From: Alphaproteobacteria bacterium
Lineage (GTDB): Bacteria > Pseudomonadota > Alphaproteobacteria > CAAHEQ01 > UBA3637
DNA length: 64,000 nt
Assembly: GCA_045605805.1 (NCBI GenBank)
Contig: JAZUQR010000027.1
Location: 169,944-233,943 of the forward strand
Direction of reading: 5' to 3'
Below the pieces are notes generated by a model. It had not been told where the DNA came from. It did not search any database and was given only the letters and a program-made list of their open reading frames with translations. Each line of letters opens with the position of its first letter. The first letter of the stretch is position 1. Below, one piece after another: positions 1-64,000 of the stretch. Made by a program: the position numbers and the translations under genes.

Positions 1-1
1 G

Positions 2-397
2 CAAAAACTCCCCGCAACAACCAACCTAAAAATCCTATCGGTCAACAGCAAGGATATGTATTTGGTGTATGCCTTATCAAATGTAATGGTTTCTGCCTCT
101 TTAATTCCAGAATCGTTTGGGCGCACCATAGCCGAAGCAAACGCCATGAAAAAAATTGTGGTTGCCTTTAATCATGGAGGACCAACCGAAACAATCATAC
201 AAGGAAAAACAGGTTTTTTAACCCCTGTTGGCAACATTACCGAATTAGCCCATACATTGGATAAAGTTTTGGATATGTCCGCTTCTGAAAAAGAACAAAT
301 GGAAAATGCCGCATACCAAAATGTCCACCAACACTTTTCTGTTCAAAAAATGTGTGAAAAAACACTGGCATTATATAAGGAGCTGTTCAATGACTAA
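2..397 (+). CDS. GT4-family glycosyltransferase, C-terminal part (5'-truncated by window edge)
   Basis: Frame open from position 2. Contains the GT-B/GT4 motif ESFGRTIAEA...VVAFNHGGPTE. Confidence 0.85.
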   Translation, partial: QKLPATTNLKILSVNSKDMYLVYALSNVMVSASLIPESFGRTIAEANAMKKIVVAFNHGGPTETIIQGKTGFLTPVGNITELAHTLDKVLDMSASEKEQMENAAYQNVHQHFSVQKMCEKTLALYKELFND

Positions 398-737
398 AAA
401 CAAAAAACAAACCGAACCACAAACACAAAAAAAACAATCCCCCAAAGAACGGATTTCCCAATTAGAAAAGTTGGCCAACCGATTGGAAGTGATGCGTGTG
501 GGAGATTATGTCACCAACTTAAACAAAACTTCTCGTTTAATTTGGATAAACCTGATAAGCGGGATTTCTCGTGGTGTAGGGCTAACCATTGGGGCAACCT
601 TGGTTATCGCCATCATATTCAAAATTATCAGTGCCTTGATAAGCCTAAATGTGCCTTATTTAAGTGAAATGATGCAAGAAATGCTGGATACACTTCAAAA
701 CAGATATCAACCTGTTCAACAAATCAACCCCAAATAG
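390..737 (+). CDS. DUF5665-like membrane protein
   Basis: ATG at 390 with AAGGAG upstream, overlapping the GT stop. Motif NLISGISRGVGLTIG followed by a TM segment. Confidence 0.7.
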   Translation: MTKNKKQTEPQTQKKQSPKERISQLEKLANRLEVMRVGDYVTNLNKTSRLIWINLISGISRGVGLTIGATLVIAIIFKIISALISLNVPYLSEMMQEMLDTLQNRYQPVQQINPK

Positions 738-740
738 GTT

Positions 741-914
741 TTACATAAACACACTCAGGATATCATGCAGCAGATCCAAAATCCGATCTGTCATATCAAT
801 AAACCAATTCAAAACAGTGTACACACACCATTCAATGGTGTGCATAATATACTCATACGCCACCACAATGGGATGAGTCACATATGTGAAAAACTCAACA
901 ACATAATTTTTCAT
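741..914 (-). CDS. 57-aa small hydrophobic/aromatic protein (not in ORF track)
   Basis: Manual translation MKNYVVEFFTYVTHPIVVAYEYIMHTIEWCVYTVLNWFIDMTDRILDLLHDILSVFM*. GGGAG SD 6 nt upstream; starts 3 nt after the ATPase stop and exactly fills the intergenic gap. Confidence 0.6.
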   Translation of the reverse strand: MKNYVVEFFTYVTHPIVVAYEYIMHTIEWCVYTVLNWFIDMTDRILDLLHDILSVFM

Positions 915-917
915 ATT

Positions 918-2420
918 CTACTCCCTAAACATTGGTAAACCACGTTCCATGCGTGTTTTTTGTTGTTCCATAAATGTCGCCAAATTGATATTGGCATCCC
1001 GAATAGCCATTCGCATTTGGTCGGCCGCCTGAGCATTTGGATTGGCAAAAGCCGATTGATAAACCAATTTTAATTTGGTTGTCCCTTCCAAGCGTTGATG
1101 TACCACACCCAAAATACCCCGAGCCAACAAATCCGCCACAAGGCTGTTATCCAACCCTGTTGAGGCCGCATATTTAATAATAGAGTTCAAAGCATCTTCC
1201 ACCCCATTGGCGTGGATGGTAGATAAAACCAAGTGTCCGGAAGTAGCCGCCACCAAACATTGGCTGGCCGTTTCGGGGGTTCGGATTTCACCCACTAAAA
1301 TATAACGTGGTTTAGAACGCAAAGCCGAACGCAAGCCGGCCCCCCATTGGTCATTTTCAACCGGCACTTGTTTGCAAAGACCTAATCCGCCATTTTTGGA
1401 ATGATACACGCCCGATAAAGGCATTTCAGGGGGATCTTCAATGGTGTATAAAAAGCCGCCATCCGTATCCAAAAAGCGTTTCATCAAAGCCGAAACGGTG
1501 GTGGTTTTACCTTGTCCTGTCGGTCCGGCAAAAAGCAACAATCCCGAAGAACGGCTTAAACTTGTCAAATGTTTCACAACCGATGGAGCAAACCCCAAAG
1601 TTTCAATTTCGGGCGTTGTGGTCGGCATTTTACGACAGTTATATTGTAACCCATCGGCCGTATTCACCCGCTCCACACGATAGGAATCACCGGCAAAACG
1701 CACGGCATAACTGGACATCCCCGTAAAACCTTGCTCCAAAACCGTATGAAACTCATCCAAATCATCTGTTTCAATGGGCGTTAAAGCAAAACGAGTATCC
1801 TTATCCCGTACATAGGCCACCCCTTCTGGTGTGAACCAAATATCCGCAAAATCAACATTATGTAACGAATCCCCACGCACCGTTTTAATTTCATGAATCA
1901 CATCTTTTTCAAAATGTTCCTTAAATTCAATGGACGACTTGGGGGCAACAGGGGTCACTGAATCAACAGGTGTTTCGTCCGAAGGGATAAAGACTTTGGC
2001 ATTTTCCACTTTCTGTGGAGCCTCTGTTTTCAAAAACGAAGGCGGTTCTGGCGGATTTTCCACCTTATTCTCTGGCAACTCATCCATAGGTAAAGCTGTT
2101 TCTGGATTTTCTTCTTCATCCGGCAAATCAGCCAAATCCAGCGCACTCTGGCCCGCCTCCGGCCGAACAACAGAAGGTAATTCATCTGGCAGAATCGGAT
2201 GATTTGCCATGGGAGGTTTAGCGTTGGGATCAAGCGCATCTGACATCAGTTGTGGCCGAACTTCCGGCAAAGGATTTTGTTGTACATCAGGCTGTGCAGA
2301 AGGCAAAGTCATAGCGGCTGGTTTAGGCATCTCTGTCCTTGGCACAGGTGCCACCGGCACAGGCGTATTTGGATTTTCCGAATCTTCCGGCGGACGACCA
2401 TGTAAAAAGCGTTCAAACAT
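918..2420 (-). CDS. PilT/DotB/TraJ-like secretion-system ATPase with long Pro-rich N-terminal extension
   Basis: Walker A GPTGQGKT, Asp box TIEDPPE, Walker B ILVGEIR, His box GHLVLSTIH. GAGGAGG SD. Confidence 0.8.
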   Translation of the reverse strand: MFERFLHGRPPEDSENPNTPVPVAPVPRTEMPKPAAMTLPSAQPDVQQNPLPEVRPQLMSDALDPNAKPPMANHPILPDELPSVVRPEAGQSALDLADLPDEEENPETALPMDELPENKVENPPEPPSFLKTEAPQKVENAKVFIPSDETPVDSVTPVAPKSSIEFKEHFEKDVIHEIKTVRGDSLHNVDFADIWFTPEGVAYVRDKDTRFALTPIETDDLDEFHTVLEQGFTGMSSYAVRFAGDSYRVERVNTADGLQYNCRKMPTTTPEIETLGFAPSVVKHLTSLSRSSGLLLFAGPTGQGKTTTVSALMKRFLDTDGGFLYTIEDPPEMPLSGVYHSKNGGLGLCKQVPVENDQWGAGLRSALRSKPRYILVGEIRTPETASQCLVAATSGHLVLSTIHANGVEDALNSIIKYAASTGLDNSLVADLLARGILGVVHQRLEGTTKLKLVYQSAFANPNAQAADQMRMAIRDANINLATFMEQQKTRMERGLPMFRE

Positions 2421-2679
2421 AAAAAAACCTCCTCTTTTACTCTATCATGAACTTTTTTCCACACTTTTGCAAGTTTTTTCTTTTGGATAATATTTTTTTT
2501 AGGCAACCACCCACAACCTCTTGTCATAAAATAAAAACTTGATTTTTTTCAAAAAGTAATGTATAATATATCTCGTTATTTTTAATGAAAACAGTGTTGA
2601 CCTAACTGAACGATATCTCGGTGTGTGCCAATTCTGTTGGAAAAAATAACAACGAATAAAACAAATGAAAGGAAAAAAG

Positions 2680-2949
2680 ATGTCGTTAACAAAAGAAGCA
2701 AAACAAAAATTGATTGCTGACTTCGCCACAACAAAAGGCGATACAGGTTCACCGGATGTGCAAATTGCTGTATTGACAGAAAAGATTGCCGCCTTGGCTG
2801 AACACATGAAAACACACGCCAAAGACTTTCACTCCCGTCGTGGTTTGAATGCCATGGTGACACGTCGTCGCCAATTGTTGGCTTATGTTAAAAAGCAAGA
2901 TAAATCTCGCTATGAAGATTTAATTGCCCGCTTGAAATTGCGTAAATAA
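2680..2949 (+). CDS. rpsO: 30S ribosomal protein S15
   Basis: [10 protein letters not shown]...KDFHSRRGL motifs. 89 aa from ATG 2680 after AAAGGA. Confidence 0.98.
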
Positions 2950-2956
2950 TTTCACA

Positions 2957-2990
2957 GCAAGGGGTGTCAAGGGATGCCCCTTGCCTTTGT
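2957..2990 (+). terminator. Stem-loop between rpsO and pnp (terminator or processing site)
   Basis: GCAAGGGGTGTC-aagg-GATGCCCCTTGC followed by CTTTGT. Confidence 0.6.
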
Positions 2991-3019
2991 ATGTATGAAT
3001 GATGAAGAAAGGAAAAAAG

Positions 3020-5197
3020 ATGTCAATTTTTACAACATATAAAAAAGAAATGACATGGGGCGGAAAACCCTTGTCCATTGAAACAGGTAAAATCGGCCGT
3101 CAAGCCGACGGTTCTGTCATCGTCCGTTATGCAGATACAGTGATTCATGCAACTGTGTGTGCCTCTAAAAAAACACCGGACACATTTGAAGATTTCATTC
3201 CATTGACCGTCAACTATCAAGAAAAAACCTATTCTGCCGGTCAAATTCCTGGGGGATTTTTTAAGCGTGAAGGAAAACCAAGTGAACACGAAGTGTTGGT
3301 CAGCCGTTTGATTGACCGTCCTATCCGTCCTTTGTTTGTCAAGGGCTTTAATAATGAAACACAAGTTGTTTGCACATTGATTTCTTATGACAAAAAAACC
3401 CAAGCCGATATCGTTGCCATGATTGCGGCTTCTGCGGCCATCACAATTTCCGGCTTGCCATTTTTGGGGCCAATTGCTGGCGCACGGGTGGGTTATATTG
3501 ATGGTCAATATGTGTTAAACCCAGATATTCAACAAATGAAGAACACCGATTTGGACTTGGTTGTTGCCGGTACCAAAGAAGGGGTGTTGATGGTTGAATC
3601 CGAAGCCCAAGAATTGTCCGAAGAAGTAATGTTGGGTGCTGTGGAGTTTGGTCATGAAAGTTTGAAACCTGTGATTGATTTGATTATTGCCTTGGCCGAA
3701 GAATGTGCCAAAGACCCATGGGAAGTTCAATCCGAACCGGCTGAATACGAAACAGTCCGCACACAAATCAAAACAAGTTTGGGTGATAAAATCGCAGCCG
3801 CCTATCAAATTCACAATAAATTGGAACGCCAAAACACATTGGATGCCATTCGTGAAGAAGCCAAAGCCTTGTTTGAAGGCAAAGAAGTAGAATTATCCAT
3901 CTATGAAAAAGTGTTTCATGAATTAGAAGCCAGAACAGTGCGTGATTCCATCTTGGCTGGTAATCCTCGTATTGATGGGCGTGACACAAAAACCGTTCGT
4001 GTGATTGAAACCGAAGTCGGTTTGTTGCCAAAAGCCCATGGTTCTGCCTTGTTCACACGGGGTGAAACACAAGCCATGGTTGTCACAACATTAGGCACAG
4101 AAGATGACGAACAAATCATTGATTCGTTGGATGGTGAAACCTCTGAAAGTTTTATGTTGCACTATAACTTCCCGCCTTATTCTGTGGGTGAAGTGGGCCG
4201 TCTTGGCTCTCCGGGCCGTCGTGAAATCGGCCATGGAAAATTGGCATGGCGTGCCATCCACCCAATGTTGCCGAACAAAGAACAATTCCCTTACACAATT
4301 CGTGTTGTGTCTGATATTATGGAATCTAACGGGTCTTCCTCTATGGCAACAGTTTGTGGTTCAACCTTGTCCTTGATGGATGCGGGTGTCCCAATGAAAA
4401 AACCTGTGGCAGGGATTGCAATGGGTTTAATCAAAGAAGGCGAAAAGTTTGCCGTTTTAACCGACATTTTGGGTGATGAAGATCACTTAGGCGATATGGA
4501 TTTCAAAGTGGCCGGCACAAAAGACGGTGTCACCGCCTTGCAAATGGATATTAAAATCACATCCATTACAAAAGAAATCATGGCAATTGCCTTGCAACAA
4601 GCCCACGAAGGCCGGATGCATATTTTGGGCAAGATGGCCGAATCTATCGCTGAACCTCGTGCTGAAATAAGCCCGAATGCCCCACGCATCCAATCTTTCC
4701 AAATTGATAAAGAAAAGATTCGTGAAGTCATCGGTTCTGGTGGAAAAACCATTCGTGAAATCACCGAAAAAACAGGCGCAACAATCAACATTTCTGAGGA
4801 AGGGATTGTGTCTGTGGCCGCCGTGGATGGCATTGCCGGTCAAGCCGCCATTGATTGGATTAAAGGCATTGTCGCCGAACCTGAAAAGGGCCAAGTCTAT
4901 GATGGAACAGTTGTCAAGATTATGGAATTCGGTGCCTTTGTGAACTTTATGCCAAATCGTGACGGATTGGTCCATGTGTCCGAAATCAAACCGGAACGTG
5001 TGGAAAAAGTGACCGATGTGTTGCATGAAGGAGATAAAGTCAAAGTCTTGTGTCAAGGAACAGACAATCGTGGAAAAATCAAACTGTCCATGAAACGTGT
5101 GAACCAAGAAACAGGCGAATTGATTGAATTACCTGAAAAGAAAAAACACACAGACGGTGAATCAGAAGAAAAACCAACTGAAACACCTGCCGAATAA
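3020..5197 (+). CDS. pnp: Polyribonucleotide nucleotidyltransferase (PNPase)
   Basis: Two RNase PH domains ([17 protein letters not shown]), KH and S1 domains. Start reassigned to ATG 3020. Confidence 0.98.
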
Positions 5198-5209
5198 AAA
5201 CAGGCAAAG

Positions 5210-5242
5210 AAAACACCCCGCCCAAAAGGTGGGGTGTTTTTT
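5210..5242. terminator. Bidirectional intrinsic terminator between convergent pnp and truB
   Basis: AAAACACCCCGCC-caaaa-GGTGGGGTGTTTTTT. Confidence 0.8.
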
Positions 5243-5256
5243 TGAATCTTCCAAAC

Positions 5257-6156
5257 CTACCAAATAAATAAAGGACGCAAAACCAAATTGTCTTTTTGAA
5301 CCAAACCACACACCACACCATCCGTTTGAACTTTCACCACACCTGTGGATAAAGTTATCTTCTGTGGTAAAGATAATTTATTCATACTCAACCGCTGGCC
5401 ACAAGAAAGCCGATAAAGCTCGTCTGTGGATAAAAATAAACAGGGCATCGGTGGCAACACTGTTTCCATGGATATCAACGGTAAATTATCCAAACAAACA
5501 GCCCCCGATTTAATTTGTTCAACCGTCACAGCCATAGATAAATCAAACGGCAAACAAACGGTTCGTCTTAAAAAAGTCACAACGCCAACTGTTCCCAAAG
5601 CATGGGCTATATCATGGGCCAAAGAACGCACATAAGTCCCCTTACTGCATACCACTTCAAAAGTGGCTTGTTCGGTTTGAAAATCAATCAACTTTAATGA
5701 ATAAATAAACACAGGACGAGCCACCAAATGCACTTCCTTTCCTGCTCTGGCCAAATCATAGGCCCTTTGTCCATTCACACGCAAAGCCGAAAAGATATTA
5801 GGGGTTTGCATGATCTGACCGTTAAAACGCCCTAAAACAGCCTCTACGGCCTCTTTGGAAGGGCGCACCTCGCTGTGATCAACCACATCTCCACCTAAAT
5901 CATCCGAAGCCGTTTCCACGCCCCATTGAATCGTAAAACGATAGGTTTTTTGTCCCTCCATCACATAAGAAATTAAACGGGTTGCCTTTCCAAAAGCAAT
6001 AGGCAAAACACCGCTTGCCAAAGGGTCCAAAGTACCGGCATGTCCAATTTTTTCGGGATGAAAATATCTTTTCAACAAAGAAACAACTTGTGTAGAACCC
6101 ATTTCATAGGGCTTATCTACCACCAAAAAACCGTTTATCTTATTCTTCTGATTCAA
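5257..6156 (-). CDS. truB: tRNA pseudouridine(55) synthase
   Basis: GHAGTLDPLASG and CSKGTYVRSLA motifs; follows rbfA. Confidence 0.95.
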   Translation of the reverse strand: MNQKNKINGFLVVDKPYEMGSTQVVSLLKRYFHPEKIGHAGTLDPLASGVLPIAFGKATRLISYVMEGQKTYRFTIQWGVETASDDLGGDVVDHSEVRPSKEAVEAVLGRFNGQIMQTPNIFSALRVNGQRAYDLARAGKEVHLVARPVFIYSLKLIDFQTEQATFEVVCSKGTYVRSLAHDIAHALGTVGVVTFLRRTVCLPFDLSMAVTVEQIKSGAVCLDNLPLISMETVLPPMPCLFLSTDELYRLSCGQRLSMNKLSLPQKITLSTGVVKVQTDGVVCGLVQKDNLVLRPLFIW

Positions 6157-6526
6157 TGTCAGCCTTTACTTTTGGAGAGTTAAGAAGCTGTTCAATGCGT
6201 TCAGCCTGTTCCATACGAGTATCAACCACAAAATCCAACTCTGGCACAATCCTCAAACGAATCTGTCGGCCAATTTCCTTTCTGAAAATCCCCTTATGAG
6301 CCTTTAACAAAGCCACCTGCTCGGCCGTATCAACGGGAGGAATAGCCCGCACATAAAGACGAGCAAAAGATAAATCTGGCGAAATATCCACTTCCGTCAA
6401 CATAATATACGAAGCCTTCAAGCCTGTAATAAAGAAATTATTGTGAATCAATAAAGTGGCCAACACATGTTGGATTTCTTCCGCAACACGCAATTGCCGT
6501 TGACTGGGTGCTTTTTTTCCACGCAT
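6140..6526 (-). CDS. rbfA: Ribosome-binding factor A
   Basis: SQRQLRVAEEI...LRIVPELDF. Lies between infB and truB; start after AGGAG. Confidence 0.92.
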   Translation of the reverse strand: MRGKKAPSQRQLRVAEEIQHVLATLLIHNNFFITGLKASYIMLTEVDISPDLSFARLYVRAIPPVDTAEQVALLKAHKGIFRKEIGRQIRLRIVPELDFVVDTRMEQAERIEQLLNSPKVKADIESEE

Positions 6527-6536
6527 CACATTCTCC

Positions 6537-8939
6537 TTAGTTTGCCACAAACTTCACCGCAGTTTGTTCCATTTCAAAACATTCCACAATGTCGCCTTCT
6601 TTAATATCATCAAACTTGGCCAACTTCACACCGCATTCAAAAGATTCTTTCACCTCACGGACATCATCTTTAATGCGTTTCAATTGTTCCAAATCACCGG
6701 TATAAATCACCGTATCATCACGCAGCAAGCGCACCTTTGCCCCCCGTTTGATAATACCTTCTGTCACCATACAACCGGCAATTTTACCCACTTTGGAAAT
6801 AGAAATAACCTGACGAATTTCGGCATAACCCAAAATCTTTTCGTGTTCTTCTGGGGCAAGCATTCCTTCCACCACATTTTTGATATCATCAGCCACATCA
6901 TATACAATAGAATAATAACGAATATCCACACCATCCCGTTTGGCAGCGGCCCTTGCCCCTTGGTTGGCCCGCACATTAAATCCAATCACAATGGCATGAC
7001 TGGCTCTGGCCAAAGCGATATCTGTTTCATTGATACCCCCCACAGCACTATGTACAATATTGACTTTGATTTCATCATTTTTAATTTTGGATAAAATACC
7101 AATCAAAGCCTCCACAGAGCCTTGCACATCGGCTTTAATCAACACAGGTACTTCTTTAATCTGGCCGGCTTTTATTTGGGCCAACAAGCCTTCTGTGCCA
7201 CCAATATGTTTCACATTTAATAATTCACGAGCCTTGCGTTGACGATAAGCAGAAATATCTCTGGCAGTTTGTTCATCATCCACCACAGAAAAATCATCAC
7301 CGGCCGCTGGCGTACCGTTCAAGCCAATCACTTCCACAGGTTGAGCCGGTTCAGCCGTCTCCAAAACCTGATTTTTGGCATTACTCATAGAACGCACACG
7401 CCCCCATTCTTGACCAACAACGAACAAATCCCCCACATGTAATGTGCCTTTTTTCACCAAAATAGTGGCCACAGAACCCCGTCCTTTTTCCATACGGGCT
7501 TCCACAACAACCCCTTCGGCAGGGCAATTTTTTGGGGCCTTCAAATCCAACATTTCCGCCTGCAACAAAATAGCATCAACTAGTTTATCCAAATTGATAT
7601 GTTTTTTGGCCGAAACTTCCACTTCTAACACATCACCGCCCATAGATTCAACCGCAATTTCATGTTGCAATAAATCCAAACGCACACGGTTTGGATCAGC
7701 CCCTGGCACATCAATTTTGTTGATGGCCACAATCACAGGCACACCCGCCGCTTTGGCATGATGAATGGCTTCAATGGTCTGAGGCATCACACTGTCATTG
7801 GCCGCCACAACCAAAATCACAATATCGGTCACCTGCGCCCCTCTGGCACGCATAGCCGTAAAGGCTTCATGCCCTGGCGTATCAATAAAGGTAATTTTCT
7901 TACCGTTTTCCAATTCCACCTGATACGCACCAATATGTTGTGTAATCCCACCCGATTCCTTGGCCGCCACATTGGTGGAACGCAACGCATCCAAAAGAGA
8001 AGTTTTACCATGGTCCACATGGCCCATAACCGTCACCACAGGCGGCCGGAATTCGTGCTCGGATTCGGGGATTTCATCCCGTTTCAAAATGTTTTCCACA
8101 TCCGACTCGGCCACACGTTGTTTCACACGATGGCCCATTTCTGTCACAACCAATTCTGCGGTATCCGCATCAATAGACTGTGTAATCGTCACCATCATCC
8201 CTAACTTCATCAAGGTTTTAACAACATCCGCCCCTTTTTCGGCCATACGAGAAGCCAATTCCTGAACCGTAATAGTTTCCGGAATAATCACATCATGAAT
8301 CACCTTTTCTGCCGGCCCCTTTTGGGCATTCAAAAACTTTTGATATTGTTTTTCTCTGGCTCGTTTAATAGAGGCCAAAGAACGGCGGTGATGATGTGGC
8401 CCGCTTTCACCATCTCCTTCTTCATCATCCGAAGTGTATTGCTTGTACGCATTCAGATTCATCTTATTGGCCCGTTTAGCTTCAAAAGCACCTTGAGAAC
8501 GATTCATAGATTGTTCTAATTCTTTTTGCTTTTTGGCGGCTAAAATCTCGTTCACATCCTTCTTTTTTGATTCAGTAAAGGTTTTGGGTTTAGAAGGTAC
8601 TTGTGCTTCAACAGCTGTCACCGCTGCCACAGGCTGTGTCTGAACAGCGGCTTCTTCTGCGGCTCTGCGTTCTTGCTCTAAACGCACTTTTTCGGCCTGA
8701 GCTTGACGTTCTGCCTCTAATTGTCGGGCGTGTTCCGCCACCCGTTGAGCTTCTTGCAACAATTTTAATTTTTGGGCCGTATTTTCACTTAAAACGGTTT
8801 GTTTTTGTTCTGGTGAGATAACTCTGCGTTGCTTACGCACTTCCACCTGCACACCGGTACGCACCGAAGTATTTGGGCGCAAAGTCCCCCCCAAAGATAA
8901 TGTTTTACCTGATAATGTCAATTTTTTATCTTCACTCAT
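6537..8939 (-). CDS. infB: Translation initiation factor IF-2
   Basis: [32 protein letters not shown]. Confidence 0.98.
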
Positions 8940-9276
8940 GACTGGCTCCTTCTAAAAAGAGTTTTTGTTTTTCGGGATATCTTTCAAGCATTTGTTCAAC
9001 CACACACATCAAATCCGTTGGAATATGAACCGTTCCTTTTGCCGCTTTGTAAAAAAGTTTTTTGTCAATCGCTTGTTCTAAACAGGCTTTATTGGCATGC
9101 AACCACATTCCCCGACCGGGCATCACTTCTTTTGCATCAAAACAAACAGTTTGTCCCGCTCGCCCCACAAAGCGCAACATCTCGGCCCGCGGGGCAGCCG
9201 TTTTACAAACAAAACAAGTGCGTGTTCCCACAACTGTTTTGGGATTTGAATTTTTGTGATTGTGTCTATTCACCAA
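8932..9276 (-). CDS. DUF448/YlxR(RnpM)-family RNA-binding protein
   Basis: RTCFVC...MLRFV...PGRGMW...ACL motif in the canonical nusA-ylxR-infB position. Confidence 0.85.
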
Positions 9277-10765
9277 ACCAATGCTCCCTTGCTTTCATAA
9301 TCAAGGCATTCGCATCATCTTCGGACAATTCCGAACCAACAATTTCTTGAAGTTCATCACCGGCCAAATCAGCCAAATCATCCAAAGTTTTCACACCTTT
9401 TTCACCTAATTTCACCAACATTTCTTGGGTCAATCCCTCAAAACTGGACAAGTCTTCGGCTAAATCTAATTCTTTAAGTTTAGCAGCCAATTCAGATTCT
9501 TTGGCCACCAAATAAGCCTTTGCCCGATTTTGAAGTTCTGTGGCCAAATCCACATCAAAGCCTTCAATGCCCGCCAATTCATCCAATTCAATATAAGCAA
9601 TATCTTCCACTTTGGCAAAGCCTTCTTGCACCAACAAATGAGCCATCATATCATCCACATCCAAGGCAGACATAAACAAATCCACACGGCCTTTTGTTTC
9701 GGCTTGACGATGTTCGGATTCTTGTGCCTCCGTCATCATGTCAATATGCCAACCGGTCAATTGGCTGACCAAACGGATGTTTTGCCCTCTGCGACCAATA
9801 GCCAATGACAGTTGTTCTTCGTTCAAAACAACTTCCACATTTTTGGCTTCTTCATCAATCACAATTTTCAACACTTCATTGGGGGCCAAAGCATTGATGA
9901 TAAATGTGGCCGGATCATTAGACCAAGTCACCACATCAATTTTTTCACCCTGCAATTCGTTGATAACAGCCTGTACCCGAATCCCACGCATACCGATACA
10001 AGCCCCACGAGCATCCAAAGTGGAATCATTTGAATACACAGCAATCTTAGCCCGAGAACCTGGGTCACGAGCAACTGCTTTTATATCAATAATACCATCA
10101 TAGATTTCTGGCACTTCGGCCTTAAATAAAGCGGCTAAGAAATCCGGATGAGAACGGGTTAAAAACACCTGAGGACCACGCACTTCGTTGCGCACATCCA
10201 AAACCAACGCCCGAATGCGATCCCCCACCCGATACATTTCTCTGGGAATCATTTCATCACGGCGCAACAAAGCCTCTGTCCGCCCCATTTCCACAATGAT
10301 ATTACCGGCTTCCACCCGTTTCACAACACCATGAACAATTTCGCCTTTTTTATCTTTCATTTCTTCATATTGTTGGCTGCGTTCAGCCTCACGCACTTTT
10401 TGCGTAATCACCTGTTTTGCTGTTTGAGCCGCAATCCGACCAAAGTCCATTGGCGGCAATTCATCCACAATTTCATCACCGATTTTGGCAAATGGATTGT
10501 TTTTGCGGGCTTCTACCAAACTGATTTCCCGAAACTCATCCATCACTTCTTCCACAACGGTAATGTATCTGGCCATACTGATAGAACCGTTATTTGGATC
10601 AATTGTGGTACGAATATCGTATTCAGGGCCATATTTACTGCGCCCAGCTTTGGAAATACCTTCTTCCATAGCTTTCAAAACAGCGGCTTTTTCAATACCT
10701 TTTTCATGGGCCAAAACATCGGCCATTTGAATCAATTCTGGTCTGGGAAGTGTTGCATTATGCAT
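9266..10765 (-). CDS. nusA: Transcription termination/antitermination factor NusA
   Basis: FGRIAAQTAKQVI, ARDPGSRAKIAV, AIGRRGQNIRL and C-terminal acidic HhH repeats. Confidence 0.97.
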   Translation of the reverse strand: MHNATLPRPELIQMADVLAHEKGIEKAAVLKAMEEGISKAGRSKYGPEYDIRTTIDPNNGSISMARYITVVEEVMDEFREISLVEARKNNPFAKIGDEIVDELPPMDFGRIAAQTAKQVITQKVREAERSQQYEEMKDKKGEIVHGVVKRVEAGNIIVEMGRTEALLRRDEMIPREMYRVGDRIRALVLDVRNEVRGPQVFLTRSHPDFLAALFKAEVPEIYDGIIDIKAVARDPGSRAKIAVYSNDSTLDARGACIGMRGIRVQAVINELQGEKIDVVTWSNDPATFIINALAPNEVLKIVIDEEAKNVEVVLNEEQLSLAIGRRGQNIRLVSQLTGWHIDMMTEAQESEHRQAETKGRVDLFMSALDVDDMMAHLLVQEGFAKVEDIAYIELDELAGIEGFDVDLATELQNRAKAYLVAKESELAAKLKELDLAEDLSSFEGLTQEMLVKLGEKGVKTLDDLADLAGDELQEIVGSELSEDDANALIMKAREHWFGE

Positions 10766-11252
10766 GTTGTTTTTTTCCTTTCTTGTTGTCTAATGTTTCA
10801 TCCTTAAAAGTCAATTTTGCCTTGACAATATCTTCAAAGTCAAAAGTGATATCCTGTCCTTCAAAATCCATGGTGATTTTGCTGTTTTCCACAGACTTCA
10901 AAGTTCCCTTAAATCTTTTACGGCCATCAATATCCCGCATCAATTCCACCTTGGCATCTTCACCCAAAAAGCGTTCATAGTCGGCCAATTTTACCAACGG
11001 ACGATCAATCCCCGGAGAAGAAACTTCCAACACCCAACGGCCATTGAAAGGATCTACCACATCTAACAAAGCACTAACTGTATGACTTATTTTTTCACAA
11101 TCATCCACTGTCATATCCGTGCGATCTGTGCGTTCCGCCATCACTTGAACGGTTTTCATATCCCCACCGTTCACCGCCACACGCACAAGATCATATCCCA
11201 TATCTTGCAACGCAGGCTCAATAGCCTCTTCAATTGTTTGAATCAATTCCAT
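10758..11252 (-). CDS. rimP: Ribosome maturation factor RimP
   Basis: TVDDCEKIS...LEVSSPGIDRPL. Confidence 0.96.
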   Translation of the reverse strand: MELIQTIEEAIEPALQDMGYDLVRVAVNGGDMKTVQVMAERTDRTDMTVDDCEKISHTVSALLDVVDPFNGRWVLEVSSPGIDRPLVKLADYERFLGEDAKVELMRDIDGRKRFKGTLKSVENSKITMDFEGQDITFDFEDIVKAKLTFKDETLDNKKGKKQHA

Positions 11253-11373
11253 TTTTTCTCCTTGTAAAGTTTAAGTGGAGCTCTTTTGAAGCCCCACCCG
11301 TTTGTTATCATCTCAGGAAGTATGTAAAGATTATAATCAATTTTTTTTGATTTGTCAACAACTTTTTATCAAA

Positions 11374-12096
11374 CTAAACCACACCACCAAATCGTCTTTG
11401 ACGACGAGCAAAAGATTCCAAAGCCAAATCCAAATCCTGTTCATTAAAATCTGGCCAATAAATCGGGGTAAAATAAAGTTCAGCATAGGCAATTTCCCAT
11501 AACAAAAAATTGCTAACCCGTTGCTCACCACTTGTCCGAATCACTAAATCTGGATAAGGAAGGTCATGCGTAGACAAAGCCTCATTGATAATTTTTTCGT
11601 CAATAGCAGAAATCATATATTTTCTGTCCATCACATCCAAAGCAATCCGCTTGATGGCCGTAATGATATCATCCCGAGCCCCATATGAAAGAGCTAATAT
11701 CACATGAAAATCATGATATTCAGAAGTCTCTCTTTCTACTTCATTCATCCGATCCTGCATATCTTCTGGAAAACGAGTTCGGTCACCAATAAAAGAAACA
11801 CGCACCTTTTTCTTTTGAAGTTCCGCCACATCTTCTTTAAGGTATTTTCTAAATAAATCCATTAAAACTTTCACTTCCTCTTTTGGGCGTTTCCAATTTT
11901 CGGAAGAAAAAGCATATAAGGTCACATATTTGACCCCTCGTTCCTTGGCATGTTCCAAAATCACACGCACATTTTCGGCCCCTTTACGATGCCCTTCCGA
12001 ACGAGGTAAGCCCTGTTCCGAAGCCCAGCGACCGTTGCCATCCATAATAATAGCAATATGTTGAGGGATAGTATCAGATTCAACCACAGACGACAT
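11374..12096 (-). CDS. uppS: Undecaprenyl diphosphate synthase (cis-prenyltransferase)
   Basis: HIAIIMDGNGRW, YAFSSENWKRP, RTSGEQRVSNFLLW. Confidence 0.96.
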   Translation of the reverse strand: MSSVVESDTIPQHIAIIMDGNGRWASEQGLPRSEGHRKGAENVRVILEHAKERGVKYVTLYAFSSENWKRPKEEVKVLMDLFRKYLKEDVAELQKKKVRVSFIGDRTRFPEDMQDRMNEVERETSEYHDFHVILALSYGARDDIITAIKRIALDVMDRKYMISAIDEKIINEALSTHDLPYPDLVIRTSGEQRVSNFLLWEIAYAELYFTPIYWPDFNEQDLDLALESFARRQRRFGGVV

Positions 12097-12097
12097 T

Positions 12098-12652
12098 TTA
12101 CACTTGTTTAATTTCAGCTTCTTTATTTTTCAAATCTTCGTCCAATTTGGCAATCGTTTTGTCTGTCAAATCTTGCACTTCTTTTTCATGACGCTTGAAA
12201 TCATCTTCCGACAAAGAATCTTTAATCGCTTTCAAAGCATCCAAGGCCTCACGACGATAGTTGCGCACAGACACACGCACTTCTTCTGTAAAACGAGCAG
12301 CAATTTTTACCAATTCCAAACGTCTTTCTTCCGACAAGGGAGGAATCGGTAAACGAATCATTTGCCCATCATTCATGGGATTCAGCCCCAAATTGGCTTC
12401 TACAATGGCTTTTTCAACTGCTTTAATCAAGCCTTTATCCCAAACGGAAACGGTCAGCATGCGAGCTTCCGGCACGCTGACATTTCCCACTTGGTTCAAA
12501 GGAACCACAGAACCATAGGCTTCCACCATTAAACCATCCAACAAAGCTGTGGAAGCACGCCCCGTACGCAAACCGGAAAACTCTTTTTTCAAAGCCTCTT
12601 CCGCTTTGGCCATATTTGTTTGCATTTCAGATTTAATTACATCCCAAGTCAT
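12098..12652 (-). CDS. frr: Ribosome recycling factor
   Basis: GLRTGRAS...IPPLSEERR. Confidence 0.97.
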
Positions 12653-12669
12653 GTGATTCCTTTCTTTAA

Positions 12670-13554
12670 TTAGCCATTCATTTGTGCAGCTACTTCTGCG
12701 GCAAAATCTTCTTGTTTTTTCTCAATACCTTCACCCAAAGCAAAGCGAGTAAAGCCAGTGACAGTCACACCAGCATCTGCCAACACTTCTTTAACCTTTT
12801 TATCTGGGTTCATCACAAAAGCCTGTTCTAACAACACAACTTCTTGATAGTATTTTTGCATACGACCTTCAACCATTTTTTCAATAATGGCTTCTGGTTT
12901 TCCGCTTGCCTTTGCTTGTTCGGCATAGATTTCCCGTTCATGGGCAGCTGTATCTGCATCCACATCATCCACGCTTAAAAACTTCGGAGAGGTAGCAGCA
13001 ATGTGCATAGCCACTTGTTTGGCCACTTCACCGGCATTAGCCCCATTGGCGGCAACCAACACACCGATTTTGCACAAATCATCACCCAAAGTTGTGTGCA
13101 TGTAAGGAACAACAGTTTCGCCTTCCAAAACAGCCACACGACGCAAGCTGATATTTTCACCGATTTTGGCAATCAAAGCCACCACATTGTCTTGCACAGA
13201 AGTACCATTCATATCTGTGGCTTTTAAGGCTTCCACATCATTAGAACCATTCAAAGCAACGGTTGTCACATCTTGCACAAACTTTTGGAAATCAGCATTT
13301 TTGGCGGCAAAGTCTGTTTCAATGTTCACTTCAACCAAAGCCCCTTTGTTGCCGGCTACTTTCACACCGACAGCGCCTTGATTAGCCACACGACCGGCCT
13401 TCTTTTCGGCCACAGACATACCTTTTTTACGCAAAAAGTCAATAGCAGCATCCAAATCACCATTTGTTTCCACCAATGCTTTTTTGCATTCCATCATGCC
13501 GGCGCCTGTTTTTTCACGCAGTTCACCAACGAGTTTTGCTGTAATTTCAGCCAT
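12670..13554 (-). CDS. tsf: Elongation factor Ts
   Basis: [30 protein letters not shown]. Confidence 0.98.
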
Positions 13555-14322
13555 TTATTCCCCCTTTGTTTCTGTTTCTACAATTTCAGCCACTTCTTCG
13601 GCAGCGCCCACATCAACGCCAGCTGCTTTCAATTCGGCTTGAATACCATCCAAAGCCGCACCTGCCATTAAATTGCAGTATAAAGCAATGGCTTTGCCGG
13701 CATCATCATTACCAGGAATGGGATAAGTGATATCATCTGGGTTAGCATTGGAATCGCAAATAGCCACAACAGGAATACCCAATTTTTTGGCTTCTGCAAC
13801 AGCCAAACTTTCATGTGGCACATCAATCACAAACACAATGTCTGGACGACCGTTCATATCTTTAATACCACCGAAAGAGGCCATCAATTTTTCACGCTCA
13901 CGTTCAATGTTCAGCTTTTCTTTCTTTGTCAAACCTTCAAAAGCACCTTTTTCTTGCTTAGATTCAATTTCTTTCAAGCGTTTGATGCTGGAAGAAATGG
14001 TTTTCCAGTTTGTCAACATACCACCCAACCAACGTTGATTGACATAGAATTGGCCACAACGAGCAGCAGCATCAGCCACCAATTCACGAGCTTGTGCTTT
14101 TGTGCCGACAAACAAGATTTTACCACCTTTGGCAGCCACATCACGCACAGCCTCCATTGCCCGATACATCATCGGAACAGTTTGAGCCAAATCCATAATA
14201 TGAACACCTTCCCGTGTACCATAAATAAACGGAGCCATTTTTGGGTTCCATCTGCGGGCATTATGCCCAAAGTGAACACCAGCTTCAATCAGCTGACGCA
14301 TAGTAATTGTTGGAATAGACAT
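13555..14322 (-). CDS. rpsB: 30S ribosomal protein S2
   Basis: AGVHFGH...[21 protein letters not shown]. Start reassigned to ATG 14322 after AAAGGA. Confidence 0.98.
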
Positions 14323-14567
14323 TTTTATAATCCTTTCTTTTTCCAGTTGATCCTCTGCAAGGCTTAAAATATGCTTAAAACTCATTTTTTAAGCACACCG
14401 GAAGCGAATTTTCGGAACACCCGAAATGCGCCTGCCCCGCATGTGTTTTGTCACTTCTTTATTGAAATAACACACAGAGTATATCAAATTTTTTTCAAAA
14501 AATCAAGAAAAAAATAAAACTTCTCCCCCTTCTGTTCAAAGAAAAGATGAAAAAACATAAAAAAGTG

Positions 14568-14615
14568 TTGCAAATCAAAAAAAAGTGTTTTATCATATGA
14601 GAACAAAACAAGAAC
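14568..14615 (+). promoter_or_regulatory. recA sigma70 promoter with alphaproteobacterial LexA box
   Basis: TTGCAA(14568)-17 bp-TATCAT(14591), then GAAC-aaaacaa-GAAC (14601-14615), matching the alphaproteobacterial GAAC-N7-GAAC SOS box. Confidence 0.8.
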
Positions 14616-14639
14616 AAAATTGATAAGGAGTTGAAAAAT

Positions 14640-15674
14640 ATGGAAAAAGATAAAGCATTAGAAGCGGCCGTGGCCCAAATTGAACGGGCATTTGGCAAAG
14701 GCTCAATCATGCGTTTGGGTCAACAAGATAACAGCGAAGAAATCCCCGCCATCTCAACCGGCTCATTGGGCTTGGATTTGGCACTTGGAATTGGTGGTCT
14801 CCCCAAAGGCCGTATCATAGAAGTCTATGGTCCGGAAAGTTCTGGTAAAACCACATTGGCCCTTCATGTAGTGGCTGAAGCCCAAAAGCAAGGGGGCGTC
14901 TGCGCATATATTGATGCGGAACACGCCATGGACCCAAGCTATGCCCGCAAATTGGGTGTGAACATTGACGACTTATTGATTTCGCAACCTGATACAGGGG
15001 AGCAAGCGTTGGAAATTGCCGACACATTGGTGCGCTCTGGCACATTATCTGTGTTGGTGGTAGACTCTGTGGCCGCCCTTGTACCAAAAGCCGAATTAGA
15101 AGGCGATATGGGCGATTCACACATGGGATTGCAAGCCCGCCTAATGAGCCAAGCTTTACGCAAACTCACAGCTTCTGTGGCCCGAGCCAATACATTGGTT
15201 ATTTTCATCAACCAAATCCGCATGAAAATTGGGGTAATGTTTGGTAATCCGGAAACAACAACAGGGGGCAACGCCTTAAAGTTTTATGCCTCTGTCCGCA
15301 TGGATATCCGTCGTATTGGTTCGGTCAAAGACCATGAAGATGTGATCGGCAACCAAACCCGGGTTAAGATTGTAAAAAACAAAGTGGCTCCTCCGTTCAA
15401 AACAGTTGATTTTGATATTTTATACGGCGAAGGCATCTCTAAACTGGGCGAATTGTTGGATTTAGGGGCCAAAACTGGTTTAGTGGAAAAAGCCGGCGCA
15501 TGGTTTTCGTATAAAGACGAACGCATCGGACAAGGGCGTGAAGCTGCCAAAAAATGGTTAAAAGAAAACCCCGAAAAAGCCGCAGAATTGGAAAAAGCCA
15601 TTCGGGACAATGCCAAAGACATTTCAAAAGAAATGATTGTTGGCGACCATGATGCGGCCACAGAAATAGAATAA
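14640..15674 (+). CDS. recA: Recombinase RecA
   Basis: [32 protein letters not shown] 14640 is 9 nt after AAGGAG. Confidence 0.99.
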
Positions 15675-15693
15675 CTCCTCTGTGTCACATAAT

Positions 15694-15727
15694 AAAAACC
15701 GGATATGTTCTGTATCCGGTTTTTTTT
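15694..15727. terminator. Bidirectional intrinsic terminator after recA
   Basis: AAAAACCGGATATG-ttc-TGTATCCGGTTTTTTTT. Confidence 0.8.
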
Positions 15728-15744
15728 GAATATGTTTATAATGT

Positions 15745-16023
15745 TTATTCGCCTTTGGCAGCCTTCAAAGCCGTTAAAACATTGGTCGCAGCCGTCACTG
15801 ATTCTTGTGATAAACCAGACTTTTCCAACGCTAAATCCTTCAAACATTGAACTGAAACATTTTTGGCCAATGTTTTAATGTCTGTTGTAAATAAAGAACC
15901 ATCATTCAAAGCAGCATAGGCCTTTTGAGTTAAACAAGCATTCAAAGAAGTGCTGGATGTATCGGCATTTTGAACGCAGGCAGTTAAAATAAAAGAACAC
16001 ATAAAAATAAAGAGCTTTTTCAT
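15745..16023 (-). CDS. Small lipoprotein of unknown function
   Basis: MKKLFIFMCSFILTAC lipobox; AAAGGA SD before ATG 16023. Confidence 0.75.
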   Translation of the reverse strand: MKKLFIFMCSFILTACVQNADTSSTSLNACLTQKAYAALNDGSLFTTDIKTLAKNVSVQCLKDLALEKSGLSQESVTAATNVLTALKAAKGE

Positions 16024-16149
16024 AAAAATCCTTTCTGTCATTTGAAATATGTACACCATTATAGAAACATTTTGCAATTTTGTCAAATACCTTGACTTTT
16101 TAATCAATTTTTGATACAATCCCGAATAATTTCAATAAAGGAGAAGAAA

Positions 16150-17913
16150 ATGAAAATGACATATGATGAATTGCGCACATTGTGGTTGGATTTTTATAAA
16201 TCAAAGCAACACAGCGAAATCCCATCGGCCTCTCTGTTGCCGGAAAATGATGCCACAGTGTTGTTCACAACGGCAGGCATGCACCCATTGGTTCCCTATC
16301 TGATGGGAGAAAAACATCCGGCCGGCAATCGTTTAACCGACATTCAAAAATGCATCCGCACAAATGATATTGCCGAAGTGGGCGACCATTGTCATTTAAC
16401 ATTTTTTGAAATGATGGGCAACTGGTCATTGGGGGATTATTTCAAAAAAGAAATGATTGAATGGAGTTTTGAATTTTTAACTCAAAAATTGGGATTCAAG
16501 CCCGAACAATTGGCCGTCACCTGCTATAAAGGCGATGAAAACACCCCAAAAGACGAAGAAGCAGCCGCCATTTGGCACTCTTTGGGCTTAAAAGACAATC
16601 AGATTTTCTTTTTAGAAGATAACTGGTGGGGCTTGGCCGATGGGGGGCCATGCGGGCCGGATACGGAAATGTTCATTGACAACGGCAAACCAGCCTGTGG
16701 CCCAGCATGTAATCCATCTTGCAACTGTGGCAAATACACCGAAATTTGGAACGATGTATTTATGCAATACTTAAAGAAAAAAGACGGTACATTAGAACCG
16801 CTGTCTCAAAAGAATGTGGATACGGGAATGGGGTTGGAACGCACACTTGCTTTCTTAAATGGCGAAGGCGATGTATTTATGACAGAATTATTTGAAGAAT
16901 CTCGCTTGAAATTAGAAGAAATCAGCGGTAAAAAATATACTGATAATTTGGTGCCATTCCGCAAAGTGTTAGACCATTTACGCACAGCAGTGTTCATTTT
17001 GGGGGATGATAAAGGCATTCCACCAAGCAACACTGATCAAGGTTATGTTTTGCGGCGTCTTATCCGCATTGCCATCCGCAACTTAAAGAAATTGGATGTC
17101 ACCGATTTTGTTTTGGCCAAATTAGCGGAATCTGTTGTGAATAAATATAAAAAATACTATCCGGAATTGGAACGCAACAAAGCCTTTATTATGGCTGAAT
17201 TGGAAAAAGAAGAACAATTGTTCAACCGCACAATTACAGCCGGCTTAAAAGAAATGGATAAAGTTCTGAACCGTGTTCAAAACAACCTGATTGATGGACA
17301 AACCGCTTTTCATCTGTATGACACCTATGGCTTTCCATTAGAGTTCACCCAAGAAATTGCCGCAGAACATAATGTTCAAGTGGATGTGGAAGGGTTTAAC
17401 AAATGCTATGAAGCCCACCAAGAACTGTCCCGTAAAGGGGCCGAACAAAAGTTCAAAGGCGGCTTGGCTGACCATTCTGAAAAGTCTGCCCACTATCATA
17501 CCGCCACACACATCATGCACGCCATGTTGCGCCAAATGTTTGGGGAGACAGTGGCCCAAAAGGGAAGCAATATCACACCCGAAAGAATGCGCTTTGACTT
17601 TTCGTTTGACCGCAAGATGACCCCCGAAGAAGTGGCCGAATTGCAAGCCAAAGTCAATGCAGTCATTGAACAAAAGATTCCTGTTGTCTGTGAAGAAAAA
17701 ACATTGGATGAAGCCAAAGCCGAAGGGGCAATCGGGTTATTTGCCCATAAATATGATGCAGAAAAGGTAAAAGTCTATACCATCGGCACAGTATCCAAAG
17801 AAGTCTGTGGCGGGCCTCATGCCCAAAACACAGGCGATTTAGGACATTTTCGCATCTTAAAAGAAGAATCTTCTTCGGCCGGTGTCCGTCGCATCAAAGC
17901 AGTGTTAGAATAA
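16150..17913 (+). CDS. alaS: Alanine--tRNA ligase, short (587 aa) form lacking the C-Ala domain
   Basis: LFTTAGM, FFEMMGNWSLGDYFK, DTGMGLER, editing motifs HTATH and CGGPH. Ends at GVRRIKAVLE. Confidence 0.95.
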   Translation: MKMTYDELRTLWLDFYKSKQHSEIPSASLLPENDATVLFTTAGMHPLVPYLMGEKHPAGNRLTDIQKCIRTNDIAEVGDHCHLTFFEMMGNWSLGDYFKKEMIEWSFEFLTQKLGFKPEQLAVTCYKGDENTPKDEEAAAIWHSLGLKDNQIFFLEDNWWGLADGGPCGPDTEMFIDNGKPACGPACNPSCNCGKYTEIWNDVFMQYLKKKDGTLEPLSQKNVDTGMGLERTLAFLNGEGDVFMTELFEESRLKLEEISGKKYTDNLVPFRKVLDHLRTAVFILGDDKGIPPSNTDQGYVLRRLIRIAIRNLKKLDVTDFVLAKLAESVVNKYKKYYPELERNKAFIMAELEKEEQLFNRTITAGLKEMDKVLNRVQNNLIDGQTAFHLYDTYGFPLEFTQEIAAEHNVQVDVEGFNKCYEAHQELSRKGAEQKFKGGLADHSEKSAHYHTATHIMHAMLRQMFGETVAQKGSNITPERMRFDFSFDRKMTPEEVAELQAKVNAVIEQKIPVVCEEKTLDEAKAEGAIGLFAHKYDAEKVKVYTIGTVSKEVCGGPHAQNTGDLGHFRILKEESSSAGVRRIKAVLE

Positions 17914-17917
17914 ACCC

Positions 17918-17942
17918 AAAAGCCCCGTTCAAACGGGGCTTT
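17918..17942. terminator. Intrinsic terminator after alaS
   Basis: AAAAGCCCCGTT-ca-AACGGGGCTTT. Confidence 0.75.
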
Positions 17943-17961
17943 CATTTTGAAAAAGTATAAC

Positions 17962-18117
17962 CTATCTATCTTTCTTTTTGGAAAAATCCACATGGCGCAT
18001 ATAGCGGTGATGTTTAGCCTTCACAACATTTTCAAAAACAAGCGCACCACCTTTGTATAAACCAGAACCACCCAAGGCAATCAAAGCCCCAAGGAACATA
18101 ATTTGATTTAAGTTCAC
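17962..18117 (-). CDS. 51-aa small membrane-anchored protein (not in ORF track)
   Basis: GTG start overlaps the upstream TAG (TAGTG) with an AGAGGA SD. MNLNQIMFLGALIALGGSGLYKGGALVFENVVKAKHHRYMRHVDFSKKKDR*. Confidence 0.5.
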   Translation of the reverse strand: MNLNQIMFLGALIALGGSGLYKGGALVFENVVKAKHHRYMRHVDFSKKKDR

Positions 18118-18773
18118 TATCTTCCTCTATGATGTTTTTGTGCCTGGTATACACATTGGGCTTTATCTGCTTCTGCCTGACGCTTGTGAATATCTGTAAG
18201 AAGACCCTTCAAATACGCTTCTCGTTGAAAAGGCAATTTATTATGGTTCTTTTTTCTAAATTGTGCATCTTCCTTCCAAATCGTTTCCATTGTTTCAGCA
18301 ATTTTCAGATGCCTCTGTTTTTGCGCCAAATGTACATTCGCAACGCCTTCGTTTTCGGCATTATACATTGCTGCATTGGCACATTGGATGCGAGATATTA
18401 ATGAATCTTTCACCCAATCACGGCCATAATTTTGAGTCCCTTCTATATACGTTCTCAAATCATTCAAATAGTCTTTATAACACTTCACTTGCATCTCATT
18501 ACAAAAAACAGCCTTTTTGCGAATATCCCATAAAGTGCTGGATTCATTAATTGGTAATTGCCAACCAGCCTCTTCACCATAATTGTAAATACGTTCTGCT
18601 ATAATCTGTCGCTTTGCTTCTTCCTTGCGTTCAGCGGCCCTCCCTTTGCCGACTGCACAGACACCACCGGCAACAATAGAACTAAGAGCAACAGTCAAAC
18701 CAACCGTTTTCAGTTTGGCAATTGTTTGTTTCTTTTTAAGTTTTGCATGATCTACCGCTGTTCCAAAAGGCAT
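18117..18773 (-). CDS. Hypothetical protein with N-terminal TM anchor and basic C-terminus
   Basis: AGGAGG SD, TM segment VGLTVALSSIVAGGVCAVG, own consensus promoter. Confidence 0.75.
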   Translation of the reverse strand: MPFGTAVDHAKLKKKQTIAKLKTVGLTVALSSIVAGGVCAVGKGRAAERKEEAKRQIIAERIYNYGEEAGWQLPINESSTLWDIRKKAVFCNEMQVKCYKDYLNDLRTYIEGTQNYGRDWVKDSLISRIQCANAAMYNAENEGVANVHLAQKQRHLKIAETMETIWKEDAQFRKKNHNKLPFQREAYLKGLLTDIHKRQAEADKAQCVYQAQKHHRGR

Positions 18774-18811
18774 ATTTTGTTCCTCCTGTTAAAAATTGCA
18801 TCTGTAGATAA

Positions 18812-18840
18812 ATTATACCATAAAACAAAATTTTTGTCAA
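18812..18840 (-). promoter_or_regulatory. Consensus sigma70 promoter for 18117-18773
   Basis: TTGACA-17 bp-TATAAT with extended TG on the minus strand. Confidence 0.8.
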
Positions 18841-18864
18841 TTTTAGCCCTTTTTGAAAAGTAAA

Positions 18865-18900
18865 TAAAAGAAAAACAACCTATGTATTTCAATAGGTTAT
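18865..18900 (-). terminator. Putative original tRNA-Ser terminator, now distal to the cassettes
   Basis: Minus strand: CCGCCA-ctttcaaa-ATAACCTAT-tgaaatac-ATAGGTTGT-TTTTCTTTT, directly after the last core copy. Confidence 0.55.
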
Positions 18901-18908
18901 TTTGAAAG

Positions 18909-18936
18909 TGGCGGGCAATGCTGTGCATAATGGGAA
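18909..18936. repeat. 28-bp direct repeat B, copy 1 (core + short arm)
   Basis: TGGCGGGCAATGCTGTGCATAATGGGAA, identical to 19770-19797. Confidence 0.95.
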
Positions 18937-18937
18937 C

Positions 18938-19539
18938 TCATTTAATTGTCTGATTTTTCGTATTCTCAATATTTTTATTTACTTTATAGATATAGTATGT
19001 ATCATATTTGGAACCTAAGGAAAACTCCTTTTTTGGTTCCATATCTGGAATTGGAAACCGATTGACATAAAGAAGGGTACTTTTTTTTGCTTCTGTTTGA
19101 CATTTAGTGCTGATTTTTTTCATTAAGTGGGATAATAAAAATAAAAATATAATATCAGCTTTGGATATATCTGCGTTAAAGAAATTTTGACGATAAAACT
19201 CGATATTTTTCATTTTTCTGGCTCTAAATCTACTAACTAAATAGGGAACCACCCATATTCAATTCCAATAAACTTGTGCTGTGGAAATTGTTGCGCCAAG
19301 GGTAAAAGTAAGGTACCCCAACCGCTTCCCAAATCCATTATGGTTTGATTTTTTCTTTTCTCTAAAAGTTGAGCAACATTTTTTAACATAGCCCTTTTAA
19401 CTTTTCCACTTGATGGAACAGGTGGTGCATTGCGCATAAAACTGGAATTAAAAGCAAAATAGATGGTTATTATTCCCACACAGAATATAACTAACATTAA
19501 TAAAGTTTGCAATAACACCAACAAATAAATAAGAACCAT
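18938..19539 (-). pseudogene. Membrane-anchored class I SAM-dependent methyltransferase, frameshifted
   Basis: Two overlapping ORFs join into PPVPS...MDLGSGWG...GIE...NFFNADISKADIIFLFL. One base is missing near 19244-19246 (TTC CCT ATT TAG versus TTC CCN TAT TTA). Confidence 0.75.
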
Positions 19540-19580
19540 ATATCCTTATCCTTCCGTGTTAATTTATAAAATTTTTTACT

Positions 19581-19775
19581 AAAATGTTCGAATGTCGGTA
19601 AGGGTTCCAAACAGCGTTAAAAATGTGAAATGTAATAAATTCAAGCGCTTACTGCGTTATCGGTTCGATTGTTGAAAAAGTATGTGCTTTTTGACCAAAC
19701 AACATTTGAACCAGCTTAACATATTGAAAACAAAAGAAAAAGTCGCTATTTTAAGCGACTTGTTCACTTTGGCGG
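19581..19775. repeat. ~195-bp imperfect direct repeat A, copy 1 (long arm)
   Basis: Aligns end to end with 21820-22015 (roughly 80% identity by eye), from AAAATGTTCGA to CGACTTGTTCACTTTGGCGG. Confidence 0.95.
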
Positions 19776-19797
19776 GCAATGCTGTGCATAATGGGAA
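19770..19797. repeat. 28-bp direct repeat B, copy 2
   Basis: Identical to 18909-18936; similarity continues as gggaa[c/g]tcat[t/c]ta. Confidence 0.95.
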
Positions 19798-19834
19798 GTC
19801 ATCTAGAGCATTTTGATACATAAAAGGTCTTAAC

Positions 19835-21748
19835 TCAACCTCCTGCCTGTGGGGTATTTTGTCCTTTTAAAATAGAAAGAGGAGGTTGTTTTTTATTTGA
19901 AAGCGATCTTTTATCAGCACTTTTGGAAAGCATTTGTATTAAACCGGATTTACCTGTATTATTCCCAGACTTCTTATGCGACTTAACGGAAGAAGTTAAA
20001 GGACTGTTTTCTGGAAATCTATCAATATTCTCCTGACTGATAATCGGCTTCCCATATTTGTCCTTTAATGACATAAGGATAGGTAATTGTTCAGCATAAT
20101 CTGAATGTGCCTGAATAAGACTTTCTAACAATATATTCTTTCCTTCTTTTGTATCAAAAGTCTTACGGGAAAGTGGTAGATTTCCTTTTTCATCTTTAAT
20201 TGCATCAAATAATAATTTAATTTCTTCCTTGCAATTTTTTCCTCTACTTATGTCTCGCACCCAAATATCCAATGCTTTAGCAAATTGTTCCTCTCTAACA
20301 AGTACCTTTCCATCACGACCTGTTAATTTTAGTATTTGAGGAAGTAATGGAAGCATTTTAATCCAGTCCTCATCGTAAGGACCGAAATGTCCCAAAAACA
20401 CATTCCTCGTGTTATCAAAAGAGGCTCGTAAATCTTTTTCTATAAGGGGTAGACGTCCTTCATCATCTGAAAGAATAGCAACAGACTTTTTAAAATCTTC
20501 TGGAATCTTTGTTTTAAAAGACAATATATTCGCAATATTTTCTGAAGTCGCTATTTTTTCACCATCACGAGTAGCCTCAACTAGGTACTTTAATGCAGCG
20601 GGACTAATAATTTGCTGAATACCACAACCTTTAAAAAGATCTCTAACTTTTTCTATATTAAATACATATTGAGAATCAGTTCTTTTCAATGTCAATATAT
20701 CGTGAATCTGTGCTGGTGAAGCATTTTCCAATATGTATCCTAAAACCTCTTCATAATCCTTGGGCATTTTTTCATCAACACCATCATGTAAAAGACGTAT
20801 ATATTCATCCAGATGGTTATTCTTTTTGGCTTGCAATAACTTTCCTCGAAAACGTCTAGCTCTTCTAGGGGCTTCTTGTAATTTTTTCATCAAACTTTGT
20901 GGTAAGTGAAATACCTCTGGAATACAATCTAAACCTGGATCATTTTCCCCAATTGGAGCTCTCATATCATATAAATCTTTATAAGGACTACCATATACTC
21001 TATCTAATATGGCACTTATCGCCTCTTCTTCAATTTTTTTATCACCTCTATGGCTCACATCATTTGCGTGTTTTTTTAATATTTCTTCATACGTTTTAAC
21101 CCCAGTCATTTTAGTATCATCTGTATGACCAAAAATTTCATAATAAGCTCGCGCACCGGTTTCAAATGCTTGTGCTTCTGATAAAAATTCAAGCTGATGC
21201 CAAGCATAGGCATTTTCTATTGGAATTCCAAAAAACGAAGCATTCATCATACGTTCTTCCTGATGATAGGCAGCCTCATCATTTTGTTCTGCGTGTTTGA
21301 GTTCATGTGATAATACTAAAACTAAAAAATTAAGATCATCCACCTTTTCAAAAACAACCTTATTGTCCATCGGTCCATATGAAGCCGCAGATTTTGCCTC
21401 CTTATCTCCGTTATTTCTTTCTCTGACTATTGTAGTGTCAATTATGAGAGGGTTCGTATCTTGACGAAAGGTTGAAAATTTATGATACAAAGGTGTTTCC
21501 TTACCATTCAGTTCATAAATCAATTTTAAAGCCTGTTGAACCTTTTGTTCTCTTTCGCTTAAATTTAATTTTGGATTATTCGGGTAATCTTCTGGATATA
21601 TAAACTCACGAATAGAGCATGTTTTTATTTTGCTTTTTAACTCTTTTGCTCTTTCTTCATCTATAAAACTATGTTCAAGAAGATATTGCTCCTCTTCTGT
21701 CAATAAAACCCCATATGACACTTTTATCATATCCATTGAATTTTCCAT
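19835..21748 (-). CDS. Hypothetical protein with HExxH zincin-like domain and C-terminal degenerate repeats
   Basis: LSHELKHAEQ followed by EAQA; AAAGGAG SD; 637-aa open frame. Confidence 0.75.
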   Translation of the reverse strand: MENSMDMIKVSYGVLLTEEEQYLLEHSFIDEERAKELKSKIKTCSIREFIYPEDYPNNPKLNLSEREQKVQQALKLIYELNGKETPLYHKFSTFRQDTNPLIIDTTIVRERNNGDKEAKSAASYGPMDNKVVFEKVDDLNFLVLVLSHELKHAEQNDEAAYHQEERMMNASFFGIPIENAYAWHQLEFLSEAQAFETGARAYYEIFGHTDDTKMTGVKTYEEILKKHANDVSHRGDKKIEEEAISAILDRVYGSPYKDLYDMRAPIGENDPGLDCIPEVFHLPQSLMKKLQEAPRRARRFRGKLLQAKKNNHLDEYIRLLHDGVDEKMPKDYEEVLGYILENASPAQIHDILTLKRTDSQYVFNIEKVRDLFKGCGIQQIISPAALKYLVEATRDGEKIATSENIANILSFKTKIPEDFKKSVAILSDDEGRLPLIEKDLRASFDNTRNVFLGHFGPYDEDWIKMLPLLPQILKLTGRDGKVLVREEQFAKALDIWVRDISRGKNCKEEIKLLFDAIKDEKGNLPLSRKTFDTKEGKNILLESLIQAHSDYAEQLPILMSLKDKYGKPIISQENIDRFPENSPLTSSVKSHKKSGNNTGKSGLIQMLSKSADKRSLSNKKQPPLSILKGQNTPQAGG

Positions 21749-21819
21749 AATGTTCTCCTTTTTTTATCACACTAACATATTTTAATGTGATTTACAACAC
21801 AAATGGTGTAATCACTCAA

Positions 21820-22015
21820 AAAATGTTCGAGTGTCAGTAAGGGTTTCAAACAGTGTCAAAAATGCGAAATGCTTTAAAATCAATCGCTTACTGAGTTATC
21901 GGTTCGATTGTTGAACAAAGTATGCCTATTTTTCCTGCTTAACAATCGAACCGCCTTAAACCATTGAAAATAAAAGAAAAAGTCGTCATTTCTGACGACT
22001 TGTTCACTTTGGCGG
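21820..22015. repeat. ~196-bp imperfect direct repeat A, copy 2 (long arm abutting tRNA 3' end)
   Basis: See copy 1. Contains a perfect 13-bp inverted repeat 21900-21912/21941-21953 and a terminator hairpin 21981-22000. Confidence 0.95.
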
Positions 22016-22098
22016 AGCGTACAGGATTTGAACCTGTGCATCCCTTTAACAGGATGACGGATTAGCAATCCGCTGCATTACCACTCTGCCAACGCTCC
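22010..22098 (-). tRNA. tRNA-Ser(GCT)
   Basis: GGAGCGTTGGCAGAGTGGTAATGCAGCGGATTGCTAATCCG...long variable arm...GGTTCAAATCCTGTACGCTCCGCCA. Confidence 0.97.
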
Positions 22099-22115
22099 TG
22101 ACATGTGATAAAGTC

Positions 22116-22144
22116 ATAATACCAAAAAGACCTTGCATTGTCAA
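22116..22144 (-). promoter_or_regulatory. tRNA-Ser sigma70 promoter
   Basis: TTGACA-17 bp-TATTAT on the minus strand. Confidence 0.75.
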
Positions 22145-22164
22145 GTCTTTTTAATAAAACCAAA

Positions 22165-22608
22165 TTATTTTGTTTTTTGTGTCTTCAAAAAATGAACCCC
22201 AACATAGGATGCAGGCTTGGTTGTATCAACTTTCGCAGGTTGAAATTGTTTTTTCAAATCCAATAAAGACGAGTCAGAACCAACTGGTTTTTCTTGAAAA
22301 GCAACCTCTTGCTTCAAAGTCGGAAACGGCACATCCATCACCGCCTCAATGGTTTTGGGATTCTTATCTGTATCCAAATAAAATCGACCTGTCTTATCCA
22401 AAGCCCTTTTTGCAACAATCGTTCCTTGTGTATCGGCCAACATCTTATGAAAAGCCACATCATTTTGTTTATACCAGTCTTTACTTAAAGACTTTCTGCA
22501 CATATTTTCACAAGAATGTAAAAGCAGCCCCATAACACAAAGAAAAGAGGCAGAACATCCCCAAAAAAAAGGGGTTTTGAAAATAGAATCACATTGTTTT
22601 TTTGACAT
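22165..22608 (-). CDS. Hypothetical protein with N-terminal hydrophobic segment
   Basis: AAGGAG SD; TTGACA-17-TAAAAT promoter at 22643-22671. Confidence 0.7.
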   Translation of the reverse strand: MSKKQCDSIFKTPFFWGCSASFLCVMGLLLHSCENMCRKSLSKDWYKQNDVAFHKMLADTQGTIVAKRALDKTGRFYLDTDKNPKTIEAVMDVPFPTLKQEVAFQEKPVGSDSSLLDLKKQFQPAKVDTTKPASYVGVHFLKTQKTK

Positions 22609-22732
22609 AAAAACTCCTTAAACAACTATAAAAAACGAAACTATTTTAATACAAAATTAACTTTTTGTCAAGTTAAAGAAAAAGCCCCACTGATCAGGAT
22701 AAGCAGGGCTTAAACAAAACACCGTTTAGATT

Positions 22733-24670
22733 TTACCACAAGTTCAACGATTGGCTCTCACTTATCTGTTTCACAACAGCAATAAAATCATCTAATGGCA
22801 AAGCATTTTTTTGTTGACCTGTTCGATCCCGAACGGAAACAGTATTGCTTTCAATTTCCTTATCCCCCACAATCACAGCATAAGGGATTTTGGCATTATG
22901 CGCTTCCCGAATCTGATAGCCGATTGTGTTGGATTGACGCTCCATCTCGGCCCGAATCCCCACAGATTTTAATTTTTCCAAAATCTGTGCAGCATAATCC
23001 CGATGTTTATCCGAAACAGGCAATAAACGCACTTGAACAGGCGAAATCCATACAGGGAAAGCACCGGCAAAATGTTCGGTCAACACCCCCATAAAGCGTT
23101 CCAACGAGCCATAAATAGTCCTGTGAATCACAACAGGTGTTTTTTGCGCCCCGTCTTTATCAATGTATTTACAGCCAAAGCGACCAGCCAATTGGAAATC
23201 TAATTGGAAAGTACCTGTTTGCCACTCACGCCCCAAAGCATCCTTCATGGAAATATCCACCTTTGGCCCATAGAAAGCCCCATCTTTATCTTTAATGGCA
23301 TAGTTTCCTTCCCCACAATGTTTATCCAAAATCCGCTTCAAAGCAGCCTCTGCCCGATTCCAAGTTTCCACATCTCCGATAAAATCATCCGGACGGGTTG
23401 AAAACTTCATTTCATATGTCAAACCAAACAAGTTATAAAACTGATCAGCCAAAGCAAACAGTTTTTCATATTCTTCCTCAATCTGATCTTCTGTAATAAA
23501 GATATGGGCATCATCTTGATGGAACTCACGCACACGCAATAAACCATTCAAAGCCCCACTGGCTTCGTTGCGATGAATCATATCTACATCAGAAAAACGA
23601 ATGGGCAAATCTTGATAAGAACGAGTTTTTAAGTTGAATAACAGCATGGTTGAAGGGCAACTCATCGGTTTCAAAGCATACACTTCATTTTCTCCCATAT
23701 CAGCAGCTGTTAAAAGATACATATCGTCTTTATAATGCGACCAATGGCCGGAAGTTTCCCATAAAACTTTTGAGTTCATCAACGGGCCAGCAAACTCTTG
23801 ATAACCGTTTGCTTCATGAACTTTGCGCCAATAATCCAACAAAATGTTGTACATTTTTAAGCCTTTTGGCAACCAATAAGGGCAACCTGGGGCTGTTGAA
23901 TCAAAATAAAATAACTCTAACGCTTTACCAATTTTACGATGATCTCGCTTTTCGGCTTCGGCCAACAATTCAAAGTAAGCCTTTAATTCCTTTTCGCTGA
24001 AGAAAGCCGTTCCATATACACGTTGTAAAGAGGCCTTTGTAGCATCTCCCCGCCAATAAGCAGCCGCCACTTTGGTCAGCTTAAAAGCCTTACCGATTAA
24101 ACCGGTACGAGGCAAATGCGGCCCACGACACAGTTCCACATAATCCCCCTGAGTATAGATGGAAACCTCTTTCACATCCTCAGGCAAATCATCAATCAAT
24201 TCTACCTTAAACAATTCCCCACGGTCGGTAAAAATCTGTCGGGCCGTTTCACGTGAAACAACCTGGCGTTCAATAGCCAAATCAGCCGCCACAATCTCGG
24301 CCATCTTGGCTTCAATTTTTACCAAATCATCTTCTTTCAAAATAATGCCATGAAAATCATAATAAAAGCCGTTTTCAATGGCCGGCCCAATAGTGGCTTT
24401 TGCATTTGGATATAAAGCCTCCACCGCTTGAGCCAAAGTATGTGCTGTGGTGTGACGCAACATTTCCAAAGCCTCAGGGGTTTTTTGTGTCACAATAGAA
24501 ACAGTTGCGTTGGTTGTGATGGGCGTCATTAAATCAGTAAGTGTGCCGTCCACAATGGTGGCAAGGGCAGCTTTGGCCAAGTTCATACTAATTTTTTCGG
24601 CAATTTGAAGGCCGTTCACCGGTGCTTCAAACGGCATTTTAGAGCCATCAGGCAACATAATTTCTATCAT
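22733..24670 (-). CDS. thrS: Threonine--tRNA ligase
   Basis: TGS domain, editing motifs RHTTAH and LCRGPH, KRDHRKIG, GAFYGPK, GSLERF. Start reassigned to ATG 24670. Confidence 0.97.
   Translation of the reverse strand: MIEIMLPDGSKMPFEAPVNGLQIAEKISMNLAKAALATIVDGTLTDLMTPITTNATVSIVTQKTPEALEMLRHTTAHTLAQAVEALYPNAKATIGPAIENGFYYDFHGIILKEDDLVKIEAKMAEIVAADLAIERQVVSRETARQIFTDRGELFKVELIDDLPEDVKEVSIYTQGDYVELCRGPHLPRTGLIGKAFKLTKVAAAYWRGDATKASLQRVYGTAFFSEKELKAYFELLAEAEKRDHRKIGKALELFYFDSTAPGCPYWLPKGLKMYNILLDYWRKVHEANGYQEFAGPLMNSKVLWETSGHWSHYKDDMYLLTAADMGENEVYALKPMSCPSTMLLFNLKTRSYQDLPIRFSDVDMIHRNEASGALNGLLRVREFHQDDAHIFITEDQIEEEYEKLFALADQFYNLFGLTYEMKFSTRPDDFIGDVETWNRAEAALKRILDKHCGEGNYAIKDKDGAFYGPKVDISMKDALGREWQTGTFQLDFQLAGRFGCKYIDKDGAQKTPVVIHRTIYGSLERFMGVLTEHFAGAFPVWISPVQVRLLPVSDKHRDYAAQILEKLKSVGIRAEMERQSNTIGYQIREAHNAKIPYAVIVGDKEIESNTVSVRDRTGQQKNALPLDDFIAVVKQISESQSLNLW
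24245..24260. promoter_or_regulatory. parS-like site inside thrS
   Basis: CGTTTCACGTGAAACA, one mismatch to TGTTTCACGTGAAACA. Confidence 0.65.
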
Positions 24671-24781
24671 TTTTTTCCTTTTGTTATTATTAAAGTCAAA
24701 CAACCCCTGTTTGACAACAACAAAATTATAGCATCTTTTTCGTTAAAAGTCAAAGAGTTTATGATTAAATCAGGCTCTACT

Positions 24782-25996
24782 TTAGACAGAACGCCCTTTG
24801 GATTTTACCTTATTATCCAACACAACAATTTTGTTGTCTTTGGTCACATGATAGGTGGGCAAACGGCAACAATCCGGCACAGGGATTTCAATAAAGACAT
24901 TTTTGCCCATAAAAGAGAGTAAATTAAACTTTTCTTGAATGGGATCCAGATATTCTTCATGTAAAGCCGTATGTTGCTTATAGGGTAAAAAGACAATGTT
25001 ATTGATATCATTATTACCCCCAAAAGCAAGAGGAATCACATGATGGGCGGTTAAATCTTGTTGGGTGTCAGTTGTATCAGAATGAAAAAATAAATTAAAA
25101 TCACCCCGCAAACCACAAGCCTGCAAAAACTGCAAACGGTTCTGGTTAAAATCATATCGGCGTATTTTTTTTTCGGCCCCCGATACAAAATCAGCCTTTA
25201 CAATTTGCATACTCATATTTTCTGGAACAACCGGTTTTTTATGCAAACTCAATAAAATCCCTTTTTTGAATTGTTGGCTGATAACCTTATTGCCCAATTT
25301 TGAACGCCAATTTGCTTTATTTTGAAAAACTTTTTCATAAGCAGCTCTATCAGTAGCCGGTACAAAATCCAAAAAAGCCTCGTTTGTAAAAACACAAGGA
25401 AGGGACGGCATATAAAAACCCAGTTTATGTGTAAAATCTTTTTCTTGTAAAAACTTGTCCTTACAATTTTTAATCACAGACCAATAAGTTTCATCCATAA
25501 TTTCGGCCACATCAGACGAAACCACATACATATTAGAAGTATCCAAAGTACCACCTAATTCCAAAGGAATGCGAAAATCAACCATATAATTTTTGGGTAA
25601 ATGACCTGTTTTTAACGCAATAGCCTTGTCTTTTTCCGAAAAAATACCATCAAAACAATGTCGTGTGGCCAAGCGTCGCACAAAAAGATTAGCCTGTTTT
25701 TTGAATTGTTGAATATGAAACTTTTTAACAGAAGTTTCTTTTTCCCCAACAACTGTTTCCGTTAAATAAACAGTCTGGGGATTTTCCTTAAAATACTTAT
25801 TATCTTGGCAAACAAAATGAAGCATCAGATTCTTAAACTTATCAGTTGTCTTGCGAATTTGGGTATCTTTCACCCAAGTGGACATTTTTTTTTGAATTTC
25901 AGATTTTGCCTTATTCTTGGAAAAAACAACTAATTCCATAACATTTTCATTGTTTTTTTTATGCCGAAAATCGCCTTTTTTTTTATAATTTTTCAT
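24782..25996 (-). CDS. HNH-family nuclease-like protein with tandem-duplicated domain
   Basis: HHVIPLAFGGNNDINNIVFLPYKQHTALH plus a degenerate copy DFRIPLELGGTLDTSNMYVV. Confidence 0.7.
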   Translation of the reverse strand: MKNYKKKGDFRHKKNNENVMELVVFSKNKAKSEIQKKMSTWVKDTQIRKTTDKFKNLMLHFVCQDNKYFKENPQTVYLTETVVGEKETSVKKFHIQQFKKQANLFVRRLATRHCFDGIFSEKDKAIALKTGHLPKNYMVDFRIPLELGGTLDTSNMYVVSSDVAEIMDETYWSVIKNCKDKFLQEKDFTHKLGFYMPSLPCVFTNEAFLDFVPATDRAAYEKVFQNKANWRSKLGNKVISQQFKKGILLSLHKKPVVPENMSMQIVKADFVSGAEKKIRRYDFNQNRLQFLQACGLRGDFNLFFHSDTTDTQQDLTAHHVIPLAFGGNNDINNIVFLPYKQHTALHEEYLDPIQEKFNLLSFMGKNVFIEIPVPDCCRLPTYHVTKDNKIVVLDNKVKSKGRSV

Positions 25997-26003
25997 CTAT
26001 TCC

Positions 26004-26681
26004 TTACACTTTCACAGCATAACCGGCCGATCGCACAGTCCGAATCAATTCAGCCTCATCATCTTTCAAATTACGTCTCAATCTGCGAATATGTACATCA
26101 ACCGTTCTGGGTTCTACAAAAACACTGTCTCCCCACACCAACTTTAACAATTCCTCTCGGGAAAAAACATGCCCCGCCTTTTCCATTAAAATGGCCAACA
26201 AGCGAAACTCAGTTGGCCCCATATGCATGGGTTTTCCCTCTTTCAAAACCAATTTTTTATCAAAATCTAAAGTTAAAATACCCGCTGTCAGCACCTGTGC
26301 CTGAGGCTTTTCCCCTACACGGCGCAACAAAGCCTTCACTCTGGCAAATAACTCGGGCATAGAAAACGGCTTTGTCATATAATCATCAGCCCCAAAAGAA
26401 AGCCCCTGCACTTTGTCGGCCTCTTCCGCCCGTGCTGTCACCATAATAATGGGAATATCTTTCATCGCAGCATTTTCACGAATACTTTTACACAAATCAA
26501 CGCCCGATACATTGGGCAACATCCAATCCATTAAAATCACATCAGGCTTTTCTTTCAACACAGATTGAAGAACCAACGCCCCATCCATCACAGAAACAAC
26601 ATCAAATCCTTCTTTTTCAAGGTTATAGGTTAAAAGAGCCACTAAACCGGCTTCATCTTCAACAACCAGAACTTTTGTCAT
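26004..26681 (-). CDS. phoB: Phosphate regulon response regulator PhoB
   Basis: DWMLP receiver, MGPTEFRLL, VEPRTVDVHIRRLR, RTVRSAGY. Confidence 0.9.
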   Translation of the reverse strand: MTKVLVVEDEAGLVALLTYNLEKEGFDVVSVMDGALVLQSVLKEKPDVILMDWMLPNVSGVDLCKSIRENAAMKDIPIIMVTARAEEADKVQGLSFGADDYMTKPFSMPELFARVKALLRRVGEKPQAQVLTAGILTLDFDKKLVLKEGKPMHMGPTEFRLLAILMEKAGHVFSREELLKLVWGDSVFVEPRTVDVHIRRLRRNLKDDEAELIRTVRSAGYAVKV

Positions 26682-27322
26682 TTTGCCCCCTTTAATGTTG
26701 CAATGGCTTTTTTATATGAAGACGCATGAAACACATAAGAACCGGCCACCAAAATATCCGCCCCCGCCAAAACACAAGCCGGTGCGGTGATATCATTGAT
26801 ACCGCCATCCACAGAAACTTCCACTTTTTTATGCCCAATCAAGGCCTTTAATTCGGCAATTTTTTTCAAAGCCTGTGGCAAAAAAGCCTGCCCGCCAAAA
26901 CCAGGTTCAACACTCATCACTAAAAGCCGATCAATCATGGGTAGATAAGAAATCACATCTGCGGTTTTTGTGTGGGGTTTAATGGAAATACCCACTTTTT
27001 TACCATACTTTTTAATCTGTGCAATTAAATCATCAATTTTTTCCCTGCACTCCAAATGTACAGTCAGACAATCCGCTCCCGCCTCACAAAACGAAGGAAT
27101 TAAAACAGAGGGTTTTTCCACCATTAAATGCACATCAAAAGGTTTTTCTGTGTACGGACGGATATCTTTTACAACCAACGCCCCAAAGGTCAAATTAGGT
27201 ACAAAACATCCGTCCATCACATCAATATGAATCAAATCGGCCCCAGCCCTGTCCAAAGAGCGAACCTCTGCGCCTAAACGGGCAAAGTCGGCAGACAAAA
27301 GACTGGGAGCCACTTGAACCAT
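26678..27322 (-). CDS. rpe: Ribulose-phosphate 3-epimerase
   Basis: APSLLSADF, HIDVMDG, MSVEPGFGGQ, VDGGIN. Confidence 0.97.
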   Translation of the reverse strand: MVQVAPSLLSADFARLGAEVRSLDRAGADLIHIDVMDGCFVPNLTFGALVVKDIRPYTEKPFDVHLMVEKPSVLIPSFCEAGADCLTVHLECREKIDDLIAQIKKYGKKVGISIKPHTKTADVISYLPMIDRLLVMSVEPGFGGQAFLPQALKKIAELKALIGHKKVEVSVDGGINDITAPACVLAGADILVAGSYVFHASSYKKAIATLKGAK

Positions 27323-27326
27323 CGGA

Positions 27327-28391
27327 TTAAGCCACCACTTTTGGATCTAATTCACCATCAGCATAGCGTTTGGCCATATCTTCCAAAGAAATCGGTTTGA
27401 TATGGGCGGCTTGACCGGCTGCACCAAATTGTTCATAACGTTCTTTACAAACTTTTTGCATGGCAACCATCGCTGGTTTCAAGTATTTGCGTGGATCAAA
27501 TTCGGCTGGTTTTTCTGTGAACAGAGTACGAATAGCCCCTGTCATAGCCATACGCAAATCGGTGTCCACATTGACTTTGCGCACACCATGTTTAATGGCT
27601 TCTTGAATTTCTTCCACAGGCACACCGTATGTTTGTGGCATTTGACCACCATGGGCATTGATAATGTCCTGTAAATCTTGTGGCACACTGGAAGAACCAT
27701 GCATCACCAAGTGAGTATATGGCAATTTTTCGTGGATTTTTTTCACTGTATCAATGGATAAAATAGCACCATCTGGCTTGCGTGTGAACTTATAAGCCCC
27801 ATGAGAAGTACCAATAGCCACAGCCAAAGCATCCACCTTTGTAGAACGCACAAAATCAACAGCTTGATCTGGGTCTGTCAACAGTTTAGATTTATCAATT
27901 GCGCCATCAAAACCATGTCCGTCTTCTTTTTCACCTTTACCGGATTCCAAAGAACCGATACAACCCAATTCACCTTCCACCGACACACCGGCAGCATGAG
28001 CTTTGGTGGCCACTTCACCGGTCACTTGAGCATTATATTCATAAGTGGCAGGTTTGCCTTCTGGATCCAAAGAACCATCCATCATCACAGAAGTAAAGCC
28101 GGCCGCCATAGCGGAATAGCACACATCTGGGCTGGAACCATGGTCTTGATGTACACAGATGGGCAAATCTGGATACATTTCCACACCGGCCATCATCAAA
28201 TGTTTCAACACAGCATCATTAGCGTATTGACGAGCCCCTTTACTGGCTTGAATAATCACAGGAGAGTTTGTCTCATGAGCCGCAGCCAAAATAGACAAAA
28301 CTTGTTCCATATTGTTCACATTAAACGCAGGAATACCATAACCGTGTTCCGCAGCGTCATCTAACAGTTGTCTTAAAGAAACTAATGCCAT
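27327..28391 (-). CDS. fba: Class II fructose-bisphosphate aldolase
   Basis: [29 protein letters not shown]. Confidence 0.97.
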
Positions 28392-28466
28392 TTTTCTATC
28401 CTTTCTTTTGTTTTACTTAAATGGTAAAGTTATTGTACAAAAGATACGGATAAAAATCAAGGGATT

Positions 28467-30428
28467 TTATTTTTGTTGAATCATCTCTTTGGCAAGACGC
28501 AAAACATTTTCCTTTGTAAAGCCATATTTGATAAAATTATCTTTGGCTGGTGCGCTTTGACCAAAACAATCCATTCCTAAAATCACATCCTGTTCCCGCT
28601 TAAACGGATACCACGACAAAGCACTGCCGGCTTCAATAAACAAACGGGGAGCATCGCCTAAAATATATTGTTGTTCCCGAACAGATTGCTTAAAAAACAA
28701 ATCCCAACACGGCACAGACACCACAGCCACATCCATCCCTTCTTCAACCAAGGTGGCAAAAGCCTGTAAAGCCAAAGCAACCTCCGACCCACTGGCCACA
28801 AAAGTCAATTGGCGTTTTTTCAAAGGCTGCCGCAAAATATAAGCCCCTTTTTGCACCAAATTATCACCGGCATCTCTGCGAACAGTAGGCAGATTTTGTC
28901 TGGACAACACAATACAAGAAGGTCCATCAGTTTTCAAAGCCACCTCATAACTTTCCACAGTTTCAATGGCACCAGCCGGCCGAAAAACGGTTAAATTCGG
29001 CATCGCACGCAGCGAAACAAGATGTTCCACAGGTTGATGAGTCGGCCCATCTTCCCCTGCCCCAATGGAATCATGCGTAAAAATAAACAATTCTTTTAAG
29101 TTCTGTAAAGCTGCCATCCGAATAGCCGGTCGCATATAATCAGAAAAGGCAAAAAAAGTGCTGGAATAAGGCAGATATCCGCCATGTGCCGCAATACCGT
29201 TGGAAATAGCCCCCATGGCATGTTCCCGCACACCATAGTTGATATAGTTGCCCGAATAATCCCCCGCACAAATTGGTTTAGAAGCACTTGTCTTGGTTAA
29301 ATTACTGGCCCCCAAATCAGCCGAGCCCCCCATCAAAGCCGGTATCTTTTCCAACATTTTTTGCAAAACAATCTGTCCTGTCTTACGAGTAGCTATTTCT
29401 GGTTTTTCCTTCAAAAATTGTTGTTTAATCTCTTGAAATAAAGAAGAAGTATCATCAGGTAAAACCCCTTGCATCCGATTGATAAAATCTTGATTTTGAT
29501 TGGCTTTTTCAATCCATTTCTGATATTCTTTTTCATATTTAACACTTGTTTCACGCCACATATCATAAAGTTCATTTGGCATTTCAAACGCAGGTTTATT
29601 CCAATTCATATTTTGCCTAAATTGAGCCATTCCTTTTCCCAAAGGCGAGCCATGCACTTTGGAAGTATTTTCCAACTCCCCTGCCCCAAAACCAATGCGT
29701 GTATGACAATCAATAAGCGTTGGTTTCTTGGCAGATTGTGCTTTATATAAAACTTTTTCAATAGATTTATAATCATGTCCATCACAGCTTAAAACCTGCC
29801 AACCATTGGCTTCAAAGCGTTTTTTCATATCTGTTTTGGTGGCAATATCTGTGTGGCCGTCAATGGTAATGGTATTATCATCCCAAAGCACAATTAAATT
29901 GTTTAAGTTTAACACACCGGCCAAACTGATGGCTTCCTCTGAAATACCTTCCATCAAACAACCATCCCCCACAAAGCAATAGGTTTTATGATTGACAAGT
30001 TCATCCCCAAAGGTGGCATTCATCATGCGTTCTGCCAAAGCCATGCCAACGGCCGAAGCAATTCCCTGTCCCAATGGGCCGGCCCCAAAATCAACACCAT
30101 TGATATGGGGTTCTGGATGTCCGGGAGTTAAAGAATCCTGTTGCCGAAAACGCTTTAATTCATCCATCGTTAAATCTTCAAAACCGGCAAAATGAAGGGT
30201 TGAATAAATCAAAGCCGAAGCATGTCCGTTTGAAAAAACAACTCTGTCCCGATTAAACCAAGCGGGATGTTTGGGGTGAAACTTCAAAAACCGATTATAT
30301 AAAACGGTCACAATATCCGCCATACCCAAAGCCGCCCCCGGATGGCCGGATTGCGCCTGTTCCACCATATCTGCCGACAATATACGCAAAGCGGTTGCCA
30401 TTTTCTTAAAATCTTGTTTCATAATCAA
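28467..30428 (-). CDS. tkt: Transketolase
   Basis: SGHPG, GDGCLMEG, THDSIGAGEDGPTHQP. Confidence 0.97.
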   Translation of the reverse strand: MIMKQDFKKMATALRILSADMVEQAQSGHPGAALGMADIVTVLYNRFLKFHPKHPAWFNRDRVVFSNGHASALIYSTLHFAGFEDLTMDELKRFRQQDSLTPGHPEPHINGVDFGAGPLGQGIASAVGMALAERMMNATFGDELVNHKTYCFVGDGCLMEGISEEAISLAGVLNLNNLIVLWDDNTITIDGHTDIATKTDMKKRFEANGWQVLSCDGHDYKSIEKVLYKAQSAKKPTLIDCHTRIGFGAGELENTSKVHGSPLGKGMAQFRQNMNWNKPAFEMPNELYDMWRETSVKYEKEYQKWIEKANQNQDFINRMQGVLPDDTSSLFQEIKQQFLKEKPEIATRKTGQIVLQKMLEKIPALMGGSADLGASNLTKTSASKPICAGDYSGNYINYGVREHAMGAISNGIAAHGGYLPYSSTFFAFSDYMRPAIRMAALQNLKELFIFTHDSIGAGEDGPTHQPVEHLVSLRAMPNLTVFRPAGAIETVESYEVALKTDGPSCIVLSRQNLPTVRRDAGDNLVQKGAYILRQPLKKRQLTFVASGSEVALALQAFATLVEEGMDVAVVSVPCWDLFFKQSVREQQYILGDAPRLFIEAGSALSWYPFKREQDVILGMDCFGQSAPAKDNFIKYGFTKENVLRLAKEMIQQK

Positions 30429-30976
30429 CTCCTTGTTTTCAAAAATAAAAATAAATTACGCCCTGCCGCCCGTTCTTTAAGAACCTCAAAAGTGTCTGGC
30501 ACAGCTTCGGGGGATTTTTTGTCTGTTTCCACAACCACCAAAGTCTCAGAATCAATCCACCCATGTTGGGTTAAAGCCAGCAAGGCTTGCGCCCATAATC
30601 CCTTACCATAAGGGGCATCCATAAACACAACGCGCATGGCCCGATTGGCTGGCATAGGATGTAAGACATCTGTTTTTTCAACAGGCGGCAAATGAAATAA
30701 CGCCCTGTTTTGATTCAAAATCTGCAAAGCAGAAACATCATTTTCCATAAAATATAAAGACTTCACACCCCGTGACCAAGCCTCCAAGCCCACAGAACCA
30801 GACCCAGCAAAAGCATCCAAGAAGCTAATCTGCCCCCAACCAAGGCCTTCTTGTAATCGCCATGATTCCAACATATTAAACAAAGTTTCTTTGGCTCTGT
30901 CCATCGTGGGTTGAGTTGTTTCTGTTAAAGGCGAAAAAAGTTTTTTACCTCTGGCTATTCCTGAAATAATACGCAC
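30425..30976 (-). CDS. rsmD: 16S rRNA m2G966 methyltransferase RsmD family
   Basis: MRIISG...PTMDRAKETLFNML, DAFAGSGSVGLEAWSRG, DAPY. Confidence 0.9.
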   Translation of the reverse strand: MRIISGIARGKKLFSPLTETTQPTMDRAKETLFNMLESWRLQEGLGWGQISFLDAFAGSGSVGLEAWSRGVKSLYFMENDVSALQILNQNRALFHLPPVEKTDVLHPMPANRAMRVVFMDAPYGKGLWAQALLALTQHGWIDSETLVVVETDKKSPEAVPDTFEVLKERAAGRNLFLFLKTRS

Positions 30977-31662
30977 GCAACCTCCTTTACTTCACCAACC
31001 TTCAAAGCCCCCAGCTGATAAGGACCATAAGCCACCCGAATCAACCGAGAAACCTCTAATCCAAAAAACTTCATCAAACGACGAATCTCTCTGTTTTTGC
31101 CTTCGGTTAAAGTAATTTGCAACCAAGTGTGTTTGCCTTGTATTTTTTCAACTACCAAGCGGGCAGGGGCATAGCGCACCCCATCAATCACAACACCTTT
31201 GGACAATTTTTCAACCATCTCTGGCTGAAACACACCAAACACCCGCACCCGATAGGTTCGTGGTAAATGAGACGAGGGCAATTCCACCTGTCTTGCCCAT
31301 TCACCATCATTGGTTAAAAGCAACAATCCTTCCGAATTCAGGTCTAACCGCCCCACAGAAATCACTCTGGGCAAGTCCTTGGGTAAAGCATCAAACACAG
31401 TGGGCCGCCCTTGCGGATCACGATGAGTGGTCACCAATCCAACGGGCTTATGATAAAGCCATACACGGGTTTTTTGTTTTTTATTCAATGGTTTATTATC
31501 AACCAAAATAACATCATTATTCCCAACTGTCACAGCTGGGGTTGTTAAAATCTGGCCATTCACAACCACCCGACCGGCCTGTATCCAGCGTTCAGCTTCA
31601 CGGCGAGAACATAATCCGGCATCCGCCATCTTTTTTGCAATTCGTTCTTTCTTTTCTGTCAT
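30955..31662 (-). CDS. rluB: RsuA/RluB-family rRNA pseudouridine synthase
   Basis: S4 domain (CSRREAE), VGRLDLNSEGLLLLTNDG, EGKNREIRR. Confidence 0.85.
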   Translation of the reverse strand: MTEKKERIAKKMADAGLCSRREAERWIQAGRVVVNGQILTTPAVTVGNNDVILVDNKPLNKKQKTRVWLYHKPVGLVTTHRDPQGRPTVFDALPKDLPRVISVGRLDLNSEGLLLLTNDGEWARQVELPSSHLPRTYRVRVFGVFQPEMVEKLSKGVVIDGVRYAPARLVVEKIQGKHTWLQITLTEGKNREIRRLMKFFGLEVSRLIRVAYGPYQLGALKVGEVKEVACVLFQE

Positions 31663-31683
31663 ATTTATGCTATTATACGCTTT

Positions 31684-32145
31684 ATGGAAGAAAAAGAAAG
31701 AAAAAAGATTATTTTAACTGCATTAAAAGAAGCAAGCAAGGCTTTTCATCAAGAAGAAGTCCCTGTGGGGGCAGTTATTTTTAACACAAAAACAGGTCAA
31801 ATTCTAAGCAAAGCCCATAATCTTGTGGAAAAACAAAAAAATCCATTAGCTCATGCCGAAATGTTGGTCTTGAAAAAGGCTTTATCAAAAGTGGAAGATA
31901 AGTTTTTAAGCGGTTATTCCATTTTTGTCACATTAGAACCATGTACCATGTGTGCTGGAGCAATTGCTTGGGCCAGATTGGATGCCCTATATTATGGCGC
32001 ACAGGATGCAAAAACAGGGGCAATAGAGCAGGGGACAAAGGTCTTTACCCATCCCCAAACACATCATAAAATAAAAACACAACTTTGGCCCAATCTGGAA
32101 TGTGGGGCTTTAATGACACAATTTTTCAAAAGGAAGCGCAAATGA
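31684..32145 (+). CDS. tadA: tRNA adenosine deaminase
   Basis: [22 protein letters not shown]. Confidence 0.9.
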
Positions 32146-33389
32146 GTGAACAACCGATTTTGTCTGTCACTGAAATCTCTTTGTCCTTAAAAAGTTGTGT
32201 AGAACAGGTTTTTGCTCACATCAAAGTGCGTGGAGAAGTGTCTGAAATCAAAAAAGCCACCTCTGGCCATATCTATTTTTCATTAAAAGATAAAGAATCT
32301 GTGCTATCATCCATTTGTTGGAAAGGCCACAGTTCGGCGGTGTTGCCCCACTTACAAGAAGGGTTGGAAATCATCTGCACAGGCAAACTCTCCACCTATC
32401 CGGGGCGTTCAAATTATCAAATGATTGTAGAATCGGCCGAACCGGCAGGAATAGGGGCTTTATTAAAACTGTTAAATGAACGAAAAGAAAAATTAGAAAA
32501 AGAAGGGCTATTTGATGCAAAACACAAAAAGCCCATTCCCTACCTGCCAAAAGTGATTGGAGTGATTACAAGCCCAACCGGTGCCGTCATTCGGGATATT
32601 ATCCATCGGGTCAGTGAACGCTTTCCTCGTCATATCATTGTGTGGCCGGTGGCGGTTCAAGGGGAAGGCTGTGCCGAACAGGTCACCTCTGCCATTCAAG
32701 GATTTAATCATCTACCAGAAAACGGCCCCATCCCCAAACCGGATGTTTTAATTGTAGCCAGAGGAGGGGGATCACTGGAAGACCTGTGGGGATTTAATGA
32801 AGAATGTGTGGTGCGGGCAGCCTTTGAATCAAAAATACCTTTAATCTCCGCTGTGGGGCATGAAACAGATACAACTCTCATTGATCTCGTGGCCGATTTA
32901 CGCTCTCCCACCCCAACAGGTGCGGCAGAGAAGGCTGTTCCTGTGCGTTTGGAAATTATGAACTTATTGAATAATAAAGAAAATTCGTTAAAAAACGGTC
33001 TGAATAGAAAACTCATTGAATCTAAATTAAAAATCCAAGCCTTAACCAATAAAATACCTAATTTAACTGAAATAATTCAAGGATTTATCCAAAAATTGGA
33101 TGATAAATCGGAAAGATTGGAATTGGCGTTAAAAAGATATCTGACCCATCAACAAGAACACTTCAAACACATCAGGGCGCTTTTAACTTCTTATTCTTAT
33201 GAATCGGTCTTAAAACGGGGTTTTGCCATCGTGTCAAGCCCAAATAAAGTGATTGTTGAAGCAAAAGAAGCCGGCTTACAAGAGATGTTAAATGTGCGTT
33301 TTTCAGATGGAACTATACAGGTTATCCCATTGAAAAATAAAGAAAATAAGCAAAAACAAATAAAGGTTGACGAACCCTCTCTTTTCTAA
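32142..33389 (+). CDS. xseA: Exodeoxyribonuclease VII large subunit
   Basis: [33 protein letters not shown] overlap with tadA. Confidence 0.96.
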
Positions 33390-33391
33390 AT

Positions 33392-33444
33392 GTATACACA
33401 ATGTAATCACAGAATAAAAAAGGAAGTAATAACAAAGTATATAC
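33392..33444. promoter_or_regulatory. Two GTAWWHAC-AAW-GTAWWHAC putative operator sites upstream of the greA promoter
   Basis: GTATACAC-AAT-GTAATCAC (33392-33410) and GTAATAAC-AAA-GTATATAC (33426-33444). Promoter TTGACA(33474)-17-TATATT(33497). Confidence 0.5.
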
Positions 33445-33521
33445 ATTATAAAAAATAAAAAAGCCGATTTACCTTGACATTTGAAAAAAAATGCTGTATA
33501 TTCATTGTATTCTGAAAAAAA

Positions 33522-33558
33522 ACTGTGGCACTTGATGATTTGCCACAGTATCTTTTTT
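33522..33558 (+). terminator. Terminator-like hairpin in greA leader (attenuator)
   Basis: ACTGTGGCA-cttgatgatt-TGCCACAGT-atcTTTTTT between promoter and SD. Confidence 0.55.
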
Positions 33559-33581
33559 CACAAAATTGAAAGGAGTACAAA

Positions 33582-34058
33582 ATGGAAGAGAAAGTCCCTA
33601 TGACAAAAGCCGGTTTTGCCAGCTTAAACGAAGAATTAAAAAAATTGAAATATGAAGATCGTCCAAACATCATTGCGGCCATTGAAGAAGCCCGCAGCCG
33701 TGGCGATTTATCCGAAAATGCCGAATATCATTCCGCTCGTGAACAGCAAAGTTTTATTGAAGGGCGTATTCAAGATTTGGAAGGCGCACTTTCTCATGCC
33801 CAAGTTGTGGATACCGCTACTTTGTCCGGTGACAAGATTTTGTTTGGGGCCACTGTGGATGTATTAGATTGTGATACAGATGTCACATCCACCTATCAAA
33901 TTGTGGGACAATACGAAGCAAATCTTGAAAAAGGATTGATTTCTTTCATCTCCCCCCTTGCAAAAGCCTTAATTGGAAAACAATTAGGAGATATTGTTGA
34001 AGTCAATACACCAAAAGGCGAAAAAGCTTACGAGGTTGCCGCTGTTCGCTATCTATAA
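33582..34058 (+). CDS. greA: Transcription elongation factor GreA
   Basis: [24 protein letters not shown]. Confidence 0.97.
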
Positions 34059-34072
34059 AAAAGAATAAAATC

Positions 34073-34103
34073 AAAAAAACCTCCCAAAAAGGAGGTTTTT
34101 TTT
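34073..34103 (+). terminator. Intrinsic terminator after greA overlapping the trxB SD
   Basis: AAAAAAACCTCC-caaaaa-GGAGGTTTTTTTT immediately before ATG 34104. Confidence 0.7.
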
Positions 34104-35048
34104 ATGCAGACAGATATTTTAATTTTAGGCGCAGGCCCCGCTGGATTATCAGCCGCAATCTATGCCGGCAGAAGTGGTTATACCACCACCCTTTTAACAG
34201 GACCGGAAGAGGGCGGTAAATTGTCTTTAACAAATACAATAGAAAACTATCCAGGCTTTGAAAACATAAGTGGCTATCAATTGACACAAAACTTGAAAAA
34301 CCAAGCCATCAAAGCCCAAGTGCAAATCAAAAACGAAACAGCAATAAGCGTCAATGTAAAAACATATCCCTTTGAAATTACAACAGAAAAGGAATTATAT
34401 CACACCCAAAGTTTAATCATTGCAACCGGCTCTGTTGTAAACTGGCTCAATTTGAAATCAGAAGCAAGATTTAAGGGAAAAGGCATTTCTGTATGTGCCA
34501 TTTGCGATGGATTTTTTTATAAAAACAAAACCGTTGCAGTGATTGGAGGAGGCAATACAGCTATGTATGAAGCAATCCATTTGTCAAAAACCTCAAAAAA
34601 AGTTTTTATTATTTCAAATCAAGCCGCATTAAAAGGCGAGTTTGCCTTAAAAGAAAAAATCAAAAAAACAAATAATATCCACACCATTTTCAATGCAACA
34701 GTCATGGAGTTTGTGGGGCAAACAAAACTCACCCATCTAAAAATAAAAATAAAGGGCCAAGAACAGCCGCTTTTGCTGGCAGTGGATGGTTGCTTTGAAG
34801 CAGTTGGATTTTCGCCTGCAAGCCAGCTTTTTGAAAATCAACTAGCCATTTCAAACACAGGCTACATCCAAACAAATTGCACTTCTTATCAAACAAGTAT
34901 AGAAGGCATTTTTGCCTGTGGAGATATTCAAGAATCTAAAAACCGTCAAGCTATTATTGCGGCCGGCTCTGGCGCAAAAGCAGCCTTATCAGCCATAGAA
35001 TATCTGGAACAGAAAAGTTATCCCAAAACTTCCTTACTATATAAATAA
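34104..35048 (+). CDS. trxB: Thioredoxin reductase
   Basis: GAGPAGLSAA, SVCAICDGFF, GGGNTA, GIFACGD. Confidence 0.93.
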   Translation: MQTDILILGAGPAGLSAAIYAGRSGYTTTLLTGPEEGGKLSLTNTIENYPGFENISGYQLTQNLKNQAIKAQVQIKNETAISVNVKTYPFEITTEKELYHTQSLIIATGSVVNWLNLKSEARFKGKGISVCAICDGFFYKNKTVAVIGGGNTAMYEAIHLSKTSKKVFIISNQAALKGEFALKEKIKKTNNIHTIFNATVMEFVGQTKLTHLKIKIKGQEQPLLLAVDGCFEAVGFSPASQLFENQLAISNTGYIQTNCTSYQTSIEGIFACGDIQESKNRQAIIAAGSGAKAALSAIEYLEQKSYPKTSLLYK

Positions 35049-35340
35049 AATATATATATTTGTAGTAGTTATCTTGGGGATTGTGGGGATATTTTTTTGT
35101 AATTTTTCTTGACACGATTTTTACAAAGAATACGAATCGTTAAAAACAAAAGAAAAACGATAATTTTTTGTGTAAAAAAACGAATCGGAAGGGTAAAAAA
35201 CAGGCTGTGAATAAAAAACGCATAAAATAGGATAGAAAAACAAGACACCCTAAAATAATCCATTAAAAGAACGATTATCCACATTATAAAAAAGTTATCC
35301 TTGAAAAAAACAAAAAATGTGGATATAATTATCCACATGA
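35015..35340. other. Candidate replication origin (oriC)
   Basis: DnaA boxes TTATCCACA at 35275 and 35329, near-matches at 35018, 35084, 35206 and 35318. AT-rich tract at 35035-35062. Adjacent parS/parAB. Apparent switch in gene orientation and C-rich to G-rich plus strand here. Confidence 0.7.
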
Positions 35341-36023
35341 GAGAAATAGTATTAGATACAGAAACAACAGGTCTTGATCCTGAAACTGGGGACCGTATCG
35401 TTGAAATAGGGTGCGTTGAGCTTGTAAACCATATTCCAACGGGCAAAACCTATCATCAATACATCAATCCGGAACGCTCTATGAGCGAGGAAGTAATAGC
35501 CGTACACGGTTTAACAGAACAATTTTTGTCTGACAAGCCAAAGTTTGAAGAAATTGCCGACGATTTTTTGGCATTTGTTGGGGAAGATACATTAGTCATT
35601 CATAATGCTCCCTTTGATATGAAGTTTTTGAATTATGAATTAAACAAAGTAAATAGACCTTTGCTAAAATACGAACATGTGCTGGACACATTGGTGATGG
35701 CACGCAAAAAATACCCTGGTTCTCGTGTCAATTTGAATGAATTATGTAAAAGATTCAATGTAGATGCCTCCCGTAGAACAGTCCATGGAGCATTGCTGGA
35801 TAGTGAATTATTGGCCGATGTTTATTTGGCAATGATTCTGGATAAAGAATTGAAATTTTCACAACCCATTGAAAAAAAAGAAAAAAAAGATATCCACACA
35901 AATGTTTCACGTGAAACATTATCCCCAAGAAGTTTTGAATTATTAACTGAGGAACTGGAAGCTCATAAAGAGTTTTTGAAAAAAATTAAAAATCCTTTGT
36001 GGGAAAAATTATCCACAGAATAA
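35337..36023 (+). CDS. dnaQ: DNA polymerase III epsilon subunit
   Basis: MREIVLDTETTG, HNAPFD, HGALLDSELLA. Start reassigned to ATG 35337. Confidence 0.96.
   Translation: MREIVLDTETTGLDPETGDRIVEIGCVELVNHIPTGKTYHQYINPERSMSEEVIAVHGLTEQFLSDKPKFEEIADDFLAFVGEDTLVIHNAPFDMKFLNYELNKVNRPLLKYEHVLDTLVMARKKYPGSRVNLNELCKRFNVDASRRTVHGALLDSELLADVYLAMILDKELKFSQPIEKKEKKDIHTNVSRETLSPRSFELLTEELEAHKEFLKKIKNPLWEKLSTE
35903..35918. promoter_or_regulatory. parS site inside dnaQ
   Basis: Perfect palindrome TGTTTCACGTGAAACA. Confidence 0.9.
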
Positions 36024-36058
36024 AAAAAATAGAAAAATAATTTTATCCACATAAAAAA

Positions 36059-36074
36059 TGTTTCACGTGAAACA
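36059..36074. promoter_or_regulatory. parS site between dnaQ and rsmG
   Basis: Perfect TGTTTCACGTGAAACA; DnaA boxes at 36009 and 36043. Confidence 0.9.
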
Positions 36075-36162
36075 TTTTTTATTTTTTTATCATGAAAAAA
36101 CTTGAAAATATATTTTTTTTTAATATAATGTAGAAAAATATACATAAAAAAAGGAAATATAA

Positions 36163-36771
36163 ATGAAAACAAGGGCTGAATTGGAAAAAGAAATAACTCC
36201 TTGTGTTCCTCTGTTGAAAATGTATTGGGAACTTTTGTTAAAATGGCAAAAATCGGTCAATTTAATTTCGCCCAATACAATAAAAGACGGATGGGAACGG
36301 CATATTTTAGATTCTGCACAACTTTATTTTTTAATTGAAAATCAACAGCATATCTTGATGGATGTGGGCAGTGGCGGGGGTTTACCGGCCATTGTTTTGG
36401 CTATAATGAATAAAACATTAAATGGACCTTTGACAGAAATTATTTTGGTGGAATCTGATTTGAAAAAAAGTTTATTTTTGGCAGAATGTGCAAGACAGTT
36501 AAACTTAAAAATAAAAATTATGCGGGAACGGGTTGAAAAATTATCTTTAACGCCAGATGTGATAACAGCCCGTGCTTTTGCGCCCTTAAATGAATTATTA
36601 AAACTTATCCACACAAATGTTTCACGTGAAACAATTTTACTTTTACCAAAAGGAAAAAATGTGTCAGAAGAAATAACAAACAATACATATAAGTGTGAGA
36701 TTGAAAAAATAAAAAATATAATCAATTCAGATGGATGTGTTTTGAAAATAAGGGGGATAGAATATGACTAA
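36163..36771 (+). CDS. rsmG: 16S rRNA m7G527 methyltransferase (GidB)
   Basis: KWQKSVNLIS, RHILDSAQL, DVGSGGGLP, ITARAFAPL. Confidence 0.95.
   Translation: MKTRAELEKEITPCVPLLKMYWELLLKWQKSVNLISPNTIKDGWERHILDSAQLYFLIENQQHILMDVGSGGGLPAIVLAIMNKTLNGPLTEIILVESDLKKSLFLAECARQLNLKIKIMRERVEKLSLTPDVITARAFAPLNELLKLIHTNVSRETILLLPKGKNVSEEITNNTYKCEIEKIKNIINSDGCVLKIRGIEYD
36618..36633. promoter_or_regulatory. parS site inside rsmG
   Basis: Perfect TGTTTCACGTGAAACA preceded by TTATCCACA at 36605. Confidence 0.9.
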
Positions 36772-37546
36772 ACCAACAATTTTTGCTGTGTCAAATCAAA
36801 AAGGCGGTGTGGGAAAAACAACAACGGTGGTGAACTTGGCAACTGCCTTGTCGGCCTTAAGAAAAAAGATTTTAATTATTGACTTGGATCCGCAAGGAAA
36901 TGCCACAACAAGTTTGGGATTAAAACGTCAAATTGGTGGCAAAAGTTCTTACAGTGTCATGTTGGGACAATATAAGATAGAAGAAAGTATTTTAGAAACA
37001 GGGATTCCGTATCTGTACATCCTGCCTGCCAGTCAAGAGTTGTTAGGCGTTGATTTAGAATTGGCAGGTCAGGAAGGGTGTCAGTTTTTCTTCAAAAAAG
37101 CCTTAAATGAACTAAATAATTTTGATTATATTTTCTTTGATTGTCCGCCGGCGGTTGGAATGTTGACAATGAATGCCTTAGTGGCTGCCACAGATGTCAT
37201 TATCCCTATTCAGTGTGAATATCTGGCATTAGAAGGGGTGGCGGACTTATTAAAAACCATTGAAAAGGTTAGAAAAAACTTCAATCCAACCTTAAAAATC
37301 AAAGGAATATGTTTAACGATGTTTGATGGGCGATCTAACTTGTCTAAATCGGTGGTTCAAGATGTGCGTTCCTATTTTGGCGAGCTTGTTTTTGAAACAA
37401 TTGTGCCACGAAATGTGCGTATTCCGGAAGCCCCTTCCCATGGAAAACCGGTGATGTTATATGATTTCAAAAGTGTCGGCGCACAAAGCTATGTCCGCCT
37501 TGCAAAAGAAGTGTTAAACAGAGAAAAGGAGAAAACAAATGGATAA
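36764..37546 (+). CDS. parA: Chromosome partitioning ATPase ParA/Soj
   Basis: NQKGGVGKTTT, DLDPQGNAT, EAPSHGKP. Confidence 0.96.
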   Translation: MTKPTIFAVSNQKGGVGKTTTVVNLATALSALRKKILIIDLDPQGNATTSLGLKRQIGGKSSYSVMLGQYKIEESILETGIPYLYILPASQELLGVDLELAGQEGCQFFFKKALNELNNFDYIFFDCPPAVGMLTMNALVAATDVIIPIQCEYLALEGVADLLKTIEKVRKNFNPTLKIKGICLTMFDGRSNLSKSVVQDVRSYFGELVFETIVPRNVRIPEAPSHGKPVMLYDFKSVGAQSYVRLAKEVLNREKEKTNG

Positions 37547-38408
37547 AAGTTTAGGTCTTGGAAAAGGTTTAAGTGCCTTGATGGGGGATGATTTACCTTC
37601 GTTTAACCCTGTGATTCAAGAAACAGCCGAATCGTTGGATAAAATTATGATGGTAATGTTGGATTCTTTAACGCCCAGCCGCTTTCAACCCCGCCGAGTG
37701 TTTGAAGAAAACGCCTTAAATGATTTGGTTGAATCCATCCGAGAAAAGGGGGTTTTGCAACCCTTGTTGGTCCGTCCAAATCCCAATAAAGCGGGTTATG
37801 AAATTATTGCAGGCGAACGCAGATATCGTGCATCGCAAAAAGCAGGATTGACACAAATACCTGTTATCATTAAAAATTTTGATGATAAAAATGCATTAGA
37901 AGTGGCCTTGATTGAAAACCTTCAACGAGAGGATTTGAATGCGATTGAAGAAGCAGAGGCTTATGTGCGTCTGTTAAAAGAGTTTGATTATACACAGGAA
38001 GAATTATCCCGAGTGGTAGGAAAAAGCCGCAGTTATGTGGCGAATATGATGCGATTATTGGAATTACCTGAATCAGTGAAAAAAATGGTGGCTGAAAAAC
38101 AAATGACAGTTGGCCACGCAAGAACTTTACTCACTTCGCAAAATCCGGAAAAATTAGCCAAAGAAATTGTCAAAAAAGGGCTGAGTGTTCGGGAAACAGA
38201 ACGCCTTGTTTCTGAACCGAAAAAAATAATTAAAACACCTAAGGTGGAAAAAGATACAGATGTCGCCGCTTTGGAAAAAGATTTGTCTCAAATGTTGGGC
38301 GCACAGGTGTCTATCAAATGGAATGGTATCAAGGGAAGTGTGGTCATTCATTATGATAGTTTGGGAAAATTAGATACGATTTTGCAAAAATTAACGCAAC
38401 CCGCTTAA
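37539..38408 (+). CDS. parB: Chromosome partitioning protein ParB
   Basis: LGKGLSAL, QPRR, IIAGERRYRA, ENLQREDL. Confidence 0.96.
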   Translation: MDKSLGLGKGLSALMGDDLPSFNPVIQETAESLDKIMMVMLDSLTPSRFQPRRVFEENALNDLVESIREKGVLQPLLVRPNPNKAGYEIIAGERRYRASQKAGLTQIPVIIKNFDDKNALEVALIENLQREDLNAIEEAEAYVRLLKEFDYTQEELSRVVGKSRSYVANMMRLLELPESVKKMVAEKQMTVGHARTLLTSQNPEKLAKEIVKKGLSVRETERLVSEPKKIIKTPKVEKDTDVAALEKDLSQMLGAQVSIKWNGIKGSVVIHYDSLGKLDTILQKLTQPA

Positions 38409-39416
38409 ACTGTTGGCTGATTTTGTCATCTGTAAAAAGGTATATTCAATCAGCGTTTCTTTCGGAAGACCTGTTTGGCGAGTATTTTGTTCAAGTAAGC
38501 CCAATATATCCAATAAATGTAAAACAGAATTGGGTGTCCAAAAACGGGCTTGACGCAATAAAGGTGTTTCTAAACGAAATTGATGCGAACGCAGGTTTTT
38601 TTTCACGACCATGGGCAAAGGTTCGGAAGTATCGCAAAGAATTAAAAGGAGGCGTTCAAAATAATCTCTGACCGATCGAAATAAAGCCACTTCTGATTCA
38701 CCTGAGGATAAATATAAATGAATAAACTTTTGAACATTTTCAATTTTGCCATCGGCTAAATCAATGCATAAATCTTCTAAAGGTGTGTCTGAGGAGGTGG
38801 TTAAACAAGCTGATAAATCTGCCAAAGTCAGTTCTTTCTGATCACCTAAATAAAGCAAAAGTTTTTCAAGCTCTTGATTGATAACCTGTTGATTAAAAGA
38901 AACTTTTTGACATAACTCATTCAAAACAGTTTGAGAGATGCGTTTGTCGTGTTCTTGAAAATAACCTAAAACAGATTTTTGAATCTCTGCCAAAGAAGGC
39001 GTATAACAAGAAATCGCAAGAACTCTTGGATTTTTTTCTGCCTCTATCCGCAAAGCATTTGTTTTATTCAAATTGCCACCTTGAATAATCAAAAGCGCAT
39101 TCGTTTGTTTATGTTGTAAAAAATGCGTTAAAGCTGCTCCTGTAAAAGGAACATTTGCATCTACAAATAAAAAACGCCTTTCAGCAATTAAAGAAGGCAT
39201 ATTGGCCTCATCCGTAGCAATAAAAGGATTTTTATCAAACGATTCCTTAGATAAAAATAATAAAGAATTGTTTTTTCCAACAAGACCAAAAAGTTGTTTT
39301 AATTGTGTGAAAGCATGGTTTAATTCCCCCTCATCAGAGCCAAACAAAACAACCGCATCGGTGTGTTGTTGTAATTGAGTCGTTAAAGCCGAGATTTGAA
39401 AAGATTTTGCCTTCAC
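38391..39416 (-). CDS. holA: DNA polymerase III delta subunit
   Basis: LFGSDEG, ELEKLLLY; convergent with parB as in other alphaproteobacteria. Confidence 0.85.
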   Translation of the reverse strand: MKAKSFQISALTTQLQQHTDAVVLFGSDEGELNHAFTQLKQLFGLVGKNNSLLFLSKESFDKNPFIATDEANMPSLIAERRFLFVDANVPFTGAALTHFLQHKQTNALLIIQGGNLNKTNALRIEAEKNPRVLAISCYTPSLAEIQKSVLGYFQEHDKRISQTVLNELCQKVSFNQQVINQELEKLLLYLGDQKELTLADLSACLTTSSDTPLEDLCIDLADGKIENVQKFIHLYLSSGESEVALFRSVRDYFERLLLILCDTSEPLPMVVKKNLRSHQFRLETPLLRQARFWTPNSVLHLLDILGLLEQNTRQTGLPKETLIEYTFLQMTKSANSLSGLR

Positions 39417-39871
39417 GGAGAGTTCCTATGTAAAAAAGCCGCAACATGTAAAGCAATTTGCTCTGCCACAATAGAATAAAGGTTTTGTGCTGTTTTTTCT
39501 TCTGCCATCACGGTTGCATAAGGATTGGAAACAACCGCAGAGGAACCAGAAGAAGAAACACTGTTTTCAAACAGTACTTTTTTATTTTTATCTAATAAAG
39601 TATAAGAAGTAGCTGTGGTAATCCGTTGCATAGTGATAAAATCTTTATCCGAGATATTTTCATCAGACAAAGTTGTTTTGGGCGGATGAACCGTTAGTGT
39701 ATAAAGACAGTTTTCCTTGTTTGGAAAGTGTTGTACCAAAGCCTGATAGATTTGAAAACCGGAAGCCTCAGAAATAGGGGCAACACACACCTGATGAATG
39801 GATTTATCCACATACAAGGGTTGAAAAGAACAGGCGGTTAACAAAAAGAACGATAAAAATAAAAAACGCAT
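39413..39871 (-). CDS. lptE: LptE-like lipoprotein
   Basis: LLTACSFQPLY lipobox; directly upstream of holA. Confidence 0.65.
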   Translation of the reverse strand: MRFLFLSFFLLTACSFQPLYVDKSIHQVCVAPISEASGFQIYQALVQHFPNKENCLYTLTVHPPKTTLSDENISDKDFITMQRITTATSYTLLDKNKKVLFENSVSSSGSSAVVSNPYATVMAEEKTAQNLYSIVAEQIALHVAAFLHRNSP

Positions 39872-39972
39872 ACAAACACCTCTTGTTTTTTAATGTCAGT
39901 ATAACGGTTTTTAATAAAAAAAACAAGAAAAAAGAATGGACGAAAGAAGGAAAATAGGGTATAATCTTCAAT

Positions 39973-40827
39973 ATGAAAAAACAAAAAGTATTTATTATTG
40001 GCGGCCCAACAGCAAGCGGAAAATCTGCCTTAGCCATCCAATTAGCTCAACACTTCAAAAGTTGTGTTGTAAATGGGGATTCAATTCAAGTTTATAAGGA
40101 TTTACGCTTGTTATCGGCTCGTCCCAGCCAATCGGATGAACAACAAGTGCCACATCATCTGTTTGGTTATGTGGATGCGTGGACAACGCCGTCTATAACG
40201 GATTGGCTGGAACAAATTGAACAATTGATACCAACTGTTGAAAATCCCGTGATTGTAGGGGGAACAGGTATGTATTTGAATGCTTTAACAGAAGGGGTTA
40301 GTCCTGTGCCGGAAATCTCAAACGAAATCCGCCAACTGGTGCGTCAAATGCCATTAGAGGAGGTGCGCTCCCGTATGAAAGCCTATCCGTATCAAGATTC
40401 TCAACGCATCAGGAGGGCTTTGGAAGTGTTGTTGTCCACAGGAAAAGAGTTAAGCTATTTTCATCATTTACCCAAAAAAAAATATATCAATGCCGATATC
40501 TGTTTAATTCATGTTTTGCCCCCTCGTGAAAAGGTCTATCAATCATGTGAAAAACGCTTTGAAATAATGATAAAAGAAGGGGCTATAGAGGAAGTAGCTC
40601 GTTTGAATGACTTAAAAGCAACAGGTGGGGTCTTAAAAGCCATTGGCGTGCCAGAAATAAAGGCTTATTTGAAGGGTGAACTGTCTAAACAAGAAATGAT
40701 TCAAAAAGCGGTGATTGCAACTCGTCAATATGCTAAACGCCAAATGACATGGTTCCGCCATCATGGTCAGCCAAATGTGGTTGTGGCAAATACTGCGGAT
40801 ATTAAAATAGAAGATATTACAAAGTAA
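39973..40827 (+). CDS. miaA: tRNA dimethylallyltransferase
   Basis: GPTASGKS, DSIQVY, VGGTGMY, TRQYAKRQMTW. Confidence 0.96.
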   Translation: MKKQKVFIIGGPTASGKSALAIQLAQHFKSCVVNGDSIQVYKDLRLLSARPSQSDEQQVPHHLFGYVDAWTTPSITDWLEQIEQLIPTVENPVIVGGTGMYLNALTEGVSPVPEISNEIRQLVRQMPLEEVRSRMKAYPYQDSQRIRRALEVLLSTGKELSYFHHLPKKKYINADICLIHVLPPREKVYQSCEKRFEIMIKEGAIEEVARLNDLKATGGVLKAIGVPEIKAYLKGELSKQEMIQKAVIATRQYAKRQMTWFRHHGQPNVVVANTADIKIEDITK

Positions 40828-40912
40828 TTACATATAAAAAGATATATTTTTCAATATGTTATAAAAAATTAAAAAAAACAAACTGTAAAAGATGTAATTA
40901 CAAAGTAATTTC
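40813..40912. promoter_or_regulatory. Two GTAATTAC-AAA-GTAATTAC-type putative operators flanking an IHF-like site
   Basis: GATATTAC-AAA-GTAATTAC (40813-40831), GTAATTAC-AAA-GTAATTTC (40894-40912), TTTCAATATGTTA (40849-40861); TTGACA at 40916. Confidence 0.55.
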
Positions 40913-40967
40913 CTCTTGACAAGACAAAAAAAATATGTTCTAACTATCTGTGAAAGGAGGCCAAAGG

Positions 40968-42239
40968 ATGAAAACACACAAAAACATCGTTTGGTATGGG
41001 CGATATACCTTTATAGGATTATCTGTGATATGGGCTGTGATGGCCCTGTATGGATTCAAAACATTTGGATGGGTGGGGCGTTTTGCGGATTTATCACCGG
41101 CCGAATTTGTTATTCAAATCAGTGCCTTATTCTTTCCTGTGTCCGTGTTTTATCTAATTGGTTCGTATATGGATCGTAATCAGTTGGCTCAGGCAAGCCT
41201 AAATGCGTCTAAAACTTATTTAGAAGAATTGATTTATCCGTCCGAGTTAGGGGCCAAACATGTGCAAGAGTTGAATCAAGAATTAAAACAGCAAATTCAA
41301 CTATTTAAGGGGTCTTTCACCGAGGTGACACAGCATACAAAACAGGTGCGGGAAGATTTAACACATTGGATTGAAGAATTAAATAATATCATTACACATA
41401 TGGGCGTTCAATCACAAAAAATGGCCGAATTTGTGGCGGAGTTAGAATCGGCTTCGGAAACAGCGAATCAGCAAACATTACAGGCCACAGAAAATATGGT
41501 CACACAAGCAGATATTTTATTAAAAGTCAGCCAAGAAACAGAAAGTCATTTACAAAAGACATCCAAAAATCTGGCAACACAAACAGAAGAAATCAGCCAA
41601 AATATGCATGCCGTCACACAAAGCGAAAAACAAATCTCAACAGCTTTGGATAAATCGGCCGTTCTGGTTCAAGGGCTGTCACAAAATGCCCAAAACATTG
41701 AAAAAGCCATGAATAAAACAAACGAAATGGCGCATTTTTTACAAGAAACAGATAAAGTGTTGTTAAAATTCAAAGAAATTGGCACAACATTGGATATGCG
41801 TTTGAAAACATTAAAGCAAAAATCTCTCCCTGCCACAGAAACAACTGAACAAGAAACAGCTCTACCATCTGCGAAAGAGTTCACAGATAAAATGCAACAG
41901 ATTCTTGAAAAATTACAAGGTCTGTCCGTAGAAATGATGTCGGTGTTTGAACTTAAAAATGAAGAAACACTGTGGAATAATTATTATGCGGGCGATAAAG
42001 CGGTTTTTATGCGTCATATTAAAAATATGTTGGGTCAATCCAAACATCAGCGCATTTTTGACAGTGCTTTAATAAATCCCGATTTTCAAGAAAATGTTAA
42101 AACTTATATGGCAACATTTGAAAGTTTAACAAAAGGGTTGGAAAACAGCCCTTGGTTGGGCGTATTGGTTGGGTCTGATGCCGGCCGTCTGTATATGGTT
42201 TTGGCAACTTTGTTCAAAGGAGAAAAAAATGCAGGTTAA
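40968..42239 (+). CDS. TipN-like membrane-anchored coiled-coil protein
   Basis: Two N-terminal TM helices, long coiled coil, and C-terminal LWNNYYAGDKAVF...SDAGRLYMVL resembling the conserved tail of alphaproteobacterial TipN-like polar proteins. Confidence 0.6.
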   Translation: MKTHKNIVWYGRYTFIGLSVIWAVMALYGFKTFGWVGRFADLSPAEFVIQISALFFPVSVFYLIGSYMDRNQLAQASLNASKTYLEELIYPSELGAKHVQELNQELKQQIQLFKGSFTEVTQHTKQVREDLTHWIEELNNIITHMGVQSQKMAEFVAELESASETANQQTLQATENMVTQADILLKVSQETESHLQKTSKNLATQTEEISQNMHAVTQSEKQISTALDKSAVLVQGLSQNAQNIEKAMNKTNEMAHFLQETDKVLLKFKEIGTTLDMRLKTLKQKSLPATETTEQETALPSAKEFTDKMQQILEKLQGLSVEMMSVFELKNEETLWNNYYAGDKAVFMRHIKNMLGQSKHQRIFDSALINPDFQENVKTYMATFESLTKGLENSPWLGVLVGSDAGRLYMVLATLFKGEKNAG

Positions 42240-42447
42240 ATTGATAAAAATCGGCAATTCATATGGTGTTCGTCTGCCTAAAACCGTGATAGAAAGTTGT
42301 GGCTTTGAATCAGATATAGAAATGAATGTCAAAGGAAAAAGTGTTGTTCTGACGGCCGAAAAACAGCCACGGCACGGCTGGAAAGAGGCCATACAAGACG
42401 AAATCAATTCAAAACCGTTAAGATATTTGGGAGATTGGGAATGGTAA
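42229..42447 (+). CDS. AbrB/MazE-family antitoxin or regulator
   Basis: KLIKIGNSYGVRLPK...PRHGW; AAGGAG SD; overlaps the upstream stop. Confidence 0.85.
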   Translation: MQVKLIKIGNSYGVRLPKTVIESCGFESDIEMNVKGKSVVLTAEKQPRHGWKEAIQDEINSKPLRYLGDWEW

Positions 42448-42755
42448 ATCGGGGAGATGTTTATATTTGTGAATCGCATGGCATAGAAAAACCATGTGTT
42501 ATTTTGTCACCGGATGAAATGGCCGAAACAATGCCGTATATTTTAATTGCTCCCATCACAACGGCCGAAAGAAACTTGCCGTTTCGGTTGGGGGTGAAGT
42601 TGCGTGGAAAACAAGGACAAATTGCCCCAGATATGATGCACGTCGTTCCAAAAACAGATTTGGTCACAAGAATTGGTACTTTACCCGAAAGTTTAATGAA
42701 TGACTTGAACCGAATTTTGAAAGAAATGTTCTGCTATGCATCGGTGGGTAAATAA
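42441..42755 (+). CDS. PemK/MazF-family toxin homologue (degenerate)
   Basis: RGDVY...KPCVILSPDEM...IAPITT; overlaps the antitoxin stop. Confidence 0.8.
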   Translation: MVNRGDVYICESHGIEKPCVILSPDEMAETMPYILIAPITTAERNLPFRLGVKLRGKQGQIAPDMMHVVPKTDLVTRIGTLPESLMNDLNRILKEMFCYASVGK

Positions 42756-44104
42756 ACATAGAAAGTTGTCCCCTTTTGATGGGAACTTTCCACTTGTATG
42801 ATGCCGTTATATCGCTTCACAAGGTGTTGAACAATGCCAAGACCAAGGCCGAATCCATTCAAAGAAGAGGCATTTTGTTCCACCCGATAAAACTTGTCCC
42901 AAATCCGATTGAGCTGATCGGGCGAAATAGGATTGCCGATATTATGAACACTGATAACAAGTTGTTTTTTTTGAACAGTATCCAAATAAGTTGAAACGGT
43001 AATTTGTGAACGGGGTGCGCTGTATTTTAAGGCATTATCAATCAGATTCTGAAATAAATGATAAAAATCATCACGACTTCCCGAAAACAAAGGGAGGTGA
43101 GGATGTTTATTTAAGATAATTTTTTTATTTATATGTTTTGCAGATAATTGAAAATCATCCACAACTTTTTGAATTAAATCATTCATAGAAAAAGTTTGAT
43201 ATTCGGTTAAAGGGATATCCATCTGTAAGCGAGATAGTTTCAACATTTTTTGAACCAATTGCGTCATACGAGCATTTTGTTCGGCAATTAAAGTCAGAAA
43301 TTGTTGTTGCGCTTTTTTGTCATTTTTAGCCGAAGTTTGCAGTGTTTCCACACACCCGTTGATAATGGCCAAAGGTGTTTTTAATTCGTGGCTGGCATTG
43401 GCAAAAAAGTCGGCCTGTTGTGTTTTGAATAATTGAAAGGGCGTAATATCAAAAAAAGATAAAGCAATAATTGCCCCTTTTTTGGTGGGAGCAGGTAAAT
43501 GATCAACCTGAACTTGAAACGAAAAGGATTGATGAAGATGATTTTTGAAAATCCATTCCTCCAAAGTAAATGATTTTTTGGTTTTCAAAACAGTTGAAAA
43601 GGCCTTTAACAGTTTTTTTTCTTTGAAAACGGTTGATAGCTTTTGATTGATAAGTTTCATCTTAAAGAAAGATTGGGCGCTTAAATTGGCGAACACGATT
43701 TTTTGATTTTTATCCAACATCAATAAAGGAGAGGGCAGATTTTCCAGCACACTTCTGTCAGATAAAAATTGATCAGACCACAAGTTTTTGACACTTAAAA
43801 AAGTATTGGTTAAACGCATGGAAGAAAAAATCCCCCATCGCAGTTTGGGCAGTTCCGGTTCAATGCCTTGTGCCAACTTTTTCAAATAAGCCATAAAAGT
43901 GTCTAAATCCTTAAAAACATATAAAACAATAACCGTGCTGATGGCCCAAAAACCAAGCAGCGAGATGAAGGCAGACAACCATGAAATTTTATCGGCCACC
44001 AACAAAGAAAGTAAAATAATCACCGCAGGAATGTTCAAAATCAACACTCTGGCCGATGTTTTCAAAACCTTCTTGATAACATTTAAGACTTTCTTTTTAT
44101 GCAT
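42734..44104 (-). CDS. phoR: PhoR-like sensor histidine kinase
   Basis: PAS region, DFFANASHELKTPL, NLIDNALKYS, FYRV, GFGLGLGIV. Confidence 0.8.
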   Translation of the reverse strand: MHKKKVLNVIKKVLKTSARVLILNIPAVIILLSLLVADKISWLSAFISLLGFWAISTVIVLYVFKDLDTFMAYLKKLAQGIEPELPKLRWGIFSSMRLTNTFLSVKNLWSDQFLSDRSVLENLPSPLLMLDKNQKIVFANLSAQSFFKMKLINQKLSTVFKEKKLLKAFSTVLKTKKSFTLEEWIFKNHLHQSFSFQVQVDHLPAPTKKGAIIALSFFDITPFQLFKTQQADFFANASHELKTPLAIINGCVETLQTSAKNDKKAQQQFLTLIAEQNARMTQLVQKMLKLSRLQMDIPLTEYQTFSMNDLIQKVVDDFQLSAKHINKKIILNKHPHLPLFSGSRDDFYHLFQNLIDNALKYSAPRSQITVSTYLDTVQKKQLVISVHNIGNPISPDQLNRIWDKFYRVEQNASSLNGFGLGLGIVQHLVKRYNGIIQVESSHQKGTTFYVYLPTDA

Positions 44105-44148
44105 AAATAGAGTATAATAGAAAACAGAAAAAAAAGAAAGGTAAAAAA

Positions 44149-46740
44149 ATGGCTAAGAAAAAAACATCTCCGATGTTGGAGCAATATTTTGAAATAAAAA
44201 AGAACTATCAAGAGTGTTTATTGTTCTTTCGGTTAGGGGATTTTTACGAGCTGTTTTTTGAAGATGCGAAACAAGCCTCAAAAGCATTAGACTTGGTTTT
44301 AACCCATCGGGGGGAATATGAAGGCCAAGAAGTCCCTATGTGTGGCATTCCCTTTCATGCTTATGAAAACTATCTGGTTCGTTTAATTAAAGCAGGTTTT
44401 AAGGTGGCGATATGTGAACAAATGGAAACACCGGAACAGGCCAAACAGCGGGCAGGTTCTTCGGCAGTTATGAAAAGACAGGTGATTCGTGTGGTCACAG
44501 CCGGCACTTTAACAGAAGATGCGTTGCTCAGTGCCAAAACAAATAACTATCTGGCAGCCGTTTCACCTGGGGCTTCTTCCTATGGATTGGCATGGATTGA
44601 CATTTCCACCGGAGATTTTAATGTGGAAGAAATCACTTTTGCACAATTATCCACCGCCCTCAGCCGATTGAGTGCATCAGAATTGTTGGTGCCTGAATCC
44701 TTTGAAGAAAAAATGCCTTTTATAAAAGAAGTTTCCTCGACGCAACCGACTTATTGTCCGGATAGCTTATTTTTACCTGTCAATCAAGAAGAGGCTATCA
44801 AAAAATATCCCCATTTAAGCAAGGTGGAACAAACCGCCATTGGGGTGTTATTAGACTATCTTCAAAAAACACAATTGGATAATATGCCTGTTTTAACAGC
44901 CCCAAAAAGATTTGTTGAAAATCGCTACATCACCATTGATGGGGCCACAAGGCGCAGTTTGGAATTGGTCAATACGCTGTCGGATGAACGAGGCGCAAAA
45001 AGCCTTTTAGATGTGATAGACAGAACAAAAACAGGCTCGGGGGCAAGATTGTTATATACCTATCTTTCTTCGCCATTAGTTGTTCTGGAAGAAATCAACG
45101 CAAGGTTGGATAAGGTCAATTATTTTTATGAAAATCCCCTGATAACAGAGCAGGTTCGGACATTATTTAATCAAATTGGGGATGTAGAACGGTCCTTCAA
45201 CCGATTGTTGGCAAACCGAGGAGGGCCTCGGGATATGTTGGTGATTGCTGACAGCCTGAATCTGGTTCCGAAAATGCGCAACCTGATGACAGCCGATCAA
45301 CCACTCAGCCTTCAAGAAAATAATAATCGTTTAGGCATTCACAGTGAAATGTGTGATAAATTAAAGCATTATCTGAAAGAGGAAGTACCGTTGTTGGCTC
45401 GGGATGGTGGATTCATAGAAAAAGGGGCAAGTGCTTTGTTAGATGAAGTAAAAATGGTAAAAGCGGATTCTAAAAAATACTTGATGGATTTACAATACAA
45501 ATATGCCCGCCAAACCGGCATTCAAAACCTGAAAGTGGCTTATAATAATTTGGTGGGCTATTATGTGGAAGTACCAGCCAAAGCGGCAGAACCTTTGTTG
45601 ATGGATAAAACAAGCGGGTTTATTCACCGTCAAACATTGGCAAATGTGGTGCGCTTTACCACAACGGATTTGGCCGAAGTGGCCGATAAAATCCTGCATG
45701 CAGATGATAAAATCTTGAACATAGAGTTGCGGCTATATGAAGAATTGCGTGAAGCAATTATCAATCGGGGAACCGAGATTTTGCGGGCTGCATCGGCCTT
45801 GGCTGAATTGGATGTGGCTACCTCGTTGGCCGAGCTGGCGTTGGAAAATAATTGGGTGCGACCAGAGCTGAATGAAACAACAGATTTATCCATAAAAGGC
45901 GGGCGTCATCCGGTGGTTGAAGCCTCATTAAAAGAGCAAAAAATACCGTTTATTCCCAACAACTGTGAGATGAATGAAAATCAAAACCTGTGGCTTTTAA
46001 CAGGGCCGAATATGGCGGGAAAAAGTACTTATTTGCGCCAAAACGCTTTGATTGTTATTTTGGCACAAATGGGGTCTTATGTGCCGGCCGAAGAAGCCCA
46101 TATAGGCCTTGTAGATAAAGTTTTTTCACGGGTGGGGGCCAGTGATGATTTGGCACGGGGACGCTCTACATTTATGGTTGAAATGGTGGAAGTGGCCACA
46201 ATTTTGAATAATGCCACTTCAAAATCGTTGGTTATTTTGGATGAAGTTGGACGTGGTACAGCCACCTATGACGGCTTATCATTGGCATGGGCGGTGGTGG
46301 AATACCTGCATGATGAGGTAAAAGCCCGAGCTTTATTTGCCACGCATTATCATGAGCTGACAGGCTTGACCGGTAAATTAAAAAAACTGTCTCTCCATAC
46401 AATGAAAATTAAAGAATGGCAAGGGGATGTCGTTTTTTTACACGAAGTGACCGAAGGGGCAGTGGCCCGCTCTTATGGGATTCATGTGGCGAAGTTGGCG
46501 GGCTTGCCCGAAACAGTGATAGAGCGAGCCGGCACAATTTTGGCTCAATTGGAAGAAAAAAAGAAATCTCAAAAACCTCTTTTTGATGATCTCCCCTTGT
46601 TTTCTTCACAACCAACACCCACATATCATAGTGTGACGCCTTCACAGGTGGAAAAAAAGCTTAAAGAAATGGATATTGATGCTTTGTCGCCCCGTGAAGC
46701 GTTAGAGGTGCTGTATAATTTGAAAAAGGAGATTCAATGA
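44149..46740 (+). CDS. mutS: DNA mismatch repair protein MutS
   Basis: FFRLGDFYELF, TGPNMAGKSTYLRQ, DEVGRGT, SYGIHVA. Confidence 0.98.
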   Translation: MAKKKTSPMLEQYFEIKKNYQECLLFFRLGDFYELFFEDAKQASKALDLVLTHRGEYEGQEVPMCGIPFHAYENYLVRLIKAGFKVAICEQMETPEQAKQRAGSSAVMKRQVIRVVTAGTLTEDALLSAKTNNYLAAVSPGASSYGLAWIDISTGDFNVEEITFAQLSTALSRLSASELLVPESFEEKMPFIKEVSSTQPTYCPDSLFLPVNQEEAIKKYPHLSKVEQTAIGVLLDYLQKTQLDNMPVLTAPKRFVENRYITIDGATRRSLELVNTLSDERGAKSLLDVIDRTKTGSGARLLYTYLSSPLVVLEEINARLDKVNYFYENPLITEQVRTLFNQIGDVERSFNRLLANRGGPRDMLVIADSLNLVPKMRNLMTADQPLSLQENNNRLGIHSEMCDKLKHYLKEEVPLLARDGGFIEKGASALLDEVKMVKADSKKYLMDLQYKYARQTGIQNLKVAYNNLVGYYVEVPAKAAEPLLMDKTSGFIHRQTLANVVRFTTTDLAEVADKILHADDKILNIELRLYEELREAIINRGTEILRAASALAELDVATSLAELALENNWVRPELNETTDLSIKGGRHPVVEASLKEQKIPFIPNNCEMNENQNLWLLTGPNMAGKSTYLRQNALIVILAQMGSYVPAEEAHIGLVDKVFSRVGASDDLARGRSTFMVEMVEVATILNNATSKSLVILDEVGRGTATYDGLSLAWAVVEYLHDEVKARALFATHYHELTGLTGKLKKLSLHTMKIKEWQGDVVFLHEVTEGAVARSYGIHVAKLAGLPETVIERAGTILAQLEEKKKSQKPLFDDLPLFSSQPTPTYHSVTPSQVEKKLKEMDIDALSPREALEVLYNLKKEIQ

Positions 46741-46970
46741 ATATCTTTGGTTTATTGATAACAGGGGCTATTTTTGTGGCGATTGTGACACTCATTATAT
46801 GGGTGGGGATTTACATTGCCTTACCAATTATGTTGTTGATGTTGGTGGCATCGGCTATTGGGGCTATTATCAAAGCATTTTTGCCATCAAAACCACAGCA
46901 CCCGTATACCTCCCAAAAACATCATAATAATGAAAATGTTATTGATGTAGAATTCAAAGAAATTAAATAA
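46737..46970 (+). CDS. Small membrane protein
   Basis: ATGA overlap with mutS, GGAG SD, two TM helices, VIDVEFKEIK tail. Confidence 0.75.
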   Translation: MNIFGLLITGAIFVAIVTLIIWVGIYIALPIMLLMLVASAIGAIIKAFLPSKPQHPYTSQKHHNNENVIDVEFKEIK

Positions 46971-47077
46971 ATATGACATTTTTATAAAAGATTTGTGACA
47001 ATTTTGTTGCAATTCAAAAAGAAATGAGTACAATATCCCTTGTAAGTGTTGTTTAACAATAACAAAGGATATGATAA

Positions 47078-48301
47078 ATGAAAAAAATAACACAATTTGC
47101 TTTATTCATTGGGGCCACATTGGGCGTTTGCTCGGCACAAGCTGGTGGTTATCAATTAAACGATTATTCTGTCACAGGTTTGGGGCGTTCATATGCTGGT
47201 GCTGGTGTTGTTGGAGATGATTATTCCGCCATTGCATTCAATCCGGCCGGTATGACATTGATGAAACACTCTGGTGTCCAATTGAGCGGTTCGTTCATCA
47301 ATTTGAAGGCTGATGTGGATTCTTTGAATTCAGATAAACATAAAAAAATGAACTTCTGGCAACCAATTCCAACCGGTTTTGCACAATATAATGTGAATGA
47401 CAGATTTTCCATCGGGATGGGTGTGTATGCCCCATTTGGCTTAAAAACAGAATATGATAGCAATTGGTATGGCAATCAAGATGCCATTTTATCTAAATTA
47501 GAAATCATTGATTTCAATGTATCTGCGGCATATAAATTGACAGATAAATGGTCCGTTGGGGCAAGTGCAATTATGCGCTATATTTATGGTCATTTAACAA
47601 ATAAAGCACCGCTTCCGGGTGGAGAGATTGACATTGAAGTGGACGGATGGACAAAAACCGGTGCCTTGGGGATTATGTATGAACCCACAAAGAACACTCG
47701 CTTTGGCCTGTCCTATCGCTTGCGTTCCACCCAACAGGTGAAGGGTGATTTTACGGTATCCGGTCTTTCTGGGCCATATGCACCGTTTAATGAAACAGCC
47801 ATTGGTCGTGCCTCACCGGCTTTGCCCGAAACTTTAACTTTCTCGGCTTATCACCGTTATAAAAAGTTTGGTTTTTCGGGAACAGCCCGTTGGACCCATT
47901 GGAGCCAATCTTTCCCAGAATTGGTTGTGAAAACAAATGCAAAGGCTATACCGGCTTTAACAGGAGGAACAGAAGTTCGCACAATCTATAACTATGATAA
48001 CGCTTGGACATTAACCGGTGGTGTGGATTATTACTATTGCAAAAACCTCACCTTCCGTTTTGGGGGTGGATGGGATGAAAGTCCGGCACATAACAACAGC
48101 AACAGAACCATTCGTATCCCTGATAACGATCGTATTTGGTTAAGCGTTGGGGCAAGTTATATGAAGAACAATTGGCAATTGGATGTCGGTTATGCCCATA
48201 TGATGGGAAGAACAGCAAAAGCCTTGAATAATACCAACAAAGTGAAATTCAAAAATATGCAATCACATATTTTGGGTATTCAAGTTCAATATAAGTTCTA
48301 A
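47078..48301 (+). CDS. OmpP1/FadL-family outer membrane transporter
   Basis: Signal peptide, LGRSYAG, FNPAG motif, RIPDNDRIW, C-terminal YKF. Confidence 0.92.
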   Translation: MKKITQFALFIGATLGVCSAQAGGYQLNDYSVTGLGRSYAGAGVVGDDYSAIAFNPAGMTLMKHSGVQLSGSFINLKADVDSLNSDKHKKMNFWQPIPTGFAQYNVNDRFSIGMGVYAPFGLKTEYDSNWYGNQDAILSKLEIIDFNVSAAYKLTDKWSVGASAIMRYIYGHLTNKAPLPGGEIDIEVDGWTKTGALGIMYEPTKNTRFGLSYRLRSTQQVKGDFTVSGLSGPYAPFNETAIGRASPALPETLTFSAYHRYKKFGFSGTARWTHWSQSFPELVVKTNAKAIPALTGGTEVRTIYNYDNAWTLTGGVDYYYCKNLTFRFGGGWDESPAHNNSNRTIRIPDNDRIWLSVGASYMKNNWQLDVGYAHMMGRTAKALNNTNKVKFKNMQSHILGIQVQYKF

Positions 48302-48315
48302 AAAAATGCTGTCAT

Positions 48316-48347
48316 AAAAGCCCTGTTCTTTGGAATGGGGCTTTTTT
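48316..48347 (+). terminator. Intrinsic terminator after the fadL-like gene
   Basis: AAAAGCCCTGTTC-tttg-GAATGGGGCTTTTTT. Confidence 0.75.
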
Positions 48348-48432
48348 ATTTTTCTTGACACATAAAAAGACTTGCCCTAAATGAACACCGTAAAACAACT
48401 TTCATAAACTGAAAAAAACGAAAGGAAAAACA

Positions 48433-48630
48433 ATGAGAATAATAAATAAAATTGCCGGCATTTTAGTGTTGATTGGGGCACTCAATTGGGGTTTTGTGGG
48501 CTTTTTTGGATTTGACTTAGTGGCCGCTTTGTTTGGTCCAATGACCATGCTCAGCCGCATTATCTATGGAGCCGTTGGCGTGTCAGGCCTGTGGCTGATT
48601 ATAGATTATTTTGCCGAAAAATCAAAATAG
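48433..48630 (+). CDS. DUF378-family small membrane protein
   Basis: LIGALNWGFVGFFGFDLVAALFG...SRIIYGAVG. Confidence 0.85.
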   Translation: MRIINKIAGILVLIGALNWGFVGFFGFDLVAALFGPMTMLSRIIYGAVGVSGLWLIIDYFAEKSK

Positions 48631-48642
48631 TTCTTTACCTCA

Positions 48643-48674
48643 AAAAAAAGCTCGTCTGTTTCAGACGAGCTTTC
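48643..48674. terminator. Bidirectional terminator
   Basis: AAAAAAAGCTCGTCTG-ttt-CAGACGAGCTTT between convergent genes. Confidence 0.75.
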
Positions 48675-48680
48675 ATTTTG

Positions 48681-49145
48681 TTATCTGTTATTGTGTTTTA
48701 AGGAAGCAATCATCTCATCATTCACATGTTTTCTTGCTTCTGTTGTTGCCTGTTGAAAGGCATCCATATAAGGGGTTGAGCTATAAATAGAAGAAATCTC
48801 AGAACGGTCACCACGGCGATATAAATGATTGGCTACCTGTCGTACAAATTGGATATTACTTTTTTCAAAAGGTTGCAAAGATTCTTGCCCCCGAGAAGCA
48901 ACAAATGAAACACGATCACCTTGATCATCAATTCTTAAACCAGTATCAAAACAAATGGAAATGAGGTTGGGATTTTTATGATCCTGTTCAAACCAACATT
49001 CTTGGCGAGAACCAAAAACTTGATGCCAACCGTTCATTCTGTCTTGAAATGATTTTGGAATCGAGGATGAAGTTGTTTCAAACATCACGGTTTTTGCTTT
49101 TTCGGCTGCTTGTTGAGATAATTGTAATTTTGAAGTTAAAGACAT
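48681..49145 (-). CDS. Hypothetical protein, possible LPD7-like domain
   Basis: AAAAGGAG SD just after gatB; GLRIDDQGDRVSF motif. Confidence 0.7.
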   Translation of the reverse strand: MSLTSKLQLSQQAAEKAKTVMFETTSSSIPKSFQDRMNGWHQVFGSRQECWFEQDHKNPNLISICFDTGLRIDDQGDRVSFVASRGQESLQPFEKSNIQFVRQVANHLYRRGDRSEISSIYSSTPYMDAFQQATTEARKHVNDEMIASLKHNNR

Positions 49146-49159
49146 CAGTTCTCCTTTTG

Positions 49160-50611
49160 TTAAGATTGCAGTTTTTTATTTAATAATTCGTTGGCCATAG
49201 CCGGATTGACTTTACCTTGACTTGCTTTCATAATTTGGCCCACAAGCCACCCTTTCAGCTTGTCTTTACCAGCCTTGATTTCGGCTACTTGTTCTGGATT
49301 GGCAGCCAAAACAGAATCAATAATCGCCTCAATGGCAGCGGTATCAGTGGTCTGTTTTAAGCCTTTTTCGTCCACAATCACAGCGGGTTCTTTGCCGGTT
49401 TCAATCATCAACAAAAACACATCCTTGGCAATTTTGCCCGAAATAGTGTTGTCTTCAATCAAGCCAACCAAAGCCCCTAAATTATCGGCCGATACAGGGC
49501 TGTTCGTAATGGATAAACATTCTTTATTCAAATAAGCAAATAAATCACCCATCACCCAGTTGGCCACTTTTTTGGCATCATGCCCCTTGGCCGCCTGTTC
49601 AAAATAAGCCGCCGTCTCTTTATCAGCCGTTAAAATACCGGCATCATATTCTGGTAAGCCCAATTGCTCAATATAGCGTTTTTTCTTCACTTCCGGCAAT
49701 TCAGGCAAGTTTTTGCGGATATTTTCAATATATTCATCTGTTAAAACCACAGGCAACAGGTCTGGATCAGGGAAATAGCGATAGTCATTGGCATTTTCTT
49801 TGTTGCGCATAGGCCGTGTTTCGCCATTGTCCGAATCGTATAAACGAGTTTCTTGTTTGATAGTTCCCCCGTTTTCATAGATTTCAATCTGACGATTGGC
49901 TTCCACCTCAATGGCGTGCATGACAAAACGCACCGAGTTGACATTTTTCACTTCGGCTCTGGCTCGCAACCCTTCTTCGCCCACGGGACGCACAGAAATG
50001 TTCACATCACACCGCATAGAGCCTTCATCCATATTGCCGTCACAAGTACCAAGCGCCCGCACAATGGCCCGTAATTGACGCAAATACTCACCTGCTTCTT
50101 CAGGGGAATGCATATCCGGTTTTGATACAATTTCCATCAAACCCACACCGGAACGGTTCAGGTCAATCAAAGTTTTGCTGGGATGCATATCATGAATGGA
50201 TTTACCGGCATCTTGCTCTAAATGCAGGCGTTCCACGCCGATTTTTCTTGTTCCTTCGCTTGTTGTCACCTCAATAAAGCCTTCGCCCACAATCGGATGA
50301 TACAGTTGAGAAATCTGATACCCTTGCGGTAAATCGGCATAAAAATAGTTTTTTCTGTCAAAACGGGAGTATTTGTTGATTTGGGCATTCAAACCCATCC
50401 CAGTTTTCACACATTGTTCAATGCAGTATTCATTGACTTTTGGCAACATCCCTGGGAAAGCGGCATCAATAAAAGAAACTTGTGTATTTTGTTCACCGCC
50501 AAAAGCCGCACTGGCCCCCGAAAAAACCTTAGATTTGGATAAGATTTCACAGTGAACTTCTAAACCGATAACCAGTTCCCATTTTCCTGTTTTTCCTTCA
50601 ATTGTGTACAT
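49160..50611 (-). CDS. gatB: Asp/Glu-tRNA amidotransferase subunit B
   Basis: [22 protein letters not shown]-like [15 protein letters not shown]. Confidence 0.98.
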
Positions 50612-50615
50612 AGTC

Positions 50616-52079
50616 TTATCCTTTCACCCGATGTGGTGTTTTATCAAAGTTTGCTTGTTTTTCCAAGACATCAGCCACTTGGAAAACCGTATTTTCGTCA
50701 AAGTGTTTGCCAATCACCTGTAAGCCAATGGGCAAGCCGTTTGAACTTAAACCAACAGGTAAAGATAACCCTGGAACACCGGCTAAACTGGCAGGGGTAG
50801 TAAAGACATCCCCCAAATAAACATCCACAGGTTTCATATTTTTCATGGCTTCTGCGGATAAAGCAGGTGTTGGTGCGGCCGGAACCAAAAGAGCATCCAC
50901 TTGCTTAAAGGCTTCAACAAAATCGTTGTAAATTAAACGACGCACGCGTTGCGCCCGAGTATAATAGGCATCATAAAAACCAGCCGATAAAACAAAAGTA
51001 CCTAATAAAATCCGACGCACAACCTCATCCCCAAAACCATCAGTGCGTGTTTTTTCATACATGTCATCCAAAGAGTCGCCCTCAATTCGGGTGGTATAGC
51101 GTACACCATCGTATCTGGATAAATTAGAGCTGGCTTCAGCACAAGCCACAATGTAATAAACAGGCAAGGCATATTTTGTGTGCGGCAAAGAAATATCCAC
51201 AATTTCGGCTCCGGCTTCTTTCAAAAATTGAATCCCTTTATCCCAAACAGCCGCCACATCCGGATTTAAGCCGTCTGGACGATATTCTTTGGGAATACCG
51301 ATTTTTTTGCCCCGAATGTCACCGGTTAAACTGGCCACATAATCTGGCACAGGTAAATCGGCCACAGTAGAATCTTTGTCATCCGCACCGGCCATAGCCC
51401 CCAACATCAGCGCACAATCTTTGACAGATCTGGCCATAGGGCCGGCTTGGTCTAACGAACTGGCAAAAGCCACAATACCATATCTGGAACAACGGCCATA
51501 AGTTGGTTTAATACCTGTCACACCGCAAAAACTGGCCGGTTGACGAATAGAACCACCTGTATCAGAACCGGTTGCTCCCATACATAAACCTGCTGCCACA
51601 GCGGCTGCCGACCCACCGGACGACCCCCCTGGCACTAAATCCAGATTCCATGGATTTTTGGTGGGGCCAAAATAACTGGTTAAAGTAGAACCACCCATGG
51701 CAAATTGGTCAGTATTGAGTTTACCCAACATCACTGTACCGGCATCCTTTAACTTTTGCGAAACCGTAGATTCATAAGGGGGAATAAAGCGAGATAAAAT
51801 CTTGCTGGCGGCAGTTGTTTTCACACCTTTGGTACAATATAAATCCTTGTTGGCCACAGGAATCCCTTCCAACAGGCCTGCCTGACCATTGGCACGCTTT
51901 GCATCACTGGCTTTTGCCTGTTCCAAAGCAAGTTCCGGTGTTTCGGTAATATAAGCATTTAACACCCGCCCTTTTTCCATTTCGTTCAAATGAGCCTGCG
52001 TCAATTCCACGGATGAGATTTCTTTTTTATCTAAAAGATCCAACGCATCTGCGATGGTTAAGTTCACTAAATCTGTCAT
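50616..52079 (-). CDS. gatA: Asp/Glu-tRNA amidotransferase subunit A
   Basis: [26 protein letters not shown]. Confidence 0.98.
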
Positions 52080-52366
52080 TATTTCACCACCTTTGGCACA
52101 GTATAAAACCCTTGAATTTGTTCTGGCGCATTCAGCATCAATTCTTTTTGTAAGCCACCATCTGTCACTTCATCCTGACGCATAGGGGCATTGCCCTGTG
52201 TCACAGAAACCAATGGTTCCACGCCTTCAATATCTACTTCTTTTAATTCTTCCACCCAATCCAAAATACTTTGCAGGTCAGACAAAATCTTTTCTTCTCT
52301 GTCAGCCGGCAGTTTTAATCTGGATAAAGCAGATAAGTTTTCAATAGTTTGCTGATTTAACGCCAT
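52079..52366 (-). CDS. gatC: Asp/Glu-tRNA amidotransferase subunit C
   Basis: 95 aa from ATG 52366 after AAGGAG; NAP...FYTVPKVV. Confidence 0.93.
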
Positions 52367-52486
52367 TTTATTCTCCTTATCAAATGTAAAAAGTATGCAA
52401 GATTTTTGAAAAAAAGTCAAGGAAAAAGCATTTTTTACTTTTCATTTATGATAATTTAGGGTATGAATAATATAAAGGAGATTAAA

Positions 52487-52780
52487 ATGCGCACACCAAT
52501 CTTAAAAGCAGTCTGTATGCCACCACGCCTTTTTTGGGCGCCGTTTGTGCCTGCAATGGCCAATTTTGTGATACAGGCAGCCGGTATGTTCATTATGATT
52601 GGTTTATTTAATGTGAACCCATTGGTATCGTTGATAACAATTTTAATTGGGCATACGATATTGGTGATTCTGGGAACACGAGAACCGCATTTGTCACATA
52701 TGTTAAAAGCATGGGGAACCTCAGGCCCCACAAGTAGTCATAACATCTATCCTTCCAAAGGGGTAAAATTGGCACCATGA
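52487..52780 (+). CDS. VirB3-like type IV secretion membrane protein
   Basis: 97 aa with two TM helices, xxPPxxxxxP pattern; ATGA overlap with the VirB4-like gene. Confidence 0.65.
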   Translation: MRTPILKAVCMPPRLFWAPFVPAMANFVIQAAGMFIMIGLFNVNPLVSLITILIGHTILVILGTREPHLSHMLKAWGTSGPTSSHNIYPSKGVKLAP

Positions 52781-55230
52781 ATAATATAGATGCAAACATT
52801 GTTGATTTTATTTTAAGAAGTGCATCGTCATTCCCGATGATTTTGGCCGTGTTGGGGTTGATAGCAGCCATTTTAATTTCTTTTGCTTCCGTATCCAAAA
52901 TCGGGGAATGGGTTTTGCCTAAACCAAAAGAAACAAAGTTATCTGACTTTTTACCATTTGAATATATGGATGAAGATGGGGCCACAATTCATTTAAGAAA
53001 TGGGTCGCTGGCTCGTGTGTTTGAAGTGACGGGTGTGGACAGTACTTTAATGGCCCCCGAAGAAAGAATGGCATTGACAAGTTCACGCAAGCAATGGCTG
53101 GATTCAATGGCAGAATTGGAAATTGTAATCAGAATGATAACGGTGCGTGACAAAGTGCATCTAGAACAAATGGAATCATTCAAAGATAATAAACTGCTTC
53201 GGCAAATTGATGAACTGTGGATGCAAGATTTACATCGTGTTTTTAAGAACAGACACTATATTGTGCTGTGTGTGAACGACCGTAAAGAAGCGATGCGTGA
53301 TTTAGATCAAGCATGCAGTGCTTTAACCTCCATCATGGATTTATACCATCCGGTTTTGTTATCAGAACAGGAAAATATCCACCAAGAAGATAAAAGCCCC
53401 TTGTGGTTATATGCCCGTTTGGCCAGTCCGCTTTCTCGGCCAAAGCCGTTGGTTCATGGGGAGCAGGGAGATTATCTGAACACACTTTTAACTTCGGACT
53501 ATGTACACTTTTCAAAAGATGAAGGGATTGTGCGTTTCTTTTCGGGGGACCGGGATAAATTGGCCATTATGATGGGAGTTCGCAAACCAGGTGATTTTAT
53601 GGATGAACAAATGGTGGCGGATTTGCTCAGTATTGATATAGAGCTTACCTTATTACATAATGTGAAGGCCATCCCTATGTCAAAATCAACGGCAATTTTA
53701 CTCAACCAGCGCAAAATGGCGTATATGACAAGTTTTTCACAAAATGTGTTAGATCAATTTGATGAAGCACTAGCCTCATTGGATGCCACGGATGTGGATA
53801 GCCAAACCTTAAACGAATATGCCATGTCCATCATTTTGTATGGTGATTCACCTGAGGAATTAAAGTTTGGACAAGAAGAAGTGGAACGCATTTGCCGCAT
53901 TCATAATGTGACACCTGTTCGGGAAGGGTGGTCAGCCCAAGCAGTGTTTTTCAATCAATTTCCAACCTATGATGTATATCCAAGAACCTATTTGTATTTG
54001 TCTAATGTGGTGGCGTGCGCCACAATGATTGACCAACCCAGTGAAGGGCGTAAAAAGTCCGATTGGGGGCCAGTGCCGCTTTCTTATTTCAGAACCATCA
54101 CAGGAACGCCATATGCTTTTCAATTTCATGTATCCGAAGAACAATATGCGGTGGGACACACAGTGTTAATTGGTCCTACTGGTCAAGGTAAAACAACATT
54201 CTTCAGTTTTATTGCTTCTCAAGCTATGCGTATTCCAGATTTACATACGTACTTCTTTGATCGCAATAATGGTGCAAAAGTATTTGCCACGGTGAATGGT
54301 TTCCCATATGTGAAGTTTATTGCGGATGAGGAAACGGATGAAATTGTTTCTTTGAATCCATTTTTAATGAATGATACACCAAACAATAGAGCTTTTTTAC
54401 GTGGGTGGATGAGAGATATTACAGAAGGAAAAGATGCTATTTCGGAAACAGAAATTGCGCGCGCAGTGACAACAGCCTATGAATACTTGCCGAAAGAAGA
54501 TCGGATACTTAGAAATTTATACAAAGCTTGTTTTGCGCCAAATGGTTATATGCGGCGAGAACTCAATCGTTGGATTGATCCAGAGCAATATGGAAAGATT
54601 TTTAACTGTTCAACAGATAATTTGGATTTGAATTTCCGATATGTGGGTTTTGATTTTACAAAGATTTTTGATGATGGTAATAAATCTTTGGCCCCAGCTG
54701 TAATTAGCTATATTATGCATCGTATAGATGAATTATCAATATCAACAGGTGCGCCAAGTATGATCATGGTTGATGAAACAGCTCCAATGTTGGAACATCC
54801 AATGTTTAGAGAGTCATTTAAAGTGGGGTTACGAGAGGGGCGTAAAAAAAGACAAGTATATTTGTGTGCGTTCCAGCAGCCAAGTTTTTTGGAACAAGCA
54901 GGGTTGGGCGAAGTGATTCGTGGCCAGTGTCAGACAGAAATTTTCTTCAGAAACAACGGTGCTATGCCAGATGATTATAAATCTTGGGGCTTGACACCAA
55001 GAGAATTGAATTTTGTTTTAGGTAAAGAATTTGCGGATAGAAAATATGCTATTTTGGTGAGGCGTCCACAGGCAAAAGAATCAGTGATTTTGGATGTAGA
55101 TTTGTCGGGTTTAGGGCCGTATTTGAAAGTTTATTCCTCAGGAAGTAAAAACATCATATTGGCCGAAAAATTGCAATCAGAAATATCCGATGTGGATCAA
55201 TTAGTACAAGAGTACTTGAAAAGGGCATAA
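52777..55230 (+). CDS. VirB4-family type IV secretion ATPase
   Basis: GHTVLIGPTGQGKT, FFDRNNG, LNPF, MVDE, REGRK, FQQP; 817 aa. Confidence 0.85.
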   Translation: MNNIDANIVDFILRSASSFPMILAVLGLIAAILISFASVSKIGEWVLPKPKETKLSDFLPFEYMDEDGATIHLRNGSLARVFEVTGVDSTLMAPEERMALTSSRKQWLDSMAELEIVIRMITVRDKVHLEQMESFKDNKLLRQIDELWMQDLHRVFKNRHYIVLCVNDRKEAMRDLDQACSALTSIMDLYHPVLLSEQENIHQEDKSPLWLYARLASPLSRPKPLVHGEQGDYLNTLLTSDYVHFSKDEGIVRFFSGDRDKLAIMMGVRKPGDFMDEQMVADLLSIDIELTLLHNVKAIPMSKSTAILLNQRKMAYMTSFSQNVLDQFDEALASLDATDVDSQTLNEYAMSIILYGDSPEELKFGQEEVERICRIHNVTPVREGWSAQAVFFNQFPTYDVYPRTYLYLSNVVACATMIDQPSEGRKKSDWGPVPLSYFRTITGTPYAFQFHVSEEQYAVGHTVLIGPTGQGKTTFFSFIASQAMRIPDLHTYFFDRNNGAKVFATVNGFPYVKFIADEETDEIVSLNPFLMNDTPNNRAFLRGWMRDITEGKDAISETEIARAVTTAYEYLPKEDRILRNLYKACFAPNGYMRRELNRWIDPEQYGKIFNCSTDNLDLNFRYVGFDFTKIFDDGNKSLAPAVISYIMHRIDELSISTGAPSMIMVDETAPMLEHPMFRESFKVGLREGRKKRQVYLCAFQQPSFLEQAGLGEVIRGQCQTEIFFRNNGAMPDDYKSWGLTPRELNFVLGKEFADRKYAILVRRPQAKESVILDVDLSGLGPYLKVYSSGSKNIILAEKLQSEISDVDQLVQEYLKRA

Positions 55231-57195
55231 ATGAAGAAAAAAGAACAAGGACGTAGCACATTAGAAATTATAGGCGTATTGGCCGTGTTGGTTTTTTTAA
55301 CCTTAGGCGGGCTTCAAGTGTATTCTGCTGTTCAATCTTCTTTAATGGCAGAACACTTAGAAAAATCAGTGTTGGAAGAAGCCACCATTAAAAAACACGA
55401 AAATTCAAAATCGGATGATACAGATGCTCATGAAGTAAGCCATCAAGGCCCATATAACACAACTATTACCAGCCAAAACGGCACCGTGGGGACAGAGCAA
55501 GTTTTGTTTTGGGTGACAATCAACGATATCAATGTTATAGCTGAACAAAAAGTATGCCAAAAGTTGTTAGACAGTAAGAACATCACAGATCAAGAGTGGT
55601 TGGGCTTAAAAACGATATTGGTCAATGGGCAGATTGTTGAAAACTGTCCCGCAGAGATTCAAACAATCACATATTATTTTCAAAAAAGAAAAACAGTCAA
55701 TCTTGAAGACATCTTGCTGGATAACCCCGATTGTCAAAACCCAATTTGCCCCACCCATGCCACATGTGCGAATGGGCAAATAACCATATGTGATGCAGGT
55801 TATAAAATCAGTAGCAATGGATGTGAGTGTGTGAAATGCACAGGTCGAGTTCGTTGTGATGGGGTAAATGAACAAGAATGTGATGAAGGAACAAAACCCA
55901 ACGCCAACCATACACAATGTGCCCCTTGCAAGGCAGGTGAAAAAGATGAATTATGCTGTCCAAATGGGGCGGTAGTATCCAATGAAAAAGATTGTGATTG
56001 TGAGGGGAACCCAGACTGCCCCTCAGACTTCGTGTGTGTGGAGGGTAAATGCACTTGTCAAGATCAAGCCCCATGCCCATTGTGTAAAGACAAAAGTGAA
56101 AAATGTTGGGATGAAGCACAAAAGCAATGTATCGCCTGTTCCCCCTCCAGTTTTACAACCCAAGACACTTGTACACAAAATGACTTTCAGTGGTGTGAGG
56201 CAGTAGAAGAATGTAAGCTAAAAACCGACGAATGTCCGGAATGTGATGAACACACCGATTGTGCCAACGCAACCCCAAAATGTGATACTGCCACACAAAC
56301 ATGTGAAGCCTGTCCAGACGAAACACCAGCTTGGAATGGAACTACCTGTGTGACCTGTGCCGACAACAATTCAGACACACCAGTTTGGGACGCCACAGGA
56401 AAAACATGCGTGACCTGTGCCGAAGCAGATTCAACAAAACCAAATTGGGACGCCACAAGCAAAACATGTGTATCCTGTCAAAGACATTATGACGTAACAG
56501 GCGATGGTTATCAATGTCCTGCAAGCACCCCATATTGTCTTGATGGTACATGTAAAACTTGTACGCAGGTGGGCGCCATGACAGATGTGGGACCGACAGT
56601 CGATCTGGTTAAAACACTATTTGGAACACCAGCACGTGATGCAAGTTTTAGAGGGTGTTACTTGTGTATAAATGATAAAACTGGTAATTCACAAGATACA
56701 GGGTGCCCATCTGAATACCCAATTTGTCCAACCACTTCGGGAAAAGGGTATAATGTTTGTTGCCCAGAGGACACGCCAAAGTGGAGTGGCACAGCCTGTG
56801 TGGCCTGCCCAAACAACCAAAAGTGGAACGGAGAGGCCTGCGTGTCATGTACCGCTGATACTGACTGTTCCGCTGGTAAATACTGCAACAGCAATGGAAG
56901 CTGTGCGAATTGTGCCGAAGGGAAAAAATGTCGTTGTACCTATTGCAGCAATGGCTCAGGAAGTTGTCAAACAGCCGTTCAATGGTGTCAATGGAAGTAT
57001 GGCACAAACTTTGACTCAGTAGTAGACAACCAATGTCAAAACCACACCTGCTCTTCATCGACGCTGAGCAGCCCATGGAGTTGTCGCTATACAGTAGGCA
57101 GTGACTGTGATATAAAATATGGAGGAGGAACCGGTGATAATGCGGGATGGAACTGTTATCAATATAAAGCACTAAGTAAAACCTGCAGCGGCTAA
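55231..57195 (+). CDS. Prepilin-like, cysteine-rich surface protein
   Basis: MKKKEQG|RSTLEIIGVLAVLVFLTLGGL class III-like signal with E5; about 480 aa of CxxC-rich repeats. Confidence 0.75.
   Translation: MKKKEQGRSTLEIIGVLAVLVFLTLGGLQVYSAVQSSLMAEHLEKSVLEEATIKKHENSKSDDTDAHEVSHQGPYNTTITSQNGTVGTEQVLFWVTINDINVIAEQKVCQKLLDSKNITDQEWLGLKTILVNGQIVENCPAEIQTITYYFQKRKTVNLEDILLDNPDCQNPICPTHATCANGQITICDAGYKISSNGCECVKCTGRVRCDGVNEQECDEGTKPNANHTQCAPCKAGEKDELCCPNGAVVSNEKDCDCEGNPDCPSDFVCVEGKCTCQDQAPCPLCKDKSEKCWDEAQKQCIACSPSSFTTQDTCTQNDFQWCEAVEECKLKTDECPECDEHTDCANATPKCDTATQTCEACPDETPAWNGTTCVTCADNNSDTPVWDATGKTCVTCAEADSTKPNWDATSKTCVSCQRHYDVTGDGYQCPASTPYCLDGTCKTCTQVGAMTDVGPTVDLVKTLFGTPARDASFRGCYLCINDKTGNSQDTGCPSEYPICPTTSGKGYNVCCPEDTPKWSGTACVACPNNQKWNGEACVSCTADTDCSAGKYCNSNGSCANCAEGKKCRCTYCSNGSGSCQTAVQWCQWKYGTNFDSVVDNQCQNHTCSSSTLSSPWSCRYTVGSDCDIKYGGGTGDNAGWNCYQYKALSKTCSG
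56341..56479 (+). repeat. 60-bp imperfect tandem repeat (about 2.3 copies) encoding TCVTCAxxxSxxPxWDATxK
   Basis: Lines starting at 56341, 56401 and 56461 align (GTGACCTGTGCCGA...TTGGGACGCCACA...AAAACATG). Confidence 0.85.
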
Positions 57196-57314
57196 ACCAC
57201 ATTAAAACGCTTTGCTAAAAAATCCTTAAAAAAGGGGAAAAATGGTATAACGAAAAGTCCCATCCAAATCCTGTATGTGCTACGGCGATATATGTCAATT
57301 GCCACAATAAAAAC

Positions 57315-58010
57315 CTAACTCAGCTTTTCCACTTGTTGCAAGTCGTCCCAGGCTTGCTTGCGTTGCGGGGTTGTTTTAACGGCATTTAACGACAAAGTCA
57401 CCCGAGTCGGAATCTGTTCAAACGCATGCCACGCTCCCCGTGCTTTGGCCAATGTAGTGGGGCCAAACAAAGCCGAAGCCACACCAGACCCAAATAATAA
57501 AATCTTTTCTGGTTGTACCAAGTGAATCTCTTTTTTCAAAAACGGCACAAATAAAGCAGATTCTTGTTCGCTTAAAGCCCGATTCCCTGGCGTGCGCCAT
57601 GGGCTGAGATAGGTCACATAGATATCTTTATCCACATCCAAATGAATGGCTTTCATCATTTTGGTGAACAATTCCCCTTGCGCCCCCGCAAGACATTGCC
57701 CCGTCTTATCCGAATCGGCATCCGGCATTTCCATGATGCACATCAGCTTGGGTTGAACAACGCCCTTTCCTAAAAGAGTATGGGTGGCTGTTTTGGATAA
57801 AGAGCAAAGCGAAAATCCCTTTTTTTGCTGATTCAGATGTTCAAGCGAATCGGCTTGAATGGCAAAGGCTTGGGCTTGCTGCGTGGCCGGTGTGTCTGAT
57901 GAAATCGGGTGCGAATCGGCAACACCTGTTTTTTTGTGACAGGGGGGTTCACAACAAAAAGAATCAATCCCCGCCTGTATAAGCCAATATATTTTTTGTT
58001 TGATATCCAT
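57315..58010 (-). CDS. Family-4 uracil-DNA glycosylase homologue with degenerate active site
   Basis: Fold motifs PWRTPGNR and RKQAWDDL retained; GEAPG and HP motifs replaced. Confidence 0.75.
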   Translation of the reverse strand: MDIKQKIYWLIQAGIDSFCCEPPCHKKTGVADSHPISSDTPATQQAQAFAIQADSLEHLNQQKKGFSLCSLSKTATHTLLGKGVVQPKLMCIMEMPDADSDKTGQCLAGAQGELFTKMMKAIHLDVDKDIYVTYLSPWRTPGNRALSEQESALFVPFLKKEIHLVQPEKILLFGSGVASALFGPTTLAKARGAWHAFEQIPTRVTLSLNAVKTTPQRKQAWDDLQQVEKLS

Positions 58011-58069
58011 TTTTGTCTTTCTTTTTTTCTAAAAATAAAATACCATATTTTCATAAAAAAGGAAAGAGG

Positions 58070-59824
58070 ATGCGTTCAAAATCAATATCAAAAGTGCTTT
58101 TGTGGGGCTGTGCAGGGCTTGGTTTGCTGGCTGCCGGTGTGTTTGGATATCGGCAAATTGCAACCGAATCGGCCAAGGAAGTGGCTCAAAAGGAAGAAAA
58201 ACCTCTGTGGGTTTCTGCCATGCCTGTGCCAAAGGAAATTAATACAGGGGCCTATCTGGCCGCCTTGAACGCTGTTTTTGACGAAGATATAGAAAAGGCG
58301 GCTGATTTTTACCTGAAAGTATTAAAGGGCGACCCAAATAATCCAACAATCCAAAAGGAAGCCTATCTTTTGAACGCTATGTTGGGCAATTTTGAGGCGT
58401 TGCGAAAGGTGACATCTCAAATTGCAAATAATGAGAAGGCCGGCCTTTATACGGATTACACTCGCTTGGCCTATGCGGTGAAAGATAAAAAATGGAATGA
58501 AGCCCTTCAAATACTGGCGAATCGGAATCCAAGCCCAAAAGAGGCAAGAACCGAATCGCTTTTGAAAGCGTGGATTTATGCCGCACAACAAGATTACAGC
58601 GAATCGATTCGAATTTTGGATGAAATGGCCACACAGTTTGGTGAAAGTTTTGCCTATTATTACCATAAAGGCCTCATAGCTTTAATGGCCGGTGACGAGG
58701 TAATAGCAGACGAATCGTTTCAAAATATGGCGCAAGGCGATCTGCTAAGCGTATCGTTTTATCCGCAAATTCGGGCCTTTTATGTGTCAAAAGGCTTGTG
58801 GGGATTGGAAAATCCGTTTTTCATCCAATGGCAAGTGTTTTCGGCCTCACAACCGGCCACAGCGGAATTGTTGATGCTTGCAGGAGATAAACCAATAACA
58901 CCAGAAAAAGGAATGGCCGAAGTGTTTTATGGGCTGTCCACCGGTCAAACAGTGGCGCAAACCGGCTTTGAAAGCAGCTTGATTTTGAATGCTCTGTCTT
59001 TATATATCAATCCGAATCAGGATTTGCCTAAAATATGGAGTGCTGAGATTTTGGAAAAAATCCAAAAACCGCAACTGGCCTCTTATTATTATAAAAAGAT
59101 GAACGGGCCAATGACACAAACTTTGGAATTCAAAAAAGCAATGAACCTGATGGCATGTGGCCAAGAAAAGCAAGCACATGCTCTGTTGCAACAGCTGAAA
59201 CAAACGAATCAAAACTCCACACCGTTGTGGATGAGCTTGGCCTCAATTTATGTGGCACAAAAAAATTGGCCGGCAGCTATCCAAGCCTATACACATATAT
59301 TAGAGATAGCAGATAAATCTGATAAAGCCTTTTTGTCCGAGGTTTATTTCGCTCGTTCTTTTATATATATAGAGCAAAATGAATCCATAAAAGCTAAAAC
59401 GGATTTATACCAAGCAATAGAAATGAATCCTAAAAACCCGATTTTATTAAATCATCTGGGGTATATGCTGTTGGAAAAGGGGGAGGAGCTGGAAAAAGCC
59501 TTCTATTTCATAGAAAAAGCCTATCAAATCAAACCTAACGATCCGCACATTTTGGACAGTATGGCCTATGCTCATTTGAAAAAGGGAAATAAAGCCAAGG
59601 CCTTACCATTTGCGGAACGGGCGGTGGATAGAATGCCTCAAAGTTCTGTGACGAATATGCATTTGGGGGAAATCTACGAATCGCTTGGGCGTTTTCGGGA
59701 AGCAGGTTATCAATATGACAAGGCGTTGGCCCTAAAATATGATATGACACCCGCTCTAAAAGAAGAAATTTTACAAAAAATGGCAAAAAACAAAGTTCTT
59801 TCAAAAAAAAGTGAACACAGATAA
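58070..59824 (+). CDS. Membrane-anchored TPR-repeat protein
   Basis: TGAYLAA, LNHLGY, ILDSMAY, HLGEIY TPR motifs; divergent from UDG. Start at ATG 58070. Confidence 0.85.
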   Translation: MRSKSISKVLLWGCAGLGLLAAGVFGYRQIATESAKEVAQKEEKPLWVSAMPVPKEINTGAYLAALNAVFDEDIEKAADFYLKVLKGDPNNPTIQKEAYLLNAMLGNFEALRKVTSQIANNEKAGLYTDYTRLAYAVKDKKWNEALQILANRNPSPKEARTESLLKAWIYAAQQDYSESIRILDEMATQFGESFAYYYHKGLIALMAGDEVIADESFQNMAQGDLLSVSFYPQIRAFYVSKGLWGLENPFFIQWQVFSASQPATAELLMLAGDKPITPEKGMAEVFYGLSTGQTVAQTGFESSLILNALSLYINPNQDLPKIWSAEILEKIQKPQLASYYYKKMNGPMTQTLEFKKAMNLMACGQEKQAHALLQQLKQTNQNSTPLWMSLASIYVAQKNWPAAIQAYTHILEIADKSDKAFLSEVYFARSFIYIEQNESIKAKTDLYQAIEMNPKNPILLNHLGYMLLEKGEELEKAFYFIEKAYQIKPNDPHILDSMAYAHLKKGNKAKALPFAERAVDRMPQSSVTNMHLGEIYESLGRFREAGYQYDKALALKYDMTPALKEEILQKMAKNKVLSKKSEHR

Positions 59825-59888
59825 CCACTGAAAAATAAGGAAAAACGAACTTTTTAGAAAAAAAACTAAAAAAAGTTGAAAAAAGTGC

Positions 59889-59917
59889 TTGACATTGTTT
59901 TAATCTTCTGGTAGAAT
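59889..59917 (+). promoter_or_regulatory. rRNA operon promoter
   Basis: TTGACA-17 bp-TAGAAT with extended TG and A-tract UP element. Confidence 0.85.
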
Positions 59918-60149
59918 AGCTTCACTTTCGGAAAACGGAAGGGTTGTTAAAAGAAGTCAATACGAAATATAGAAACGGATGCACGGACGGTCGTTGGTCG
60001 TTATAGATTATAGGGCTGTTGTGCATCAGGAAACTATAAAAACGGAAAGTGTACATAACATGTAGATGGTAAGTTTTTGTAGGGTTTCTGTTATACTACT
60101 TTATAGTAAGTAATTATGATGCACAGGACAGCTACTCAAAAGATTTTTA

Positions 60150-61634
<1,485 letters not shown>

Positions 61635-61712
61635 CAAAGAGAAAGAAAAGTTCAAGAGATTGAACTTCAAAGGGTCAAGGATCGTCCTTGCATCTGTTTC
61701 TAATACCGCAAA

Positions 61713-61789
<77 letters not shown>

Positions 61790-61801
61790 CTCTTGAAGTG
61801 A

Positions 61802-61877
61802 GGGGGCATAGCTCAGTTGGTAGAGCATTAGCTTTGCAAGCTAGGGGTCAGGAGTTCGAGCCTCCTTGCCTCCACCA
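61802..61877 (+). tRNA. tRNA-Ala(TGC)
   Basis: GGGGGCATAGCTCAG...TTTGCAA...GCCTCCACCA with G3:U70. Confidence 0.97.
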
Positions 61878-62159
61878 AAAGTGAAACAAACGAAGCGGTA
61901 TAGAACGACATAAGTTCCTTGAATAAACTTCAAGGTGTTGTTAGATTTTGTGAATAAGAAGTGTAACGAATATATTGATGAAAATCAGTATATGAGGTCT
62001 TTTAATAGTATTTGCATTTGAGAGTATAGCAATGTATTCCAAAAGCGAGTGCTGAGAAAGAACAAAGAGTTCAAAGAAATAAAACTTTGAGTCTTATGGG
62101 TAAAGCAAAAGGCCCATAAGATGTATGTGATTTTTTAAGATTTCACATACGCATAGAAG

Positions 62160-64000
<1,841 letters not shown>

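Follow-up and report, generated by a model that had tools for sequence, protein, structure and literature searches.

In an uncultured gut bacterium, a tRNA-Ser(GCT) gene is followed on the minus strand by two tandem gene-bearing units, which lie within the 64,000 nucleotides analysed here (the window). Each unit runs from a left arm (arm A) through its cargo to a right arm (arm B), and the tRNA-terminal core CCGCCA, found as TGGCGG at 22010, 19770 and 18909, divides the array into units of 2240 and 861 bp (Table 1). This anatomy agrees with an earlier sequence-only reading of the locus, as does the tight packing of the genes, whose stop codons lie 37 nt (unit 1) and 1 nt (unit 2) from arm B and whose starts lie about 70 and 41 nt from arm A. 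The genes are AT-rich, as had been noted, with a GC content of 0.31-0.36 across the units versus mostly 0.42-0.49 in nearby housekeeping genes. The two arm A copies have diverged as described (80.6% over 196 nt, by alignment). The reported identity of arm B holds for the last 28 nt, core included, and gives way to 34/36 overall, the distal motif of unit 1 departing from the family pattern.

Table 1. Features of the array at tRNA-Ser(GCT), in window coordinates
Feature	Position	Strand	Remark
tRNA-Ser(GCT), target (attB) gene	22010..22098	-	ARAGORN; Rfam RF00005
T-loop GGTTCAAAT, proposed attB zinc-ribbon (ZD) motif	22026..22034	-	role inferred from the geometry in the available part of PMC3783163
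Core 1, CCGCCA (attL)	22010..22015	-	placed by how far unit ends match the anchoring tRNA
Arm A1, left end of unit 1	21820..22009	-	
Arm A1, terminator hairpin	about 22001-21977	-	
Arm A1, IHF-like sites	21969-21957, 21890-21878	-	
Arm A1, inverted GGTTCGATTG pair	about 21952-21943 and 21910-21901	-	
Arm A1, third TCGAAC motif	about 21830-21825	-	
Cargo 1, 637-aa protein, putative metallopeptidase	19835..21748	-	HExxH motif (HELKH)
Arm B1, right end of unit 1 (attP half-site)	19776..19802	-	distal motif degenerate
Core 2, CCGCCA, armB-core-armA junction	19770..19775	-	
Arm A2, left end of unit 2	19581..19769	-	
Arm A2, IHF-like sites	19729-19717 and 19651-19639	-	
Cargo 2, class I SAM-methyltransferase-like gene	18938..19539	-	frameshifted near 19245 in this assembly
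Arm B2, right end of unit 2	18915..18941	-	AGTTCC motif starts 30 nt before the CCA end
Core 3, CCGCCA (attR of the array)	18909..18914	-	
Terminator beyond the array	18865..18908	-	

Cargo 1 has a weak match to DUF6782 (E 5.6e-4, below the cut-off), and DUF6782 clusters head its Atlas list with scores <0.9. The gene of unit 2, previously called a methyltransferase, is methyltransferase-like, with every Pfam match below the cut-off, and is broken in this assembly into two frames, one of 100 aa at 19539-19237 and the other at 19252-18938. Contigs from two of four runs (X3 and X10) have one inserted base at this point compared with the window, and the break therefore reflects either a strain difference or a mistake of assembly. 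In one contig of run X10 the methyltransferase unit has other neighbours.

In agreement with the earlier reading, which saw no integrase or transposase in the window, searches there for PF00589 (tyrosine recombinase), PF00239 (resolvase), PF07508 (Recombinase) and, among transposases, IS200 and IS110 gave no match. The last two were also not found in the whole assembly (G000), of which another region holds one reverse transcriptase. Arm A was considered as a structured RNA and rejected as such, given that only its terminator and one inverted pair fold and that no Rfam family besides tRNA was matched. In genome G005 the 31 nt behind tRNA-Ser are 87% similar to the terminator beyond the array, and a similar hairpin precedes 630-aa tyrosine integrases at tRNA-Pro; the terminator either belongs natively to the tRNA or is what remains of the left end of a different type of element. 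The G005 locus itself is ambiguous as an empty site, having the same terminator and a different downstream gene.

A cassette family at tRNA ends

The two units are members of an order-wide cassette system. Arm A matches were found in 68 of 80 family genomes, and 60 bounded units were catalogued (median 1.2 kb, interquartile range 876-1398 bp), which bears out the expectation of a family of miniature recombinase-less cassettes, variable in number and content at tRNA-Ser. The system is not specific to tRNA-Ser, since units also stand at the ends of Gln, Lys, Pro, Met, Leu, Thr-like and Glu tRNAs. Nor do single, co-oriented genes hold as a family rule: one ORF of at least 100 aa occurs in 51 of the 60 units, and among 72 cassette ORFs of this size 43 run with the tRNA and 29 are opposed to it. 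The cargo comprises GNAT, NUDIX, methyltransferase, hydrolase and unknown types, none of 66 cargo proteins has a recombinase domain, and the unit ends are conserved. The arm motifs at the two ends of a unit are always matched (16 and 44 units of the two kinds, 0 mixed of 60), a count that is confounded by tRNA class.

Cassettes also recur whole. Over its full length, a 794-bp cassette is 95% identical between two genera, where its left neighbours differ, and copies of a 1223-bp cassette are 98% identical. The same cargo occurs at tRNA-Ser(TGA) in this genome and at tRNA-Ser(CGA) in G014, with 85-86% identity. Recurrence with identical ends, in other genera and array positions, points to mobility as cassettes, and movement in trans would fit it. 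A sequence-pattern scan returned 21 loci on 16 contigs, all titled Alphaproteobacteria MAGs, and none in viral contigs; a shorter pattern returned 70 metagenome loci, 8 of them true arm B. Scans of viral sequences for arm A junctions gave 0, 0, 2 (chance matches) and 0, and there was no real match to arm A in phage and plasmid collections. Among the joints listed for the four runs there was neither a circle nor a clean empty site. A joint from 22015 to 18921 in run X3 is an armB-core-armA junction with another arm B allele, and it is not evidence of a circle because arrays also contain such junctions.

Large serine recombinase elements in relatives

The enzyme for ends of the window type is likely to be a large serine recombinase (LSR). 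As the earlier reading had predicted, relatives hold autonomous elements that share these ends and encode a recombinase: one in G091, split over two contigs, and its tRNA-Gln equivalent in G041, which is contiguous. In G091, tRNA-Ser(GCT) is followed by a window-type arm A and then by about 14 kb that contains no further CCGCCA, after which the contig breaks off within the LSR gene, with residues 1-132 encoded. Residues 196-540 are found on another contig, where the gene stops about 85 nt short of a Ser-type arm B. The two halves are 100% and 99.1% identical to one 540-aa protein, P0088, 63 codons being missing between them. The left end of this element is 76% identical to arm A1 over 169 nt, and its right end matches arms B1 and B2 at 23/33 and 24/33 positions. 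Such a Ser-type autonomous element was found in only 1 of 80 genomes. In G041, a contiguous 11.7-kb element at tRNA-Gln begins with a cassette-type arm A, encodes a 531-aa LSR and ends in arm B, and recombinase-less cassettes follow it. The LSR elements at four other loci (L381, L383, L385 and L388) likewise end in arm B, and each of the 5 Gln-type LSR starts seen has the arm motif AGTCCGTGT immediately ahead of its start codon. Pfam Resolvase, Recombinase and Zn_ribbon_recom domains were present on 4/4 LSRs tested; P0088 shares 46% of its residues with the Gln LSR, and it also matches chains of the A118 serine integrase. These domains, together with these ends, occur in relatives and not in the window.

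LSR 3′ stubs lie directly behind tRNA-Gln at L420, L421 and L427, with varied lengths in the arrays. As some cassettes keep such stubs, the cassettes are deletion derivatives of 10-15 kb LSR elements. The two units of the window contain no LSR stub, and this assembly has no full-length cognate LSR, only an 82-codon stub at a tRNA-Leu(CAA) array; given that no full-length member of the clade was found in it, the window's units may now be inert. No LSR relative was confirmed in viral contigs.

Site geometry and a proposed mechanism

The T-loop GGTTCAAAT starts 25 nt before the CCA end of tRNA-Ser(GCT), and an RGTYCR motif starts at -25 in 49/50 CCA-ending tRNAs of this genome. Of 34 junctions chosen solely by their arm A, 26 have the motif starting at -30 in arm B; in the left half-site it thus stands 5 bp further out than the T-loop. 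The available part of PMC3783163 describes a ZD motif of serine integrases that is shifted by 5 bp between attP and attB. By this analogy, the -25/-30 motif would be bound by the LSR zinc-ribbon domain, and the crossover would lie near the start of CCGCCA, probably at the first two bases of core 1. Unit ends are identical to the anchoring tRNA at -6 in 34/35 cases, at -7 in 19/35 and at -8 in 11/35, and the block of identity measures 6-8 nt in 30/35 units. A mirrored ZD motif in the right half-site was sought in 28 natural junctions, where the best dyad fractions were weak (0.43 at centre -11, 0.39 at -1). IHF-consensus sites are enriched in arm A at +41 (56/132 arms, shuffled mean 5.3) and +120 (55/132, shuffled mean 8.0), in arms that are related and hence non-independent.

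We propose, with a probability of roughly 0.8, that the units are miniature non-autonomous derivatives of LSR elements that integrate at tRNA 3′ ends, stacked and mobilised by a cognate LSR. The parent would be a 10-15 kb element, with its LSR gene near the right end and pointing at arm B, and with a variable cargo slot between the two. A deletion that starts at arm A and extends through the LSR gene would leave arm A, cargo and arm B. The LSR would take the tRNA T-loop as attB zinc-ribbon motif and arm B, carrying the T-loop motif 5 bp further out, as attP half-site. With crossover falling around bases 6 and 5 counted from the CCA end, only 6-8 bp would be duplicated, and arm A would restore the tRNA end and bring a terminator. 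Repeated integration would stack the units, and where a cognate LSR element is present, cassettes would be excised and re-integrated at the same tRNA or at another tRNA-Ser isoacceptor. We infer that the LSR catalyses these steps in trans, through circles, and that some route carries cassettes between cells.

A wider proposal is tentative, and we give it somewhat less than even weight: an order-wide serine-integrase analogue of the integron, with an LSR radiation, the T-loop as host motif and the acceptor stem as address. Full elements, themselves transient, would act in trans on a lasting pool of ~1-kb cassettes, which would pass from genus to genus and from one tRNA locus to another, and the additional motif copies and IHF-like sites of arm A would make up an accessory architecture that sets direction. 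Direction-controlling architecture of this kind is unusual for serine integrases.

Alternative explanations and related systems

IHF-like sites and an arm of 190 bp would be more usual for a tyrosine integrase, and they were counted against the LSR model. A lambda- or P4-like tyrosine integrase with arm-type sites and IHF, or XerC/D, might act on the ends with the LSR as a passenger; besides the IHF-consensus enrichment, HU/IHF genes are present, and 8 of 23 family genomes searched have just two tyrosine recombinases, read as XerC/D. Against this, none of 40 non-Xer tyrosine-recombinase neighbourhoods in the genus, and none of 15 in the family, has its own ends with these arms; they have other repeats along with, where read, 17-19-bp T-loop duplications. 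The candidates considered, a 530-630-aa family, P4-like integrases (found in 10/80 genomes) and 200-aa recombinases, all have other ends, a pattern search for a dif-like dyad found none, and it is the LSR gene that adjoins arm B and has the arm motif upstream of its start. We regard a tyrosine or Xer enzyme as very improbable. Local duplication or chance repeats with no mobile system, suggested by the near-identity of the two arm B copies, has next to no probability and is refuted: the cargo is unrelated between units, other genomes and other tRNAs have dozens of homologous units, and the unit ends are shared by autonomous elements.

Decay in place, as in classical CIMEs, is unlikely. Each unit would be the fixed relic of a full LSR element that lost its backbone, never moving alone and shared through homologous recombination or a ride in cis on an adjacent full element. 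The LSR stubs of varied length, the absence of a full cognate LSR from this assembly and the window's frameshifted cargo and degenerate arm B motif agree with it, and the available part of PMC5704250 describes a three-step route of this kind. However, equal-length cassettes with identical ends occur in different genera and array positions, one cargo sits at two tRNA-Ser isoacceptors, unit size is uniformly small, and the arm motifs are still conserved and matched (with the confounding named above). The sequence-only reading would have been contradicted by arms that are eroded ends of integrase islands; the stubs speak for such an origin, whereas whole recurrence across genera speaks for cassettes.

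Tandem accretion in which some members lack a recombinase is already known in principle, and the system is a new form of it, not an integron. The available parts of PMC5704250 describe CIMEs, in ICE-IME accretion, as decayed passengers moved in cis. Loss of recombinase and transfer genes, retention of attL/attR and stacking at the tRNA end are shared, and deletion from an autonomous element is visible in the LSR 3′ stubs of Gln-type cassettes. In contrast, the minimal units here are numerous, uniform in size and recurrent as wholes across genera, often in genomes that lack a full element, and no full element stands beside the window's array. The Dehalococcoides ssrA islands, as far as the available part of PMC3146451 shows, likewise depend on a large serine recombinase (DsiB, CcrB-like), stack in tandem behind one tRNA-like gene, often lack the integration module (15 reported) and have a conserved motif just upstream of the repeat, unlike the target gene. 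Their single target (tmRNA), 20-bp repeat and T-loop crossover have no counterpart here; instead, at least 8 tRNA classes are used, each with its own ends and LSR subtypes, the repeat is 6-8 bp, the crossover probably lies in the acceptor stem, the units are ~1 kb and the left arm is structured and 190 bp long. With A118/LI phage integrases, in the part of PMC3783163 available, the LSRs share the domain set, the A118 chain match and the 5-bp shift of the distal motif; they differ in having the universal tRNA T-loop as host motif, no mirrored right half-site motif found, and, 40-190 bp into the element, additional copies of the motif together with IHF-like sites. Additive flexible islands and tycheposon islands, in the available parts of PMC4898812, PMC10872708 and 10.1101/2020.12.28.424599, are also tRNA-anchored stacks with tRNA 3′ repeats and cross-species sharing; their repeats are about 20-40 nt, their units larger and their recombinases, where named, mostly tyrosine enzymes, and conserved two-arm cassette ends are not described there.

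tRNA islands of tyrosine integrases carry their own tyrosine integrase with the same ends, a pairing that was not found here. Integrons hold arrays of mostly single-gene recombinase-less cassettes, with IntI and attI beside the array and with co-oriented cassettes that have one attC hairpin each. The tRNA-Ser site works like an integron made from different parts: the arrays are alike, whereas no IntI or attI lies beside this one, the likely enzyme is of the serine and not the tyrosine type, each cassette has two unlike ends, and many genes are reversed. Staphylococcal cassette chromosomes use one protein-gene target and paired CcrAB or CcrC, span tens of kb and include ccr-less forms; large serine recombinases, composite stacks and recombinase-less members are common to both systems.

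One cassette design serves many tRNAs across a whole order, and would explain how small-genome gut Alphaproteobacteria manage accessory-gene turnover without recourse to integrons. Scoring of 7999 candidates gave an LSR radiation of 971 proteins at E <= 1e-40, for part of which, at most, tRNA targeting is established. If the order-wide reading is true, this family would be a natural set of tRNA-addressed integrases, and if the T-loop is the attB motif, the radiation would be a source of integrases addressed to conserved tRNA ends. P0088, arm B with arm A and the tRNA-Ser end make up a directly testable enzyme-site set.

Anatomy and cargo of the tRNA-Ser array

The cassette array at tRNA-Ser is real. 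The tRNA call, the positions of the three cores (Table) and the arm alignments bear out the anatomy given by the sequence-only reading, with paired arms around each cargo: the two copies of arm A, the end next to the tRNA, share 80.6% identity across 196 nt, and those of arm B, the right end, 94% across 36 nt. Both of the genes it described are present, but the methyltransferase gene is broken by a frameshift in the window assembly, where contigs from two of the four sequencing runs compared differ from the window by one base. An HExxH motif is present in the 637-aa gene, whose sole match, to DUF6782, is sub-threshold. In line with the claim that the window lacks an integrase or transposase, none of the five recombinase/transposase families searched has a match in it.

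A unit detector, run on 145 loci preselected for arm or integrase hits, yielded 135 arm A starts and 66 closed units; 60 of these bear the arm B motif, which is built into the detector. These 60 units measure 593-5844 bp (median 1182). The proposal of a single gene co-oriented with the tRNA stood in part: 51 of the 60 contain one ORF of at least 100 aa, but 29 ORFs oppose the tRNA versus 43 that run with it. Pfam was searched with 66 of the 70 listed cargo proteins, three near-duplicates and one doubtful ORF being left out. Matches at E ≤ 1e-5 were obtained for 28 of the 66, with GNAT, NUDIX, methyltransferase, hydrolase, periplasmic binding protein and glycosyltransferase families found and no recombinase among these 28. 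For each of the two window cargo genes there are also homologues around which no arms were detected, and some of these homologues adjoin other tRNAs.

Three arrays (loci L293, L294 and L325) have successive cassettes bearing paralogous periplasmic binding proteins. A longer array at tRNA-Gln(TTG) in G000, the genome of the window, combines the cores CCAACCA, CCAGCCA, CTAGCCA and CCCGCCA with genes in both directions. Also in G000, a reverse transcriptase adjoins a gene that resembles the tRNA-Ser(TGA) cassette cargo and shares its N-terminal motif; this gene and the cargo possibly belong to a family of diversity-generating retroelement target genes.

Coordinates of features in the window and on other contigs (C-numbers) of G000
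Feature	Sequence	Position	Strand
tRNA-Ser(GCT)	window	22098-22010	minus
CCGCCA cores	window	22010, 19770, 18909	
404-aa HNH-like ORF	window	24782-25996	
tRNA-Gln(TTG) array	C10	67685-73400	
Reverse transcriptase locus	C8	50822-51871	
530-630-aa tyrosine integrase	C21	76146-77927	
530-630-aa tyrosine integrase	C7	57525-59279	
~170-nt non-coding unit	C25	3470-3640	
~170-nt non-coding unit	C10	72470-72640	

Distribution and variation of the cassettes

Judged by their sequences, arms A and B define a family. Further arm A-type starts were found in G000 at tRNA-Ser(TGA), Gln(TTG), Gln(CTG), Leu(CAA), Met, Thr and a Lys-like end. An arm A model matched 68 of 80 family genomes, which are also the order-level set, and 19 of 20 congeners; in 16 genomes of other families the search matched the tRNA part only (4) or nothing. 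The arm B pattern retrieved 16 contigs from the all-species collection, every one titled as an Alphaproteobacteria MAG and many from rumen or gut. Among 20 relative loci fetched, 17 contain tRNA-Ser(GCT), whole or partial, and in nine of these arm A follows immediately after the tRNA; cargo and unit number differ, which is the variation that the sequence-only reading had predicted. The others lack arm A, and one is a tyrosine-integrase element.

Small units appear to travel whole: one of 794 bp is shared by genomes G093 and G041, of two genera, at 95% identity over its full length and with different neighbours on the left; another, of 1223 bp, shows 98% identity between G021 and G073; and one cargo lies at tRNA-Ser(TGA) in G000 and at tRNA-Ser(CGA) in G014. 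On a contig from sequencing run X10, the methyltransferase unit, with 13 differences over 675 nt, stands behind an arm A resembling that of the 637-aa unit; a further arm A start comes next, and then ~1.25 kb of unrelated DNA up to alaS. A contig from run X1 has an armB-core-armA stub, then 584 other letters and alaS. A clean empty site, also predicted, is plausible: in G005 the tRNA is joined to a terminator 87% similar to that of the window, but the next gene differs, and none of the joints listed from the runs compared links the tRNA to 18908.

Large serine recombinases and the proposed mechanism

We consider the units to be miniature cassettes cognate to a large serine recombinase (LSR), with a probability of roughly 0.8. 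The LSR family PF07508 matches 45 of the 80 family genomes. An autonomous copy with the same ends had been anticipated, and G041 has one in a contiguous 11.7-kb element: tRNA-Gln, cassette-type arm A, restriction-modification-like genes, a 531-aa LSR, a 905-aa gene and arm B, beyond which come a 177-nt unit and three cassettes that lack a recombinase. Arm B also terminates LSR elements in G021, G061, G086 and G064, where the genes between LSR and arm B vary or are absent. For the Ser type, one G091 contig carries tRNA-Ser(GCT), an arm A with 76% identity to that of the window over 169 nt, ~14 kb in which no core recurs and, at the contig end, LSR residues 1-132; a second carries residues 196-540, which stop ~85 nt short of an arm B of Ser type that agrees with that of the window at 24 of 33 positions. 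The halves match the 540-aa LSR P0088 at 100% and 99.1%, and the two contigs probably represent one element. In G000 no full-length member of this LSR clade was found, only a 3' stub in the tRNA-Leu(CAA) array. That the cassettes form an order-wide pool, actively mobilised in trans, we propose tentatively, at slightly under even odds.

A tyrosine integrase was set aside as the cognate enzyme, the 40 genus and 15 family tyrosine-recombinase neighbourhoods having other ends. Matches to the IHF consensus occur in arm A at +41 in 56 of 132 arms and at +120 in 55 of 132 (shuffles, 5 and 8).

Counted from the CCA end, the T-loop motif RGTYCR begins at -25 in 49 of the 50 tRNAs that end in CCA, and a related RGYYC begins at -30, in arm B, in 26 of 34 junctions chosen by arm A alone. 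Identity between unit end and anchoring tRNA holds in 34 of 35 cases at -6, 19 at -7 and 11 at -8. Both the offset and this boundary agree with a crossover near -6/-5; such a position would explain the 6-bp core that had surprised the sequence-only reading. PMC3783163 places a 9-bp zinc-ribbon motif at attP positions 16-24, and 5 bp further inward in attB. The arm A side of the junctions yielded no mirror image of the motif, which counts against full symmetry. In all 5 Gln-type LSR starts seen, a copy of the arm motif lies immediately upstream, and the two ends of a unit carry the same motif type in 60 of 60 cases, an agreement confounded by tRNA class; together these suggest that the LSR may bind internal copies as well. 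Cassettes would form by deletion of the element backbone with retention of the cargo slot, given that LSR 3' stubs lie directly behind tRNA-Gln in three genomes; the two units of the window contain no such stub.

Known systems and other elements

Among described cases the closest is the stack of ssrA islands in Dehalococcoides, which has DsiB and includes islands lacking the integration module (PMC3146451); the general route is that of CIME formation and accretion (PMC5704250). Additive islands and tycheposon islands are laid out like the array. The array resembles an integron in how it would work, but does not qualify as one. No publication on this tRNA-end cassette system was found in the literature searched, which omits most subscription papers.

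LSR subtypes at tRNA-Leu(CAA), Lys(CTT) and Glu(TTC) (loci L367, L368, L377, L380, L394 and L372) sit tRNA-proximal, their 3' ends reaching up to or into the tRNA, a layout opposite to that of the Ser, Gln and fMet types. Two prophage-like G000 contigs with serine integrases (C12 and C16) have genes that look unlike those of the host, giving an impression of possible binning contamination. A radiation of 530-630-aa tyrosine integrases, seen in G000 and in about 30 relatives, occupies many tRNAs and forms another system that targets tRNAs in these hosts; the ends contain triple direct repeats (TGTAACAC, GGGACAC or TGTGATRCA).

The ~170-nt non-coding unit, also present at loci L382 and L385, holds a tRNA 3'-half copy whose T-loop is interrupted by a ~70-nt strongly folded insert; whole-unit fold energies are -63 and -67 kcal/mol, as raw values without shuffle control. 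Similar sequence begins after tRNA-Pro(TGG) on C21 and tRNA-Met on C30, and the unit appears to be a miniature element of its own that inserts in T-loops. The window also contains, in the interval from thrS to a response regulator gene, an AT-rich ORF of 404 aa in which two stretches resemble HNH, with the Pfam HNH match above the cut-off.
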